This document shows positions 1 through 64,000 of a stretch of DNA of 64,000 nt, piece by piece; position 1 is the first letter of the stretch; every line of letters starts with the position of its first letter. The notes under the pieces were generated by a model. It ran no database searches and had not been told where the DNA came from. It saw only the letters and a list, made by a program, of their open reading frames with translations. Both the position numbers and the translations under genes were made by a program. The stretch comes from Anaerolineales bacterium (GTDB taxonomy: Bacteria; Chloroflexota; Anaerolineae; Anaerolineales; UBA6663), in assembly GCA_020845955.1 (NCBI GenBank), contig JADLEU010000364.1:11958-75957 (forward strand). Reading direction: 5' to 3'.

Positions 1-1
1 C

Positions 2-1045
2 TTGCAGGCGCGACGATTCCCGAGCCAACTCGTGCCGTTGCTTTGTTGCCTGGGCCTGGTAGCGCCAAGCCTGACCGCCTGCCGTCCGATGGTCGCTATC
101 GGCGCTGAGCCTTCGGCTACGGTTGCAGCACCCGCGCCGGCCGTAGCGGCGACGAGCCTGCCCAGCCGGACGCCGGCGCCGGCTGCGACGCCGACCTCCA
201 CCGAGGCGCCGGCGCTGGTCGAGGCGGGCGCCCTCACGGCGGCGCCGGCGACCGTGACGGCCTCGGCGATCCCGCCCTCGCCATCGCCGCTGCCCTCGGC
301 GACCTCCCTGCCCGCGCTGCAGCCCACGCCCGACGAGGCGGCCGCCGGCCGCGCGGTCCGCCTGCCGATCCTGATGTATCACTACGTGGAGCCTTGGCCG
401 GTGGACGCGGATGAGTTGCGTCAGGGGTTGACGGTGCAGCCGGAGGCGTTTGCCGCGCAGGCGGCGTATCTGCATGGGCGCGGCTACGTCACGCTAAGCC
501 TGTATGACCTTCTGGAGGCGGTGACGCTGGGCCGCCCGCTGCCCGAACGGGCGGTGGTGTTGACCTTTGACGATGGGTATCGCACGCTCATGGACTATGC
601 CCTACCGGTCATGCGCGCCAATGGCTACACCGGCACGGTCTTTGTGCTGACGCAGTTGATGGATGAGGAATTCCCTCAGTACCTGACGTGGGCGCAGGCC
701 GAAGCGCTCTACGCCCACGGCTGGAAGATCGAGCCGCACACCAAGACCCACGCCAACCTCATGGGCCGCGGCCGTGATTTCCAGCTCTACCAGATGTTGG
801 GCGCGATGCAGACCGTCGCCGCGCACATTGGCAGCATGCCGCGCTTCTTGGCCTATCCCTCGGGCAAGTACGACGACCTCTCCGTCCAACTGGCGCAGGA
901 GATGCATCTGTGGGGGGCGGTGACCGCGGACTTTGGCCGCGTGCACACCTATGCCGGCCGCTATACCTGGCGCCGGGTGCGCATCAGCGGGCAGATGACG
1001 TTGGCTGACTTTGCGGCCGCCCTGGAGGGCGACTTGTTGCCTTGA
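2..1045 (+). CDS. Polysaccharide deacetylase (NodB/CE4) lipoprotein with Pro/Ala/Thr-rich linker; 5' end may lie outside the window
   Basis: Lipobox-like SLTAC; CE4 motifs LTFDDGY, HTKTH, AYPSG; frame is open to the window edge. Confidence 0.88.
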   Translation: MQARRFPSQLVPLLCCLGLVAPSLTACRPMVAIGAEPSATVAAPAPAVAATSLPSRTPAPAATPTSTEAPALVEAGALTAAPATVTASAIPPSPSPLPSATSLPALQPTPDEAAAGRAVRLPILMYHYVEPWPVDADELRQGLTVQPEAFAAQAAYLHGRGYVTLSLYDLLEAVTLGRPLPERAVVLTFDDGYRTLMDYALPVMRANGYTGTVFVLTQLMDEEFPQYLTWAQAEALYAHGWKIEPHTKTHANLMGRGRDFQLYQMLGAMQTVAAHIGSMPRFLAYPSGKYDDLSVQLAQEMHLWGAVTADFGRVHTYAGRYTWRRVRISGQMTLADFAAALEGDLLP

Positions 1046-1056
1046 GCGAGGCCGGT

Positions 1057-2364
1057 ATGAGCGTCCCTGACCAATCCTCGCGGCTGCCAGGCTTCTACAG
1101 CCAGGCGCTGGCCGAGCGCGGCCGCACGGTGGCCGCCTGGGCCAGGCTGAGCGCCGCCCAACTGGCCGCGCTGGACGGCTCGGGGGGGCTGACACCCGAC
1201 CAAGCCGACCACATGATTGAGAACGTCGTCGGGGTTCACGCGCTGCCGCTGGGGGTCGCGGCCAACTTCCTGGTAAATGGGCGCGACGTGCTGGTGCCGA
1301 TGGCGATCGAGGAGCCATCCGTGGTGGCGGGAGCCTCGTTTATGGCCAAGCTGGCCCGCGCCGGCGGCGGCTTCTTTGCGCACGCGAGCGAGCCGCACAT
1401 GATCGGGCAGTTGCAGATCGTAGAGGTGGTCGACGTCCACAGTGCGCGGATACGGCTGCTGGAGAACAAGGCGCGGCTGCTGGAGCTGGCCAACCAGGTC
1501 GACCCAGTGCTAATTAAGTTCGGTGGGGGTGCGCGCGATCTTGAAGTGCGCGTCATCGAGCAGTCGCCGATCGGCGCGTTCCTGGCGGCGCACCTGATCT
1601 ACGATACGCGCGATGCCATGGGCGCCAATGCCATCAACACGGCCTGTGAGACCCTGGCACCGGCCATCGAACAGATCTCAGGCGGCCGCGTACACCTGCG
1701 GATCCTGTCGAACCTGGCCGACCGGCGCCTGGCGCGCGCGCGCTGCGCGATCCCCGTCGAGGCCCTGGCCTTTGATCAATACTCGGGCGAGTGGGTGCGC
1801 GATGGGATCGTGGCCGCCTATGCCTTCGCGGCGGCCGACCCGTACCGGGCCGCGACGCACAACAAGGGCGTCATGAACGGCATCGACGCCGTGGTGATTG
1901 CGACCGGCAACGACTGGCGCGCGATCGAGGCTGGCGCCCACGCCTATGCCGCTCGCTCCGGGCGCTACACCTCGCTGAGCACCTGGGCCGTGGACGGTGC
2001 GGGCGCGCTGGCCGGAACGCTCGAACTGCCCATGGCCGTCGGCATTGTCGGCGGCGCGACCAGGGTCCATCCCACCGCTCAGGCGGCCCTGGCGCTGATG
2101 GGCGTGACCACGGCTCGGGCGCTGGCGGAAGTTATCGTCAGCGTTGGCCTGGCCCAGAACCTGGCCGCGCTGCGGGCGCTGGCAACCGAGGGCATTCAGC
2201 GCGGCCACATGAGCCTGCACGCGCGCCAAGTGGCGATCGCGGCGGGCGCAAAGGGTGCGCGGGTCGAGCAGGTTGCCGGACGGATGGTGGCGGAGAAGTC
2301 CGTGCGCATCGACCGGGCCGAGGCAATCCTGGCGGAGCTGGAGGCCGAGAGCCGGAAGCCATGA
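1057..2364 (+). CDS. mvaA: Hydroxymethylglutaryl-CoA reductase, class II
   Basis: Motifs IENVVG, DAMGAN, HNKGVMNG, GNDWRAIEAG, EGIQRGHMSLH; ATG at 1057 preferred over TTG at 1042. Confidence 0.95.
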   Translation: MSVPDQSSRLPGFYSQALAERGRTVAAWARLSAAQLAALDGSGGLTPDQADHMIENVVGVHALPLGVAANFLVNGRDVLVPMAIEEPSVVAGASFMAKLARAGGGFFAHASEPHMIGQLQIVEVVDVHSARIRLLENKARLLELANQVDPVLIKFGGGARDLEVRVIEQSPIGAFLAAHLIYDTRDAMGANAINTACETLAPAIEQISGGRVHLRILSNLADRRLARARCAIPVEALAFDQYSGEWVRDGIVAAYAFAAADPYRAATHNKGVMNGIDAVVIATGNDWRAIEAGAHAYAARSGRYTSLSTWAVDGAGALAGTLELPMAVGIVGGATRVHPTAQAALALMGVTTARALAEVIVSVGLAQNLAALRALATEGIQRGHMSLHARQVAIAAGAKGARVEQVAGRMVAEKSVRIDRAEAILAELEAESRKP

Positions 2365-3881
2365 GCGCGCCGGAGCCTGAGACGAGCCGTAGGCCGCTGG
2401 CCGGCGGCGCCGTGGTCATCGGCGGCGGGCCGGCCGGGCTGACCGCGGCGGTGGAGCTCTGCCGCCGAAACGTGCCCGTCACGCTGCTGGAGAAAGACCG
2501 CTTGGTAGGCGGCATCGCCCGCACGGAAAGCTATCAGGGCTACCGTTTTGATATCGGCGGCCACCGCTTCTTTACCAAGATCGGCGAAGTCGAGCGATTC
2601 TGGCGCGACCTGCTGGGCAGCGAGTTTATCACGCGCCCGCGCATTTCGCGCATCTTCTACGACGGCAAGTTCTTCGACTACCCGCTGAAAGCCATGAACG
2701 CCCTGCGCAACCTGGGCCTGCTGACCAGCATCCAGGTCGTGTTCAGCTACCTGCAGTCCCAGGTGTTCCCCTATCCCCGGGAGGACACCTTCGAAGAATG
2801 GGTCTCCAACCGGTTTGGCAAGCGGCTTTATCGCATCTTCTTTAAGACCTATACCGAGAAAGTGTGGGGCATCCCCTGCTCGGAGATCCGCGCCGAGTTC
2901 GCCGCCCAGCGCATCCAGGGCCTCTCGCTGCCGGTGGCCGTGCGGAACGCGCTCTTTGGGCCGCGCCAGGGCAAGGAAGTGGTCAAGACCTTGATCGAGC
3001 AGTTTCAGTATCCGCGCCTGGGCCCCGGGCAAATGTGGGAACAGGCGGCTGAATTCGTCAACCAGCACGGCGGCCAGGTGTGCCTGGAGGCCGAGGTCGT
3101 CCAGGTGCGCCACGCGGGGGGGCGCGTGACCGAGGTGGTGACGCGGACGCCACGCTCGCCGGGCGAGAACGGCGCCGCGCCAGCGCACACCGCCACGGTG
3201 CCCGGCGCGGCCTTCGTCTCCACCATGCCGATTTCCGAGCTGATCTGCAAGCTAACCCCCCCCGCGCCGGCCGAGGTTCTGGCCGCGGCCCAGGGCCTCA
3301 CCTATCGCGACTTCATCTCCGTCATCCTGATCGTGAACCAGCCCACTCTCTTTCCCGACAATTGGATCTACGTGCACTCGCCGAAAGTGAAGGTGGGCCG
3401 GATCCAGAATTTCAAGAACTGGAGCCCCGACATGGTGCCCGATCCGCAGAGGTCGGCTCTGGGGCTGGAGTACTTTTGCACCGAGGGCGACCCGCTCTGG
3501 CAGATGAGCGAGGCAGCGCTGATCGAACTGGGCCGGCGCGAAATGGCCGCTATCGGCCTGGTGAAAGCCGAAGACGTGATGGACGGCACCGTGGTGCGTC
3601 AGCCTAAGGCGTACCCGGTCTACAACGGGACCTATGCCGGCTATCTGGAGACCATCAAGAGCTACCTGGCAGGCTTCAGCAACCTGCAGACCGTGGGCCG
3701 CAACGGGCTGCACAAGTACAACAATCAGGATCACTCGATGCTGACCGCCATGTTGGCGGTGCGCAACCTGCTGGGCGAGCACCACGATGTCTGGAGTGTT
3801 AACACCGAACGCTCCTACCACGAAGAAATCCGCGTGCCGCACGACGCGCTGTCGTCAGACGAAGCCGGCGTAGCCGAATAG
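2361..3881 (+). CDS. FAD-dependent oxidoreductase, UDP-galactopyranose mutase/protoporphyrinogen oxidase-like family
   Basis: GGGPAG dinucleotide fold directly after ATG 2361 (ATGA overlap with mvaA stop); DIGGHRFF; YPVY; GRNGLHKYNNQDHSM. Confidence 0.85.
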   Translation: MSAPEPETSRRPLAGGAVVIGGGPAGLTAAVELCRRNVPVTLLEKDRLVGGIARTESYQGYRFDIGGHRFFTKIGEVERFWRDLLGSEFITRPRISRIFYDGKFFDYPLKAMNALRNLGLLTSIQVVFSYLQSQVFPYPREDTFEEWVSNRFGKRLYRIFFKTYTEKVWGIPCSEIRAEFAAQRIQGLSLPVAVRNALFGPRQGKEVVKTLIEQFQYPRLGPGQMWEQAAEFVNQHGGQVCLEAEVVQVRHAGGRVTEVVTRTPRSPGENGAAPAHTATVPGAAFVSTMPISELICKLTPPAPAEVLAAAQGLTYRDFISVILIVNQPTLFPDNWIYVHSPKVKVGRIQNFKNWSPDMVPDPQRSALGLEYFCTEGDPLWQMSEAALIELGRREMAAIGLVKAEDVMDGTVVRQPKAYPVYNGTYAGYLETIKSYLAGFSNLQTVGRNGLHKYNNQDHSMLTAMLAVRNLLGEHHDVWSVNTERSYHEEIRVPHDALSSDEAGVAE

Positions 3882-3886
3882 ACTCT

Positions 3887-3895
3887 TGATATAAT
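3887..3895 (+). promoter_or_regulatory. Extended -10 promoter element (TGaTATAAT)
   Basis: Perfect TGn-TATAAT in the 38-bp gap upstream of 3920. Confidence 0.7.
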
Positions 3896-3919
3896 CCGCG
3901 CTTATGAGAGTTTGGTGCC

Positions 3920-4957
3920 GTGCGTAAGGCTGCCCAGATCTTATTGGGCCTGGCCATCAGCCTGTTGGCTCTGGCGCTGGCGTTCCGCGGCGCAGACACG
4001 GCGCTCGTGGCCGCGGCGCTGCGCGGAGCCAACTACCTGTATCTCGTCCCAGGGATCGGCCTGATTTGGCTGGGCTTGTATCTACGCGCGCTAAGCTGGC
4101 GTGCCATTCTGGGCCATCAGGTCACGTACCGGCGCGTCTATGACGCGATGAATGAGGGGTACCTGCTCAATAACCTGCTGCCGTTCCGCCTGGGCGAGTT
4201 CGGCCGCGCCTACCTGATCAGCCGGGGCAGCTCGATCCCGGCCTACCAGGCGCTCTCTTCTGTGGTGGTCGAGCGCGTCATTGACTTGATCATGGCCGTG
4301 GTTCTGCTGCTGGCGTTTCTGCCGTATGTGATCGGCTTGGACCTGGCGCGGAGCGCCGCCCTGTCGTCGGTGCTGCTCGGCGTGGCAGCCCTGGCGGGCC
4401 TTGTCGTCACTGCCCGCCAGCAGGCGCGCGTCGTGCGCCTGGCCCGGGCGGTGCTCGAACGGCTGCCTGGGCTGCATGCCCAGCGCTGGGCGGCGCGGTT
4501 GGAAGCGGCCCTGGCCGGCCTCTCGGTCTTTCAAGACCCGCGCCGCGCGCTGGCAGCCGGCGGGTGGTCCTTCCTGGCCTGGGTAGCGGCTGGCCTGGGC
4601 GCCTGGTTCACGCTGTTGGCGTTTCTGCCGGGCGCGACCCCGGTGATGGGGTTTGTGGTGCTGACGGTGGTGGCCCTGGCGGCCGCGGTGCCGTCGCTGC
4701 CCGGCTCGGCCGGCGTGTTTGAGTTGACGATCGTGACGGTCCTGGCCGTCTTTGGGATCGACAACAACCGCGCCCTGAGTTTTGGCCTGATCTTCCATGC
4801 GCAGCAGATTGTCCTGACCATGATCTTGGGCGGACTGGCCCTGGCGCGGGAAGGCGAGACGCTGGCCCACCTGGCGCGCTCGGCCCGAGCCTTCGTGCGC
4901 CCGGCCCGGCCAAACGGCAGCGCGTTGGCGCCTAAGCCGCTCTCTTCCGATCAATGA
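3920..4957 (+). CDS. Lysylphosphatidylglycerol synthase TM-domain / flippase-like membrane protein (UPF0104)
   Basis: Multiple TM helices; NNLLPFRLGEFGR, VVVERVIDL and PSLPGSAGVFE motifs. Confidence 0.88.
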   Translation: MRKAAQILLGLAISLLALALAFRGADTALVAAALRGANYLYLVPGIGLIWLGLYLRALSWRAILGHQVTYRRVYDAMNEGYLLNNLLPFRLGEFGRAYLISRGSSIPAYQALSSVVVERVIDLIMAVVLLLAFLPYVIGLDLARSAALSSVLLGVAALAGLVVTARQQARVVRLARAVLERLPGLHAQRWAARLEAALAGLSVFQDPRRALAAGGWSFLAWVAAGLGAWFTLLAFLPGATPVMGFVVLTVVALAAAVPSLPGSAGVFELTIVTVLAVFGIDNNRALSFGLIFHAQQIVLTMILGGLALAREGETLAHLARSARAFVRPARPNGSALAPKPLSSDQ

Positions 4958-6114
4958 AAGTCCTGGTCTCGCTGACGTACTACCGCCCGCACGTCTCGGG
5001 CCTGACGATCTACGCCGAGCGCCTGTCGCGCGCGCTGGCCGCTCGCGGCCATGCCGTCACCGTGCTGACCTCGCAATACGATCGCGCCCTGCCGCGGCGC
5101 GAGTGCCTGCACGGGGTCGACATCATCCGCGTCCCGGTCCTGATGCGCGTCAGCAAGGGCGTGATCATGCCCACGATCGGCTGGGAGGCTACGCGCCTGG
5201 TCCCGGCCCACGATGTGCTCAGCCTGCACCTGCCGCAGTTGGACGCGACCGGGCTGGCGGTGCGCGGCCGGCTGTTCCGGCGCCCGGTGGTGGTCACCTA
5301 CCATTCGGACCTGATCCTGCCGCGCTCGCCCATCAACTGGCTGGCCCAAACCGTCTCAGACCTGGGCAACGACGCGGTGGCGCGCCTGGCCGACCGGCTG
5401 GTGGCCTACACCGACGACTTTGCCCGGCACTCGCGCTACCTGTCGAAGCATCTCGACAAGGTGACGGTCATACCCCCGCCGGTGGAGATGCCGACCCCAA
5501 GCCTCGAGGCCATTCAGGCGTTTCGCGAGCGCCACCATCTCAATGGCTCAGGGCCGGTGATCGGCCTAGCCGTGCGGCTGGCGGCGGAGAAGGGGGTTGA
5601 ATACCTGCTGGAGGCGCTGCCGCGCATCCTGGAGCGCTATCCGCGGGCGCGCGTTCTGCACGCCGGGCCGCGCGAGGCGATTGGCGAGGCCGCTTACCTG
5701 CAGAAGCTGGAGCAATTGATCGACGGCTATCGCGACCGCTACACGTTTGTGGGCACGCTGGATGCCGAACAAATGGCGGTGTTCTTCAGCAATTGCGACG
5801 TGCACGTGCTGCCCAGCATCAACAACACCGAGACCTTTGGCCTGGTGCAGATCGAGGCGGCCCTGAGCGGGACGCCCACCGTGGCCAGCGCGCTGCCCGG
5901 CGTGCGGATGCCGACGCGGATGACGGGCATGGGCCTCAGCGTGCCGCCGCGCGATCCAGCGGCGCTGGCGGAGGCCATCCTCGACGTGCTGGCCCGCCGT
6001 GGCCACTACGTGCGGCCGCGCGGTCCCATCGCGGCGCAGTTTGCGCCGGCAGCCACGGCCGCGCAGTACGAGCAGATCTTCACGGAGTTGCTGGCGGCCA
6101 GGCGCAAGGCCTAG
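4954..6114 (+). CDS. Glycosyltransferase family 4 (GT-B)
   Basis: YYRPHVSG N-terminus; RLAAEKGVEYLL; ETFGLVQIEA (EX7E) motif. Confidence 0.92.
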   Translation: MKVLVSLTYYRPHVSGLTIYAERLSRALAARGHAVTVLTSQYDRALPRRECLHGVDIIRVPVLMRVSKGVIMPTIGWEATRLVPAHDVLSLHLPQLDATGLAVRGRLFRRPVVVTYHSDLILPRSPINWLAQTVSDLGNDAVARLADRLVAYTDDFARHSRYLSKHLDKVTVIPPPVEMPTPSLEAIQAFRERHHLNGSGPVIGLAVRLAAEKGVEYLLEALPRILERYPRARVLHAGPREAIGEAAYLQKLEQLIDGYRDRYTFVGTLDAEQMAVFFSNCDVHVLPSINNTETFGLVQIEAALSGTPTVASALPGVRMPTRMTGMGLSVPPRDPAALAEAILDVLARRGHYVRPRGPIAAQFAPAATAAQYEQIFTELLAARRKA

Positions 6115-6135
6115 CAAGCAGCAGCGCGGCAAGGC

Positions 6136-6930
6136 GTGACGGATCGCGACGATCTGCTCTGGCGCAACCTGAAGGACCTCCCGGCGTTCCGGGGGCTGCT
6201 GCGGGCGGTCGAGGCGCGCTTTTACCAGGATCTGCCGCTGCCCGAGCCGGTGCTGGACCTGGGCTGCGGTGACGCCCACTTTGCCGCGGTGGCCTTTGAC
6301 CGGCCCCTGGCGGCCGGCGTGGATCCCTGGACGCCGCCTCTGCGCGAGGCCCGCCGGCTGCGCCGCTCGACCTACACCCTGCTGGCGCAGGCCGAGGGCG
6401 GGCGGCTACCGTTCCCCAACTGCTACTTCGCCAGCGCCATGAGCAACTCGGTGCTGGAGCACATTCCAATTGTGGAGCCCGTGCTGGCCGAGGTGGCCCG
6501 CGTGCTGCGGCCTGGGGCCCAATTCATCTTTTGCGTGCCCAGCGAATACTTCCTTGAGTTCCTGTCTCTCTCGGCCGGGCTGCGCCGGATTGGGCTGCGC
6601 GGCGCGGCCGAGCTCTATCAGCGCTGGTTCAACCGGATTTCGCGCCACTACCACTGTGACGGGCCGCCGGTGTGGCGGCAGCGGCTCGAGGCGGCTGGCA
6701 TGCGGTTGGAGCAGTGCTGGTACTACTTCTCCCCGGCCGCGCTGCGTGCCCTGGAGTGGGGCCACTACCTGGGCCTGCCGGCCGCTGTAGCGCACGCATT
6801 GACCGGCCGCTGGGTATTGGCGCCAACCCGCGCAAACCTGGCCATTACCGAGCGCCTGCTGCGGCCCTTCTTCGCCGAGGCTCGCCCCGCGAAGGGCGCC
6901 TATCTTTTCTTCATCGCGCGCAGAAACTAG
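6136..6930 (+). CDS. Class I SAM-dependent methyltransferase
   Basis: VLDLGCGD motif I; LPFPNCYF; SNSVLEHI; RVLRPG. Confidence 0.88.
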   Translation: MTDRDDLLWRNLKDLPAFRGLLRAVEARFYQDLPLPEPVLDLGCGDAHFAAVAFDRPLAAGVDPWTPPLREARRLRRSTYTLLAQAEGGRLPFPNCYFASAMSNSVLEHIPIVEPVLAEVARVLRPGAQFIFCVPSEYFLEFLSLSAGLRRIGLRGAAELYQRWFNRISRHYHCDGPPVWRQRLEAAGMRLEQCWYYFSPAALRALEWGHYLGLPAAVAHALTGRWVLAPTRANLAITERLLRPFFAEARPAKGAYLFFIARRN

Positions 6931-6937
6931 AGCCCGC

Positions 6938-6946
6938 TGGTAGAAT
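6938..6946 (+). promoter_or_regulatory. Extended -10 promoter element (TGgTAGAAT)
   Basis: TGn-TAGAAT immediately after the methyltransferase stop. Confidence 0.55.
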
Positions 6947-6995
6947 ATCAGGATTGGCGGCCAGGGTGTCTGAGCCGCCGGTGTTTGTGGCTGTC

Positions 6996-9338
6996 ATGCA
7001 ACCGACTCCCTCGCTGCTCGATTGGCTTCGATTTAAGCTGGGGCGCCCACGCGTCCAGCGCGCCTTCCGCTTCGGGTTGGCCGGGTTGGCCCTGCTGTTG
7101 GGCCTGGCGCAATTGCTGACTTCCGGCGGCCAGGCCGTGGGGGCCTTCTTTTTCCTGGGCGCCGGTATTGGCCTGGGCTTCTGGGGGCTATCGGTGCGGC
7201 CCGCCCGCGGACCGGAGTTCGATTTGCCCGAACTGGGCCTGGGCGCGCGGCCGGCGCCGGCCGCGGCCATCGACCTGACCACGAGCGCGGAGAGCGCCGC
7301 GGCCAGTCGAGCCCGGCGGCGGCAGATCCTGGCGAGCCTGTGGCTGCCTTCGGCGCTGCTGCTGGCCGCCTGGGGCCAGGGGCTGCTGATCAACGGTCCC
7401 GAACTCGCGCGGCCGGGCGCGGCGCTGCTGGCGCTGGGCGCCCTTGTATTTGCCAGCACTCTATTTCTCGACCGGTTGCTCGGTGCGCCGCGCGCCCTGG
7501 CCGTGCCCCAGGAGAGGCCGCTGACCTTTCGCTGGTGGCTGCTGGCGGTGGGCGTGGTGGGCGGGGTGTATGCCTTCCTGGCCGCCGGAGGCAATCAGTT
7601 TCGCCTGGGCGGGGTCATCGCCTGGATCATCAGCGTGGCAGCCTGGCTGGGCGCGGTGTGGGAATGGCCAATGCCGGCAGCCGAGATCTGGAAGCGAGTC
7701 CAGAGGCGCGCGGCCGCGGTGATGCAGCCCGATGGCCTGCAACTGCGCCTGTCGTGGCTGGCCATGGCCTTCCTGGCTGTCTTGGCCGTGGGGGCGTATT
7801 TCCGATTCGCTCAATTAGCGTCCATCCCGCCCGAGATGACGTCGGACCACGTCGAGAAACTGTTTGACGTCAACGACCTGCTCGGCGGACAGCGCCGGGT
7901 GTTTTTTGAGCGCAACACCGGCCGCGAGCCGCTGCAGTTCTATTTCGCCGCGCTGGTCATCCGCTGGCTGGGAACCGGCCTGACCATGCTGACCCTGAAG
8001 ATCACCAGCGCGGTGGCCGGTTTCCTGATGCTGCCTTTCCTATTTTGGCTGGGCCGCGAACTGGAAGACGACCTGCTAGGGCTGCTGGCGATGCTGCTGG
8101 CCGGCGTGGGCTTCTGGGCGACGGCCATCAGCCGGGTGGGGCTGCGCTTCCCGCTGACGCCGCTGTTCGTGGCGCCGATGCTGCTGTTCTTCTTGCGCGG
8201 CGCGCGGCGCGGCGGCCGGAACGACTTTCTGCTGTCCGGCCTGTTTCTGGGCCTGGGCCTATATGGGTACAGCACCATCCGGATGGCGCCGGTGCTGATC
8301 ATGGCCGCGGCCGTCTGGCTGTTGATGTGGCCGCCGGCCGGGATCACCCGCCGGGCGCTGGTGGGCAACACGGTCTTGCTGTTCGCCACGGCCTTCGTCG
8401 TGTTTGTGCCGCTGTACCGCTATGCCACCGAGCCAGACAACCTGTTCTGGTATCGGTCGTTCTCGCGCCTGAGCGGCGCCGAACAAGCGATCAATGGCTC
8501 GCCGCTGCGGATCTTTCTGAGCAACAACTGGAACGCGCTGCGCATGTTCAACTACACGGGCGACGACGTTTGGGTCAACACGCTGCCCGGCAAGCCGGTC
8601 CTCGACTTCATCACGGGTGCCTTGTTTGTCCTGGGCGCCGTGTTTCTGCTGGCGCGGCTGATCTGGCGCCGCGACCGGATCGCGGGCTTGCTGCTGCTCG
8701 CGATTCCAATCCTGCTGCTGCCGTCGACGCTCAGCGTGGCCTTCCCGGAGGAGAACCCGTCGGTCGTGCGCGGGGGCGGCGCTATCCCGGTCGTATTTCT
8801 GATCGCGGCCTATCCGCTCTGGCTGCTCTGGCAGCACGAACGCAGGCTGTGGCCTTCGGCGCGGGGGCGCTGGCTGGCGGCCGGCGGGCTGGGACTGCTG
8901 CTCCTGATGGTGACACTGGCCAACCGGGAAATGTACTTTCGGCGCTACCCGGCCCAGTACATTGGCTCGGCGCAGAATGCTTCAGAGATCGGCCGGGCCG
9001 TTCGGGATTTCGCGGAGTCGATCGGCAGCTACGACCGGGCCTGGATTTGCCTGCACCCACACTGGGCTGACACACGCGCTGTTGGGTTGTATGCCGGGCG
9101 GGCCGGCTGGGAGCAGGTGCTGCCGGCCGAGGAGTTGACCAGCCTTAGCGGCGACCCGCGACCGCTGCTGCTGGTCATCAATCCGCGCAGCGATGCCTGT
9201 CTGGCGGCGGCCCGCAGCGCTTTTCCAACCGGCACGCTGTCGCTGTTCCAATCACAGCGCGGTACGGACAAGGATTTCCTGCTGTTCTTCGTGCCCGGCA
9301 CGCAGGATCTGGATGAGGGCACTCTGCCCTATGAATAG
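6996..9338 (+). CDS. GT-C fold (ArnT/PMT, GT39-like) integral membrane glycosyltransferase; start uncertain (6954-6996)
   Basis: More than 12 TM segments; IPPEMTSDHVEK loop, FERNTGREPL, SRVGLRFP, GLYGYSTIR; C-terminal extracytoplasmic domain. Confidence 0.8.
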   Translation: MQPTPSLLDWLRFKLGRPRVQRAFRFGLAGLALLLGLAQLLTSGGQAVGAFFFLGAGIGLGFWGLSVRPARGPEFDLPELGLGARPAPAAAIDLTTSAESAAASRARRRQILASLWLPSALLLAAWGQGLLINGPELARPGAALLALGALVFASTLFLDRLLGAPRALAVPQERPLTFRWWLLAVGVVGGVYAFLAAGGNQFRLGGVIAWIISVAAWLGAVWEWPMPAAEIWKRVQRRAAAVMQPDGLQLRLSWLAMAFLAVLAVGAYFRFAQLASIPPEMTSDHVEKLFDVNDLLGGQRRVFFERNTGREPLQFYFAALVIRWLGTGLTMLTLKITSAVAGFLMLPFLFWLGRELEDDLLGLLAMLLAGVGFWATAISRVGLRFPLTPLFVAPMLLFFLRGARRGGRNDFLLSGLFLGLGLYGYSTIRMAPVLIMAAAVWLLMWPPAGITRRALVGNTVLLFATAFVVFVPLYRYATEPDNLFWYRSFSRLSGAEQAINGSPLRIFLSNNWNALRMFNYTGDDVWVNTLPGKPVLDFITGALFVLGAVFLLARLIWRRDRIAGLLLLAIPILLLPSTLSVAFPEENPSVVRGGGAIPVVFLIAAYPLWLLWQHERRLWPSARGRWLAAGGLGLLLLMVTLANREMYFRRYPAQYIGSAQNASEIGRAVRDFAESIGSYDRAWICLHPHWADTRAVGLYAGRAGWEQVLPAEELTSLSGDPRPLLLVINPRSDACLAAARSAFPTGTLSLFQSQRGTDKDFLLFFVPGTQDLDEGTLPYE

Positions 9339-9376
9339 GCGGCACTCATCTCCTGTTGTCGTGCGCGTCTCTGTCC

Positions 9377-12300
9377 ATGACCGGATCTGATCCCACGCTC
9401 GGCGAACAAGCCGACAACCTGGCAGGCAACGGCGCCGACACGGGCGCGGCGATTGGGCCGCGCGCCGTTGTCTCGCCGCTGCCAGCTGGCAGCGGGGCCG
9501 AAGCCGCTGCCCCGCCGCTTCCGGCCGAGCCCGCCTCGGAACCGGCCGCCCGGCGGCCACTTGGGATCAAGCGCTCACGGCTCTTGGGCCTGGCGTTCGA
9601 CGCCGTCCTGATCCTGCTGATCGGCGCCGGCGTCGTCTTCCGCTTCAGTTGGGTCAACTGGAATGAAGACGCCGATCTGCACCCTGACGAATACGGGCTG
9701 ACGGGCACGCTGACGCAGCTAGCCATTCCCGCTACCCTGGGTGAGTACTTTAATACCCGCATTTCGCCGCTGAGTCCTTACCAGAAGTACGACGTGGACG
9801 GCACGCCGCTGCCGCCGAGCGCGGAGCATCGCATGCCCGACAACCGCATGCGCTGGGGCCAATGGCCACTGACGATCATCCGCTGGATGGCCGAGGCGAC
9901 TGGCAACACCGGCTACGGTGAGCTGCGCCTGATGGGCCGGCGCCTATCGGCCCTGGCCGATACGCTGGCGCTCGGCGTGATCTTCCTGATCGGTTGGCGG
10001 CTGCACAGCCGCCGCGTGGGCCTGATGGCGGCGGCACTCAGCGCGCTGTCGGTGATGCAGATCCAGCAGGCGCACTTCATGACGGCCGACAACTTCGGCA
10101 CGCTGTTCACCGCCCTGGCGATGTATGCGGCGGTTCGGGTGGCAACCGGGCCAGGGCCGGCCGCGGCGACAGACGATCGACGACCCTCGACGGACCCGGG
10201 CACGGCGCGGCCGGCGGCCGGCCGCCCGCCGGCGCTGGTCTGGTATGGGCTCTTCGGCCTGTTCTTTGGCCTGGCGCTGGCGTCGCGCATCAACCTGGCG
10301 CCGCTGGCGGCCGAAATCGTGGTTGCCGCGGTGATTGCCTATGCCGTCGATTGGCAGCGCGGCGCGCGTGACCGCGGCGGGCTGCTGAGTGAGGCGGCCC
10401 TGCGGCTGGGGTTGGCCGGCCTGGTGGCCGTGTTCACGTTCCGCGTGGCCCAACCCATGAGCTTTCGGGCCGAGACCGGTGACACGACCCTGCTGACCCT
10501 GAATCCCAATCCCGAATGGCTGGCGAGCATGGCGGTGGCTCAGGCCGAGTCCAGCGGGGAGGGTGGCGGCCCGCCTGGGGAGCAGTGGACGGACCGGCCG
10601 GCTCTAGTGTTTCCCTTCGTCAACATGGTGGTCTGGGGCATGGGCTTGCCGCTGGGGCTGATGGCCTGGGCGGGGCTGCTGTGGGCGGCCTGGCGCAGCT
10701 TCCAGCCCGCCGACGAGGTATCCTGGAAACTGCACGCTCTCCCGCTGACCTGGGCTGGCGGCTATTTCCTGTTCATGGGCACGCGCTGGGTCAAATCCAT
10801 TCGCTATTTCCTGCCCATCTATCCCTTCATGGCCCTGTTGGCCGCCTGGGCCATCGTGGCGCTGTGGAAGCTCGGCCGCGCTGATCACGCGGCGCGGCAA
10901 GCGGCGAGGAGCCAAGGGGATCGGGGGCCACAAGGGCGGGCCGCCGAGGGGGCCGCCTTTGACCAGCGCACGAGTCCCTCGCGCCGCCCCAGCCCCTGGT
11001 ATCGGCGGGCCGCTGTCCTGTTGGGCGCGCTCGTCCTCGGCGGAACCCTCGTCTGGGCCTGGGGCTTCACCAGCATCTACCGCAACACCAACACGCGGGT
11101 CACGGCAACGCGCTGGGTGTTTCAAAACGTCCCGGCGCCGTTGAACCTCCAGATCCAGACGATGGACGGCCTGCGCTCCGAGCCGCTCTCCGTGCCAGAC
11201 GGGCTGACCGTTGGCGCTGAAACGCCTTACCGGCTGCAATTTTCCGCTCCGGTGACCGGCACGCTCACGGGCATTTCGGCCGCCTACGCCAGCACGCTCT
11301 TTGGCCCTGGCGCCACCGCCAGCCTGCAGGTCGTGCTGGCGGGCGACCCGGAAGGCCAACAGCCGCTGGCGGCGGCCGAGCTTGTGGCTGCGCGGCCGGG
11401 CAGCGACCCGCGCGGCGCGCCGGCCGCGGCCGCTCTGGGCCCGGCGACGCTGGTGAACGGGCAGACCTATTACCTGCTCCTGCGGGCCACGACCGGCGCC
11501 GCGGTGCAGTTTCAGTCGACCGTCCTTGCTCACGAGGAGTGGGATGAAGCCCTGCCCATTCGCATGGATGGGCGCGATCCCTTTGGGGGGATGTACCGCG
11601 GCCTGTCGATGCTGGTGCGAGGCGTCGACGATGAGAACAAACGGCAGATGTTCATCAGCAATCTGGCGCAGGCCGACCTCGTCATCCTGCCCAGCCAGCG
11701 CGGCTTGTGGAGCGCCTCGCGGCTGCCCAACCGCTATCCGCTGACTCTGGAGTATTACCGCGCGCTGTTCGACGGCCGCCTGGGCTTCGAGCTCGCCGCG
11801 CAATTCCAGTCGCCCATCCGGCTCGGCCCGCTGCAGATCTCCTCCGAAGCCGGCACCTGGGCTTGGGGCCACGCCCCGCCCAACCCGCCGCCGGCCTGGT
11901 ACCCCTTCAACGACAACCCCCTGGCAGCCGAGGAGGCCTTCAGCGTCTACGACCACGCGCCTGTCTGGATCTTCAAGAAGCGCGCCGATTTCAGCCTGGC
12001 TCGGGTGGAGGCGGTGCTCAACGCGGTCGACCTCAGCACCGTGGTCAACCAGGGGCCGCGGGAGGCCACCCGGACACCCACGCTCTTCCGGCTGCCGCCC
12101 GACCGCCTGGCCGAGCTGCGCGCGGGCGGCACGTGGAGCGCGATGTTCGATTTCGACGGGCTGCTCAACCGCCACGAGTGGCTGGGCGTCCTGGTCTGGT
12201 ACCTGGCCGTGCTTCTGATGGGCTGGGCGGCCTTCCCGCTGGCCTTTGTCGCCTTCTCGGGCTTGCCCGACCGCGGCTATCCGTTGGCCAAAACGTTCGC

Positions 12301-14881
12301 GCTGCTGGTGACGACCTGGCTCGTCTGGCTGGCGGCCAGCTATCGGGTGCTGCCCTTCAACCGCGGCGCCATCGCGCTGAGCTTCGCGGCGCTGGCGGCC
12401 GGTTCGGCACTGGTCTATCACCGGCGGCGAGCCGAGATCAACGCCTTCGTGTTCGCCCACCGGCGTGCGCTCCTGGTAACGGAGGGCCTGACGCTGGCGC
12501 TGTTCGCCTTCGACCTGCTGCTGCGCTGGGGCAACCCAGACTTGTGGCACCCGAACTTCGGCGGCGAGAAGCCAATGGTCTTTTCGTTTTTCAATGCTGT
12601 CCTGAAGAGCGAGTCCTTCCCGCCGTACAACCCCTGGCTGGCCGGCTACGCCCTGAACTACTACTACTATGGCTTTGTCATTGTGGCGATGCTCACCAAG
12701 CTGCTCGGCATTGTGCCGGCCTTCGCCTACAACTTGATCCTGCCGACCTTGTTTGCGCTGGTGGGCGGCGGGGCCTATAGCGTTGCATACAACCTGGTCG
12801 CGGCCAAGCGCGAGGCTGAACCCAGCGCCGGACCGGCGCGCGCCGCCGGATCGGATGGCGCCGGGCAGCAAGACACCACACGCTGGCTTGCGGAGGCGGA
12901 GAAGCCGGCGCCGGCGGACTCGATGGCTGAGGCCGCCGTGAGCGAACTCGGCCCGGCGCCCTCGGAAGCCGTCGACGCCGCCTCTTCGATGGCGGCCGGC
13001 CTCCGGCTGGTAAGCGCGCCCTGCCTGCCGCGGGCCAACCCCTACTTGGCCGGCATCGCCGCGGCCATGCTGGTCGTGGTGCTTGGCAATCTGGCCCAGG
13101 TTCACACCTTCCTGGCCGGGTTCCAGGACGCGGCCGACCCCGCGACCGTCGAGCGCTCGCTCCTGGGGAACAATGATGTCAGCCGAACGCTGAACGGCTT
13201 CTGGCGTGTGGCGACGGGGGCGACCCGATTGCCGGTGGGCACCGGGGATTGGTATTGGGATGCGACGCGGATCGTGACCATTCTGCTGCCCGAGAATAGC
13301 AACGAGATCACGGAGTTCCCGTTTTTCACGTTCTTGTACGCCGATCTGCACGCGCACATGATCGACCTGCCCTTTACGCTGCTGTCGTTGGGATGGGCGT
13401 TGAGCTACCTGTTGGCCGCGCGGCAGGGCGGGGGGCGCCGGGACTGGCTGGAGTGGGGAGCGGTATGGCTGGTGGGCGGACTGGCGCTGGGCGCGCCGCG
13501 CGCCACCAATACCTGGGACTACCCGCTCTTCCTGGCGCTGGGTGTGGCCGCCGTTGCGGCCGGCGAGTGGCGGCGCGCTCCCCAAGTATCGCGGGCCACG
13601 CTGTTTGCCATTGGCTGGCGCGTGGCTCTGCTGGCCGGGCTGGCGCTGGCCTGCTACCAACCCTTCGACCAGTGGTTCGCGGCTGCCTATGGCCAGGTAA
13701 AGCGCTTCGAGGGCAACGCCCAGCCGATCAGCGCCTATCTCTACATCTACGGGCTGTTCCTATTCATCGTGGTCAGCTTCCTGGGGTGGGAGACCGTCCG
13801 CTGGCTGGCCGAGACCCCGGCAACGGTCTTGACTCGCGCGGGCGAGTGGCTGCCGCCGGTCGTGCTGGGCGCGCTGGCGCTGGTTGGCGCCGTGGGCGTC
13901 TCTTGGTTTGTGCTGGAGGTGCCCATCGGCGTCATCACGCTGCCGCTGATGACCTGGGCTGGGCTGCTGCTGCTCCGGCCAGGCGGCAGCTTGCCGCTGG
14001 CCAAACGGGCCGTGCTCTTCTTGATCGGCGCCGCCCTGGCGATGACGCTCTTCGTGGAGGTGTTCGTCCTCGAAGGCGACCGCATGAACACGATCTTCAA
14101 GTTCTACATCCAGGTGTGGGTGCTGCTGAGCGTGGCCGGCGGGGCGGCCCTGGCCTGGGTCTGGAGCGCGCTGCCGCGCTGGCCGTCTGGCTGGCGCACG
14201 GCCTGGACCAGCCTGCTGGCGGTGCTGGTGGCAGCGGCGGCGCTCTATACCGTCACGGCCAGCGCGGCTAAGACCCGCGATCGCTTCCCCGGCCTGATTG
14301 CCCAGCCCGGCAGCGGCTGCAGTCCCATCGCGGGAATGGCGCTGCCCTACGATCGCGGCCTGCCGGTTGACGAGCAGCCGCACAGCCTGTACGGCCTCGA
14401 CTACATGACCTGGAGCGCGTACTGCGACCATGACGCGTTCCTGCCGCTGGCCTACGATCATGAGGCCATCCGCTGGCTGCAGGATAACGTGGGCGGCTCG
14501 CCCGTGATCGTCGAGGCGCAATCGTTTGATTTGTACCGGATGTCAAGCCGTTATACCTGGAACACGGGCCTGCCCGACGTGGTGGGCTGGGATTATCACA
14601 CGCGCCAGCACAACGCCGCCATCCCGACCGAGTTTATCACCCAGCGCGGCACGGAGATTACGAGCTTCTACACGACCGGCTCGCCGGAAGAAGCGTTGGC
14701 CTTCCTGCACAAATATGACGCGCGGTACGTCATCGTCGGCCCCATGGAGCAGGCCTACTATGCCGCCAGCGGCGGGCTGGCCAAGTTCAACGCGCTCGTT
14801 GCGCGCGGCGACCTCAGCATCGCCTATCAGAACCCCGGCGTGACCATCTTTGCGGTGACTGGCCCCCCGGCGGCTCAGTGA
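9377..14881 (+). CDS. Very large membrane protein: N-terminal GT39-like module, extracytoplasmic domain, C-terminal DUF2298 (Chlor_Arch_YYY) module
   Basis: LHPDEYG and WVKSIRYFLP in the N-terminal module; GGEKPM, LNYYYYG, DLHAHM, NTWDYP and RMNTIFKFY in the C-terminal module. Confidence 0.85.
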   Translation: MTGSDPTLGEQADNLAGNGADTGAAIGPRAVVSPLPAGSGAEAAAPPLPAEPASEPAARRPLGIKRSRLLGLAFDAVLILLIGAGVVFRFSWVNWNEDADLHPDEYGLTGTLTQLAIPATLGEYFNTRISPLSPYQKYDVDGTPLPPSAEHRMPDNRMRWGQWPLTIIRWMAEATGNTGYGELRLMGRRLSALADTLALGVIFLIGWRLHSRRVGLMAAALSALSVMQIQQAHFMTADNFGTLFTALAMYAAVRVATGPGPAAATDDRRPSTDPGTARPAAGRPPALVWYGLFGLFFGLALASRINLAPLAAEIVVAAVIAYAVDWQRGARDRGGLLSEAALRLGLAGLVAVFTFRVAQPMSFRAETGDTTLLTLNPNPEWLASMAVAQAESSGEGGGPPGEQWTDRPALVFPFVNMVVWGMGLPLGLMAWAGLLWAAWRSFQPADEVSWKLHALPLTWAGGYFLFMGTRWVKSIRYFLPIYPFMALLAAWAIVALWKLGRADHAARQAARSQGDRGPQGRAAEGAAFDQRTSPSRRPSPWYRRAAVLLGALVLGGTLVWAWGFTSIYRNTNTRVTATRWVFQNVPAPLNLQIQTMDGLRSEPLSVPDGLTVGAETPYRLQFSAPVTGTLTGISAAYASTLFGPGATASLQVVLAGDPEGQQPLAAAELVAARPGSDPRGAPAAAALGPATLVNGQTYYLLLRATTGAAVQFQSTVLAHEEWDEALPIRMDGRDPFGGMYRGLSMLVRGVDDENKRQMFISNLAQADLVILPSQRGLWSASRLPNRYPLTLEYYRALFDGRLGFELAAQFQSPIRLGPLQISSEAGTWAWGHAPPNPPPAWYPFNDNPLAAEEAFSVYDHAPVWIFKKRADFSLARVEAVLNAVDLSTVVNQGPREATRTPTLFRLPPDRLAELRAGGTWSAMFDFDGLLNRHEWLGVLVWYLAVLLMGWAAFPLAFVAFSGLPDRGYPLAKTFALLVTTWLVWLAASYRVLPFNRGAIALSFAALAAGSALVYHRRRAEINAFVFAHRRALLVTEGLTLALFAFDLLLRWGNPDLWHPNFGGEKPMVFSFFNAVLKSESFPPYNPWLAGYALNYYYYGFVIVAMLTKLLGIVPAFAYNLILPTLFALVGGGAYSVAYNLVAAKREAEPSAGPARAAGSDGAGQQDTTRWLAEAEKPAPADSMAEAAVSELGPAPSEAVDAASSMAAGLRLVSAPCLPRANPYLAGIAAAMLVVVLGNLAQVHTFLAGFQDAADPATVERSLLGNNDVSRTLNGFWRVATGATRLPVGTGDWYWDATRIVTILLPENSNEITEFPFFTFLYADLHAHMIDLPFTLLSLGWALSYLLAARQGGGRRDWLEWGAVWLVGGLALGAPRATNTWDYPLFLALGVAAVAAGEWRRAPQVSRATLFAIGWRVALLAGLALACYQPFDQWFAAAYGQVKRFEGNAQPISAYLYIYGLFLFIVVSFLGWETVRWLAETPATVLTRAGEWLPPVVLGALALVGAVGVSWFVLEVPIGVITLPLMTWAGLLLLRPGGSLPLAKRAVLFLIGAALAMTLFVEVFVLEGDRMNTIFKFYIQVWVLLSVAGGAALAWVWSALPRWPSGWRTAWTSLLAVLVAAAALYTVTASAAKTRDRFPGLIAQPGSGCSPIAGMALPYDRGLPVDEQPHSLYGLDYMTWSAYCDHDAFLPLAYDHEAIRWLQDNVGGSPVIVEAQSFDLYRMSSRYTWNTGLPDVVGWDYHTRQHNAAIPTEFITQRGTEITSFYTTGSPEEALAFLHKYDARYVIVGPMEQAYYAASGGLAKFNALVARGDLSIAYQNPGVTIFAVTGPPAAQ

Positions 14882-14908
14882 AAGGCGCTGGCCGCGTGTA
14901 TAACCCTC

Positions 14909-17731
14909 GTGCCTGCTGATTGGGTCGCCTTTCTCGCCTGGTACCTGGCCGCTTCGGCGGCGGGCTTCTTGGCCTTGCCGATTGCGTTTCAGTTCTTTCG
15001 GCGCCTGCCCGATCGTGGCTACGCGCTGGCGCGGCCCCTGGGGCTGCTGCTGATCGGCTACGTCTTTTGGCTGCTGGGATCGTTGGGCCCGTTGCGCAAC
15101 GACGTGCCCGGGATCCTGTTCGCGGCGCTGTTGGTCGGCGGGCTGGGGGGCGCCTGGCTCGGGCGGGCGGGCCTTGGGGAGCTGCGCCGTTGGCTGGCCG
15201 CCCAGCGCGCCACGGTCCTAGCGGTGGAGGCTCTGTTTTTGGCGGCCTTCACGCTGATGGCCCTCGTCCGCGCTTACAACCCCGACATCTTCGGCACCGA
15301 GAAGCCGATGGAATACATGTTCATCAACAGCATCCTGCGCAGCCCGGCATTTCCGCCGCAGGATGCCTGGCTGTCCGGCCATGCCATCAGCTACTACTAC
15401 TTCGGCTATGTCCTGGTCGCCATGCTGGCCCGGCTCACGGCGACCAACTCAGCCGTTGCCTTCAATCTAGGCCTGGCCCTGCTGTTCGCGTTGACGGCCG
15501 TCGCCGCGCAGGGGGTGACGCTCAACCTGATCGCGCTGGCATGGCCGCGAGTGGTCAGCACAGGCGACGGTGCGGCGGCTGAGGCGCCCGCCGGCACGTC
15601 TGCCCGGCTGCGCCGCGCCTTTTGGCCCGCGCTGCTGGGGCCGGCGCTGGTGCTGGTCGCCGGCAATTTCTACGGGCTCGTTCAGTTGGCCTACACCAAT
15701 GGCTGGTGGCCCGAGGCGCGGGTGTGGGCCGTCCGCTACTATTTTGGCGCTGAAGACCCGGCCAACACCGGGCGCAGCGCCGAGGCCGTATCTCCGCTGC
15801 CGCCGGAGCAGGACACCCCCCGCGTCCGCGCCGGTTGGGTCAACCTGTGGGACTGGCTGGACCTCAAGCAAGCGCAGGACCCCACGCCGGTCCGAGCCAG
15901 TTTCACCTGGGACGTTGGCGGCAATTGGTTTTTCGGCGCGCGGGTGCTGCACGACCGCGGCTTGTTGGGCCGGGAGGTGGAGGCCATCGACGAGATGCCG
16001 TCCTTCTCCTTCATACTGGGCGACATGCACCCGCACGTGCTGGCGCTGCCCTTTGTTGTGTTGGCCATCGGCCTGGCGCTGGAGTGGTTGCTGTGGGGCG
16101 CGGGCCTGCCCGACGAGGCTGAGGAGACCGGTGGCGAGGCCTTTGCGTTCGCGCGCGCCAGCCTGCGCCGTTCGGCCACCCTGGTTCGCTTGGGCGTGTC
16201 GGGCATTATTCTTGGCGGCCTGGCCTTTCTCAACACCTGGGACTTCCCGATCTATTTGTTTCTGACGGTGATGGCCCTGGCAATCGGCCTCGGGCTCCGG
16301 CGCGGCTGGGTGGCGCTCGCGGCCGATGGGGGGCGGCTGGCGCTGCTGGGCGGCGGGCTGGCGGTGCTCAGCGTTGCGCTGTATTTCCCGTTCTACGTCA
16401 CCTTCCAGTCGCAGGCCGGCGGCCTCTTGCCTAACCTGATCTGGCCCACGCGCTTTCAGCAGACGGTGGTGTTCTTCGGACCCGTGCTGGTTGGGGTGAC
16501 GGTCTACCTCGCCTGGTTGGCCGCACGCGCGGGGCCGGTACTCGACCGGCACGCGGCCCTGTGGTTCGGGTTGGGCTTAGTCGGGGTGCTGGTCTTGGTC
16601 GTGCTGGTGATGGCGGCGGCGGCGCTGCGGAGCCCGGCCCTGGGTAGTTTCATCGACGGCTTTATCAGCCCGCTTACTCGCGGCCAGGCGATGCGCCTAG
16701 TCCTGGCCCGCCGGCTGGTGGACAGCCTGGCCACGCTCTACCCGGCCGCGGTGGCCGGGCTTGGTGTTGGTGTGACGGTCGGGACGCTGCGGCTCGTGCT
16801 GAAGCCGCAATCTAGCCTGGAGGCCGCGCCGCCTGAGCCGCGGGCACAACCGGCCGCGGCGGCCGTCAGCGGGAGGCGCCTGGCCAGCCCGGCCGCCGCG
16901 CTGCGCGAGGCGCGGGCGCGCCCCTGGCGCCGGCAGCGCTCGGCCCCGCCACCTCCGGCCGGCCGCGCGGGCCTGGTGTGGCGATCGCCCGCCCTGCTTA
17001 TGGCGCTGGCTATGATCGTCACCGGTGCGCTGCTGCTCGTCGGCCCTGAATGGGTCTACCTGCGCGACAACTTCGGCCATCGCATGAACACGCTCTTTAA
17101 GTTTTACTTTCAGACCTGGACCTTGTGGGCGCTGGCGGGGGCCTTCGGGCTCTGGCACATCTTGCAGCATGCGCGGCCAGCCGGACGCTGGGCGGCGGGC
17201 AGCATTATGGGCCTGGCGATGGCCGGCAGCCTGGTGTATACGCTGCCCAGCCTGTACAGCAAGACCGGCGGGTTCGCGTCGGAGCCAACCCTTGACGGCA
17301 TGGCCTTCTTTGCCCAGCGTTTTCCCGACGACTGGGCCGCCATCGAATGGCTGCGCGCCAACGCCGCCGGCGCGCCGGTGATTGCGGAGGCCGTTGGCGG
17401 CGCTTACCAAATCGAAGAGAGCCGCATTTCCATGGCCACCGGGCTGCCGACCGTGATGGGCTGGGTCAACCACGAGGGCCAGTGGCGCGGCGATTACTAC
17501 TCCGAAGTGGCCGACCGTCCGAGCCGCATCGAAACGCTCTACCAGGTGCGCGATTGGGAAATGGCCCGCGAAGTCCTTGAGGAATTCGGCATCGAATACG
17601 TGATCGTCGGAACACAGGAGCGCAGGCAGTATAATCCGGTGTATGAGCCAAAATTCGACGTGCACATGGATAGCGTGTTTGAGACCCCTAATCTGACCAT
17701 CTATCGGCGCAAGCCGCTCCCGGCCCAATGA
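14909..17731 (+). CDS. DUF2298 (Chlor_Arch_YYY) domain membrane protein
   Basis: GTEKPME, ISYYYFG, GDMHPHV, NTWDFP and RMNTLFKFY parallel the C-terminal half of the upstream gene. Confidence 0.87.
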   Translation: MPADWVAFLAWYLAASAAGFLALPIAFQFFRRLPDRGYALARPLGLLLIGYVFWLLGSLGPLRNDVPGILFAALLVGGLGGAWLGRAGLGELRRWLAAQRATVLAVEALFLAAFTLMALVRAYNPDIFGTEKPMEYMFINSILRSPAFPPQDAWLSGHAISYYYFGYVLVAMLARLTATNSAVAFNLGLALLFALTAVAAQGVTLNLIALAWPRVVSTGDGAAAEAPAGTSARLRRAFWPALLGPALVLVAGNFYGLVQLAYTNGWWPEARVWAVRYYFGAEDPANTGRSAEAVSPLPPEQDTPRVRAGWVNLWDWLDLKQAQDPTPVRASFTWDVGGNWFFGARVLHDRGLLGREVEAIDEMPSFSFILGDMHPHVLALPFVVLAIGLALEWLLWGAGLPDEAEETGGEAFAFARASLRRSATLVRLGVSGIILGGLAFLNTWDFPIYLFLTVMALAIGLGLRRGWVALAADGGRLALLGGGLAVLSVALYFPFYVTFQSQAGGLLPNLIWPTRFQQTVVFFGPVLVGVTVYLAWLAARAGPVLDRHAALWFGLGLVGVLVLVVLVMAAAALRSPALGSFIDGFISPLTRGQAMRLVLARRLVDSLATLYPAAVAGLGVGVTVGTLRLVLKPQSSLEAAPPEPRAQPAAAAVSGRRLASPAAALREARARPWRRQRSAPPPPAGRAGLVWRSPALLMALAMIVTGALLLVGPEWVYLRDNFGHRMNTLFKFYFQTWTLWALAGAFGLWHILQHARPAGRWAAGSIMGLAMAGSLVYTLPSLYSKTGGFASEPTLDGMAFFAQRFPDDWAAIEWLRANAAGAPVIAEAVGGAYQIEESRISMATGLPTVMGWVNHEGQWRGDYYSEVADRPSRIETLYQVRDWEMAREVLEEFGIEYVIVGTQERRQYNPVYEPKFDVHMDSVFETPNLTIYRRKPLPAQ

Positions 17732-19518
17732 CGACCCGCTCCCCTGCCCTGAGCCTTGAGAACGCCTTGTACGGCCTGATCTTCCTGGCCGCCCTTGGCC
17801 TGCGCCTCCTGAATCTGGGCGCGCACCCGCTCAACGATGGCGAGGCGCATGAGGCCTTGGCGGTGCTGGCGCAACTGCGCGGCCACGCCGACCCGACGCT
17901 CGTCCCGAGCAGCCCGGCGTACTTCTTCATCACCTATTTCAGCTTCCTGATCTTTGGCGCCAGCGAAGCCGCGGCCCGCTTGGGTCCGGCGCTGGCGGGC
18001 TCTGTGTTGGTGCTGGTGCCCAGCCTCTTCCGCGACCTGTTGGGACGCCCGGCCGCCCTGGCCGCCAGCGGAATGTTGGCTGTGTCCGCCAGCCTGCTGG
18101 CTGCGTCGCGCAGCGCGGATGGCACGCTGCTGGTCTTGTTGGCGCTGGCCATAGTAGTTGGGGCGCTGTGGCGCTTCCTCCAGGGCGGTCGCACCGCCTG
18201 GCTGTTGGCCGCGGGGGCGGCGCTGGGGTTTGGCGTCGCCGGAGGCAGCAGTTTTGTGCTGGGTCTGTTGTCGCTCAGCGGAGCGGGTTTGATTCTGCGC
18301 TGGACGCTGCCCCGGGTGGCCGCTGGCCTGCGGCCGGCAGCCGCCCGTCTCTGGCAGGAGCGGCGCCCGTTCTTTGCGGCCGTGGGGCTTTCGGCCGTTG
18401 TCGTTTCCACCGTGGCATTGGTCTACCTGCCCGGGCTGGGCGCGCTGTTGGACGCCTGGATGGGCGGGCTGGCCGGCTTTGTGCCCGCGCAGACCGGCCG
18501 GCTCCCATTTGAACTCATCCTGTTCCTGGTGGTGGACGAGCCCCTGGTAGTTATCCTGGGCGCGATTGGAGCGGCGCGCGCGTTCCGCACGGGCCACCTG
18601 CTGGGCCAAGCCCTGAGCTGGTTCGCCTTGGTGGCTTTGGCCTTGCTGCTGGTGTACGGCAACCGGCAGGTGATCGACGTGGCGTGGGTGGCGGCGCCGT
18701 TGGCCCTCCTCGCCGGGTATGCCTTGTTCGAGCTGCTGCAGGCGGTCTGGGCCCCGAGCGAGTTACCGTTGGCCCTGGTGCAGGCTGGCGTGACCGCGGC
18801 GCTGCTGGGCTTTGCGCTCCTCAACCTGGCCGCGCTGGCCGAGACCGCCCGCACCGGCAGCTTTGCAGCCTACCAGCTGCAGATCTTTGGACAAACGCTT
18901 CGGGTTCCATCGCTGGCGCAGTTGGGCATCGCGGCGCTGGCGGTCGCGCTGGCGTTTGTGATTGGCTATCTGGTTGCCCTGGGCTGGTCTGAAAGAGCGG
19001 CCCAACTCGGCCTGGTCACGGCGCTGAGCGGGCTGCTGTTTGCCATGACGCTGGCGGCCGGCTGGGGGGTGACCCAGCGCCAGCCGGGCAGCCCAGCAGA
19101 GTTGTGGTGGGCGGAGCCAGCCTCCCCGGAGGTGTCCCTCCTGGTCGCAACCCTGGAAAACGTGTCCAATTACTCAGGCGCCCACCCGCGCGACATCGAC
19201 GTCACCGTGCAGGCATCAGAAACCGGCTTGCTGGCCTGGGCGCTGCGCGACTTTCCACATGCCAGCTTCGTGGATCGGCTCGACCCGGTCGTGACGAGCC
19301 CGGTGGTCATTGCGCCGCTGGCTGACCAGGAAAACCCAACGCTGGGCTCAACGTACGTTGGCCAGGACTTCGACCTGCGGTCGCGCTGGACCCCAGACCA
19401 AACCGGTCCTGAATGGATAGTCTGGCTGGCCTACCGCCAGGCGCGGACGATCGTAACCGAACCGGTGGTGCTGTGGGTGCGCCAGGATCTGGCGCAGCTG
19501 CAGAGCACAGGGAACTAG
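17728..19518 (+). CDS. GT-C-like polytopic membrane protein (TIGR03663-like)
   Basis: LRLLNLGAHPLNDGEA N-terminal loop, AAARLGPALAG, about 13 TM segments, C-terminal PLAWALR-like (LLAWALRDF) soluble domain; ATGA overlap. Confidence 0.7.
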   Translation: MTTRSPALSLENALYGLIFLAALGLRLLNLGAHPLNDGEAHEALAVLAQLRGHADPTLVPSSPAYFFITYFSFLIFGASEAAARLGPALAGSVLVLVPSLFRDLLGRPAALAASGMLAVSASLLAASRSADGTLLVLLALAIVVGALWRFLQGGRTAWLLAAGAALGFGVAGGSSFVLGLLSLSGAGLILRWTLPRVAAGLRPAAARLWQERRPFFAAVGLSAVVVSTVALVYLPGLGALLDAWMGGLAGFVPAQTGRLPFELILFLVVDEPLVVILGAIGAARAFRTGHLLGQALSWFALVALALLLVYGNRQVIDVAWVAAPLALLAGYALFELLQAVWAPSELPLALVQAGVTAALLGFALLNLAALAETARTGSFAAYQLQIFGQTLRVPSLAQLGIAALAVALAFVIGYLVALGWSERAAQLGLVTALSGLLFAMTLAAGWGVTQRQPGSPAELWWAEPASPEVSLLVATLENVSNYSGAHPRDIDVTVQASETGLLAWALRDFPHASFVDRLDPVVTSPVVIAPLADQENPTLGSTYVGQDFDLRSRWTPDQTGPEWIVWLAYRQARTIVTEPVVLWVRQDLAQLQSTGN

Positions 19519-19540
19519 CGGTTGGAGGCGGGCAGTCCGC

Positions 19541-19593
19541 CGTCTGACCACGCCCCTGCTGCCGCCGATCCCTGCCTACCAACGTCTGACCAC
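19541..19593. repeat. 11-bp direct repeat CGTCTGACCAC x2, 42-bp period
   Basis: Copies at 19541-19551 and 19583-19593 in the gap before cmk. Confidence 0.6.
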
Positions 19594-19602
19594 CGTGGCG
19601 AG

Positions 19603-20322
19603 ATGCCTCCATCGTTGATTGCGATTGACGGTCCAGTGGCCTCGGGCAAGTCTTCGATCGGCAAGCGCCTGGCCGACAAGCTGGGTTATCTGTTTTTCGA
19701 CACGGGCGTGATGTACCGCGCCGTGACCTATCTGGCCCTGCGGCAGCTTGACCGCGCTGACGACCCGCGCGCGGTCACCGCCCTGGCCCGGCGCGTGCGT
19801 ATTGACGTTCTGGCGCCCACCGTGGCCGACGGCCGCGACTGCACAGTGTTGGCGCAGGCCGCCCCCGCCGGTGACACGGCTGCTGGCGCCGCGCCGGCGG
19901 CCGAGGACATCACCTGGGCCATCCGCGGTCGAGAGGTGGAGGCCAGCGTTTCGCTCGTGGCCGCGATCAGCGCGGTGCGGCAGATCCTGACTGAGCAAAT
20001 GCGGCGCGTGGGCTTGCGCGGCCGGGTGGTCATGGTGGGCCGCGACGTGGGAACCGTTATCCTGCCCGAGGCCGACCTGAAGGTCTTCCTCACGGCGTCG
20101 GTCGAGACGCGTGCCCGGCGGCGCTACGAGGAGGTGCTGGCCCGCGGCGAAACGCGGCCTTTCGCCGACATCCTCGACAATCTCCGCGAGCGCGACCGGA
20201 TCGACTCGTCGCGGGCGATTGCCCCGCTGCGCTCGGCGGGCGATGCCGTCACTCTGGACACGACCGATATGACGATTGACGATGTGATTGCGGCCGTCGA
20301 GGCGCTGGTCGTGGCCGGCTAG
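19603..20322 (+). CDS. cmk: Cytidylate kinase
   Basis: IAIDGPVASGKSS, FDTGVMYRAV, VMVGRDVGTVILPEA, RDRIDSSR; ATG 19603 preferred. Confidence 0.95.
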   Translation: MPPSLIAIDGPVASGKSSIGKRLADKLGYLFFDTGVMYRAVTYLALRQLDRADDPRAVTALARRVRIDVLAPTVADGRDCTVLAQAAPAGDTAAGAAPAAEDITWAIRGREVEASVSLVAAISAVRQILTEQMRRVGLRGRVVMVGRDVGTVILPEADLKVFLTASVETRARRRYEEVLARGETRPFADILDNLRERDRIDSSRAIAPLRSAGDAVTLDTTDMTIDDVIAAVEALVVAG

Positions 20323-20339
20323 CGCCAGCGGCTGGCCGC

Positions 20340-21014
20340 ATGACGCTCAAGCCTGCTCTCAAGCCATCCGCTCGCCGCGCTCGCTTCTTTGGCGGCCTGG
20401 CCCGCTGCCTGGCTCGCCTGCTAATCCGGTTGACCGTCCACGGTCAGGATCACGTGCCTCCGGCAGGCCCTCTGCTAGTGACGATGAACCATCTCGGCGG
20501 GGCTGATCCCGTGCTCTGCCTGGGATATGTAGAACGGCCGTTAACGATTGCCGGCAAGGCCGAGATCATGCGCTGGCCTGTGCTCGGCGCGCTGGTCCGC
20601 GGGTATGGCATGATCCCGCTGCGGCGGGGCGAACCCGATCGGGCCACGCTCAAACTCCTGCTGGGCGTGCTGGAAGGAGGCGGGGCGCTGCTGATTGCGC
20701 CTGAAGGCCGCGAGAGCCTGTCTGGGGCGCTGGAGGCCGGCAAGACCGGCCCGGCCTTCCTGGCGCTGCGGGCCGCCGCCGCCATTCTGCCCGTGGCCAT
20801 CACCGGCACAGCCTGGCGAGATGTGCTGCCCGCCTGGCGCCGGCTGCGCCGGCCGCGAGTTACCCTGACCTTTGGCCCCTCCTATCACTTGCCGGCCGGC
20901 CTCCCGCGCCGCGCCGCGGCCGACGAGATCATGCGCCGCATCGCGGCGCTGCTACCGGCCGAGTATCGCGGCGTCTACGCTGGCGAGCCACGCCCCGATG
21001 AACCCGCCGGATAG
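20340..21014 (+). CDS. 1-acyl-sn-glycerol-3-phosphate acyltransferase (PlsC family)
   Basis: NHLGGAD (HX4D) and APEGR motifs. Confidence 0.9.
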   Translation: MTLKPALKPSARRARFFGGLARCLARLLIRLTVHGQDHVPPAGPLLVTMNHLGGADPVLCLGYVERPLTIAGKAEIMRWPVLGALVRGYGMIPLRRGEPDRATLKLLLGVLEGGGALLIAPEGRESLSGALEAGKTGPAFLALRAAAAILPVAITGTAWRDVLPAWRRLRRPRVTLTFGPSYHLPAGLPRRAAADEIMRRIAALLPAEYRGVYAGEPRPDEPAG

Positions 21015-21210
21015 CTTCTGGCTCGCTCTGGATCGCCTGGCAGCGCTCAGCGCCGCCGTCATCGATGACCAGCGCGGCTCAGCCCATCGGCGTTCTCCTT
21101 AACGGAGCGACCCACTGGATTAGGGCGGTCTGGCCGGCCGGCGGGCCGCCGGCCGGCGCGGAGATCGATGTCTGGGTTGGGAGCGCGCTCGGCCTAGAGG
21201 GGTCAGCTTG
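20998..21210 (+). pseudogene. Decayed small inorganic pyrophosphatase-family gene
   Basis: MNPPDSFWLALDRL..VIDDQRGSAH, stop TAA 21100, PLD-TAG-G (PLDYG expected), then a +1 frameshift into AEIDVWVGS. Confidence 0.7.
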
Positions 21211-21226
21211 TAGTAAGATAACACGT

Positions 21227-21976
21227 ATGGCAAACGATGAGTTGGCAAGGGCCTTCCCCCAGCAGGCCCGGCGCGCGGGCTATGACCACGCCCGGCTCGA
21301 GCCGCGGCGGCGCGTGCTGCGCTGGATGATCGACAACATCGGTTGGCGCTTCTTGGCGCGCGTCGACCGCGCCCGCCTGAGCGGCCTGGAATACCTGCCT
21401 GCGACCGGCCCGGCGATCCTGATGATCAATCACATCGCCTTCATCGATCCGATTGTGGTCCTGGGCAATCTGCCGCGCAACGCCGTTCCCCTGGCCAAGG
21501 CGGAAGTCTACCGGATCCCGATCTGGGGCATATTTCCCAAGTTGTGGGACGTCATCCCGGTCCATCGCGAAGAGCTCGATCGCCGCGCCCTGGAACGAGC
21601 GCTGCAGGTGCTGGCGGCCGGTGAGTTGCTGCTGATTGCGCCGGAGGCCACGCGCCACCCGGCGCTGGGTCCGGCCCGCGAGGGCGTCGCCTATATCGGC
21701 CACAAGAGCGGCGCGCCCATCCTCCCGGTCGCGATCGAAGGCACCCCCGGCTACCCGACTTGGCTGGGCCCCTGGAATGCGCGCAAGCCCGGCGCCTGGT
21801 TTCGTCTCGGGCGGCCATTCCGCTACAAGCCCGCCACCGGGCGGCTGCAGCGCGAGCGCTTGCGCCTGATGACCGAAGAGGCCATGTACCAATTGGCGGC
21901 CTTGCTGCCCGCGGAGCGCCGCGGGTATTACACCAGCCTGGCGCGGGCAAGCACCGAGACGATTGAGCTGCTGTAA
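21227..21976 (+). CDS. Second PlsC-family lysophospholipid acyltransferase
   Basis: NHIAFID and APEATR motifs; ATG 21227 lies 7 nt after TAAGAT. Confidence 0.9.
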   Translation: MANDELARAFPQQARRAGYDHARLEPRRRVLRWMIDNIGWRFLARVDRARLSGLEYLPATGPAILMINHIAFIDPIVVLGNLPRNAVPLAKAEVYRIPIWGIFPKLWDVIPVHREELDRRALERALQVLAAGELLLIAPEATRHPALGPAREGVAYIGHKSGAPILPVAIEGTPGYPTWLGPWNARKPGAWFRLGRPFRYKPATGRLQRERLRLMTEEAMYQLAALLPAERRGYYTSLARASTETIELL

Positions 21977-21981
21977 GGCCG

Positions 21982-22983
21982 ATGAAAGCGTTGCTGCTGG
22001 CCAGCCTGGTCACTCCCGACGATTTGCGCCTGGCCGACGTGCCCATGCCTGAGCCGGCGTCTGGCGAGGTGCTCGTGCGGCTGCGGGCGGCGGCGCTTAA
22101 TCACCGCGACCTGCACATGTTCAACTTCGAGCCGGAGCGCGCCTGCATCCTGGGGTCGGATGGCGCGGGCGTGGTGGCGGCCGTTGGGGCAGGCGTCACC
22201 GGCTGGACGCCGGGCGCCGAGGTGCTTCTGAACCCCTCCCTCCAGTGGGGCGATCGCCAGGATACCTATGGCGCGGGCTGGTCCATCCTGGGTTGGCCGC
22301 GCGACGGCACGCTGGCCGAGGCGATTGCGCTGCCCGCCGAGTGTGTCTTCGCCAAGCCGCCGCACCTGAGTTTCGAAGAGGCGTCGGCGCTGCCCCTGGC
22401 GGGGCTGACCGCCTACCGCGCGCTGGCCGCGCGCGCGCGTGTCGGCGCGGGCGAAACCGTGCTGGTGCATGGGATTGGCGGAGGCGTGGCTTTGTTTGCC
22501 CTCCAGTTTGCGCGCGCCCTCGGCGCGCGGGTGATGGTCACCTCGACCTCCAACGACAAGCTGGCGCGCGCTCAGGCCCTGGGGGCTGAGCTTGGCGTCA
22601 ACTCGCGGACAGTGGATTGGGCGGCCGCCGCGCGGGATTGGACGGGCGGGGCAGGTGTCGATGTGGTGGTCGAAAGCCTGGGGGGCGACTACTTCGCCCG
22701 CAGCCTGGAAGCCCTGCGGCTGGGCGGGCGGCTGGTGACGTTCGGCCGCACGGTCGACACGCGGTCTAACATCGATCTGCACCTGTTGTTCTGGCATCAA
22801 CTCTCGCTGCTCGGTTCCACCATGGGCAGCCCAGCCGACTTCGCCAGAATGCTGGCGCTCGTCAGCGAGCACCACATCCGTCCCGTCATTGACTCCGTGT
22901 GGCCGCTGGAAGACGGCTGCCACGCCTTTGAGCGGCTGGCACAGGGCAAGCAGTTCGGCAAGATCGTGCTCACCTGTGCTTGA
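21982..22983 (+). CDS. Medium-chain dehydrogenase / NADPH:quinone oxidoreductase
   Basis: AAALNHRD, GSDGAG, VHGIGGGVA, QFGKIVL. Confidence 0.9.
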   Translation: MKALLLASLVTPDDLRLADVPMPEPASGEVLVRLRAAALNHRDLHMFNFEPERACILGSDGAGVVAAVGAGVTGWTPGAEVLLNPSLQWGDRQDTYGAGWSILGWPRDGTLAEAIALPAECVFAKPPHLSFEEASALPLAGLTAYRALAARARVGAGETVLVHGIGGGVALFALQFARALGARVMVTSTSNDKLARAQALGAELGVNSRTVDWAAAARDWTGGAGVDVVVESLGGDYFARSLEALRLGGRLVTFGRTVDTRSNIDLHLLFWHQLSLLGSTMGSPADFARMLALVSEHHIRPVIDSVWPLEDGCHAFERLAQGKQFGKIVLTCA

Positions 22984-22992
22984 GGCCGTCGC

Positions 22993-24477
22993 GTGACGCT
23001 TCCCGGACCTGCCCCCCAACGCCATTCTGGCCTGGTCCAGGCGGTTGCGCCTGATACGCTGGCGGCCGGCCTGGGGCTGCGGCCTGGCGATGCGCTGCTG
23101 GCCGTGAATGGCCAGCCTGTCGAAGATGTCATTGATGTGCAGTTCTATGCGGCCGAGGACGTGGTGGCGCTGGACTTCGTGCGTGACGGTGCTCGCCAAA
23201 CGGTTCGCGGCCCGCGTCGGCCCGGCCAGCCGCTGGGCCTCGAGTTTGCGCACCCCACCTTTGACATCGACATTCGGCGCTGCAACAACCTGTGCCCGTT
23301 CTGCTTTGTTCTGCAGACGGCGCCGCGGATGCGCCGGACGCTCTACATCAAGGACGACGACTACCGCTATTCATTCCTGTATGGGCACTTTGTCACCCTG
23401 ACCAACTTGAGCGACCGCGACTGGTCGCGGATCGAAACGCAGCACCTCTCACCGCTCTATGTCTCGGTTCACTCGACCGACCTGGCCAATCGCCGCGCCT
23501 GCCTGGCCAACCTCGCTGCCCCCGACATCCTTGCCCAGCTGCGCTGGCTCGCCGCGCGCGGGATTGAGATGCACACGCAGCTCGTGATCACGCCTGGCCT
23601 CAACGACGGCCCCTGGATGGAGAAATCCATCCGCGATCTGGCGGGGTTCTACCCGGCCGTCCGATCGGTCAGCGTGGCGCCCGTGGGGCTGACGCGCCAC
23701 CATAAATACGGATTCCGGCCACACACGCCGGAAGAGGCCACGGCGGTGTTAGCGACGGTCGAGCGCTGGCAAGCTGAGTTCGTCCAACGCTGGGGCGTGC
23801 GCTTCGTGTATGCCACCGACGAGTGGTTTCTCGTGACCCGGCGCAGCGTGCCCCCGCGCCGCTGCTACGACGGCCTGGATTTGACGGAGAATGGCCTGGG
23901 CATGGTGCGGGCCTTCCTGGACGATTGGCGCAAGGTGAAACGCGAAATCCGCGGCCGGCCAGGCGGGTCGCCGCCCGCGGCTGCTGCCGCCCGGAAGCGC
24001 TCGGCGGCCTCCGTTGGCCGGCCGCGGCGAGCTCGATTGGCGCGCCGGCCGGCGACGCTCGTGACGGGAACCCTGTTCGAGCCCAGCCTGCGCCGCGTGA
24101 CCGATGAGTTCAATCGCCTGACCGGCGCGCGCCTGAGGGTGGTGGGCGTGACGAACGAGCGCTTGGGGCCCACCATCACCGTTGCCGGCCTGCTGATGGG
24201 CGCGGAGGTGTTGGCCCAACTGGGCGGCCAGCAGCTGGGCGAGTTTGTGGTGCTGCCGCGGGTGATGTTCGATCACCCCCAGGGCATTAGCCTGGACGAT
24301 GTGTCGCCCCTGACCATCGCGCAGGGCTTGCGCCGGCCCGTGTATTTGGCTGACGCGATGGGAGATGTGCTGGATGCGCTCGCCGGCGCCAACCCGCTGC
24401 GCATTGATCCCGATGCGGATGCCATCTCGCCGGAAGTCATGCGGGCCGGCGGCTGGGCCGTGGAGAAGTATCTCTAA
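22993..24477 (+). CDS. PDZ + radical SAM + DUF512 Fe-S oxidoreductase
   Basis: N-terminal PDZ-like GLRPGDALLAVNG; CNNLCPFCF cluster motif; KDDDYRYSFLYG; ENGLGM; ITVAGLL. Confidence 0.88.
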   Translation: MTLPGPAPQRHSGLVQAVAPDTLAAGLGLRPGDALLAVNGQPVEDVIDVQFYAAEDVVALDFVRDGARQTVRGPRRPGQPLGLEFAHPTFDIDIRRCNNLCPFCFVLQTAPRMRRTLYIKDDDYRYSFLYGHFVTLTNLSDRDWSRIETQHLSPLYVSVHSTDLANRRACLANLAAPDILAQLRWLAARGIEMHTQLVITPGLNDGPWMEKSIRDLAGFYPAVRSVSVAPVGLTRHHKYGFRPHTPEEATAVLATVERWQAEFVQRWGVRFVYATDEWFLVTRRSVPPRRCYDGLDLTENGLGMVRAFLDDWRKVKREIRGRPGGSPPAAAAARKRSAASVGRPRRARLARRPATLVTGTLFEPSLRRVTDEFNRLTGARLRVVGVTNERLGPTITVAGLLMGAEVLAQLGGQQLGEFVVLPRVMFDHPQGISLDDVSPLTIAQGLRRPVYLADAMGDVLDALAGANPLRIDPDADAISPEVMRAGGWAVEKYL

Positions 24478-24498
24478 CGCCGCGGGGAGCCCAGATGC

Positions 24499-24526
24499 TT
24501 GACCGCGCCGGCCTGCCCGATATAAA
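24499..24526 (+). promoter_or_regulatory. Putative sigma70 promoter of the glmS leader (TTGACC-N16-TATAAA)
   Basis: -35 at 24499-24504 and -10 at 24521-24526, about 90 nt upstream of the ribozyme. Confidence 0.55.
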
Positions 24527-24618
24527 CTTGGGGCGCTCGCAGGAGCCACGGCGGACATCTATCCTGGGCGCCAACCGGCGCTGAAAGGAAGGGCCACTCA
24601 CACTCAACGGGGAAAGCA

Positions 24619-24823
24619 AGCGCATGGCCTGGCTGCCGCGCAATTGGGCGCCAGGTGACGAGGAGGCGGTTCCTGCCGTGGGGCAGTGCTAACTGGCAGC
24701 TGCCAGGAAAAGCGAGGTATCAGCGGAAGCCGCCGAGGGCAGCCACAGCCCTCAACTTTTCCCCCAGAGAAGCGCGCTGTACTAACCCTCCGGGCGACCG
24801 GGGACGAACGAGCGCGCAGTGGA
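24619..24823 (+). ncRNA. glmS riboswitch-ribozyme (GlcN6P-activated)
   Basis: A^GCGC cleavage motif 24619-24623; P1 24627-33/24650-56; GACGAGG 24657-63; P2 24665-71/24728-34; core GCGAGGUAUCAGCGG; P3 24735-40/24748-53; P3.1 CCAC/GUGG; P4 GCGCGC/GCGCGC; P4.1 with GCGA tetraloop; lies upstream of glmS. Confidence 0.9.
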
Positions 24824-25040
24824 ACAACCAGGGCAAGTCGGCAGCGCGCGATTTCCCGCCGGCCCAAGCGGGTCGCCGGCAGCGCGCTGGCTGCGCACCA
24901 TCCCTGGGGCAGCAGACGACAAACAATCTGATTCGCCAGGCGCGGCGGTCGTGGCAACCTACCCCAGCGCCATCGGGCGGGGGTGACCATCCAGCCGTGC
25001 GCCTGGCCCACTCTGGCGGCTTCGCCGGGAGGCTAACACC

Positions 25041-26939
<1,899 letters not shown>

Positions 26940-27042
26940 GGGCCGGCCGCGGGGCAGGGCATCCGCAGCGCGCGATGGACACTCCGCTTCCCAACGCGCT
27001 GTTAGGCCTGGCGCTGGCTGTCGCGGCACCTCAGGCGCAAGC

Positions 27043-28473
27043 ATGCCCGCGCGCCACGCCTATGACGCTATCGTGGTTGGCGCTGGCCCGAATGGCTTGG
27101 CGGCCGCCATTACCCTGGCGCGCGCCGGCCGAACAGTGCTGGTGCGAGAGGCGCACACGGCTGTCGGCGGCGGGACGCGTTCGGCTGAGCTGACCCTGCC
27201 GGGCTACGTCCACGACATCTGCTCGACGATCCATCCGCTGGCGCAGATCTCTCCATTTTTTCGGCAGATCCCGTTGGCCGATCACGGCCTGGAGTGGGTC
27301 GTTCCCCCCGTGGCCGTGGCGCATCCCCTGGACGATAGTCCGGCTGTCCTCGTCGAGCGCTCGGTCGAGGCCACGGCCGAGACGCTCGGCCCAGACGCAG
27401 GCGGCTACCGGCGGCGGATGCGGCTGATCGTCGACCATTGGCCGGCGCTGGCCGATGATCTGCTCGGTCCGCTGCCCCTGCCGCCTCGCCATCCATTGCT
27501 GTTGGCCCGCTTCGGCCTGAATGCCGTGTGGCCGGCGGACTTCTTTGTGCGCTGGCGCTTCACTGGCCGGCGGGCGCCGGCCCTGTTCGCCGGCCACGCG
27601 GCGCATTCGATGCTCCCGCTCGACGCGCCGCTGACCGCCGCCTTTGGCCTCTTGATCGGGGGCTGGGGGCATGCCGTGGGCTGGCCGATAGCCCGCGGCG
27701 GCTCGCAGCACATCGCTGCCGCGCTGGCGGCCTATCTGCGCCAGCTCGGAGGCGAGATCGTCGTGGCCGCCCCTGTTCAAAGCATAGACGAGCTGCCTCC
27801 AGCGCGCCACATGCTGTTCGATGTAACGCCGCGACAGTTAGCGCGGTTAGCCGGTCACAAGCTCCCCGCCCGCTATGTGCGCAAGCTTCTGGCCTATCGC
27901 TACGGCCTGGGAGTCTTCAAGGTGGATTGGGCGCTCGACGGCCCCATTCCCTGGCGTGATCCGACCTGCGCGCGGACCGCCACGCTGCACCTGGGCGGGT
28001 CCTATGACGAAATCGCCGCATCGGAAAAGGCTGCCTGGCGCGGCGAGCACGTGGACCGCCCGTTTGTGCTGCTCGCGCAGACCTCGCTGTTCGACCCGAG
28101 CCGGGCGCCCTCCGGGGGCCAGACGGCCTGGGCCTACTGCCACGTGCCACATGGTTCCACCCTTGATCGAACCGAGCAGATCACGGCGCAGGTGGAACGG
28201 TTTGCCCCCGGCTTCCGCGACCGTATCCTGGCGTGCAGCGTAAAGAATACCGTCGCGCTCGAGGCCTACAATGCCAATTACCTTGGGGGCGATATCAACG
28301 GCGGCGTGCAGGATTGGCGGCAACTCTACAGCCGCCCCGTGCTGCGCGCTGTGCCCTATTCCACACCCAACCCCGCGATCTACCTCTGTTCCTCGGCCAC
28401 GCCACCCGGCGGCGGCGTGCACGGCATGTGCGGCTACCACGCCGCGCGCGCCGTGCTGCGCGCCAACCGCTGA
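27043..28473 (+). CDS. Phytoene dehydrogenase-like FAD-dependent oxidoreductase
   Basis: VVGAGPNGLAAA, HDICS, WAYCHVP, GGDINGG, TPPGGGVHGMCG. Confidence 0.88.
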   Translation: MPARHAYDAIVVGAGPNGLAAAITLARAGRTVLVREAHTAVGGGTRSAELTLPGYVHDICSTIHPLAQISPFFRQIPLADHGLEWVVPPVAVAHPLDDSPAVLVERSVEATAETLGPDAGGYRRRMRLIVDHWPALADDLLGPLPLPPRHPLLLARFGLNAVWPADFFVRWRFTGRRAPALFAGHAAHSMLPLDAPLTAAFGLLIGGWGHAVGWPIARGGSQHIAAALAAYLRQLGGEIVVAAPVQSIDELPPARHMLFDVTPRQLARLAGHKLPARYVRKLLAYRYGLGVFKVDWALDGPIPWRDPTCARTATLHLGGSYDEIAASEKAAWRGEHVDRPFVLLAQTSLFDPSRAPSGGQTAWAYCHVPHGSTLDRTEQITAQVERFAPGFRDRILACSVKNTVALEAYNANYLGGDINGGVQDWRQLYSRPVLRAVPYSTPNPAIYLCSSATPPGGGVHGMCGYHAARAVLRANR

Positions 28474-28879
28474 AACCCGCGTCCCGATCGCCAGAAAATG
28501 CGCGCAGGCCCCCGCGCCTACGGTTGAGTCAGCACCAGTCCCGCAGTCAAATCAGCTTACATTGGCCGAATGCTCGCACCGTCGCACCCAGCATACGGTT
28601 GTTCCTGAGCCCTTTTCCCCGGGCCAGTGTGTCTATTTTGAACGCGACCGCTCGGTGGAAGAGCCAACCCACATCGGCCTTGGCGGCCTGTTGTGCCTGC
28701 GCGGCCATGCCTTGGAAGTGCGCGCCCAAGAGGCGGCGCTGACCGCGGGCGGCGCCTGGTTGAACCTCACCGTCGACCATCCTGAGCCGATGTTGAACTA
28801 GAGGAACGCCCTCAGCCTGCCCGGCGCCGGGCCGGTCTTGGACCGCGTGGACAGCGCCGGCGCCCGGGCGCGCCGCTGA

Positions 28880-31192
28880 TTACTCGCCTTCCGGCGCGGT
28901 CGGGGAGACCAGCCGGGCGCCCAGGGCCGAATAACGATTGGGGCCGCGGTTAGTAGCCAGCGCCACTTCGACGGCGCGTCGCGAGCCAACCAGGACGCAC
29001 AGCCGCCGAGCGCGCGTCACGGCCGTGTACAGCAGTTGGCGATAGAGCATGATGGCGTGCTCGGTCAGCAGCGGAATGACGACGGCTGGATATTCGGAAC
29101 CCTGCGCCTTGTGAATACTGACGGCGTAGGCATGCGCCAGGTCTTCCGTTTCCAGCCAGTCGTAGGCAACGATTCGCCCGTCGCAGTCGAGGCGCAACGC
29201 CTGGTCGTTTTCGTCGATCTCGATCACGTAGCCGATCTCGCCGTTCGAGACCTCGCGCTCGTAATCATTGCGCGTGATCATGACCTTGTCACCCACGCGG
29301 AAGGTGCAGCGCGGCAGGACGCGCTCCGCCTTGTGCCGGGTGGGTGGATTGAGCACAGCCTGCAAGCGGGCGTTGAGCTTGTCGATCCCGGCCCGGCCCT
29401 TGTACATCGGCGCGAGCACCTGCACATCGCGCAGCGGGTCGGATAGGCCCAGGTTATTCCCGAACTGCTCCGGAATGCGCTGGCAGGCAATGTCGACGAC
29501 CAGGTCGGCCGCCTCCAGGGCGTTCTTGGCGCTGAACACGTAGAAGTCGCAGTCGCGCTGCGGCGTGAGCGGCCTCAGGCCCTGGTTGATGCGGTGCGCA
29601 TTGGTGACGATCAGGCTGCTCTGCGCCTGGCGGAAGATGCGCGTCAGCCGGGTCACGGCCGCCAGGCCCGAGGCAATCACGTCCCGTAGCACCATGCCAG
29701 GGCCAACCGCCGGCAATTGGTCCACATCGCCGACCAAGACCAGGTGCGTGCCAGGCTGCAGCGCAGCCAACAGCTGGCGCGCCAGGACCAGATCCAACAT
29801 GCTGGCCTCATCGACCACAACCACGTCGGCCTGGATGACGTCGCTGGAAAACTCATCGCCGCTGTACTTCAGCAGGCGGTGAATGGTCCAGGCCGGGTGG
29901 CCGGTGGCTTCTGCCATGCGCCGGGCGGCCCGGCCGGTCGGGGCGACTAGCGCGACCCGGAAACGATACAACTCGAGCAGGGCCACCAGCGACCGCAGGC
30001 AGATCGTCTTGCCGGTGCCCGGCCCGCCTGTGATCACGCTCAGGCGGTGGTCGACAGCCCGCCGGATGGCCAGGCGCTGCTCGGCCGACAGGTCTGACTG
30101 CCCAGCCATCGACGCGGCCCAATGGATCTGCGCCTCGGTCAGCTCCGCGCGCAGGGCCGCGAGCGCCGAGTTGGGATGGTGTGCCAGCGCCCGCAGGCGG
30201 ACCGCTGCCTCGGCCTCGGCCCGGTGCAGCGGGGCCAGATACACTGGGTTGTTCTCCAACCCCAGCCCTGTCTCGATGATCAACTCTTCGCCGCTAGCGG
30301 CCAGGGTCTCCACCATCTCGTCCAGCGGTGCGCTCGGGACGTCCAGCAGTTGGGCAGCAGCCTCGACCAGCATTTCACGCGGCATGTAGCTGTGCCCCTG
30401 CTCGGCAAAGGTTTCCAGGGCGTGCCGCAGCCCGGCGGCGAGCCGGTCTGGCGCCTCCCGCGAAACCCCCAATTGCGCGGCGATGCGATCGGCGCTCCGG
30501 AAGCCGACGCCGCCAACTTTCACCAGCCGATAAGGCTCAGTCTGAACGACGTGACCGGCCGATGGCCCCAGTGCTTTGTGGATCTTGAGGGCCAGGTTTG
30601 GCGGCAGGCCCTGGCCCTGGAGAAAGACCATCAGACTGCGCACTTCCGCCTGCTCGGCCCAAACCTTGCGGATGAGGTCGACGCGGCTGAGGCCGATGCC
30701 TGGGACGTCCAGCAGGCGCTGGGGAGCCTGGGCGATGACGTCGAAGGTCTGCTCGCCAAACGTTTCGAGGATGGCCGCCGCCAGGCTGGGGCCGATGCCG
30801 CGCATCAGGCCGCTGGCCAGGTAGGCGTGCATCCCGCTCAGGGTCGTCGGCAGCTGCACTTTCCAGCGGTCGGCTCGGAACTGGCGGCCATGCAAGGGGT
30901 GCTCGGTCCATTCGCCCGCTACCCAGAGCTGCTGCCCGACCTCAACGGAGGCGAAGTCGCCCACGACCGTGATGATCTTGGGCAGCAAGTCGTCTTCGAT
31001 AAAGCTGGTTTGCCGAGGGCGGGTGTCGGCCGAGCCATTGCCCGACTCCGCGTCGGCTCGGCTGGCGGCGCTGATCAGCGGTGCGGTGATCTTGAGGCGA
31101 GGCTCACGATCGGGCGCCAGCCGCAAGATCGTATACGTCGTCTCTGGATTGCGGAACACCAGCCGCGTTACGCTGCCGGCAACCTGTTCCAT
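28880..31192 (-). CDS. recD2: ATP-dependent RecD-like DNA helicase (RecD2, SF1B)
   Basis: N-terminal OB and HhH regions; GGPGTGKT, VDEASM, GDVDQLPAVGPG, YAVSIHKAQGSE, LYTAVTRAR. Confidence 0.95.
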   Translation of the reverse strand: MEQVAGSVTRLVFRNPETTYTILRLAPDREPRLKITAPLISAASRADAESGNGSADTRPRQTSFIEDDLLPKIITVVGDFASVEVGQQLWVAGEWTEHPLHGRQFRADRWKVQLPTTLSGMHAYLASGLMRGIGPSLAAAILETFGEQTFDVIAQAPQRLLDVPGIGLSRVDLIRKVWAEQAEVRSLMVFLQGQGLPPNLALKIHKALGPSAGHVVQTEPYRLVKVGGVGFRSADRIAAQLGVSREAPDRLAAGLRHALETFAEQGHSYMPREMLVEAAAQLLDVPSAPLDEMVETLAASGEELIIETGLGLENNPVYLAPLHRAEAEAAVRLRALAHHPNSALAALRAELTEAQIHWAASMAGQSDLSAEQRLAIRRAVDHRLSVITGGPGTGKTICLRSLVALLELYRFRVALVAPTGRAARRMAEATGHPAWTIHRLLKYSGDEFSSDVIQADVVVVDEASMLDLVLARQLLAALQPGTHLVLVGDVDQLPAVGPGMVLRDVIASGLAAVTRLTRIFRQAQSSLIVTNAHRINQGLRPLTPQRDCDFYVFSAKNALEAADLVVDIACQRIPEQFGNNLGLSDPLRDVQVLAPMYKGRAGIDKLNARLQAVLNPPTRHKAERVLPRCTFRVGDKVMITRNDYEREVSNGEIGYVIEIDENDQALRLDCDGRIVAYDWLETEDLAHAYAVSIHKAQGSEYPAVVIPLLTEHAIMLYRQLLYTAVTRARRLCVLVGSRRAVEVALATNRGPNRYSALGARLVSPTAPEGE

Positions 31193-31313
31193 ACAGCCCA
31201 CACAATCTAGGGATCAAGTCCGTGCACAAGCGGCGCCAGAGGCCGGCGCCTGGCCAGGGAGCGCGCTTCGGGGAGGTTGATGGCTTTCGGCCGCGGGCCG
31301 GCCTCGGCGGACC

Positions 31314-32147
31314 TTAGCCGAGCTCGGCGGCAGCGGGCTCAACGTCGTGGTCGTCCAGGGTTTCCTCGGCGCCTGGGCGATCCCAGGCGGCGCCCCACTC
31401 GGTGGCCTCGTGGTAAGCCTGCTGGAACTCCTGCAGCCGATCGCGGCCGACGTAGACTTTACTCAGGTACTCCTCCGAGACGACGCTCGGCATCTCAAGC
31501 ACTGGGGGCGTGATGATGGACTCCTGCCCCTTCTGGCCGACCTTGACGTGCGGTCCCGGCACGAGGCGCATGTAGAACGCAAACCGAGGAAAGCGGTTCT
31601 GGCTGTTGGGCGCGACGCGGGCGGCCGCGGCGCGCTCTTTCTCGCGGGCGAGGCGGTAGGCCGCCTCTTGCGCCTTCTGCGAGAACTCGCGCAGCAGGCG
31701 CTCGAACTCCTGCGAGGCTTTGCCTTTGAAGGTGACGACGATGGGGAAGTCGAAGCCGTGCACGCCGCACAGCGCCTGCACGTGGCCGCGCATGCCTGAA
31801 TCCGCCACGTAGCCAGGGCGCGGGTAGTAGGTGGTGACGCCGTTGTAGACGACAAACCAGCGGAACCGGGTGCGGATGACGGCCAGGCGCGGCTTGTGCG
31901 CGGCCAGCACCGCTTCCGACTTGCCGCTGGAAAACCCTACGGTGGTGCGGCTCCAGCCGGGGGCCGGGGCAATGCTGTCGTCCAGATATTTAGCCGGCAG
32001 GATTACGCCGCCCGTGTGGGCGACCCCGCCCGCCGCGGCGAGCTTAGGATCGCCGTGGAGCCACTGAGCAACCGGGTACAAAGGACCGGTGGCCTCAATG
32101 GTGGTTTGGTCAACAATATCAATATCGTCGATGAAGTTGGGTGACAT
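31314..32147 (-). CDS. Uncharacterised 277-aa soluble protein with acidic C-terminal tail, under a LexA box
   Basis: Clean ORF; GGAGG 7 nt before ATG 32147; consensus promoter and SOS box upstream. Confidence 0.85.
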   Translation of the reverse strand: MSPNFIDDIDIVDQTTIEATGPLYPVAQWLHGDPKLAAAGGVAHTGGVILPAKYLDDSIAPAPGWSRTTVGFSSGKSEAVLAAHKPRLAVIRTRFRWFVVYNGVTTYYPRPGYVADSGMRGHVQALCGVHGFDFPIVVTFKGKASQEFERLLREFSQKAQEAAYRLAREKERAAAARVAPNSQNRFPRFAFYMRLVPGPHVKVGQKGQESIITPPVLEMPSVVSEEYLSKVYVGRDRLQEFQQAYHEATEWGAAWDRPGAEETLDDHDVEPAAAELG

Positions 32148-32262
32148 GCTTGCCTCCAAGTCAGCGGTTCAAGAATGAACAGATGAGCCAGGGGTTTCTG
32201 GGGCGCCGCGCTTCGGGGTTCGCGCCGAGGCGCGCAGCGGTACCTTGGAGTGACCAGGTATC

Positions 32263-32276
32263 AGAACATCTGTTCG
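32263..32276 (-). promoter_or_regulatory. LexA operator (Cheo/SOS box) CGAAC-AGAT-GTTCT
   Basis: Fits the GAAC-N4-GTTC core and CGAAC-RNRY-GTTCY pattern; lies 7 nt downstream of the -10, over the expected transcription start. Confidence 0.85.
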
Positions 32277-32283
32277 CAACCTG

Positions 32284-32312
32284 TTTATACAACAAGATTG
32301 GCCGCGATGCAA
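32284..32312 (-). promoter_or_regulatory. Sigma70 promoter TTGCAT-N17-TATAAA
   Basis: -35 at 32312-32307, -10 at 32289-32284, 17-bp spacer. Confidence 0.75.
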
Positions 32313-32390
32313 GAGGCAATTGAGCCGGCTTGGCGGCTGCTGTGTGGAGGCGCCGGTCAACTCAGCCAGGCGCCAGGCGGGCCGTTCCCG

Positions 32391-32399
32391 TGGTAGACT
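32391..32399 (+). promoter_or_regulatory. Extended -10 element (TGgTAGACT) upstream of vanZ
   Basis: TGn-TAnnnT about 50 nt before the ORF start. Confidence 0.45.
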
Positions 32400-32446
32400 A
32401 GCGGGGCGGCGTCCAGATACCTCTCAACCAAAAGGCCTAGTTTGCT

Positions 32447-32854
32447 TTGGAACCAAAACGCGTGGCGAAGCTTTTCTGGCGCTGGGGGCCGGCAGTGGCG
32501 TGCATGGCGCTAATTTTCGTGGTCTCAGCGCAGCCCAAGGCGCTCGTGCCTGACTTTGGCTCGTGGGATTGGAACCTCAAGAAGGCTGGCCACCTGCTGA
32601 TCTATGGCGCGTTGGCGCTGGCCTGGCAGCACGGCCTGGCCAATGGCGGCAAGCCCACCTTCTGGCAAGCGGCGCGGGCGGTGCTGTGCGCCGGCCTATA
32701 CGGCGCTACCGACGAGTTTCATCAATCCTTTGTGGCCGGACGCACGGCCATGCCAACCGACGTGGCCATCGATACCCTGGGAGCGCTGCTCGGGGTTTTG
32801 GCGAGCTGGGGCTGGCGCAGAGCGGCTGCCATCAACCGGGCGCCGCTGTGCTGA
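32447..32854 (+). CDS. VanZ family membrane protein
   Basis: KAGHLLIYG and DEFHQSFVAGR motifs, DVAIDTLG. Confidence 0.9.
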   Translation: MEPKRVAKLFWRWGPAVACMALIFVVSAQPKALVPDFGSWDWNLKKAGHLLIYGALALAWQHGLANGGKPTFWQAARAVLCAGLYGATDEFHQSFVAGRTAMPTDVAIDTLGALLGVLASWGWRRAAAINRAPLC

Positions 32855-32872
32855 GGCGCCGCGGCAAGCCGC

Positions 32873-33634
32873 TCATTCGAACTCCAGCTCGGCCAGGTCG
32901 TCTTCCTTCCATTCGCTGACGGCCAGCAGCAGGATGTCCCCAAAGGGCTTCTCCTGGCGGGCCTCGATCTTCCGGCGCTTGATCAGCTCCAGGACGGCCA
33001 GAAACGTCACCACCACCTCCATCCGGCTGCGCGCCTGGGCCAGCATGGCCTGAAAGCTGCCGCGCCCGCCGCCGCTCCGCAGCGCGTGCGCAATCAGGCG
33101 GATTTGGTCGCGGATGGTCACCGTGGGCGGCGCCACCACGGTGCCCAGCGCCGGCTTTTCAGGGTTGAGGGCCAGAGCGCGGCGCACCGCGTCCAGCAGG
33201 TGCAGCGGGGTGACACCGCTCAGGTCGAGCTGGGCCTCGACCTTGGGCGGCGGCGCCAGTCGAAGGTATGTGCGCAGGCCGGCTGCCTCGCGCTCGTGCA
33301 GCAGCAGGGCGATCTGCTTGTAGCGCTTGTACGCAATCAACTGGCGCGCGAGCTCGTCGCCAAGATCTTCTTCTCCGGGCTGCCGTTCCACCGGCCGCGG
33401 CAGCAGCGCCTCGCTCTTGATGAGGATCAGGCGGGCCGCAATCACGAGGAAGTCGGCAATATCGCCCAGGTCGAGCTGCTCGAGGACTTTAAGGTAGCCC
33501 AGGAATTGGTCGGTGACCTGGGCCAGCGCGACGCGGGTGATGTCGAGCTCATCACGCTCGATGAGCTGGAGCAGCAGGTCGAGCGGGCCGGCGTACACCG
33601 GCAACTGCACCGTATAGTCTGGTTTCGATGCCAT
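32873..33634 (-). CDS. scpA: Segregation and condensation protein A (kleisin)
   Basis: YAGPLDLLLQLI, DFLVIAARLILIKSEALLP, VVTFLAVLELIK. Confidence 0.95.
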   Translation of the reverse strand: MASKPDYTVQLPVYAGPLDLLLQLIERDELDITRVALAQVTDQFLGYLKVLEQLDLGDIADFLVIAARLILIKSEALLPRPVERQPGEEDLGDELARQLIAYKRYKQIALLLHEREAAGLRTYLRLAPPPKVEAQLDLSGVTPLHLLDAVRRALALNPEKPALGTVVAPPTVTIRDQIRLIAHALRSGGGRGSFQAMLAQARSRMEVVVTFLAVLELIKRRKIEARQEKPFGDILLLAVSEWKEDDLAELEFE

Positions 33635-33640
33635 GCAGCC

Positions 33641-34186
33641 TCACTTCGCCCAGGCAGCCACTAGCCAGACCGCCGCGACCGCGCCCATCACAAGCAGCGC
33701 GACTATAGCGACTGCCAGCAGCAGGCCGCGCTGCTGCCGATCACGGCTCCGCGCGGCGTCAGCCAGGAGCGCCTGGCGGCGCGCCTCAATCGCCTCCAAT
33801 TGCGCCAGCCGGCGCTGCGAAGCCTCGGCTTCATGCGCCTTGATCGCGCCGGCCTCGCGCGCCAGAGCGTTCAGGCGCTCCGCGGAATCTCCAGCGAGCC
33901 GCGCGCCTAACATGGCGACAGCATCCAGGCTGCGGCCGCAGGCGACGCAGTGGTCGGCGCCGCTCCAGTTGGCGGCCGAACAGCCGGGGCACTGGCGCCG
34001 TAGGCCGCGGCAGCATCGGGCGCAGGCCTCGGCCTCGAAATCGGCATTCACCCACTCACAGTCCGGGCACACCAGGCCGGCCAGTTCATTTAGCGTGCCG
34101 CAGAAGCGGCACAGCGCCGCGCTCGGGGCGCGCGGCTCGAGGCCGGCACCCTGGCAATGCTCGCAGAGCAATTCGCTGAGCTGCAC
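33641..34186 (-). CDS. Multi-zinc-ribbon protein with coiled coil and C-terminal TM anchor
   Basis: Six CxxC pairs (CEHC, CRFC, CPDC, CARC, CPGC, CVAC); hydrophobic C-terminus. Confidence 0.8.
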   Translation of the reverse strand: MQLSELLCEHCQGAGLEPRAPSAALCRFCGTLNELAGLVCPDCEWVNADFEAEACARCCRGLRRQCPGCSAANWSGADHCVACGRSLDAVAMLGARLAGDSAERLNALAREAGAIKAHEAEASQRRLAQLEAIEARRQALLADAARSRDRQQRGLLLAVAIVALLVMGAVAAVWLVAAWAK

Positions 34187-34188
34187 GG

Positions 34189-35859
34189 CTAGCGCTCTCG
34201 CGGCTCCAGCAGCCGGTACAAGAACCCGTTCATCTGGATTTCGGTCAGCGGTTGATAGTGGGCGCCCAGGGCTGCCAGCACCGGAGGCGGGTAGAACTGT
34301 GCCCGCAGGATGACGAGGCCAAAGGCGTGCGCCTCGATCATGGCGATCTCATTTGCCGGGTCGAACAGTCCGGCTTGATACATGACCAGCTGAGGAAAGG
34401 CGTTGGTGACGATCGGCTTACCGGCGCGAAACATGAAGCCGGCTTCCTCGGAGAAGACCGGGCCGGTGGCGGCCCGCGCCAGGGCCGCGATCCGATCGCC
34501 GGCCGCGATGTCTGCCGGCGTGGGGTGCGGGCCCAACTGGGTGTAGCCTTGCGAGTCGTAATAGCCCGCTTCGGTCGGCACGCCCAGCAGGCGCGCCACC
34601 GGCCCGTAGACGGGTCCGGTGGTCGGTAGGTGCAGGTTGAGCCGTGCCTGGGCCAGGTAGAGGGCAGGGATCGCAATGGCCAGGACAGCGGAGGCGCGCG
34701 CGCCCTGCCGCTGCCAGCGCCGCGGCGCTTGCTCCCACAGCCGGGCCAGCGCTACGCCGGCGAGCGCGCAAGCGGCGGCGGTCGTCGTGACAAAGTACGA
34801 CTCACCTGCCCCGAACTTCCCCGACAACACCCCATTGGCTAGGGCCGCTGCAAACCAAACGCCATAGACCGTCAGCCGCCCGAGATAAATCTCGTAAGCC
34901 AGCCGGGCGACCGCCACGACCACGCTGAAGAGGTGCAGCTGCATCCATTGGCGATAAAACGCCAGGGCCTGGTTCGGGTCGAAGGCATTGAGGTTGGCCC
35001 GGATAATGCTGATGGTCCACTGCCCGCCGGTCGCGAGGTCGATGCCGAGATAGAGCAGTCCGGCGGCCGCGGCTAAGCCAGCGCCAGACAGAATGGCGCG
35101 GCGCGGCCCGCGCAGAAACAGGAAGCCCAGCGCGGCCATGACGGTGGCCAGCGCTAATTGCTTGGTAAAGCCGGCTGCCAGCAGGCCAGCCAGCCCCAGC
35201 CAGAAAGCGGGCTGGCGGCGCCAGGCACGCCCGGGCTGGCGATCGATCTCGGCCAGCGCCACAATGGCCAGGACTTCAAAGGCCACCATGGTCATGTGCT
35301 GGCGAAACAGGGGACCGACGTGAAAGGTGTAGTTCGAGGCCAAGAAAGTGAGGCCGGCCAGGCCACCGACGAGGCGGTTGCGGCTGGCGCGAAACACGCC
35401 CCAGCCCAGCGCGGCCGCGGCCAGCAGAGACGCCGTGAAGCTTACCAGGCGGCCAGTCCACAATTGTGGTCCAAAGGCCCACACCAGCGGCACAGTCAGC
35501 AAGTGGAACAGGGGCGGGTAGATGGACGTGTAGAAGGGAAAGACCTGGCTGTCTCGGTACGGCCATTCGCCCCGCGCATGCAAGACTGTGTCGTAGAGCT
35601 CAAACCCTTCACCCTGATCGTAGTCGTACGGGAAGCGAAACAACGCGCGGGCATAATCCCCATAGATGACCAATTGCGCCAGGAGCGCCACTAGCGCCAG
35701 GGCAAACAGCGCCACTGCTAGCATTCGCCAGGGCCGCGGCGCCGCCGCCAGGAGTTGTCGGGCTCCGGCCGGCGCCGGCGCCGCCAGCGCCGGGACTGGC
35801 CTGGGTGGCTCGGGGGGATCGGCCGGCAAGGCAGCGGGGGGATGTGCGGCCGGGTTCAT
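34189..35859 (-). CDS. GT-C-like (ArnT/GT39) membrane protein
   Basis: YDYDQGEGFELYD loop, IYPPLFH, GRLVS, AGFTKQ; many TM segments; ATG 35859 overlaps the upstream stop. Confidence 0.78.
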   Translation of the reverse strand: MNPAAHPPAALPADPPEPPRPVPALAAPAPAGARQLLAAAPRPWRMLAVALFALALVALLAQLVIYGDYARALFRFPYDYDQGEGFELYDTVLHARGEWPYRDSQVFPFYTSIYPPLFHLLTVPLVWAFGPQLWTGRLVSFTASLLAAAALGWGVFRASRNRLVGGLAGLTFLASNYTFHVGPLFRQHMTMVAFEVLAIVALAEIDRQPGRAWRRQPAFWLGLAGLLAAGFTKQLALATVMAALGFLFLRGPRRAILSGAGLAAAAGLLYLGIDLATGGQWTISIIRANLNAFDPNQALAFYRQWMQLHLFSVVVAVARLAYEIYLGRLTVYGVWFAAALANGVLSGKFGAGESYFVTTTAAACALAGVALARLWEQAPRRWQRQGARASAVLAIAIPALYLAQARLNLHLPTTGPVYGPVARLLGVPTEAGYYDSQGYTQLGPHPTPADIAAGDRIAALARAATGPVFSEEAGFMFRAGKPIVTNAFPQLVMYQAGLFDPANEIAMIEAHAFGLVILRAQFYPPPVLAALGAHYQPLTEIQMNGFLYRLLEPRER

Positions 35860-36068
35860 GCGGGCCGATGGCCAAGCGGCAGCAAACTCAATCCGAAGGC
35901 GGCGAGGAGGCCAGCGGCGGCTAACGCCTGGCGCTGCACAGGGCCCAGGCCGCCGAAGCGGCCGGCGCCAACCAGGTCGGCGCCAAGCGTAAACAGCGCC
36001 AGGACGCTCCCGGCCAACAAGCACAGGCAGCCCAACTGGCGCTTGGTGAGGGGTGGATCGGAGAGCAC
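35856..36068 (-). CDS. Small two-TM membrane protein (70 aa), probably leaderless
   Basis: MLSDPPLTKRQLGCLCLLAG...LPLGHRPA; GTG lies 6 nt after TATAAT; ATGA overlap with the next gene. Confidence 0.72.
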   Translation of the reverse strand: MLSDPPLTKRQLGCLCLLAGSVLALFTLGADLVGAGRFGGLGPVQRQALAAAGLLAAFGLSLLPLGHRPA

Positions 36069-36074
36069 GCCGGC

Positions 36075-36083
36075 ATTATAGCA
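36075..36083 (-). promoter_or_regulatory. Extended -10 promoter (TGcTATAAT) of the scpA-containing operon
   Basis: Perfect TGn-TATAAT. Confidence 0.72.
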
Positions 36084-36172
36084 TTTTGGTCGCGACCGCC
36101 GGCCGTGCAACCGGCCAGCAGCCCGCGCGTAGTAGTGGTCAGACTGGCATGTATGAAAGGCAGACTCTGATG

Positions 36173-36670
36173 ATGGCGGAATTGCAAGGCATGTCCCCGA
36201 CCCAAGATGAGCGCAACTGGGCGATGCTGGCTCACCTGACGACCTTGCTGACACTGGGTTTGGCCGCTTCGACCGGTGGGGCCGCTTACGCCTCTGCCCT
36301 GCTGGCGCCCCTGGGAATGTACCTTTACTTTAGCGGCCGCTCGCGATATGTGGCGTTTCACGCCTTGCAGTCGACGGTCTTCCAGGCTCTAGCGGGGATT
36401 GTGTATGTGCTCGTCGGCGGCGTGGTGGGCGCGGCCATTGCGACCGCCTGGGTGGCGGCTGGCGTGTTGAGCCTGGTGCTGGTCGGCCTGCTGCTGATGC
36501 CGCTGGCGCTGGGGCTGACGCTGCTCGGCGGGGCGCAATTGGCGGCGCTGCCGCTGCTGGCGCTGGCCTATGCGCTGCGTGGGGCCTACCTCGCCTACCA
36601 AGGTGAAAGTTTTGAGTACCCCTGGGTCGGCCGGCTGGTCGCCCGGAGCCTGGGGCCAGCCAGTGCCTGA
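36173..36670 (+). CDS. DUF4870 family membrane protein
   Basis: DERNWAMLAHL, SRYVAFHALQS, FEYPWVGR; start could be 36149, 36170 or 36173. Confidence 0.85.
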   Translation: MAELQGMSPTQDERNWAMLAHLTTLLTLGLAASTGGAAYASALLAPLGMYLYFSGRSRYVAFHALQSTVFQALAGIVYVLVGGVVGAAIATAWVAAGVLSLVLVGLLLMPLALGLTLLGGAQLAALPLLALAYALRGAYLAYQGESFEYPWVGRLVARSLGPASA

Positions 36671-36758
36671 GCCGGGCCGAACCGCAGTGACAGGGCGCAC
36701 ATGGGCCGCGCGCTGCCGGCAGCGCGCGGCCCGTGTGCGTGCCGGCTCAGCCGGCGGT

Positions 36759-37049
36759 CTAGCGCAGGATCAGGTAGCGCCCCAGCAGCAGCACGAAGAA
36801 GACTGGCACGAGGAGGATGATCCAATACCAGAAGCTGTCGTAACGCAGGTGCATGTAGTACAAGACCACCAGCGCAGCCTTGATGATGGCCACCGTCACC
36901 AGCAGGCTGACCTTAATGGATTCAGGCAGGGCGCTGGCCGCCACGAGCACTTCAATGGCGGTCATGACGGCTAACCAGCCGAATACGATCAGATAGGTGC
37001 GGGCGGGGATGTGCGGTTGGGCGGTCTTAGCAGAGGAAGAGTGGGTCAT
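36759..37049 (-). CDS. ctaF: Cytochrome c oxidase subunit IV (caa3-type)
   Basis: YLIVFGWLAVMTAIEV, KAALVVLYYMHLRYD. Confidence 0.88.
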   Translation of the reverse strand: MTHSSSAKTAQPHIPARTYLIVFGWLAVMTAIEVLVAASALPESIKVSLLVTVAIIKAALVVLYYMHLRYDSFWYWIILLVPVFFVLLLGRYLILR

Positions 37050-37061
37050 GGGCGGGGGGCT

Positions 37062-37838
37062 CTAGATGAGATAGACCAGGGTGAAGATGATGATCCAGAC
37101 GACGTCGACGAAGTGCCAGAACAGGCCGAAGATCTCGACGCCCAGGTAATGGCCGGCGGTGAAGCCGCCCCGCCGCGTTCGCACGACAAGCACCAGCGAC
37201 CAGATCACGCCGGCCGTGACGTGCAGGCCGTGGTTGCCCGTGAGGATGTAGAAGGCCGAGGCAAACTGCGAACTGCCGAAATTCAGGCCCTCGCGCATCA
37301 GCTTGGAATACTCGTATGCCTGGATGCCGACAAAGGTGGCGCCCAGCAGTGCCGTGATGGTGAGCCAGCGGGCTAGGCCGGTAGGCCGGCCGGCCTGGAT
37401 GGAGTTCAGTCCAAGCACCACGGCCAGGCTGCTGAGCAGCAGGATGAAGGTGTTGGCCGAGACCAGCAACAACGAGGCGAGGGGCTCGGTCAGGAGGCTG
37501 TGCGCTTCAGGCTCGTGGAACCAGATGGCCACCACGCGCCCGATCAGCGCCCCAAAGATGATGACCTCGGTGCCCAGGAAACACCACATGGCGAACTTGG
37601 CCGCCACGGCAGGGGTTTCCGTCGGCTGCAGGCGTTCACGGATGTTGCCCCATAACCAGCCGCCCGTGGCAGCCAGGATAACGGCCAGCCCAGCTGCCAA
37701 AAGATAATAGATTTGGGTGATGAAGCTAAAGGCAATCAACATAAAGCCGGCGCCCCAAATCAAGGGCATAATCGACGGCTTGGGCAGGTGGACACCCTCA
37801 GTGTGTTCAACAGCGTGCGGCTCGATCGATTGGCTCAT
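37062..37838 (-). CDS. ctaE: Cytochrome c oxidase subunit III
   Basis: MWCFLGTEVIIFG, NTFILLLSS, FYILTGNHGLHV, LFWHFVDVVWI. Confidence 0.93.
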   Translation of the reverse strand: MSQSIEPHAVEHTEGVHLPKPSIMPLIWGAGFMLIAFSFITQIYYLLAAGLAVILAATGGWLWGNIRERLQPTETPAVAAKFAMWCFLGTEVIIFGALIGRVVAIWFHEPEAHSLLTEPLASLLLVSANTFILLLSSLAVVLGLNSIQAGRPTGLARWLTITALLGATFVGIQAYEYSKLMREGLNFGSSQFASAFYILTGNHGLHVTAGVIWSLVLVVRTRRGGFTAGHYLGVEIFGLFWHFVDVVWIIIFTLVYLI

Positions 37839-37874
37839 GCAAAGCGCTCCCGCGGCGAGTAACGAATGGGAGAC

Positions 37875-37883
37875 ATTCTATCA
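37875..37883 (-). promoter_or_regulatory. Extended -10 element (TGaTAGAAT) for ctaE-ctaF
   Basis: TGn-TAGAAT 37 nt upstream of the ctaE ATG. Confidence 0.6.
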
Positions 37884-37925
37884 TTATCAGCTGCAAAAGA
37901 AAAACGCGGAGGTAGTTGGTGCAAT

Positions 37926-37954
37926 TTGACGCAATCCTGACGATTGCATATAAT
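37926..37954 (+). promoter_or_regulatory. Near-consensus sigma70 promoter TTGACG-N17-TATAAT for ctaC-ctaD, overlapped by two inverted repeats
   Basis: -35 at 37926-31, -10 at 37949-54; GCAATC-N5-GATTGC at 37931-47; CGATT-N6-AATCG at 37941-56. Confidence 0.8.
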
Positions 37955-38015
37955 CGCAGCTACCTGGTAGTCGTGGTCCCGCGTATTAATCTCCCATAAG
38001 CGCTCGGAGGCCAGT

Positions 38016-39101
38016 TTGAAAAAGCCTTTGTCACGCCGATGGCTGATTGCATCGCTTCTTCTTCTGTTGTTAGCCCTGGCGATCCCGATGGCGGCCGCGG
38101 TCGCTCAGTCAGGCCCGGGCGCTTGTCCGCCGTTGTGCATGGTCTCCTTTGAAACGCCCTCGATCTTCAATCCGGCCTCGTTCGAGGCGGGGCGCATCGA
38201 CGCGCTGTTTCGCTTTATCCTGATCGTTGCCACTCTCACCTTCGTGTTGGTGGAAGGACTGCTGTTCTTCGCCGTGTGGCGCTTCCGCAACCGCCCGGCC
38301 GAGGCGGCGGTGCAGGTGCACGGCAACACCAAGCTGGAGATCGCCTGGACAGCCGCGCCGGCGGTAATCCTGATGGTGCTGCTTGGGTTTACGTTCCAGA
38401 CCATGGGCGAGGTCAAAGCCGTCACCGGTGGCAACGTGCTGCACGTCAAGGCCATCGGGCACCGCTGGTGGTGGGAGTTCCGCTATCCAGACCTGCAGAT
38501 CGTCACTGCCAACGAGCTGGTGGCGCCGGTGAACACCGTGGTTGAGGTGGCCGTTGAATCAGTCGACGTGGAACATGGATTTTGGGTGCCCGAGCTGTTC
38601 GGCAAGGTCGACGCCGTGCCCGGCTATACTACACGCGTGCGGTTCACGCCGACCGAGATCCGCAATGATTACTACGGCGGCCAATGCACCCAGTTCTGCG
38701 GTAGGCAGCACGCGCAAATGCGCTTCGCGGTTGTGGTGCGCTCGGCGGCCGAATTCCAAAACTGGGCCGCGTTGATGCAGCGCCCCGAGGGCGGGCCGGA
38801 AGTGGTGAGCGGAGGCGCGGCCGCCGGTCGCGAGTTGTTCCTGACGCCGACCAGCCAGTGTATCGGCTGCCACACGGTGGCGGACACGACGGCGGTCGGC
38901 GTGACCGGCCCCAATCTGACGCACCTGCGCAGCAGAGGCTTCATCGCCGGCGGCGTGCTGGCGAACACCCCGGAGAACCTGAAGGCCTGGGTGACCAACG
39001 CGCCCGGCTTTAAGCCAGGTACGGTGATGCCGAGCTTTGCTAACGTCTTTACCCCCGAGCAGGTCAACGACCTGGTGGCGTACCTGAACACCCTGCGCTA
39101 G
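38016..39101 (+). CDS. ctaC: Cytochrome c oxidase subunit II with C-terminal cytochrome c (caa3-type)
   Basis: HGNTKLEIAWT, HRWWWEFRY, DVEHGFW, CTQFCGRQHAQM CuA site, CIGCH heme c motif. Confidence 0.95.
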   Translation: MKKPLSRRWLIASLLLLLLALAIPMAAAVAQSGPGACPPLCMVSFETPSIFNPASFEAGRIDALFRFILIVATLTFVLVEGLLFFAVWRFRNRPAEAAVQVHGNTKLEIAWTAAPAVILMVLLGFTFQTMGEVKAVTGGNVLHVKAIGHRWWWEFRYPDLQIVTANELVAPVNTVVEVAVESVDVEHGFWVPELFGKVDAVPGYTTRVRFTPTEIRNDYYGGQCTQFCGRQHAQMRFAVVVRSAAEFQNWAALMQRPEGGPEVVSGGAAAGRELFLTPTSQCIGCHTVADTTAVGVTGPNLTHLRSRGFIAGGVLANTPENLKAWVTNAPGFKPGTVMPSFANVFTPEQVNDLVAYLNTLR

Positions 39102-39125
39102 CGCTGTTAGGAGCAAAGGACGCTA

Positions 39126-40793
39126 ATGACCTCTCACGCCCAAGCCATGCCGACTTCCCGCCGCCCCTTCTTGGCAGAGGCGCTCGAATGGATCACCACG
39201 GTCGATCATAAAAAGATCGGCATCATGTACCTGGTGATGAACTTCATCTTCTTCATCATTGGCGGGCTGGAAGCGCTGCTGGTCCGCACTCAGCTGGCGA
39301 ACTCGAACCTCAAGGTTCTCGATCCGCAGACCTACAACGAGATGTTCACCCTGCACGGTACGACCATGATCTTTATGGTGATTGTGCCGATCTGGGCCGG
39401 GTTTGCCAATTACTTTGTGCCGCTGATGATCGGGGCGCGTGATATGGCCTTTCCGCGCCTGAATGCGCTGTCGTTCTGGCTGCTGTTTTTCGGCGGCCTA
39501 GTGATGTACTCGTCGTTCCTCGCCTTCGGCGACGGCGGCCGGCCGCAACTGCCGGATGCCGGTTGGACCGGCTACCCGCCGCTGACGACCCGCCTCTATT
39601 CGCCCGGTCCTAACATCGACTTCTGGATCCTGGGCCTGCACCTGCTGGGCGCCTCATCCCTCATCGGCGCGATCAACTTCATCGTCACCATCCTCAACAT
39701 GCGCGCCCCAGGCATGAAGATCACCAGCTTGCCATTGTTCGTGTGGTCGATGATGGTTACGTCGGCCATGGTGTTGTTTTCCACGCCGTCGCTGACGGTG
39801 GCACTCTCGCTGCTGCTGTCCGACCGGCACTTTGGCACCAGCTTCTTCATCCCAGCCCAGGGCGGCGACCCGCTGCTGTGGCAGCACTTGTTTTGGTTCT
39901 ATTCTCACCCCGCCGTGTACATTATGATCGTGCCCGGCATGGGCGTGATTTCCGAGGTGCTGCCCGTCTTCTCGCGCAAACCCTTGTTTGGTTACGACTT
40001 CATCGCCTGGTCGTCAGTCTTCATCGCCGCGCTCGGCTTCACGGTCTGGGCGCACCACATGTTCCAGGTCGGCTCGAGCCTGGCCGTCAACACCTTCTTT
40101 GCGACGGCGAGCATGATCATCGCCGTGCCGACCGGGGTCAAGATCTTTAACTGGATCGCCACGATTTGGGGCGGGGCGCTCGATATGCGCCCCCCGATGC
40201 TGTTTGCGATTGGCTTCATCTCCATGTTCATCATCGGCGGGCTGAGCGGTGTCATGCTGGCCTCGGTGCCGGTTAACTGGCAGGTGCACGATACGTACTT
40301 CGTGGTGGCCCACCTTCACTACGTGCTCTTCGGCGGCTCGGTCTTTGCGATGTTTTCGGCCTTTTACTACTGGCTTCCTAAGATCACCGGGTGGCGGCTG
40401 CAGAACGGCTGGGGCCGGCTGCACTTCTGGCTCATGCTAGTTGGCTTCAACCTGACCTTCTTCCCCATGCACATCAGCGGGCTGCTGGGCATGCCGCGGC
40501 GCATCTACACCTATGCCGCCGGCCAGGGGTGGGACTCCTGGAACCTGATGTCGACTGTTGGCGCCTTCCTCATCGCCGCCGCGGTGCTGGTGTTCTTGAT
40601 CAATGTCTACGTCAGCGCGCGCAAGAGGGAACCAGCTGGTAACGATCCTTGGGGCGGCGCGACGCTGGAGTGGGCGACCTCGTCGCCGCCTCCGGAGCAC
40701 AACTTCGATGAGGCGCCAACCGTGAAGGGACGCGATCCGTTGTGGTTGCTCGACCGACCTGAAGGCTCGGCTGGAAAGCGCGCGCGCGCCTGA
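39126..40793 (+). CDS. ctaD: Cytochrome c oxidase subunit I, type A2
   Basis: DHKKIG, LHGTTM, DMAFPRLN, FYSHPAVY (A2 YS motif), WAHHMF, PTGVKIF, HDTYFVVAHLHYV. Confidence 0.97.
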   Translation: MTSHAQAMPTSRRPFLAEALEWITTVDHKKIGIMYLVMNFIFFIIGGLEALLVRTQLANSNLKVLDPQTYNEMFTLHGTTMIFMVIVPIWAGFANYFVPLMIGARDMAFPRLNALSFWLLFFGGLVMYSSFLAFGDGGRPQLPDAGWTGYPPLTTRLYSPGPNIDFWILGLHLLGASSLIGAINFIVTILNMRAPGMKITSLPLFVWSMMVTSAMVLFSTPSLTVALSLLLSDRHFGTSFFIPAQGGDPLLWQHLFWFYSHPAVYIMIVPGMGVISEVLPVFSRKPLFGYDFIAWSSVFIAALGFTVWAHHMFQVGSSLAVNTFFATASMIIAVPTGVKIFNWIATIWGGALDMRPPMLFAIGFISMFIIGGLSGVMLASVPVNWQVHDTYFVVAHLHYVLFGGSVFAMFSAFYYWLPKITGWRLQNGWGRLHFWLMLVGFNLTFFPMHISGLLGMPRRIYTYAAGQGWDSWNLMSTVGAFLIAAAVLVFLINVYVSARKREPAGNDPWGGATLEWATSSPPPEHNFDEAPTVKGRDPLWLLDRPEGSAGKRARA

Positions 40794-40844
40794 TTATTGG
40801 TATTGGCAACCGCAGCTTGCCCGGCTCGGCCAAGCCCGCCTGAT

Positions 40845-42671
40845 ATGACGACCGCACTACCCGCTCCGCCCAGCGCCCGCCGCTTTCGATGGCTGGCCCT
40901 GATGACGTCGATCGCCACGTTCCTGCTGGTTGTGCTGGGCGCCATTGTGCGCGTCACCGGCTCCGGTCTGGGCTGCGGCGAGCACTGGCCGCTCTGCAAT
41001 GGCGCCTGGTTTCCGCCCTTGGATCTGCCGGCTTTCATCGAGCTTTCGCACCGCGTCGTAGCTGCGGCGGTCTCGACGCTGATCGTGGCAACGGCCTACT
41101 TCGCCTGGCGCGACTTTCGGCGTGTGCGCTGGGTGGTCTGGCCGGCCGTTTGGGGCGTAGCCCTGCTGGTCATCCAGATTCTGCTGGGAGCCGCCACCGT
41201 GCGCTTGTCGCTGCCGCCGGCCCTGGTAGCGCTGCATCTAGGCAATGCCCTAGCGCTGTTAGGGCTGTTACTGATTGCGACCGTGATCGCTTTCCAGTAC
41301 GAACGCGATCCCCACATCGGCCAGGCGCTGTTCCACCTTGACGCCGTCAGCCGACTGGCGGTGGCGGCAGCGCTGGGGGTGTTTGCCCTGATTGTCACCG
41401 GCGCGCTGGTCACCGCTGGGCCCGCGGCAGCCGCCTGCGCTGGCTGGCCGCTGTGCGGCGGGGCGCTGGCGCCGGCCACGCCGTCCGGTTGGCTGCACAT
41501 GGGCCATCGCCTGGCCGCCGCCGCCATCGGTCTGCTGGTTTTGGCGGCCGCCCTGCAAGCCTGGCGGCTGCGCCGGGCCAACAGCCCGGTCTTCATTGCG
41601 GCTGTGGTGACGGGCTCGCTCTTCGCCGGACAGATCGCGGTGGGCGCCTTGAACGTGCTGCGGGGCTTTCCCATATTCCTTAACGGTCTGCACGTGGCCA
41701 CGGCTTCGGCCGTGTGGGCAGGCATGGTGGTGTTTGCCGTCCTGGCGCTGCAGTACGTGCGGCTGGCGCCTCTGGTCGACCAGGCGCGGGCGCCGGCCCG
41801 GCCGCTGCGCGCGGCGGTCGCGGATTACGCCGCGCTGACCAAGCCGGTGATCATGGCGCTGCTGCTGGCGACCACGGTGGCCGCCATGGTGGTGGCCGGT
41901 CATGGCTGGCCGCCGCTCGACCTGTTGGTGTGGACGCTCTTGGGCGGGGCGCTGGCAGCAGGCGGCGCAAGCACACTCAACCAGGTGATCGACCGCCATC
42001 TGGACAAAAACATGGCTCGCACCGCGCGGCGCCCTCTGGCGGCTGGGCGGGTGGATACCGGTGGCGCGTTGGCCTTTGGCCTGGCGCTGAGCATTGCGTC
42101 GTTCTACGTGCTCGCGCTCAACGTCAACGCGGCAGCGGCGCTGCTGGCGCTGGCCGGCAACCTCTACTACGTCGTCGGCTATTCGGTGCTGCTCAAGAAA
42201 CGCACCGTTCAGAACATCGTGATTGGGGGCGGGGCCGGCGCGATCCCGCCGCTCGTCGGCTGGGCAGCGGCGACCGGCCGCCTGAACATGGAAGCGATGT
42301 TCCTGTTTGCGCTGGTCTTCTTTTGGACGCCGCCGCATTTCTGGGCCCTGGCGCTGCTGAAAAAGAATGACTACGCGCGGGCGAGCGTGCCCATGCTGCC
42401 AGTGGTGTGGGGCGAAGCCGAAACACGGCGCCACATCGCGCTCTACACGCTGCTGGTGGTGGCCGTGTCGCTGCTGCTGACGCCGGCCGAGGTCGCGGGC
42501 ATGTTTTACCTGGGTTCGGCGGCGATCCTAGGGATGGGCTTCATCGTCTGCGCGTTGGCGCTGCTGCCCGGCGGCGGCGACAAAGTGGCCTGGCGGTTGT
42601 ACAAGTACTCCAGCTTGTACCTGGCGCTGATGTTCTTGGCATTGGTCGTCGATCGATTCGTGGGTGGGTAG
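40845..42671 (+). CDS. ctaB: Heme A synthase (CtaA/COX15) - heme O synthase (CtaB) fusion
   Basis: GLGCGEHWPLC, ELSHR, ACAGWPLC, HMGHR, then LTKP, DRHLDKNMARTARRPL, GAIPPLVGW, FFWTPPHFWAL. Confidence 0.92.
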   Translation: MTTALPAPPSARRFRWLALMTSIATFLLVVLGAIVRVTGSGLGCGEHWPLCNGAWFPPLDLPAFIELSHRVVAAAVSTLIVATAYFAWRDFRRVRWVVWPAVWGVALLVIQILLGAATVRLSLPPALVALHLGNALALLGLLLIATVIAFQYERDPHIGQALFHLDAVSRLAVAAALGVFALIVTGALVTAGPAAAACAGWPLCGGALAPATPSGWLHMGHRLAAAAIGLLVLAAALQAWRLRRANSPVFIAAVVTGSLFAGQIAVGALNVLRGFPIFLNGLHVATASAVWAGMVVFAVLALQYVRLAPLVDQARAPARPLRAAVADYAALTKPVIMALLLATTVAAMVVAGHGWPPLDLLVWTLLGGALAAGGASTLNQVIDRHLDKNMARTARRPLAAGRVDTGGALAFGLALSIASFYVLALNVNAAAALLALAGNLYYVVGYSVLLKKRTVQNIVIGGGAGAIPPLVGWAAATGRLNMEAMFLFALVFFWTPPHFWALALLKKNDYARASVPMLPVVWGEAETRRHIALYTLLVVAVSLLLTPAEVAGMFYLGSAAILGMGFIVCALALLPGGGDKVAWRLYKYSSLYLALMFLALVVDRFVGG

Positions 42672-42680
42672 GCGGGCGTT

Positions 42681-42800
42681 GTGAACAAACAGAAGTCTGC
42701 GAAGAACCTGGCCCTGGGCCTGGCGCTGGCGGTGGTAGCGGTGATGATGGGCGTTGTCGCGGTGGTCTCGATCCAGTTCGTGATGAACTTGCCGCGATGA
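42681..42800 (+). CDS. 39-aa single-TM protein (missing from the ORF track)
   Basis: GTG..TGA, MNKQKSAKNLALGLALAVVAVMMGVVAVVSIQFVMNLPR; 9 nt after the ctaB stop; ATGA overlap with the next gene. Confidence 0.7.
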   Translation: MNKQKSAKNLALGLALAVVAVMMGVVAVVSIQFVMNLPR

Positions 42801-43126
42801 CCGCTGCGCCAGCGCCGGCTGAAACGGATGTCTTGGAGCACACCAACGGCGTTTCGTCGCAAAATGGCCATGAGCATGGCGCAGGCTCGGGCCAAGGGGG
42901 CGACCTGGGCGGCAACGGCGGCGGCGACGACGATCGGCCTCAGCAGCCGCCGAAGCGGCGGCGCAGCTACTGGCCTTTTTTGCTCGACCTGGGACTGGTG
43001 CTGGCGCTCTTTGGTCTGATTATCGCGGGACGCCCGCTGATGGTGGTGGGCGCGGTTATTTTTGTGGTGGCCCTGGTAGGATGGGTTCGGGAGGCGCGCG
43101 CTGACTATTCCAGCCTGGCGGACTGA
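42797..43126 (+). CDS. 109-aa protein: disordered N-terminus plus two-TM hairpin resembling the subunit III N-terminal helices
   Basis: ATG 42797 in ATGA overlap; RSYWPFLLDLGLVL...ALVGWVREAR. Confidence 0.7.
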   Translation: MTAAPAPAETDVLEHTNGVSSQNGHEHGAGSGQGGDLGGNGGGDDDRPQQPPKRRRSYWPFLLDLGLVLALFGLIIAGRPLMVVGAVIFVVALVGWVREARADYSSLAD

Positions 43127-43139
43127 CGGGTCCAGGCGG

Positions 43140-45008
43140 ATGGGACGTTGGCGCCGGCTGGCTGGCCTGCTGGCTTTGTTGGTGGCCCTGCTGGCCACTC
43201 GCGTAGCCTGGGCACATCCCAGCCTCGTGCGGAGCGAACCGGCAGCCAATTCTACGCTGGAGCGTGCCCCGGCCCAGGTGGCTGTCTGGCTCGACGAAGC
43301 GATCGAGCCAGACTACGCGCACCTATCGGTCTACGATGCGCAGGGAGAGCGGGTTGACCGGCTTGACGCTCAATATGTGCCGGGTTTCCAGCCCTATGCC
43401 GGCGTGGCGGGAATTGTCGTCTCGCTGCCGCCGCTCCCGGACGGCAGTTACGTTGCGGTCTGGCGCGTCATTGCCGTCGGAGATGGCCATGCCGTGGGAG
43501 GCGCCTTTGCCTTTGGCGTCGGCGTGCCGCCCGATACGCGCTCGCCGCTACTGGCCGGCGCGGGCGTCGGCGCCGAGCCCGACCTGACGACTCAGCTTAT
43601 CCGATTCTTGACGCTGGCAGGCCAGGCCGTATTCCTGGGCGCGGCGGCCTTTCGCAGCCTGGTGTTCCAACCCGGCCTGGCTGCTGCTGGACGCGCCGGG
43701 TGGCTGGCCCGGCGAGAGGCCTTTTTGGTTGAGCATCGCCGCTGGCTGACGATCAGCGCCGATATAATCGTAGGCGCGTTAGTGACCGGCCTCCTCGGCG
43801 CTTTATATGTGCAGGCCCGGGCCACCCAGGTCTATTTCTGGGAGCTGTTTGACACGCGCTGGGGTATCATCTGGGCGGCGCGCGCCGTTGTGGTGCTGGC
43901 CGCTGCCTTCCTGATGGAAGGCTTGCTGGATGGCCGGCGTCCCGGGTGGCTGGGCTGGCTGTTGGGGTTTGGCCTGGTCCTGACGACGGCCCTGACCAGC
44001 CACAGCAGCGCCCGTCCAGGGCTGGCTGGCCCCATCGTCGATGTTGTCCATCAGACTGCGGCCGGGGTATGGGTGGGCGGGCTGGTGATGTTGGCGCTGG
44101 CCCTCGCCGCTGTGCACCGCAGCCAGCCAGCGGGGCCGGCGCGCGGATCTCTTAGCAGTGAGTGGGTGGCGCGGTTTTCCGGTCTGGCCGCGGCCAGTGT
44201 CGGAGCCTTGCTGGCGACGGGCCTGGTCCTAGCCATGCAGCAGGTGCCCGACTGGGATGGTCTGCTGCTGACGGCCTATGGACAGGCGCTGCTGATCAAG
44301 CTTGGCGTGGTTGGCGCGGCGCTGCTCTTGGCCGGCTATAATGCCCTGGGCGCGCGGCGGAGGCTGGTGGGCGCGGGCATCCGCCCGGCGGGCTGGGTGG
44401 CTGGCGAAGCGGCGCTGCTCGCCGGCGTGATTTTTGCCGCAGCGGCGCTGGTCGATCTGCCGCCAGCCACGGCGCTGGGGGCGTTTGAGAACGCGGCCAG
44501 CGATGCGGCGCCACTGCCCTATGAAGTCCAGGCGGGCGAGTTGCGGGTGGCGGGCGAGATTATTCCGGCCCGCCAGGCGAATAACGTCTTTGCCGTGACG
44601 GTAACCGATGCCAACGGCGAGCCGGTGCGCCAGGCCGTGGTTGAGTTGCGCTTTCAGGCTCGCGCGAGCGCCCTGGACAGGACGTACACGCTGGCAGAGA
44701 CGGGCGCGGGGGAATATATCACCTCTGGCCCCGGCCTGTCGCGCCAGGGGGCCTGGCAGTTGCTGGTCAGCGTGGCGCGCGCGGGGGTTCCCGTGGCCGA
44801 TTATGGCGCTGTCGATCTAGAGGTCGGGCTCGATAATACGGCGCGCCTGGCGGGAACGCCGCTGCCAGGCGCTCTGCGGGCCCTCGCCTGGTTCAACCAG
44901 TACGGTCGGCTCGTGTTGGGCTCGTTGATCCTTGTGGCGACCGCGGGCTGGAGTTGGTTTGCCGCACGCGCACTGCCTGATCGGCTGCGGCCCGGCTGGC
45001 TGGAGTAG
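43140..45008 (+). CDS. CopC-CopD-YtkA-like copper uptake/delivery protein
   Basis: Signal AWA then His1 (HPSLVRSEPA); WRVIAVGDGH; CopD SHS, HQTAAGVWVGG and LLIKL; C-terminal Ig-like domain. Confidence 0.87.
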   Translation: MGRWRRLAGLLALLVALLATRVAWAHPSLVRSEPAANSTLERAPAQVAVWLDEAIEPDYAHLSVYDAQGERVDRLDAQYVPGFQPYAGVAGIVVSLPPLPDGSYVAVWRVIAVGDGHAVGGAFAFGVGVPPDTRSPLLAGAGVGAEPDLTTQLIRFLTLAGQAVFLGAAAFRSLVFQPGLAAAGRAGWLARREAFLVEHRRWLTISADIIVGALVTGLLGALYVQARATQVYFWELFDTRWGIIWAARAVVVLAAAFLMEGLLDGRRPGWLGWLLGFGLVLTTALTSHSSARPGLAGPIVDVVHQTAAGVWVGGLVMLALALAAVHRSQPAGPARGSLSSEWVARFSGLAAASVGALLATGLVLAMQQVPDWDGLLLTAYGQALLIKLGVVGAALLLAGYNALGARRRLVGAGIRPAGWVAGEAALLAGVIFAAAALVDLPPATALGAFENAASDAAPLPYEVQAGELRVAGEIIPARQANNVFAVTVTDANGEPVRQAVVELRFQARASALDRTYTLAETGAGEYITSGPGLSRQGAWQLLVSVARAGVPVADYGAVDLEVGLDNTARLAGTPLPGALRALAWFNQYGRLVLGSLILVATAGWSWFAARALPDRLRPGWLE

Positions 45009-45050
45009 ACTGTTCTTGTTCTTTCTCACCCGATTCACGGAGGAGATCCC

Positions 45051-46331
45051 TTGCGCCGCTACTTGACCACCCTTATCCTGCTGTTTGCTCTACTGCTCGT
45101 GGGCGCGCTGGCGATTGCCCGTTTCTTGGGCCCTGAGCCGACGACACGCGGCGCTTACGTGCCGGCGTTGAGCGCTGACCCAGCTACCGCGCAGTGGCAG
45201 GCCCTCGTCTTTGCCGTGGGGCTTGCGGTGATTGTCATCACCACGGTTGGGCTGGGCATCGTCCTGGCCGTTACCTTCCTGCGGATCACGCGCCTGTTGG
45301 CCGCTCAGCCGGCCGGCGGATCCGCCGAACGCACGGCTGCGCCCAAACCCGCAGCTTCGGGCCAGGGTCTGGAAATCCCCTTCAGCAGCGATCTATCGGT
45401 CACGATCTTCTGGATCGTCGTGGCGCTCTTGGTGGTGGGATTCCAAGTGCTGCGCTATCTGAGCCAGCCGATCAGCGTGGCGCCGCTTGGCTATCTGCCT
45501 GGCGTGAGCCAAATGCTCCACATGCCGCTCTTTCGGCTGCCGGGCACTCACATCGATGGCCTACCGTCCTTTATCGTCGGCCCGGGGGACACCGTCACGG
45601 CGCTGCACATCTTGCTGGCGGTCCTGGTGGGCGCTATCGTGTCGGTCGTTGTGGTCGGCATCGGCCTGGCGCGAGGCTTTGCCTCGCTCGACACGACCGT
45701 CAGATTGGCGGACAAGCTGCCGCGCGTCTTGCCGGACCGGTTGATCGGGGCCGTCGAGCATCAGTTGGAAGCGCTGCGGCAGCCGAAGCCGAAACGGCGG
45801 CCGGGCAACCCAATCGACGGCCTGCTGATCGGCGTCAACGTCGTGCTGTTGTTCGTGATCGCCGGCATAGTGGCCTTTTACGTGGTGCCCTCCTACAGCG
45901 GCGTCGCCGCTGTCGACAACGCCGTTGAGGCCACGCGCGCGGCGGCGCTCGTCACGGCTACGCCGCCGAGCAGCGGCCCAGACACCGAGGGTCAAGCGCC
46001 GGCTCAAGTGATGCAGGCTGCGTTCGATGCGCTCCCGGCCGGCGATGCCGCGGCCGGCCAGCAGGTCTACCAGGGCGCTGGGGGGTGCACGGCCTGCCAT
46101 TCGCTGGATGCCAACGTAACCGGCGTGGGGCCCTCATTCGCAGGCCTGTCTCAGCGGGCGGCGTCGCGCCAGCCGGGCTATTCCGTCGAGGCCTATCTCT
46201 ACGAGTCGATCACGAACCCGAATGCCTATGTCGTGGAGGGGTTTCAGGGCGGCATCATGCCCCAGACCTTCAAGGACGTCCTCTCCCCGCAGCAGATCGC
46301 CGATGTGATCGCCTTCCTCAAGACGCAGTAA
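45051..46331 (+). CDS. Polytopic membrane protein with C-terminal monoheme cytochrome c
   Basis: About five TM segments, then CTACH, VGPSF, YLYESITNP, GIMPQTF. Confidence 0.85.
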   Translation: MRRYLTTLILLFALLLVGALAIARFLGPEPTTRGAYVPALSADPATAQWQALVFAVGLAVIVITTVGLGIVLAVTFLRITRLLAAQPAGGSAERTAAPKPAASGQGLEIPFSSDLSVTIFWIVVALLVVGFQVLRYLSQPISVAPLGYLPGVSQMLHMPLFRLPGTHIDGLPSFIVGPGDTVTALHILLAVLVGAIVSVVVVGIGLARGFASLDTTVRLADKLPRVLPDRLIGAVEHQLEALRQPKPKRRPGNPIDGLLIGVNVVLLFVIAGIVAFYVVPSYSGVAAVDNAVEATRAAALVTATPPSSGPDTEGQAPAQVMQAAFDALPAGDAAAGQQVYQGAGGCTACHSLDANVTGVGPSFAGLSQRAASRQPGYSVEAYLYESITNPNAYVVEGFQGGIMPQTFKDVLSPQQIADVIAFLKTQ

Positions 46332-46332
46332 G

Positions 46333-46830
46333 GTGGCCCGCCAGGCTCTGACTTCGGCGATCGCGGCCAGCCGGGCCAAGTTCGAGGCCGCGCTGCAGGG
46401 GCTCACGACTGAGCAGATGGTCGGGCCGGGCGCGGCGGGAGAATGGTCGGTCAAGGACATCCTGGCCCACATCACGGCCTGCGAGGTAGAGGTCTTGACC
46501 AACCTGGGCAAGGCCGAGCGCGGCCAGAAACTGGGCCAGGCCGGGCTGGATCGGACGGCCATTGACGCCCAAAACGCCAAATGGCTGGCGGAGTACCGGG
46601 ATCGGCCGCTGGAGCGCGTGCTGGACGACTTCCGCGGTGTGCACCGGCAGATCATTCGCAAGGTGAAGGGCCTGCGTGACGAGGAACTGGCGGCGCCCGT
46701 GCCCTGGCAGCGCGGGCTGCCGCTTCACCAGTACTTCATGGAGGAAGTGGTGGATCACGAAGCCGAGCACCTGCCTGACCTGCAAGCCTGGCGCCAGAAG
46801 CAGCGGCACGGGGCGAACGGCGCCAGCTAG
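46333..46830 (+). CDS. DinB/ClbS/DfsB-like four-helix-bundle protein
   Basis: WSVKDILAH and DHEAEH motifs. Confidence 0.8.
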   Translation: MARQALTSAIAASRAKFEAALQGLTTEQMVGPGAAGEWSVKDILAHITACEVEVLTNLGKAERGQKLGQAGLDRTAIDAQNAKWLAEYRDRPLERVLDDFRGVHRQIIRKVKGLRDEELAAPVPWQRGLPLHQYFMEEVVDHEAEHLPDLQAWRQKQRHGANGAS

Positions 46831-46847
46831 CCGACCCGTCTCGGCCA

Positions 46848-47900
46848 ATGGATACCGCCTCTCTGCCTGATGCCTCCCGAGCTGGCGCCGGGGCACCCGC
46901 CGGCCCGACAGCGCCGGCGCACTTCGGCGATCCAGCCGCCGAATATGCGGCGGCCCAGCGCGGGGTCGTGGCCGTGTGGCGTTCGCTCGAAGGGCGCCTG
47001 CGCGCGGTGGGCCGCGACCGGCTGGATTTGCTCCACCGCATGTCGACCAACGACCTGGTGAGCCTGGCCGTAGGCCAGGCTCGCATGACGGTGCTGACCA
47101 CGCCGATCGGCCGCATCGTTGACGTTTTGTGGGTGCTCAATCGCGGCGAGACGGTGCTGGCGCTTACCGGGCCAGGCCGAGCCACTCTCGTTCGGCGGTG
47201 GTTGTCGAGCTACATCTTCTACAACGACCAAGTCAAGTTTGAAGACGCCACCCGTGAGCTCGGGCAGATCGGTCTGTTTGGACCCGGGGCGGCCGGCGTG
47301 GCTCAGGCGCTGCAACCGGGTGCGGCCAGCCTGCCGGAGGACCACTTTGACGACGACGCTGGCCTGGTGGTGGCCCGCGGCCGCCCGCTGGCCGGCGATG
47401 GCTTCACGCTCATCGGGCCAGCCGCGCAATTGCCAGATGTCTGGAGTCAGGCGCTCTCGGCCGGGGCGGTGCCAGCGGGTGAGACAGCGTATCAATGGCT
47501 GCGGTTGAAAGCCGGCGTGCCGGAGGGCGGCGGTGAAGGGGACCAGGCCGGCCAGGAACTGACTGAGGCGTATATTCCGCTGGAAGCGAACCTGTGGCAC
47601 GCCGTCAGCTTCACAAAGGGCTGCTACATCGGCCAGGAAATCATTGCCCGCATGGAAAGCCGCGGCAAATTGGCCCGGCGGCTGGTGGGGCTTCGCCTGG
47701 AAGCGCCCACGTCCGTTGGGGCTGACGTGCACCTGGCAGGGGGCGGGCCAGCCACCGGGCACGTCACCAGCGCTGGCGTGCTGCCAGACTGCGGGCCAGT
47801 GGCGCTGGCCTATCTGAAGGCCACCGCTGCCGAGGCGGGCACGCTGATCAGGGTGGGCGAGGCAGCCGGCGAAGTCGTCGAACTGCCCTTCCGGCCCTAG
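46848..47900 (+). CDS. YgfZ/GcvT-like folate-binding protein
   Basis: DLLHRMSTND, KGCYIGQEIIARM signature. Confidence 0.9.
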   Translation: MDTASLPDASRAGAGAPAGPTAPAHFGDPAAEYAAAQRGVVAVWRSLEGRLRAVGRDRLDLLHRMSTNDLVSLAVGQARMTVLTTPIGRIVDVLWVLNRGETVLALTGPGRATLVRRWLSSYIFYNDQVKFEDATRELGQIGLFGPGAAGVAQALQPGAASLPEDHFDDDAGLVVARGRPLAGDGFTLIGPAAQLPDVWSQALSAGAVPAGETAYQWLRLKAGVPEGGGEGDQAGQELTEAYIPLEANLWHAVSFTKGCYIGQEIIARMESRGKLARRLVGLRLEAPTSVGADVHLAGGGPATGHVTSAGVLPDCGPVALAYLKATAAEAGTLIRVGEAAGEVVELPFRP

Positions 47901-47911
47901 CTCCAGGCGAG

Positions 47912-48113
47912 TTAGGCGGCTGTGCGCCCCGCCAGAATGACGAACCCCGCGCCTGCCACGGCCGCGGCGGTCCTGGCGCTCAGCGTGCCGGGCGCGCCAA
48001 AAGCCTCGTAAAGCAGTCTCCCCCCCAAGCTACCACGGCTGCGCCTAATCCAAGTCCGACCGCCGCCAGCATGCTCTGGGCCGTAGCGCGCAGGCCGGGC
48101 GGCTGCGGCCGGC
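47912..48113 (-). pseudogene. 3' remnant of an MFS transporter gene, frameshifted at a G7 run
   Basis: PPGLRATAQSMLAAVGLGLGAAVVAWG / GRLLYEAFGAPGTLS...GAGFVILAGRTAA* reads only across a shift at the 7-G run near 48020; no 5' part is present. Confidence 0.55.
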
Positions 48114-49556
48114 CTATGACCGCCCGACGGTGTGCAGCAGGATGAAGTTGGCGGGCACGAACCGCGAAGGCGGCAGCCCGGCGATGACGATCACCTGCTG
48201 CCCCGCCCTGACCGGCGAATCGTAGAGCATGCCGGCCTCCACATGGGCCAACATGGCCTCGACGGTGTCGGCCTGTGGAATCAGATAGGCGGTGACACCC
48301 CAGAGCAGCGGCAGGCGCTGGTAAGTCTTGGGGTTGGGCGTGAACGCCAGGATCGGAACGTGAGGGCGCGCTTTGGACATAATGCGGGCGTTGCGGCCCG
48401 TCAGAGTGAAGATGGCAATGGCCGTGACATCGCGGTCGTGGGCCAGTTCGCGGGCAGCGCGCGCCAGGGCCACCGAGTCGTCGGAGGTGGACTCGGTGAC
48501 GCCGTGCCAACGGCCCCACTCCTCGCTGTGGGCTTCGGCCTCCTTGGTGATCGCAGCCATCATCCGCACCGATTCAATCGGATACTCGCCGGTCGCGGTT
48601 TCGCCCGACAGCATGACGGCGTCGCTGCCGTCGTAGATTGCGTTGGCGACGTCGGAGGCTTCCGCCCGGGTCGGGAGCGGGTTGGCAATCATGGACTCCA
48701 GCATCTGCGTAGCAGTGATGACGATCTTGCGCTGCCGGTTGGCGGCCTCGATGATGCGCTTCTGAGCTGTCGGGACTTCCTGCGGCGACAGTTCCACGCC
48801 CAGGTCGCCGCGCGCGACCATCACGCCGTCGGCCACCTGGAGAATGGCCTCCAGGTTTTCCAGGGCGGCCGGCTTCTCGAGCTTGGCGATCACGGGCAGC
48901 TTGGCCGCGTTGGGGTCAATCTCGGCCATGACGCGCTTGACGGCCGCCACGTCCTCCGGCCGGCGAACAAAACTGATGGCGACATAGTCGACGCCCTGAT
49001 TAAGGCCAAACTCCAGATCCTCGCGGTCTTTCTCGGTCAGGCTGGGGATGTTGACCATGACGCCTGGCAGGTTGATGCCCTTATGCTCCTTGAGCAGCCC
49101 GCCATGCACGACGCGCGTATGCACATCTCTGGCCTCCACGCGTTCGACCTGGAGCTCCAGGCGGCCGTCGTCGAGCAGCAAGCGGTCGCCGCGCTGCACA
49201 TCACCCGGCAGACCGCCGTAGGTTGTGGAGACCTCTGCCGCGCTGCCTTCGATGTCGCGGGTCGTGATGGTGAACGGCGCCTGGTCCTTGAGCAGCACCG
49301 CTTCGCCGCCCAGCAGCGTTCCGGTGCGGATTTTGGGGCCTTGCAGATCCTGGAGAATGGCGACGGGCTTGGAGAGGCGGCGCGAAATGCGGCGCACGGC
49401 GGCGATATTAGCGGCGTGCTCAGCGTGGGTGCCGTGCGAGAAGTTCAGGCGGGCGACGTTCATTCCGGCAGCGACGAGCGCGGCCAGCGTGTCTTCCGAG
49501 TTCGTCGCGGGCCCCAGGGTACAAACGATTTTGGTGCGGCGGAGATGGCCGTCCAC
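48114..49556 (-). CDS. pyk: Pyruvate kinase
   Basis: TKIVCTLGPA, RLNFSHG, DLQGPKIR, IAKLEK, MVARGDLGVE, ATQMLESM, MLSGETA; GTG 49556 with GAGG RBS. Confidence 0.97.
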   Translation of the reverse strand: MDGHLRRTKIVCTLGPATNSEDTLAALVAAGMNVARLNFSHGTHAEHAANIAAVRRISRRLSKPVAILQDLQGPKIRTGTLLGGEAVLLKDQAPFTITTRDIEGSAAEVSTTYGGLPGDVQRGDRLLLDDGRLELQVERVEARDVHTRVVHGGLLKEHKGINLPGVMVNIPSLTEKDREDLEFGLNQGVDYVAISFVRRPEDVAAVKRVMAEIDPNAAKLPVIAKLEKPAALENLEAILQVADGVMVARGDLGVELSPQEVPTAQKRIIEAANRQRKIVITATQMLESMIANPLPTRAEASDVANAIYDGSDAVMLSGETATGEYPIESVRMMAAITKEAEAHSEEWGRWHGVTESTSDDSVALARAARELAHDRDVTAIAIFTLTGRNARIMSKARPHVPILAFTPNPKTYQRLPLLWGVTAYLIPQADTVEAMLAHVEAGMLYDSPVRAGQQVIVIAGLPPSRFVPANFILLHTVGRS

Positions 49557-49601
49557 GTATAACCTCAAGACTGCAGGCACAATTTGGAGCTGGATTGCGG
49601 A

Positions 49602-49610
49602 ATTATATCA
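49602..49610 (-). promoter_or_regulatory. Extended -10 promoter (TGaTATAAT) of pyk
   Basis: Perfect TGn-TATAAT 45 nt upstream of the start. Confidence 0.72.
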
Positions 49611-49653
49611 CGCGGCTGGCGGCGAGCCGCAGCGCAGCCAGCGGCGCGGGCGG

Positions 49654-50679
49654 CTATTCGCCCATGCGCCGATCATCGGATGGGGCTGCCGGGGGCAGCG
49701 CCACGGCCGGCGGCGCCAGAGGTTTTGAACGCCGCGACGATCGACCGCTGACGAGCAGCGTCCAGGTCCGATGGGCTAGCCCGCTGCCCAGGCTTTTTTC
49801 GCGCGTTACCAGCAGAACCGAGGCGGCCAGCAGCCCGGCGCCCAGCCACTGGCTTGCGCTGAGGGTTTCACCCAGCCACAACAAGGCCGCGACCACGGTG
49901 ACGAGGAGCTCGCTCAGCCCAATCAAGGCCGTCTGAACCCCACCCAGGCGCTTGACCCCAGTGAAGAGCGATACGCGCGACACCAGGGTGACGAGGGTGA
50001 GGAGCAGCACGGCCTGCCAGGCGGCGGTGCTGGGCGGACTGGCAGGCACCCCGGCCAGGCTGTAGCCGATGGATACGGCGATGGCCATCCCGGTGAGGTT
50101 GTACAGCGCCACGGTTGGCGCCGGGACATCAAATAGAACCCGCTGGCTGATAACAAGGTGGAACGCATACAGCATACCCGCGCCCAGCATCAGCGCGGCG
50201 CCCAGCCGATCGGGCGCGGTCTGGCCGTGGCGGGTGAGCAGGTAGACGGCCGCCAGCGCCAGCAGCATGCGCAGGGTGGTGAAGGTTGAGATCCTCTGGC
50301 CGTCGAGGCGCGAGAACAGGGTCAGAAAAACGGGGTAAAGCGCATAGAGCAGCTGCGCCAGCGAAGCGTCGAGACGGCCCAATCCAGTGTAGTACATCAA
50401 CGATCCCAGGCCGTTGACGATACCTGCCGCCAGGCAGCCGAGCAAGCCAACCGGGTAGATGTAGACGTGGCGACGGCCGAGGAGTAGGAAGAGCGCCCAC
50501 AGGCTGACCATGGCGAACACCGTGCGCAGCGTGACCACCGCCAGAGGCGGCGCGCCGGCCAGCATGGCCTGTTTGCCGAAGATGGGCGCCAGGCCCAAGG
50601 TCCCGGCCGACAGCAGCGCCGCGAAGACTCCCTGCGCCTGATCCTGGTTCCAGCGGCGGGGCCTGAGGTGGGCGAACAT
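49654..50679 (-). CDS. EamA/DMT family transporter
   Basis: Ten TM segments in two repeats; ASLAQLLYALYP, SELLVTVVAALLWLGE. Confidence 0.88.
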   Translation of the reverse strand: MFAHLRPRRWNQDQAQGVFAALLSAGTLGLAPIFGKQAMLAGAPPLAVVTLRTVFAMVSLWALFLLLGRRHVYIYPVGLLGCLAAGIVNGLGSLMYYTGLGRLDASLAQLLYALYPVFLTLFSRLDGQRISTFTTLRMLLALAAVYLLTRHGQTAPDRLGAALMLGAGMLYAFHLVISQRVLFDVPAPTVALYNLTGMAIAVSIGYSLAGVPASPPSTAAWQAVLLLTLVTLVSRVSLFTGVKRLGGVQTALIGLSELLVTVVAALLWLGETLSASQWLGAGLLAASVLLVTREKSLGSGLAHRTWTLLVSGRSSRRSKPLAPPAVALPPAAPSDDRRMGE

Positions 50680-50726
50680 AGTGAGCGAGCCGGCGCGGCT
50701 GCAAGGCGCGCCAGCGGCACCGCCCC

Positions 50727-52436
50727 TCAGGTCAGGGCGCCGAGCACATCCGCCAACAGGTCATCATCCATAAACGAACCCTTCTGCAGGAGCGAATCGA
50801 TCTGTCCATTCAGCCGATGGCGCTCGTCCGGTGCCAGCTCCTTGGCCGTGACCACAATTACGGGGAGGTCGCGCGTCGCGCTGTCGGCTCGCAGCGCGTC
50901 GAGCACGGCAAAGCCGTCCATATCCGGCATCATAAGATCGAGCACAACCAGGTCGGGATGGATCTCGCGGATCAAGCGCAGACCGTCGCGGCCATTGCCG
51001 GCCTCGGAGAGCTGGTAGGCACCCCTGGCCTGCAGGATACGGCGGATCAGGCGGGTGGCCTCCGGGTTGTCATCGATGATGACCACCGAGCGAACCCGCT
51101 CGTCCAGGCGCTGGAGGGCGGCTAGCAGGCCCTCTCTTGGGCGGGCCGCCATCTCCCGCGCGGCCCCGGCGCCTGGCTCGGCCTCGTGCGCGGGCAGCTC
51201 CACGTCGCGCGCCCAGCCCTCGCCGAGGATTTCGTTCTGGATCGGGAAGGTATGGCCGCTGCAGTTGACGACCACTACCTCGTCGGGCCGAATCAGCCCT
51301 GCGCGCACGAGCTTGATCAGCCCGGCGAAGGCCACGGCGGCGGCCGGCTCCATCGACAGGCCTTCCAGTTTGGCTAGGACGTGCAAGGCGCGATAGGCCT
51401 CCTCGTCGCTGACGCTCAGCATGGTCCCGCCATGGGTGCGGATATGATCGCGCAGCATCTGATAGCCGCGGCCCGGGTTGCCGGTCGCGAGCGTCGCAAT
51501 GTGCGTGCGCGGGCTGTGGACGACGTCGGGCGCCGCGCGGTTCTGCGCGAAGGCCGTCACCATGGGGGCGCAGCCTTCGGCCTGGATGCAGGCCAGCGCC
51601 GGCAGCTTGTCGACCAGGCCCATGGACTTGAGCTCAACGAAGCCCTTCATGACACCCGCCGGCCCGAGGCCGCCGCTGACCGACTGAACGTACCAATCGG
51701 GGGCCCGCCAGGGTGGCGGGCCGGCCGCGCCGTTCGAGGGCACGCCCAGCGCGCGAGCCAACTCTTCGGCCAACTCGAAGGCAATGGTCTTCATGCTCTC
51801 GACCGCGGCGATGCTGCGCAGGCCGCGGTCGTAGTACATGCCGCGCTGAGTGGCAAACTGCGCGGCCAATTCCTTGGCGCGGTCATAGGTCGAGGCGACT
51901 TTGATGACCTGGGCCCCGTAAAGGGCGCATTCGCGCATCTTTTCGGCCGGCACGAGCGAGGTCAGAAAGGCGTAGAGCTTGATGCCGGCCCGGGCGCAAT
52001 ACGCGGCGTAAGAAATGGCCACGTTGCCAGTGGAGGCCACCACCGCCTGCGTCAGGTTGTTCTCTTTCATCACCGACACGGCCAGGGCGGCCTGCCGGTC
52101 TTTGAACGAGCCGGTTGGACCCTGGCGCTCGTCCTTGACGAACAGGTTGGGGCGCCCCAGCATCAGGCCCAGGCTGGCGGCGCGCACCAGCGGCGTGCCG
52201 CCTTCGCCCAACGTGACGATATTATCGGGGTCGTTCAGCGGCAGCAGTTCACGAAAGCGCCAGAGGCTGTGGCGGCGCTGAACCGCCTGGCGGATGAGTT
52301 GCGGCCCCAGACTGGCGTAGTCATAGCGCGCTGACAGCCACTCGCCGCTGCAATGGGGGCACTGAAAGGCAGTCGACGGCAAGGCCGCCGAGCTCTGGCC
52401 GCAGTCGGCGCAGACTAAGGCGAAGTTCCCAGGCAT
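50727..52436 (-). CDS. Threonine synthase-like fold-type II PLP enzyme fused to a C-terminal receiver (REC) domain
   Basis: CxxC..CxxC N-terminus, LGEGGTPL, GSFKDR (Lys at 52101-03), ASTGN, EGLSMEPAAA; then IIDDNP, VLDLMMPDMDG (Asp at 50937-39), VVTAKE, LQKG. Confidence 0.9.
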   Translation of the reverse strand: MPGNFALVCADCGQSSAALPSTAFQCPHCSGEWLSARYDYASLGPQLIRQAVQRRHSLWRFRELLPLNDPDNIVTLGEGGTPLVRAASLGLMLGRPNLFVKDERQGPTGSFKDRQAALAVSVMKENNLTQAVVASTGNVAISYAAYCARAGIKLYAFLTSLVPAEKMRECALYGAQVIKVASTYDRAKELAAQFATQRGMYYDRGLRSIAAVESMKTIAFELAEELARALGVPSNGAAGPPPWRAPDWYVQSVSGGLGPAGVMKGFVELKSMGLVDKLPALACIQAEGCAPMVTAFAQNRAAPDVVHSPRTHIATLATGNPGRGYQMLRDHIRTHGGTMLSVSDEEAYRALHVLAKLEGLSMEPAAAVAFAGLIKLVRAGLIRPDEVVVVNCSGHTFPIQNEILGEGWARDVELPAHEAEPGAGAAREMAARPREGLLAALQRLDERVRSVVIIDDNPEATRLIRRILQARGAYQLSEAGNGRDGLRLIREIHPDLVVLDLMMPDMDGFAVLDALRADSATRDLPVIVVTAKELAPDERHRLNGQIDSLLQKGSFMDDDLLADVLGALT

Positions 52437-52446
52437 GCGGAGTCGA

Positions 52447-56451
<4,005 letters not shown>

Positions 56452-57195
56452 ACACGCTCAATTCATCAGCCAGCGCGCGGTATTGCTGCGCCGCGCGGCT
56501 GCTGGGCGCATAGCTCGTGATCGGCTGGCCAAAGACCTGGCTTTCGCGGAGCTTGGGGTCAATGTCGATGGTGGTATCCAGGACGGCTGCCCCAAAGGCG
56601 CCGCGCAACTGGTCGAGGATGCCGCGATGGACGCGGTTGCCGCGGTCGAACATGGTGACGACGATGCGGTAGCTGAGCTGCGGGTTCGTTCGGGCCCGCA
56701 CGCGGCGGACCAGGTCCAGCACTTCGCCCAGGCCATGGGTTGAGAAATACTCGCATTGGGTGGGGATGAGGAGCATGTTGGCCGCCGTCAGGGCTGTATA
56801 GGGGATAGCGCCGGTCGACGGTGGGCAATCGACGAGCACGATTTCAAAGGTGTGGGCGGCGGCCAGGGCGCTGCGCAGCGTATACTCGTAATCCTGGCGC
56901 ACGGTCAAGAAGCGCTCCACTAGGTGCATAGCAGAGTTGGCCGGCAGCACATCGAGGCCGGCGATGGCGGTGGCGCGGCTGACGCTGACGGCACTGAGGT
57001 TGCCCAGGAGCACGTCGGCGGCGCCACGGCGCAGGCCGTTGACCGGCAGGCCGAGGGCGAGGCTGAGGTTGGCCTGCGGGTCCAGGTCCACGGCTAGCAC
57101 CTCGAAGCCGCGCTCGACCATGGCCGCCCCCAACGACACGCAAGTCGTGGTCTTGGCCACGCCCCCCTTCTGGTTGCTGACGGCGATCACGGTCC

Positions 57196-60100
57196 TCACG
57201 GGCCGTTATCCCCGCGGGCGGTTTCGCCTCCGCCAGCGCCATTGGACGGGTGGGCGCCGTTGCCGGCCGCCGAACCCGGCTCGGCCCCCGTGAGCGGGCG
57301 CAGCCCGCCGGTTCCGCGCCGCCGCTGGGGGGCGCGGAACCCGCCGCTGGGCAAATCCAAACGGACCGCCACCCGCGTGACGCCAAGCGCCTGGCGAAGC
57401 TCGGACACCGCGGTGCGCAGCATCCCGTCCATGTCTTCCGCTGCCCGGATTTTGCTGGTAATTTCGACCACCAGGCGCTCCCGGCGGGCTTGGCGCGCGG
57501 TCTGGTTGAACAAGCGCGCGTTCTGCAGGGCCACGGCCAACTGGTCGGCGATGGCGACCAAGATGGCGACGTCTTCGGGGCCAAACGCGTGGGGCGCGGT
57601 GCTTTGCACGTCGAGGGCGCCCACGATGGAAGCGCCGCTGAGCAGCGGCACCACCGCTTCCGCGCGCGTTTCCGGCAGCAGCGGGTTCTTGAGGTGGTTT
57701 GGATCGGTGGTCACGTCCTGCGCCACGACCGGCTGCTGGGTGGCCGTGGCCAATCCGACCAGCGACCGCGACCCCACGGCCAAGGCGTGCTGGCGGGCCT
57801 TGAGGATCGCGCCGGCGTCGCCGGTGGATTCGCGCAGGACAGCCGCCTGGCCGTCCGGATCGATCATGAAGACGGAGGCGTGATAGTAGCCAAAGCGCTC
57901 GCGGATCAGGTTAACGGTCGTGCGCAGCAGCTCGTCGCGGTCCAGCGAGGCGGTCATGGCCCGGGCCACGTCAGCCGCGGCGGCCAGCAGTTGGGCTCGG
58001 CGCTGCGCGGTTGCCTGCGCGGCCTTGAGCGCTGCCTCGGCCTGTTTGTGGGCAGTGACGTCGAACAGCATGCCGCGGATCGTCAGTGGACGGCCAGATC
58101 CTTGGGCGAAGGCCTGCGACTGGTTGTGGAACCAGATGACGCGCCCATCGCGGGTGAGCGAGCGATACTCGATATCGAGCGCGGCGCCGAGGGCGTTCTG
58201 GCGCGCCACTTCCTTGAGCACCCCCGCGCGGTCGTCGGGGTGCAGCAGCTTGACCCACAGCTCGGGATCCGCCAGCCACTCCTCGGGCGTATAACCCAGC
58301 AGCGGCTGTACTTGCGGGCTGATGTAGGTAGTCTGCCGCAAGGCCCCGCCGGCGAGCGCTTCCGCGGCGTAGATGATGGCCGGCAGCTGCTCCACCAGCG
58401 AGCGATAGCGCTCTTCGGCCGCCCGCAGCTGCTCGTTGGCCGCTTTGCGCTCGGTGATGTCCTCCGATATCCCGACCATGAACTTCGGCTGGCCGCTCTC
58501 GTCCAGGATCGGGATTTTGCGCGTGTGCAGCCAGCGGGTGCCGCGCCCGCGGGTCTGGATCGGCTCTTCGGCGATCTCGATCATGCGCCGGGCCTCGAGG
58601 ACCTCGCGGTCCTTGCTGAAGAAGTGATGGGCCTCCTCGACCGGGAAGACGTCCGAATCGCTCTTGCCGAGCATTTCCTCGCGCGACAGGCCGACCAGGC
58701 TCTCGGCCGCGCGGTTCCAGCGCACGAAGCGCAAGTCCTGAGCGTCTTTCACAAACAGCATCGAGGGCAGATTCTCGATGATCGAATCGAGGAAGCTCTG
58801 CGCCTGCTGGGTGGCAGCCAGCAGCTGCGCGTTGCGCAGGGCGACAGCGAGCTGGTCCGCCATCGTCTGCAGCACGGCCACGTCGGCTTGGCCGAAGGCG
58901 CCCGCCAGGGTCGACTGGACGTCCAGCGCGCCCAGCACGTGGCCGCCAACGACCAGCGGCAGGGCGATCTCGGAGCGCGTATCGGGGAGGAGCGGGTTGG
59001 CGAAGCGGACCGGCTCGGCGCCCACATCCAGCGCAATGCGCGCGCGCCGGTTGGCCGTGGCCCAGCCGACCATCGAGTTGCCGCCCACCTCCAGCTTGTG
59101 CCCGCGTTCGAGCAGCGCTCGGCCGGCCTCGCCGGTGGCGTGGCGCAGCTCCGCCCAGGCGCCGCTGTCGTCGACGAGGAACAAGGCCGCGTATTGCACG
59201 CCCGCGCTGCGCGCGAAGCGCTCACGGATCAGCTCGACCGATTGGATGATCAAGTCGTCGGGGTTCAGGACCGAGATGGCGGTGCGGCTGACGTCGGCCG
59301 CAGTAGCCAGTTGCTCGGCTCGGCGCTGGGTCTCCGCGAACAGCCGCGCGTTCTGCAGCGCTGCGACCATCTGGTAGGCCACCGCGTTGAGCGCGGTCAC
59401 TTCGCGCTGGCCGTACTGGTTGTACTGGTAGCTCTGCACGGAGAGTACGCCGCCCACCTCGGCGCCGAAGTACAGCGGCAGGAAGAGCAGCGAGGCCGAG
59501 ACCTTGCTGGCATCGCCGATCGCCCGATCGGGCGAAAGCTCGCGCTGGGCGACTTCCGCGGGTGTGCGGTTGATGACGACTGTCTCGCCGGTGTGCAGCA
59601 CGCGCTCAATCATGCCGCCCGGCGCGGGCAGGCGCGGCCCCTCGGCGTAGCGCTGGCCGCTATCGTAGATGAGGGGCGTGTTCTGCAGGCCCGTGCTGCG
59701 GTCGTAAAGCGTGACAAAGAATGCGTCCAGTGGGGTCAGCCGCTGCAGGTGCTGGTAGACGGTTTCCAAGACCTGTACCGGCTCCAGCGTCTGCGACACG
59801 GCGCGGGCGAAGTCGTTGAGCACGGCCAGCTCGGACGCGCGCTTTTCGGTCTGCTGGAAGAGCCGAGCGTTCTGCAGCGCCACGCCGACTGTAGCGGCCA
59901 CGGTGGTGAGCAGGCGCGCGTCGGCTTCGCTGAAGGCGCCTTCCTGGTCCAGATCCTGGACGCTGATGGCGCCCAAGACCTCGTCGCCGGCCAGGACCGG
60001 CACGGCCAGGAACGAGCGCGCCGGGCGTCCTGAGACGCGGGCGCCAAGCTCAGCCACACGCTGCTCGACGTCGCGGACGAGCAGCAGCGGCTGCCGGGTC

Positions 60101-62388
60101 TGAATGACGATCGACGTCAGGCCCTGCCCAAGCGGGAACGGATCGACCTGGATGCGCTGGCCGCCATCGACCATGTAGGGCATCGAGATCATGTTGGTGG
60201 CGCGGTCGTACAGGGCCAGGAAGGCGTTGTCGCGCCGGAAGACCTCGCGCAGCTTGTCGACCACGAGCTCAGTGAGCGCGCTCAAGTCCAGGCGCCCCGA
60301 CAGCGCCTGGCTGATGTCGTTCAGAATGACCAGCTCCGATAAGCGCTGCTGCGTCTCCGCCAACAGGCGGGCGTTTTCGAGGGTAGCGGCGGCCTGGGCG
60401 GCGTACAGCAGCGCGATCTGCTCGTCGTCGGCCGTGAAGGCCCGGCCTGGGGCCGAGTGCGTGAGCACCAGCACCCCAAGCCCTTGACCTTGCCAGGTCA
60501 TGGGGACGGCCAGGGCGGCCTGGACCGGCGCGCCGGCCGTGCCCTCGCGCGCCTGAGACCAGTCCGCCAGCTCACCAGCCCGCAAGGGCTGGCCGGCGCG
60601 GATGACCTGCCCGGCCAGGCCCTCGCCGTGCTTGAGGCGCTGTCCGACTGATGCCGGCGGCCCGAGGCCAACGCTAGCGCGCAATTCAATCTCGTCTGGG
60701 CTGCCGAGCAGCCAGACTGCAGCGCCATCCGCCCCGAACAGCCGCTGCGCTCCACGGCAGATCTGGTCGAGCGCCTGCTGCGGGCTGAACTGGGGACCGG
60801 TCAGCTCGAGCGCGCTTTCCGACAGGCTGGCGAGCTGCTGCGCGCGGAGGCGCGTTTGCTCGAAGAGCTGGGCGCTTTCCAGGGCCAGCGCCATGCGGTC
60901 GGCAACCGCCGCGACCAAGTCCAGGTCCTCACCCGTCCAGGCCTCGCCCTCGCGTTTCAGCTCGAGCACGCCCAGTTGCTGGGCGCCGAAGCGCAGCGGC
61001 ACCTGGATCGCGCTGCTGGTTGACGTGCCGGCGCTCGGCGAGGCCGCCGGCTCGGCTTCGGACAGGGGGCGCACGTCGATGCCGTCGTAGCGGAAGGCGG
61101 CCGCGCCCGCCGGGCCGCCCCAGCCCGCGGCTTGGCGGGTGGCCTGCTGCAGGATCTGAAGCTCGGCTAGCCGGCGCTCGGTTTCCTGCAGCAGGCGCGC
61201 GTTGTCCAGCGCCAGGCCCAACTGGTCAGCCAGGCTTTGCAGCACCTCGACGTCTTCCGCGCTAAAGGCATCGCTGTCGACGGACTGCACGTCCAGGGCG
61301 CCCAGGAGGACGCCGCGCGCGCGCAGCGGCACGGCCGCTTCCGAGCGCGTGTCGGCCAGGTCGGGGTTGACGAAGTGCAGCGTGTCGGCGCTGACCTGGC
61401 GCGCCACACGGGACTGTCCCGTGCTGGTGACGTGCCCGACGATGCCCTCCTGGCCTACCCGCAGGCGGTGGCTGCGCGCCAGCAGGCGCTGGCCGCCGGG
61501 GCTGTTTGTGGCGCTGAGAATCGCCCATTCGCGGGCATCATCCAGGAGGAACAGGCCGGTGTGGTAGTAGCCAAAGCGCTCGCTGATCCAGTTGACACTC
61601 GTCTGGAGGAGCTCATCGACGCTGTGCGTGGCAGCGGCAGCGCGGGCCACCTCGGCGCTGAGCGCCAGCAAGGCCGCGCGGCGTTCAAGCGCCCTGGCCT
61701 GGACTTCCTGCTCGCGGCGCGCGGCCTCGGCCTCGCGCCCGGTGGCTTCCAGCGCGGCCGATTCCAGTGCCAGCCGGGCCTGCGCGGCCTCCAGGATCGC
61801 CTTGTCCTGCGCAGCCGCGGCGGCGAACCGCCGGGTGGCAAGAAACTGGCGCTGCGGGATGATCAAGCCGACCATGACCAGCAGCAGGCTCATGGCGCCC
61901 GCCAGCCAATTGGCGAACGAGGCGGGGTCGTTGGGGGCGCCGACCAGCAGGCCGGTGCTGAAGCCGGCCGCGGTCGCCAGCCAGGCGGCTAGGGCCAGCG
62001 CCGCCGCCGTGATGCCGGCCCGCGTGCCGAACACCGCGGTGGCAATCACCGCGAAGGCCGCCAGATAGAGGCGCCCGGCGCCAGACAGACCAAGGGTCAC
62101 CAGGCTGATCACCGCCACGGCCAGCAGCAGCGCCAGGAAGACGCCAGCGCGCCAGGCGAAGGGCAAGCGCCGCCCAAGCGCCAGCCCAGCCAGAACGAGG
62201 AACATGACGCCATAGAGCGCGTTCGCGATCCAATCGGGATTGGCGAGCGAGGACAGAATATTAGCGACGAGTGCCAGCAGCGCCACGCCGAGGGTGCCGC
62301 GGACGATCTGATGCAGGGCCTCTTCGCGAGTGGCCAGCAGCGCGTCCGTTTGGGCGGCGGCGCCCGGCGGGGCCAACCAGCGCCTCAC
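57196..62388 (-). CDS. 1730-aa membrane sensor: about 5-6 N-terminal TM, six GAF, one mini-GAF, two PAS, no catalytic output domain
   Basis: Repeated ...QLAVALxNARL GAF ends, RFGYYH GAF subfamily, two PAS/PAC (DITERK, DVTAHK); ends in a GAF N-terminal fragment. Confidence 0.9.
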   Translation of the reverse strand: MRRWLAPPGAAAQTDALLATREEALHQIVRGTLGVALLALVANILSSLANPDWIANALYGVMFLVLAGLALGRRLPFAWRAGVFLALLLAVAVISLVTLGLSGAGRLYLAAFAVIATAVFGTRAGITAAALALAAWLATAAGFSTGLLVGAPNDPASFANWLAGAMSLLLVMVGLIIPQRQFLATRRFAAAAAQDKAILEAAQARLALESAALEATGREAEAARREQEVQARALERRAALLALSAEVARAAAATHSVDELLQTSVNWISERFGYYHTGLFLLDDAREWAILSATNSPGGQRLLARSHRLRVGQEGIVGHVTSTGQSRVARQVSADTLHFVNPDLADTRSEAAVPLRARGVLLGALDVQSVDSDAFSAEDVEVLQSLADQLGLALDNARLLQETERRLAELQILQQATRQAAGWGGPAGAAAFRYDGIDVRPLSEAEPAASPSAGTSTSSAIQVPLRFGAQQLGVLELKREGEAWTGEDLDLVAAVADRMALALESAQLFEQTRLRAQQLASLSESALELTGPQFSPQQALDQICRGAQRLFGADGAAVWLLGSPDEIELRASVGLGPPASVGQRLKHGEGLAGQVIRAGQPLRAGELADWSQAREGTAGAPVQAALAVPMTWQGQGLGVLVLTHSAPGRAFTADDEQIALLYAAQAAATLENARLLAETQQRLSELVILNDISQALSGRLDLSALTELVVDKLREVFRRDNAFLALYDRATNMISMPYMVDGGQRIQVDPFPLGQGLTSIVIQTRQPLLLVRDVEQRVAELGARVSGRPARSFLAVPVLAGDEVLGAISVQDLDQEGAFSEADARLLTTVAATVGVALQNARLFQQTEKRASELAVLNDFARAVSQTLEPVQVLETVYQHLQRLTPLDAFFVTLYDRSTGLQNTPLIYDSGQRYAEGPRLPAPGGMIERVLHTGETVVINRTPAEVAQRELSPDRAIGDASKVSASLLFLPLYFGAEVGGVLSVQSYQYNQYGQREVTALNAVAYQMVAALQNARLFAETQRRAEQLATAADVSRTAISVLNPDDLIIQSVELIRERFARSAGVQYAALFLVDDSGAWAELRHATGEAGRALLERGHKLEVGGNSMVGWATANRRARIALDVGAEPVRFANPLLPDTRSEIALPLVVGGHVLGALDVQSTLAGAFGQADVAVLQTMADQLAVALRNAQLLAATQQAQSFLDSIIENLPSMLFVKDAQDLRFVRWNRAAESLVGLSREEMLGKSDSDVFPVEEAHHFFSKDREVLEARRMIEIAEEPIQTRGRGTRWLHTRKIPILDESGQPKFMVGISEDITERKAANEQLRAAEERYRSLVEQLPAIIYAAEALAGGALRQTTYISPQVQPLLGYTPEEWLADPELWVKLLHPDDRAGVLKEVARQNALGAALDIEYRSLTRDGRVIWFHNQSQAFAQGSGRPLTIRGMLFDVTAHKQAEAALKAAQATAQRRAQLLAAAADVARAMTASLDRDELLRTTVNLIRERFGYYHASVFMIDPDGQAAVLRESTGDAGAILKARQHALAVGSRSLVGLATATQQPVVAQDVTTDPNHLKNPLLPETRAEAVVPLLSGASIVGALDVQSTAPHAFGPEDVAILVAIADQLAVALQNARLFNQTARQARRERLVVEITSKIRAAEDMDGMLRTAVSELRQALGVTRVAVRLDLPSGGFRAPQRRRGTGGLRPLTGAEPGSAAGNGAHPSNGAGGGETARGDNGP

Positions 62389-64000
62389 CGGCCGGCCTCC
62401 GGCTGGCCGGGCGCGTCCGCGCCGGCCAGCCGCACCACGACTTCGGTGGCGCCCAGCGCGCGGCCCAACTCACGCATGCCGCTCTGGACCACCGCGGAAG
62501 GATTGAGCGTGGCGCGCAGCTGGTAAGTGATGTCGTTGATGAGCTGTTCGCTCAGCCGGCGGCGCTGAGTTTCTTCGAGCAGGGCGGCGTTCTCCAGGGC
62601 GGCGGCGAGCTGGGCCGAAATCGTGCCGAGGGCCGCCTGCTCTTCCGCCGTCCACTCGTTGGGGCGCCGCCCATGCAGTTCGATAGCCCCGACGACTCGG
62701 TCGCGCAGCCGCAGCTCGATCTGGAGCGGCTCGGCGCTGGCGCTGCTCAGGGTCGCGTCGCCGGGAACCGCTTCGAACACGCTCTCCCGGCTTTGGCCGC
62801 GCAGCAGGCCGCGCCAGCTGTTGCCGGCCAGGCGCTGGTAGAGACGGCTCACTTCGTCCAGGCTCGCCTGGGTCTGCTGGAACAGCTCGGCATTTTCGAT
62901 GGCGACGCTGAGTTGGTCGGCCAGTGTCTGCAGGACCTGAATGCTGCTAGGGTCAAAGGCGTTGGGTTCGCGACTCTGCACGTCGACGGCGCCGAGCAGC
63001 CGGTCACCGGAAATCAGCGGGATGGCCAGCTCGGAGCGCGTCTCGGGCAGGAGCGGGTTCTTGAAGTAGAACGGGTCCTCGGCGACGTCGAGCGCGACGC
63101 GCGGCTGGCGCTGGCTGGTGACCCAGCCAATCAGAGACTGCGAGCCCACCGCCAGGCGGTGGGCGCGCGCCTTGAGCTGCGCGCCCACCGGGCCGGTGGA
63201 TTCGCGCAGCACCGCGTACTGCCCGGGCGCATCCAGCAGGAAGATCGAGGCGTGGTAGAAGCCGAAGCGGTCGCGGATCAGGTTCAGCGCCAGCCGCAGC
63301 AGGTCATCCAGGTTGCGCAGCGAGGCGGTCGCCCGGCTGATGTCGGCCGCGGCCTGGAGTTGGGCGGTGCGGTCGCTGACGCGCTGTTCGAGCGAGGTGA
63401 CGAGCTCGTTGAGGCGGGCGGTCATGCCATTGAAGGCTTGGGCCAGCAGGCCGATCTCGTCGCGGCTGTCGACCTCGGCCTGCACGGTCAGGTCGCCGCC
63501 AGCGACCTGACCGGCGGTGGCGGTCAGGCGCCCAATGGGGTCGGCCAGGACCTGTGCGGCAGCCACCGCCACGGCGGTGACGATCAGGGCAATGATGGCT
63601 GCCAGGGTGACGGTGGCCTGGGTCTGCTGCTGGACGGGCGCCAGGAATACGGCCGTAGGCTGAAAAAAGGCCACCTGCCAGGGAAAGCTGGCCAGGGTGA
63701 TGACGGCCGCCTGGCTCTGGCGGCCGCCGGCCGCCGCGTCGACGGCGGTGAAAAAGGGCTGGGCGCCGGCCTGGGACAGGCTGCCGGCCAGCTGCGGCAT
63801 CTGAGCTGAATAGGCGAAATCAGGCCGGCTAGGCAGCCGAGACTGGGCCTGGAGGCGGCTGATTTCGCCCGCCGTGGCCGGTCCGACTAGCCGATAGAGC
63901 GCGGTTGGATCGGCGCCGTGCGCCACAACCATCAGGTTCTCGTCAAAGACGGCGCCAAACGAATCCGGCCCGGCCAGCCCCTGGGTCTGTTCGACGATGC
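62385..64000 (-). CDS. Membrane sensor (extracellular/Cache-like, TM, HAMP, GAF, mini-GAF), 5'-truncated by the window; no output domain
   Basis: Frame is open from 63998; TM, then PIGRL..DEIGLLAQAFNGM HAMP; RFGFYH GAF; same C-terminal fragment as the downstream gene. Confidence 0.88.
   Translation of the reverse strand, partial: IVEQTQGLAGPDSFGAVFDENLMVVAHGADPTALYRLVGPATAGEISRLQAQSRLPSRPDFAYSAQMPQLAGSLSQAGAQPFFTAVDAAAGGRQSQAAVITLASFPWQVAFFQPTAVFLAPVQQQTQATVTLAAIIALIVTAVAVAAAQVLADPIGRLTATAGQVAGGDLTVQAEVDSRDEIGLLAQAFNGMTARLNELVTSLEQRVSDRTAQLQAAADISRATASLRNLDDLLRLALNLIRDRFGFYHASIFLLDAPGQYAVLRESTGPVGAQLKARAHRLAVGSQSLIGWVTSQRQPRVALDVAEDPFYFKNPLLPETRSELAIPLISGDRLLGAVDVQSREPNAFDPSSIQVLQTLADQLSVAIENAELFQQTQASLDEVSRLYQRLAGNSWRGLLRGQSRESVFEAVPGDATLSSASAEPLQIELRLRDRVVGAIELHGRRPNEWTAEEQAALGTISAQLAAALENAALLEETQRRRLSEQLINDITYQLRATLNPSAVVQSGMRELGRALGATEVVVRLAGADAPGQPEAGR

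Follow-up and report, generated by a model that had tools for sequence, protein, structure and literature searches.

A threonine-synthase-like PLP enzyme fused to an intact receiver domain beside a hybrid histidine kinase in Chloroflexota

To our knowledge, nearly every response regulator characterised so far acts on transcription, on the turnover of second messengers, on chemotaxis proteins or on protein phosphatases. The closest signalling counterparts of the protein described here are response regulators whose output is itself an enzyme, such as the CheB methylesterase, the diguanylate cyclases PleD and WspR, the HD-GYP protein RpfG and the PP2C-type regulators. Like our protein, they combine an intact receiver domain (REC) with an enzyme and have a kinase adjacent, and the likely common logic is direct post-translational control of catalysis. 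However, they act through second messengers or protein modification and carry the receiver at the N-terminus, whereas here the output is a PLP-dependent amino-acid enzyme with primary-metabolite-like chemistry and the receiver is C-terminal. GabR/MocR regulators likewise join a PLP-enzyme fold to a regulatory module, but theirs is a fold-type I, aminotransferase-like domain attached to a wHTH DNA-binding domain, outside two-component signalling.

On the enzyme side, the nearest system is threonine synthase (ThrC, EC 4.2.3.1; structures 1UIM and 1V7C of T. thermophilus, 2ZSJ, 2D1F and 6CGQ). Threonine synthases are the closest solved folds to the model of the fused protein (Foldseek TM 0.82-0.85), with which they have in common the fold-type II fold, the PLP lysine in GSFKDR, an S-T-G-N loop and the domain order; in PRK08197-type ThrC, the N-terminal Cys4 ribbon matches as well. 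In contrast to threonine synthase, the fused protein has FKDRQ for FKDRG, a C-terminal receiver and no thrB neighbour. Cysteate synthase (TIGR03844; CapA2 of Alistipes finegoldii, 9K3C, TM 0.72 to our model) and mammalian THNSL2-type phospho-lyases are ThrC-derived enzymes that kept the fold and changed the reaction, which shows how readily new beta/gamma chemistry evolves on this scaffold. A divergent ThrC of Microcystis, which has extra N-terminal structure and coexists with a canonical ThrC, has both threonine synthase and deaminase activity, and thus a relaxed reaction specificity (PMC12172450). Unlike the family reported here, with which it may or may not share a clade, that enzyme has no receiver. 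We found no description of a ThrC or other PLP enzyme fused to a receiver in the searchable full-text literature, and the family appears to be unstudied.

The fused gene lies in a 64,000-nucleotide stretch of an Anaerolineales genome (the window; positions are counted from its first letter). Its parts are:

50727..52436, minus strand: ThrC-like PLP enzyme-REC fusion, one ORF of 569 aa (zinc ribbon, PALP, linker and REC, in that order)
52350..52412, minus strand: N-terminal Cys4 zinc ribbon (C9, C12, C26, C29; Cys in 113-118 of 121 relatives)
51258..52217, minus strand: fold-type II PLP catalytic domain, aa 74-393 (Pfam PF00291)
52101-52103, minus strand: codon of the PLP-binding Lys112 (invariant in all 121 relatives compared; counterpart of K61 in T. 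thermophilus ThrC)
51087..51257, minus strand: linker, aa 394-450 (a low-confidence stretch, then the conserved motif P433-x-E435-G436-x3-A440-L441 before the receiver)
50763..51086, minus strand: receiver domain, aa 451-558 (Pfam PF00072)
50937-50939, minus strand: codon of the phospho-acceptor Asp500, a conserved receiver residue

The translation (569 aa) and Pfam confirm the ORF with a fold-type II PLP core and a C-terminal REC exactly as a sequence-only reading of this DNA had described it. The PALP match (aa 74-393) scores 215.2 bits (E 1.6e-63); the Response_reg match (aa 451-558; cut-off 30.2 bits) scores 74.7 bits (E 8.1e-21). The receiver is intact, as that reading held, with the acidic pair D455-D456, the phosphoacceptor D500, T530 and K552 all present. 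The Cys4 ribbon, absent from the earlier description, is common to PRK08197-type ThrC-like proteins. The AlphaFold model has a mean pLDDT of 86.1, and its receiver follows the (beta-alpha)5 pattern over aa 450-568 at a pLDDT of ~90. Confidence is low throughout aa 400-445 of the linker (pLDDT < 50 at aa 416-434), so the model offers no domain interface that would support gating.

The fusion is found in hundreds of Chloroflexota genomes. PALP and REC occur together in more than 230 protein clusters (48-83% identity), and ~40 of 401 sampled Chloroflexota genomes have the fusion; in this sample it is present in 24 of 24 genomes of one family and in 6 of 6 genomes of a genus with 6-Mb genomes. A closed chromosome of 6,346,587 bp, which we take to be that of Herpetosiphon aurantiacus, probably DSM 785, holds one fused gene at 9992-11629 of locus L023. 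The fused proteins all fall in a single clade (SH-aLRT 98), separate from canonical ThrC, from PRK08197 and from other ThrC-like groups. The tree requires one gain and one nested loss, and the fusion has a single origin. The nested unfused lineage includes P0128, from a Pseudanabaena MAG (L027), which is the closest unfused protein and the only cyanobacterial relative found here. P0128 and its relatives keep all catalytic motifs, suggesting that the PLP domain can function alone. Around P0128 lie housekeeping genes with no connection to it (Dus, LptC, S6), a context that says nothing about function. When the unfused sister proteins P0134, P0135 and P0138 served as queries in a metagenome scan, nearly all matches were fused genes.

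Conservation extends over the whole protein. In 121 family members, K112, R114, Q115, S135-N138, E213, M215-T217, S254, G255, G258, P259 and H395 are invariant, and ~60 PALP columns besides K112 are invariant in the family alignment. E/D455, D456, D500, T/S530 and K552 are kept in every REC-bearing relative scored (118-119 of 118-119, at 48-83% identity). The linker positions P433, E435, G436, A440 and L441 show conservation of 90% or more among relatives. Judged from the alignments, both halves of the fused protein are under purifying selection.

The gene sits in a co-oriented cluster whose other members in the window are:

62385..63932, minus strand: HAMP-GAF receptor, 515 aa, first gene of the cluster inside the window (Pfam)
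57196..62388, minus strand: membrane receptor, 1730 aa, with MASE11, six GAF and two PAS domains and no output domain (Pfam)
56417..57199, minus strand: ParA/MinD-like ATPase (Pfam AAA_31, CbiA; 35-nt overlap with the kinase gene)
52447..56451, minus strand: soluble hybrid histidine kinase, 1334 aa, with PAS, four GAF, HisKA, HATPase_c and two REC domains and no Hpt (Pfam)
49654..50679, minus strand: EamA-family transporter (drug/metabolite, amino-acid-type; Pfam EamA, two repeats)

The stop codon of the kinase gene lies 10 nt before the ATG of the fused enzyme, and the EamA gene begins 47 nt past the fused gene; the EamA protein is a weak match to TIGR00950 (carboxylate/amino acid/amine transporter). 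The order kinase, enzyme, transporter is a recurring one. In 101 of 119 loci (85%), the gene just upstream, in the same orientation, encodes a histidine kinase, and this pairing persists although the architecture of the kinase varies widely (GAF, TPR-GAF and dCache-HAMP-PAS forms). Together with the unfailing retention of the phospho-acceptor residues, this upholds the earlier claim of an intact receiver that we find to sit beside a kinase. In 67 of 102 loci an EamA gene follows downstream at a distance of no more than 3 kb; about a third of loci, including that of the closed 6.35-Mb genome, lack EamA. A ParA homologue is upstream in 37 of 105 related loci, and the gene order with a receptor of the 1730-aa type recurs in two related loci (L009 and L010). 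Pfam scans of the genes in the window's cluster found no DNA-binding regulator, and a scan of the operon for terminators and promoters gave nothing above chance. In a kinase-less subgroup (L121 and its relatives), the fused gene adjoins genes for an NMT1/SsuA-like binding protein and an IF-2B-family protein (MtnA-like by reading); these neighbours are too thin a basis for assigning a pathway.

Taken together, a PLP enzyme with an intact receiver, a kinase upstream, a transporter downstream and broad conservation in Chloroflexota suggest that what the two-component signal switches directly is probably an amino-acid reaction rather than a gene. Our main reading, to which we give about an even chance (roughly 0.5), is that the fused gene encodes a response regulator with a PLP-enzyme output, in which phosphorylation of Asp500 by the adjacent kinase would gate a ThrC-derived enzyme of altered specificity, and an amino-acid-like substrate or product would cross the membrane via EamA. 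The output-less GAF receptors upstream probably pass on signals that the GAF/PAS hybrid kinase integrates. The kinase would then phosphorylate Asp500 of the C-terminal receiver, and the phosphorylated receiver would alter the activity of the ThrC-derived domain, most plausibly through a change in the dimer or in the opening and closing on which ThrC-type enzymes depend. The catalytic domain is predicted to be an active PLP enzyme, derived from zinc-ribbon threonine synthases, with a remodelled anion (phosphate) pocket. With the pocket remodelled, the reaction is most likely related but different: a small amino acid would undergo elimination or replacement at the beta or gamma position, with a phospho-lyase, a deaminase or replacement with another nucleophile as candidates. 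The EamA transporter, predicted to be co-transcribed, would move the amino-acid-like product or substrate across the membrane. The sequence-only reading had likewise proposed a phosphorylation-gated PLP enzyme. Its fusion is real, its receiver is intact and next to a kinase, and the genome has another thrC; the gating of catalysis we infer, as it did.

The PLP domain might instead be a sensor. An amino acid bound as external aldimine would tune the gain or loss of phosphate by the fused receiver. The fused protein would then supply the relay with metabolic information or, as a phosphate sink or connector, drain it, with the real output elsewhere. Several features resemble a branched relay in which the fused REC could be one node or sink: a stand-alone REC lies directly downstream in 19 of 102 loci and a REC-HK gene in 27 of 102, the adjacent kinase has two REC domains in 72 of 119 loci, and 13 family members have two REC domains and one has three. 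The fused REC and the terminal REC of the adjacent kinase are moreover close paralogues, with 48% identity, and GabR/MocR provide a precedent for PLP folds as effector-binding domains. However, no second protein of the cluster carries an output domain, and the frequent EamA suggests that a metabolite is made or consumed. The nested unfused members and the unfused sister clades, which keep the full catalytic motifs without a signalling partner, also fit an autonomous enzyme. We consider a sensor unlikely.

So, is the fused enzyme a threonine synthase? It falls below every curated ThrC cut-off, scoring 250.9 bits against PRK08197 (cut-off 303), 151.9 against TIGR00260 (167.1) and 195.3 against PRK05638 (421). 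The Schiff-base lysine is in place, with K112 aligned to K61 of 1UIM, but the Gly that follows the Arg of the ThrC motif is an invariant Gln. The positions that we take to be the phosphate ligands of ThrC (T88, N154, S155, R160 and N188 in T. thermophilus numbering) align to V139, R204, G205, A211 and G256, with none of the five retained. Their numbering and alignment were verified here; their role as ligands is reportedly described by Omi and co-workers (2003) and by Murakawa and co-workers (2011), and we found no list of phosphate ligands for ThrC or cysteate synthase in the open literature. The five substitutions, which include the Arg of the ThrC motif NPxR(L/V)EGQKT, are fixed across the subclade of the fused protein. 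Basic residues persist beside the pocket (R/K204 in 118 and R/K207 in 120 of 121 members, with the R/K shifted by one position in other subclades), so a phosphate ester, even O-phosphohomoserine, may still bind.

The motifs that the sequence-only reading had singled out as divergent from ThrC are all present in the translation (PTGSFKDRQA, ASTGNVAIS, YVQSVSGGLGP and VVNCSGHTF), and the invariance of their key residues across 121 members makes them signatures of the clade rather than chance. One of them was given too much weight: the SGGLGP loop is unlike GNAGN of short class-I ThrC but resembles TGGGTGL of zinc-ribbon PRK08197 ThrC-like proteins, and by itself is less unusual than claimed. In some genomes, a zinc-ribbon ThrC relative that also lacks T88 and N188 seems to be the sole threonine synthase, so only part of the motif divergence is diagnostic. 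Overall, the scores below curated cut-offs, the separate clade and the five substituted ligand positions support the earlier suggestion of an altered substrate or reaction. Among enzymes with other reactions, cysteate synthase is rejected (TIGR03844, 105.8 bits where 324.9 are required; gene context without a link to sulfonolipids or coenzyme M), as is membership in the threonine/serine ammonia-lyases IlvA, TdcB and EutB (at most 67 bits against cut-offs of 331-496), whose structural matches are weaker than those of ThrC (Foldseek TM ~0.77-0.82, E ~1e-16).

A separate canonical thrC, for which the earlier reading had proposed a search, was found in the same genome on another contig (L001; TIGR00260, 301 bits). 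It adjoins a homoserine-kinase-like (thrB) gene, named from its translation. The genome also encodes a PRK08197-type ThrC (564 bits) and two more ThrC-like paralogues. The fused gene, in a signalling operon and not next to thrB, is therefore neither the only ThrC nor in a threonine pathway context, and strong thrC matches occur in 33 of 40 fusion-bearing genomes. From this sequence evidence, the fused enzyme is not the housekeeping threonine synthase. It might nevertheless be a genuine isozyme that converts O-phosphohomoserine to threonine under two-component control, for example to boost threonine supply or export. Threonine synthases are the nearest sequences as well as folds, databases label relatives 'threonine synthase', and the EamA family includes the threonine/homoserine exporter RhtA. 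In three genomes (G166, G175 and G386), a second fused copy lies directly beside a PRK08197-type ThrC, which could mean a role in ordinary threonine metabolism, and the divergent cyanobacterial ThrC pairs threonine synthase with threonine deaminase activity (PMC12172450). Set against the sub-threshold scores, the substituted pocket, the separate clade and a genome already supplied with both a canonical and a PRK08197-type copy, an isozyme seems quite improbable.

The main reading also requires a receiver that is phosphorylated. A degenerate or purely structural receiver, serving for example in dimerisation and never phosphorylated, would leave the enzyme constitutive. After beta5 the receiver has K-G where K-P is usual, it lacks an aromatic switch residue three positions ahead of the Lys, and in the distant member P0126 it is visibly degenerate. 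The complete retention of all five phosphorylation-site residues in relatives as distant as 48% identity and the kinase gene adjacent in 85% of loci make this very doubtful. An assembly or frameshift artefact joining two genes, which the sequence-only reading had named as a way to be wrong, can be dismissed: REC is carried by 148 of 151 complete genes (159 independent loci on genome and metagenome contigs), and the same uninterrupted ORF recurs on hundreds of contigs of independent origin as well as in closed genomes, including G043 and G258 (one contig each) and G223 (three contigs).

A more far-reaching extension of the main reading, which we regard as speculative and rather unlikely, is a signal-controlled small-molecule factory. 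Many GAF/PAS sensors would report to one kinase, which would switch on the ThrC-derived enzyme. A non-proteinogenic amino acid or antimetabolite would be the product of this enzyme, and EamA would export it as an intercellular signal or weapon of filamentous Chloroflexota. A vinylglycine-like or a beta/gamma-substituted amino acid would be examples of such a product. If true, amino-acid-based communication or allelopathy would be wired to two-component signalling with no transcription step.

Wastewater sludge, sediments and soils commonly harbour Anaerolineae and related Chloroflexota, whose physiology is poorly understood. The fused family is abundant in these bacteria, where the enzyme and the exporter appear to be the sole outputs of very large multi-sensor operons. 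The family is also a natural experiment on how the threonine-synthase scaffold changes its reaction specificity. It is directly testable, since one member is in the closed 6.35-Mb genome, presumably of a cultured organism, and should express in E. coli. If the receiver does gate a PLP amino-acid enzyme, the family would represent a new class of response-regulator output, one that ties environmental sensing to metabolism or to the export of metabolites and bypasses gene expression.

The gene at 50727-52436 (-) encodes a 569-aa protein in which a pyridoxal-phosphate (PLP)-dependent enzyme domain (PALP, aa 74-393; 215 bits, E 1.6e-63 in Pfam) is followed by a receiver (REC) domain (aa 451-558; 74.7 bits, Pfam cut-off 30.2), with a Cys4 zinc ribbon (C9, C12, C26, C29) at the N-terminus. 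All of the motifs quoted for this protein in the sequence-only reading are found in the translated ORF. The gene starts 10 nt past the end of an upstream gene for a soluble hybrid histidine kinase of 1334 aa, in which Pfam finds PAS, four GAF, HisKA, HATPase_c and two REC domains but no Hpt; an EamA-family transporter gene begins 47 nt beyond the end of the fused gene. Farther upstream on the same strand are genes for a ParA/MinD-like ATPase and two receptors, and Pfam detected no DNA-binding regulator among the genes of the cluster. Overlaps of 4 nt couple the two receptors translationally to this ATPase and to the hybrid kinase. Pyruvate kinase follows EamA in the window and in two relatives of 66-77% identity (L009, L010), probably as plain synteny with no functional link.

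Coordinates of the fused gene and neighbouring features in the window
46848-47900: GcvT-like folate-binding protein, beyond pyruvate kinase
48114-49580: pyruvate kinase, after EamA
50727-52436 (-): fused gene (enzyme-REC), ORF of 569 aa
57196-62388: MASE11-GAF6-PAS2 receptor, 1730 aa, without output domain
62385-63932: HAMP-GAF receptor, 515 aa, without output domain

Related loci (79 from species genomes and 80 from metagenomes) were annotated by phmmer with queries taken from the window's own domains. Neighbours were counted where flanking DNA was sufficient, and the counts are lower bounds because the phmmer queries were single sequences.

Neighbours of the fused gene
Histidine kinase gene, immediately upstream, same strand: at least 101 of 119 loci
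Upstream kinases with detectable GAF: at least 89 of the 101
Upstream kinases that are hybrid: at least 72 of the 101
EamA transporter, within 3 kb downstream: at least 67 of 102 loci
REC-HK gene, directly downstream: at least 27 of 102 loci
Stand-alone receiver, directly downstream: at least 19 of 102 loci
ParA, upstream: at least 37 of 105 loci

Three layouts recur. Layout A (receptors, ParA, hybrid kinase, enzyme-REC, EamA) is shared in this order by the window and L009; in L010, also of this layout, no ParA was called, and receptor and kinase seem to be one 2090-aa gene. Layout B comprises a hybrid kinase, enzyme-REC, REC-HK and EamA, and layout C a non-hybrid kinase, an enzyme with one or two receivers, one or two stand-alone receivers and, at times, a ThrC of the zinc-ribbon PRK08197 type. 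A closed 6.35-Mb genome has layout C as a dCache-HAMP-GAF-PAS kinase, enzyme-REC and REC. The sensory domains of the kinases turn over completely (GAF, TPR-GAF, dCache-PAS) while the kinase-enzyme pairing persists, as expected of a cognate kinase-regulator pair. Of the kinase's two receivers, the terminal one shares 48% identity with the fused receiver and the first one 34%. One subgroup (L121 59-10501, L122, L149 and L157) has no recognisable kinase nearby; it follows an IF-2B-family gene (methylthioribose-1-phosphate isomerase-like as read), with an NMT1/SsuA-like solute-binding protein close by, and the adjoining ribonucleotide reductase gene holds intein and LAGLIDADG homing-endonuclease insertions.

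In the best-supported reading, to which we give a probability of roughly 0.5, the kinase would place a phosphate on D500, the phosphorylated receiver would alter catalysis by a ThrC-derived enzyme of changed specificity, and an amino-acid-like substrate or product would cross via EamA. The main rival, which we consider unlikely, inverts this logic: the PLP domain would sense an amino acid, for which GabR/MocR provide precedent, and modulate the receiver as a node or sink of a branched relay. The numerous extra receivers at these loci favour such a role, but no other output is present, the unfused relatives are autonomous, and the transporter also argues against it. Slightly less likely again is a genuine threonine synthase placed under regulation.

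The closest sequences and folds to the PLP domain are threonine synthases (PDB 2ZSJ, 1UIM, 2D1F and 6CGQ; 27-31% identity, target-normalised TM 0.82-0.85), with cysteate synthase CapA2 (9K3C) and threonine/serine deaminases more distant. No NCBI curated model reaches its cut-off: scores are 250.9 bits for PRK08197 (cut-off 303), 151.9 for the canonical ThrC model TIGR00260 (167.1) and 105.8 for the cysteate synthase model TIGR03844 (324.9). Profile alignment to Thermus thermophilus ThrC recovers the numbering of K61, S84-T88, N154, S155, R160 and G187-N191. We take T88, N154, S155, R160 and N188 to be the residues that bind the phosphate of substrate or product, a list reportedly owed to Omi et al. 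in 2003 and Murakawa et al. in 2011; they align to V139, R204, G205, A211 and G256. In place of the Gly of FKDRG there is an invariant Gln, and T88 and N188 are missing from PRK08197 proteins too. Basic residues stay close by (R/K204, R/K207; the R/K is displaced one position in the Herpetosiphon-like and two-receiver subclades), so the anion pocket has been remodelled, not lost. According to Murakawa in 2011, it is reportedly the phosphate kept by ThrC that directs water addition, giving threonine and not 2-oxobutyrate, and the remodelled pocket therefore predicts a changed reaction specificity. The enzyme might catalyse an elimination of the phospho-lyase or deaminase type, like mammalian THNSL2, or a replacement that uses a different nucleophile, like cysteate synthase. 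Both synthase and deaminase activity have been shown for a divergent cyanobacterial ThrC (PMC12172450); its membership of the fused clade could not be established.

The enzyme is not the housekeeping ThrC. Besides the fused gene, the window's genome (G000; 100% complete, 431 contigs) contains four ThrC-like genes, five paralogues in all, and the fused gene is thus not its only ThrC, as the sequence-only reading had allowed it might be. They include the separate canonical thrC that this reading had proposed to look for (301 bits on TIGR00260), directly adjoining a homoserine-kinase-like gene named from its translation, without a family scan. Another is a PRK08197-type gene (564 bits), and two are zinc-ribbon paralogues below every curated cut-off for their own type; one of these (L003) lacks the ThrC motif Arg (TVEGKKT). 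A strong canonical thrC occurs in 33 of 40 fusion-bearing genomes tested; of the other seven, five were searched, and each has a strong PRK08197 gene (548-584 bits). Such a gene lies directly downstream of a second fused copy in G166, in G175 and in the genus of G386. In G386 it is the best ThrC-like match, and has a TPR-GAF histidine kinase on either side. G386 and G166 have no canonical TIGR00260-type thrC, and the presumed housekeeping ThrC may there sit inside a signalling operon. Nothing but this adjacency hints at a role for the fused enzyme near threonine or homoserine metabolism.

ThrC-like genes in fusion-bearing genomes
G000, four ThrC-like paralogues: contigs C425, C229, C369, C226 (loci L001, L002, L003, L005)
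G386, contig C4, L024 2750-12299: enzyme-REC(-REC), then PRK08197-type ThrC
G166, contig C6, L026 6803-16690: enzyme-REC(-REC), then PRK08197-type ThrC

In an alignment of 121 relatives (48-83% identity), the PLP lysine K112 is invariant, as are ~60 further catalytic-domain columns, and E/D455, D456, D500, T/S530 and K552 occur in every relative possessing a receiver. The intact receiver first read from the sequence, with its acidic pair, phosphoacceptor Asp, Thr and Lys, is thus kept, with Thr or Ser, in all of these relatives that have the domain. Judged by conservation, both halves are functional, and a purely structural receiver that is never phosphorylated is very improbable. A P433-x-E-G-x3-A-L motif immediately ahead of the receiver is conserved in at least 90%, which suggests a functional coupling role for the linker. 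An AlphaFold model based on this alignment (mean pLDDT 86.1) is confident for both domains and not for aa 400-445. In one metagenome representative (P0126; 562 aa, 43% identical) the receiver is visibly degenerate: it lacks a clear Lys, and the context of its acidic pocket is changed. At least one lineage may thus have seen its phospho-switch decay.

PALP and REC occur together in all of >120 protein clusters at 60-83% identity, and a second search seeded with an unfused relative returned mostly fused proteins again, from Anaerolineae, Aggregatilineales and other Chloroflexota. The full-length fused gene is present in ~40 of 401 evenly sampled Chloroflexota genomes, including 24/24 of one family and 6/6 of a genus with 6-Mb genomes, and some genomes have two copies. 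In 151 complete genes, 135 have one receiver, 13 have two and three have none; P0112 is the sole protein seen with three. In a maximum-likelihood tree of 69 PLP domains (50%-identity representatives, the genome's own paralogues and others), receiver-bearing proteins form one clade (SH-aLRT 98), which calls for a single gain of the receiver and a single loss nested inside the clade. The lineage that lost the receiver (P0128 and relatives) retains every catalytic motif. Its 427-aa member on a Pseudanabaena sp. MAG contig (L027 4309-5592), amid housekeeping genes, nests within the Chloroflexota fused clade, reflecting either horizontal transfer with receiver loss or a mis-binned contig. The fusion is real and old: an assembly artefact, which the sequence-only reading had entertained, is ruled out to near certainty because the fusion recurs in clusters, genomes and independent loci (148 of 151 complete genes, 159 loci) and traces to one clade.

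Database names for these proteins are 'threonine synthase' or 'pyridoxal-phosphate dependent enzyme', and in the searchable literature we found no account of a PLP enzyme, ThrC-like or otherwise, fused to a receiver. In the genus with 6-Mb genomes, a fused member is carried by G223, a closed genome (three replicons, chromosome of 6,346,587 bp) that is probably the cultured Herpetosiphon aurantiacus DSM 785; if so, it offers a way in for experiments. We class the family as enzyme-output response regulators in which the output domain is new and the receiver is C-terminal.
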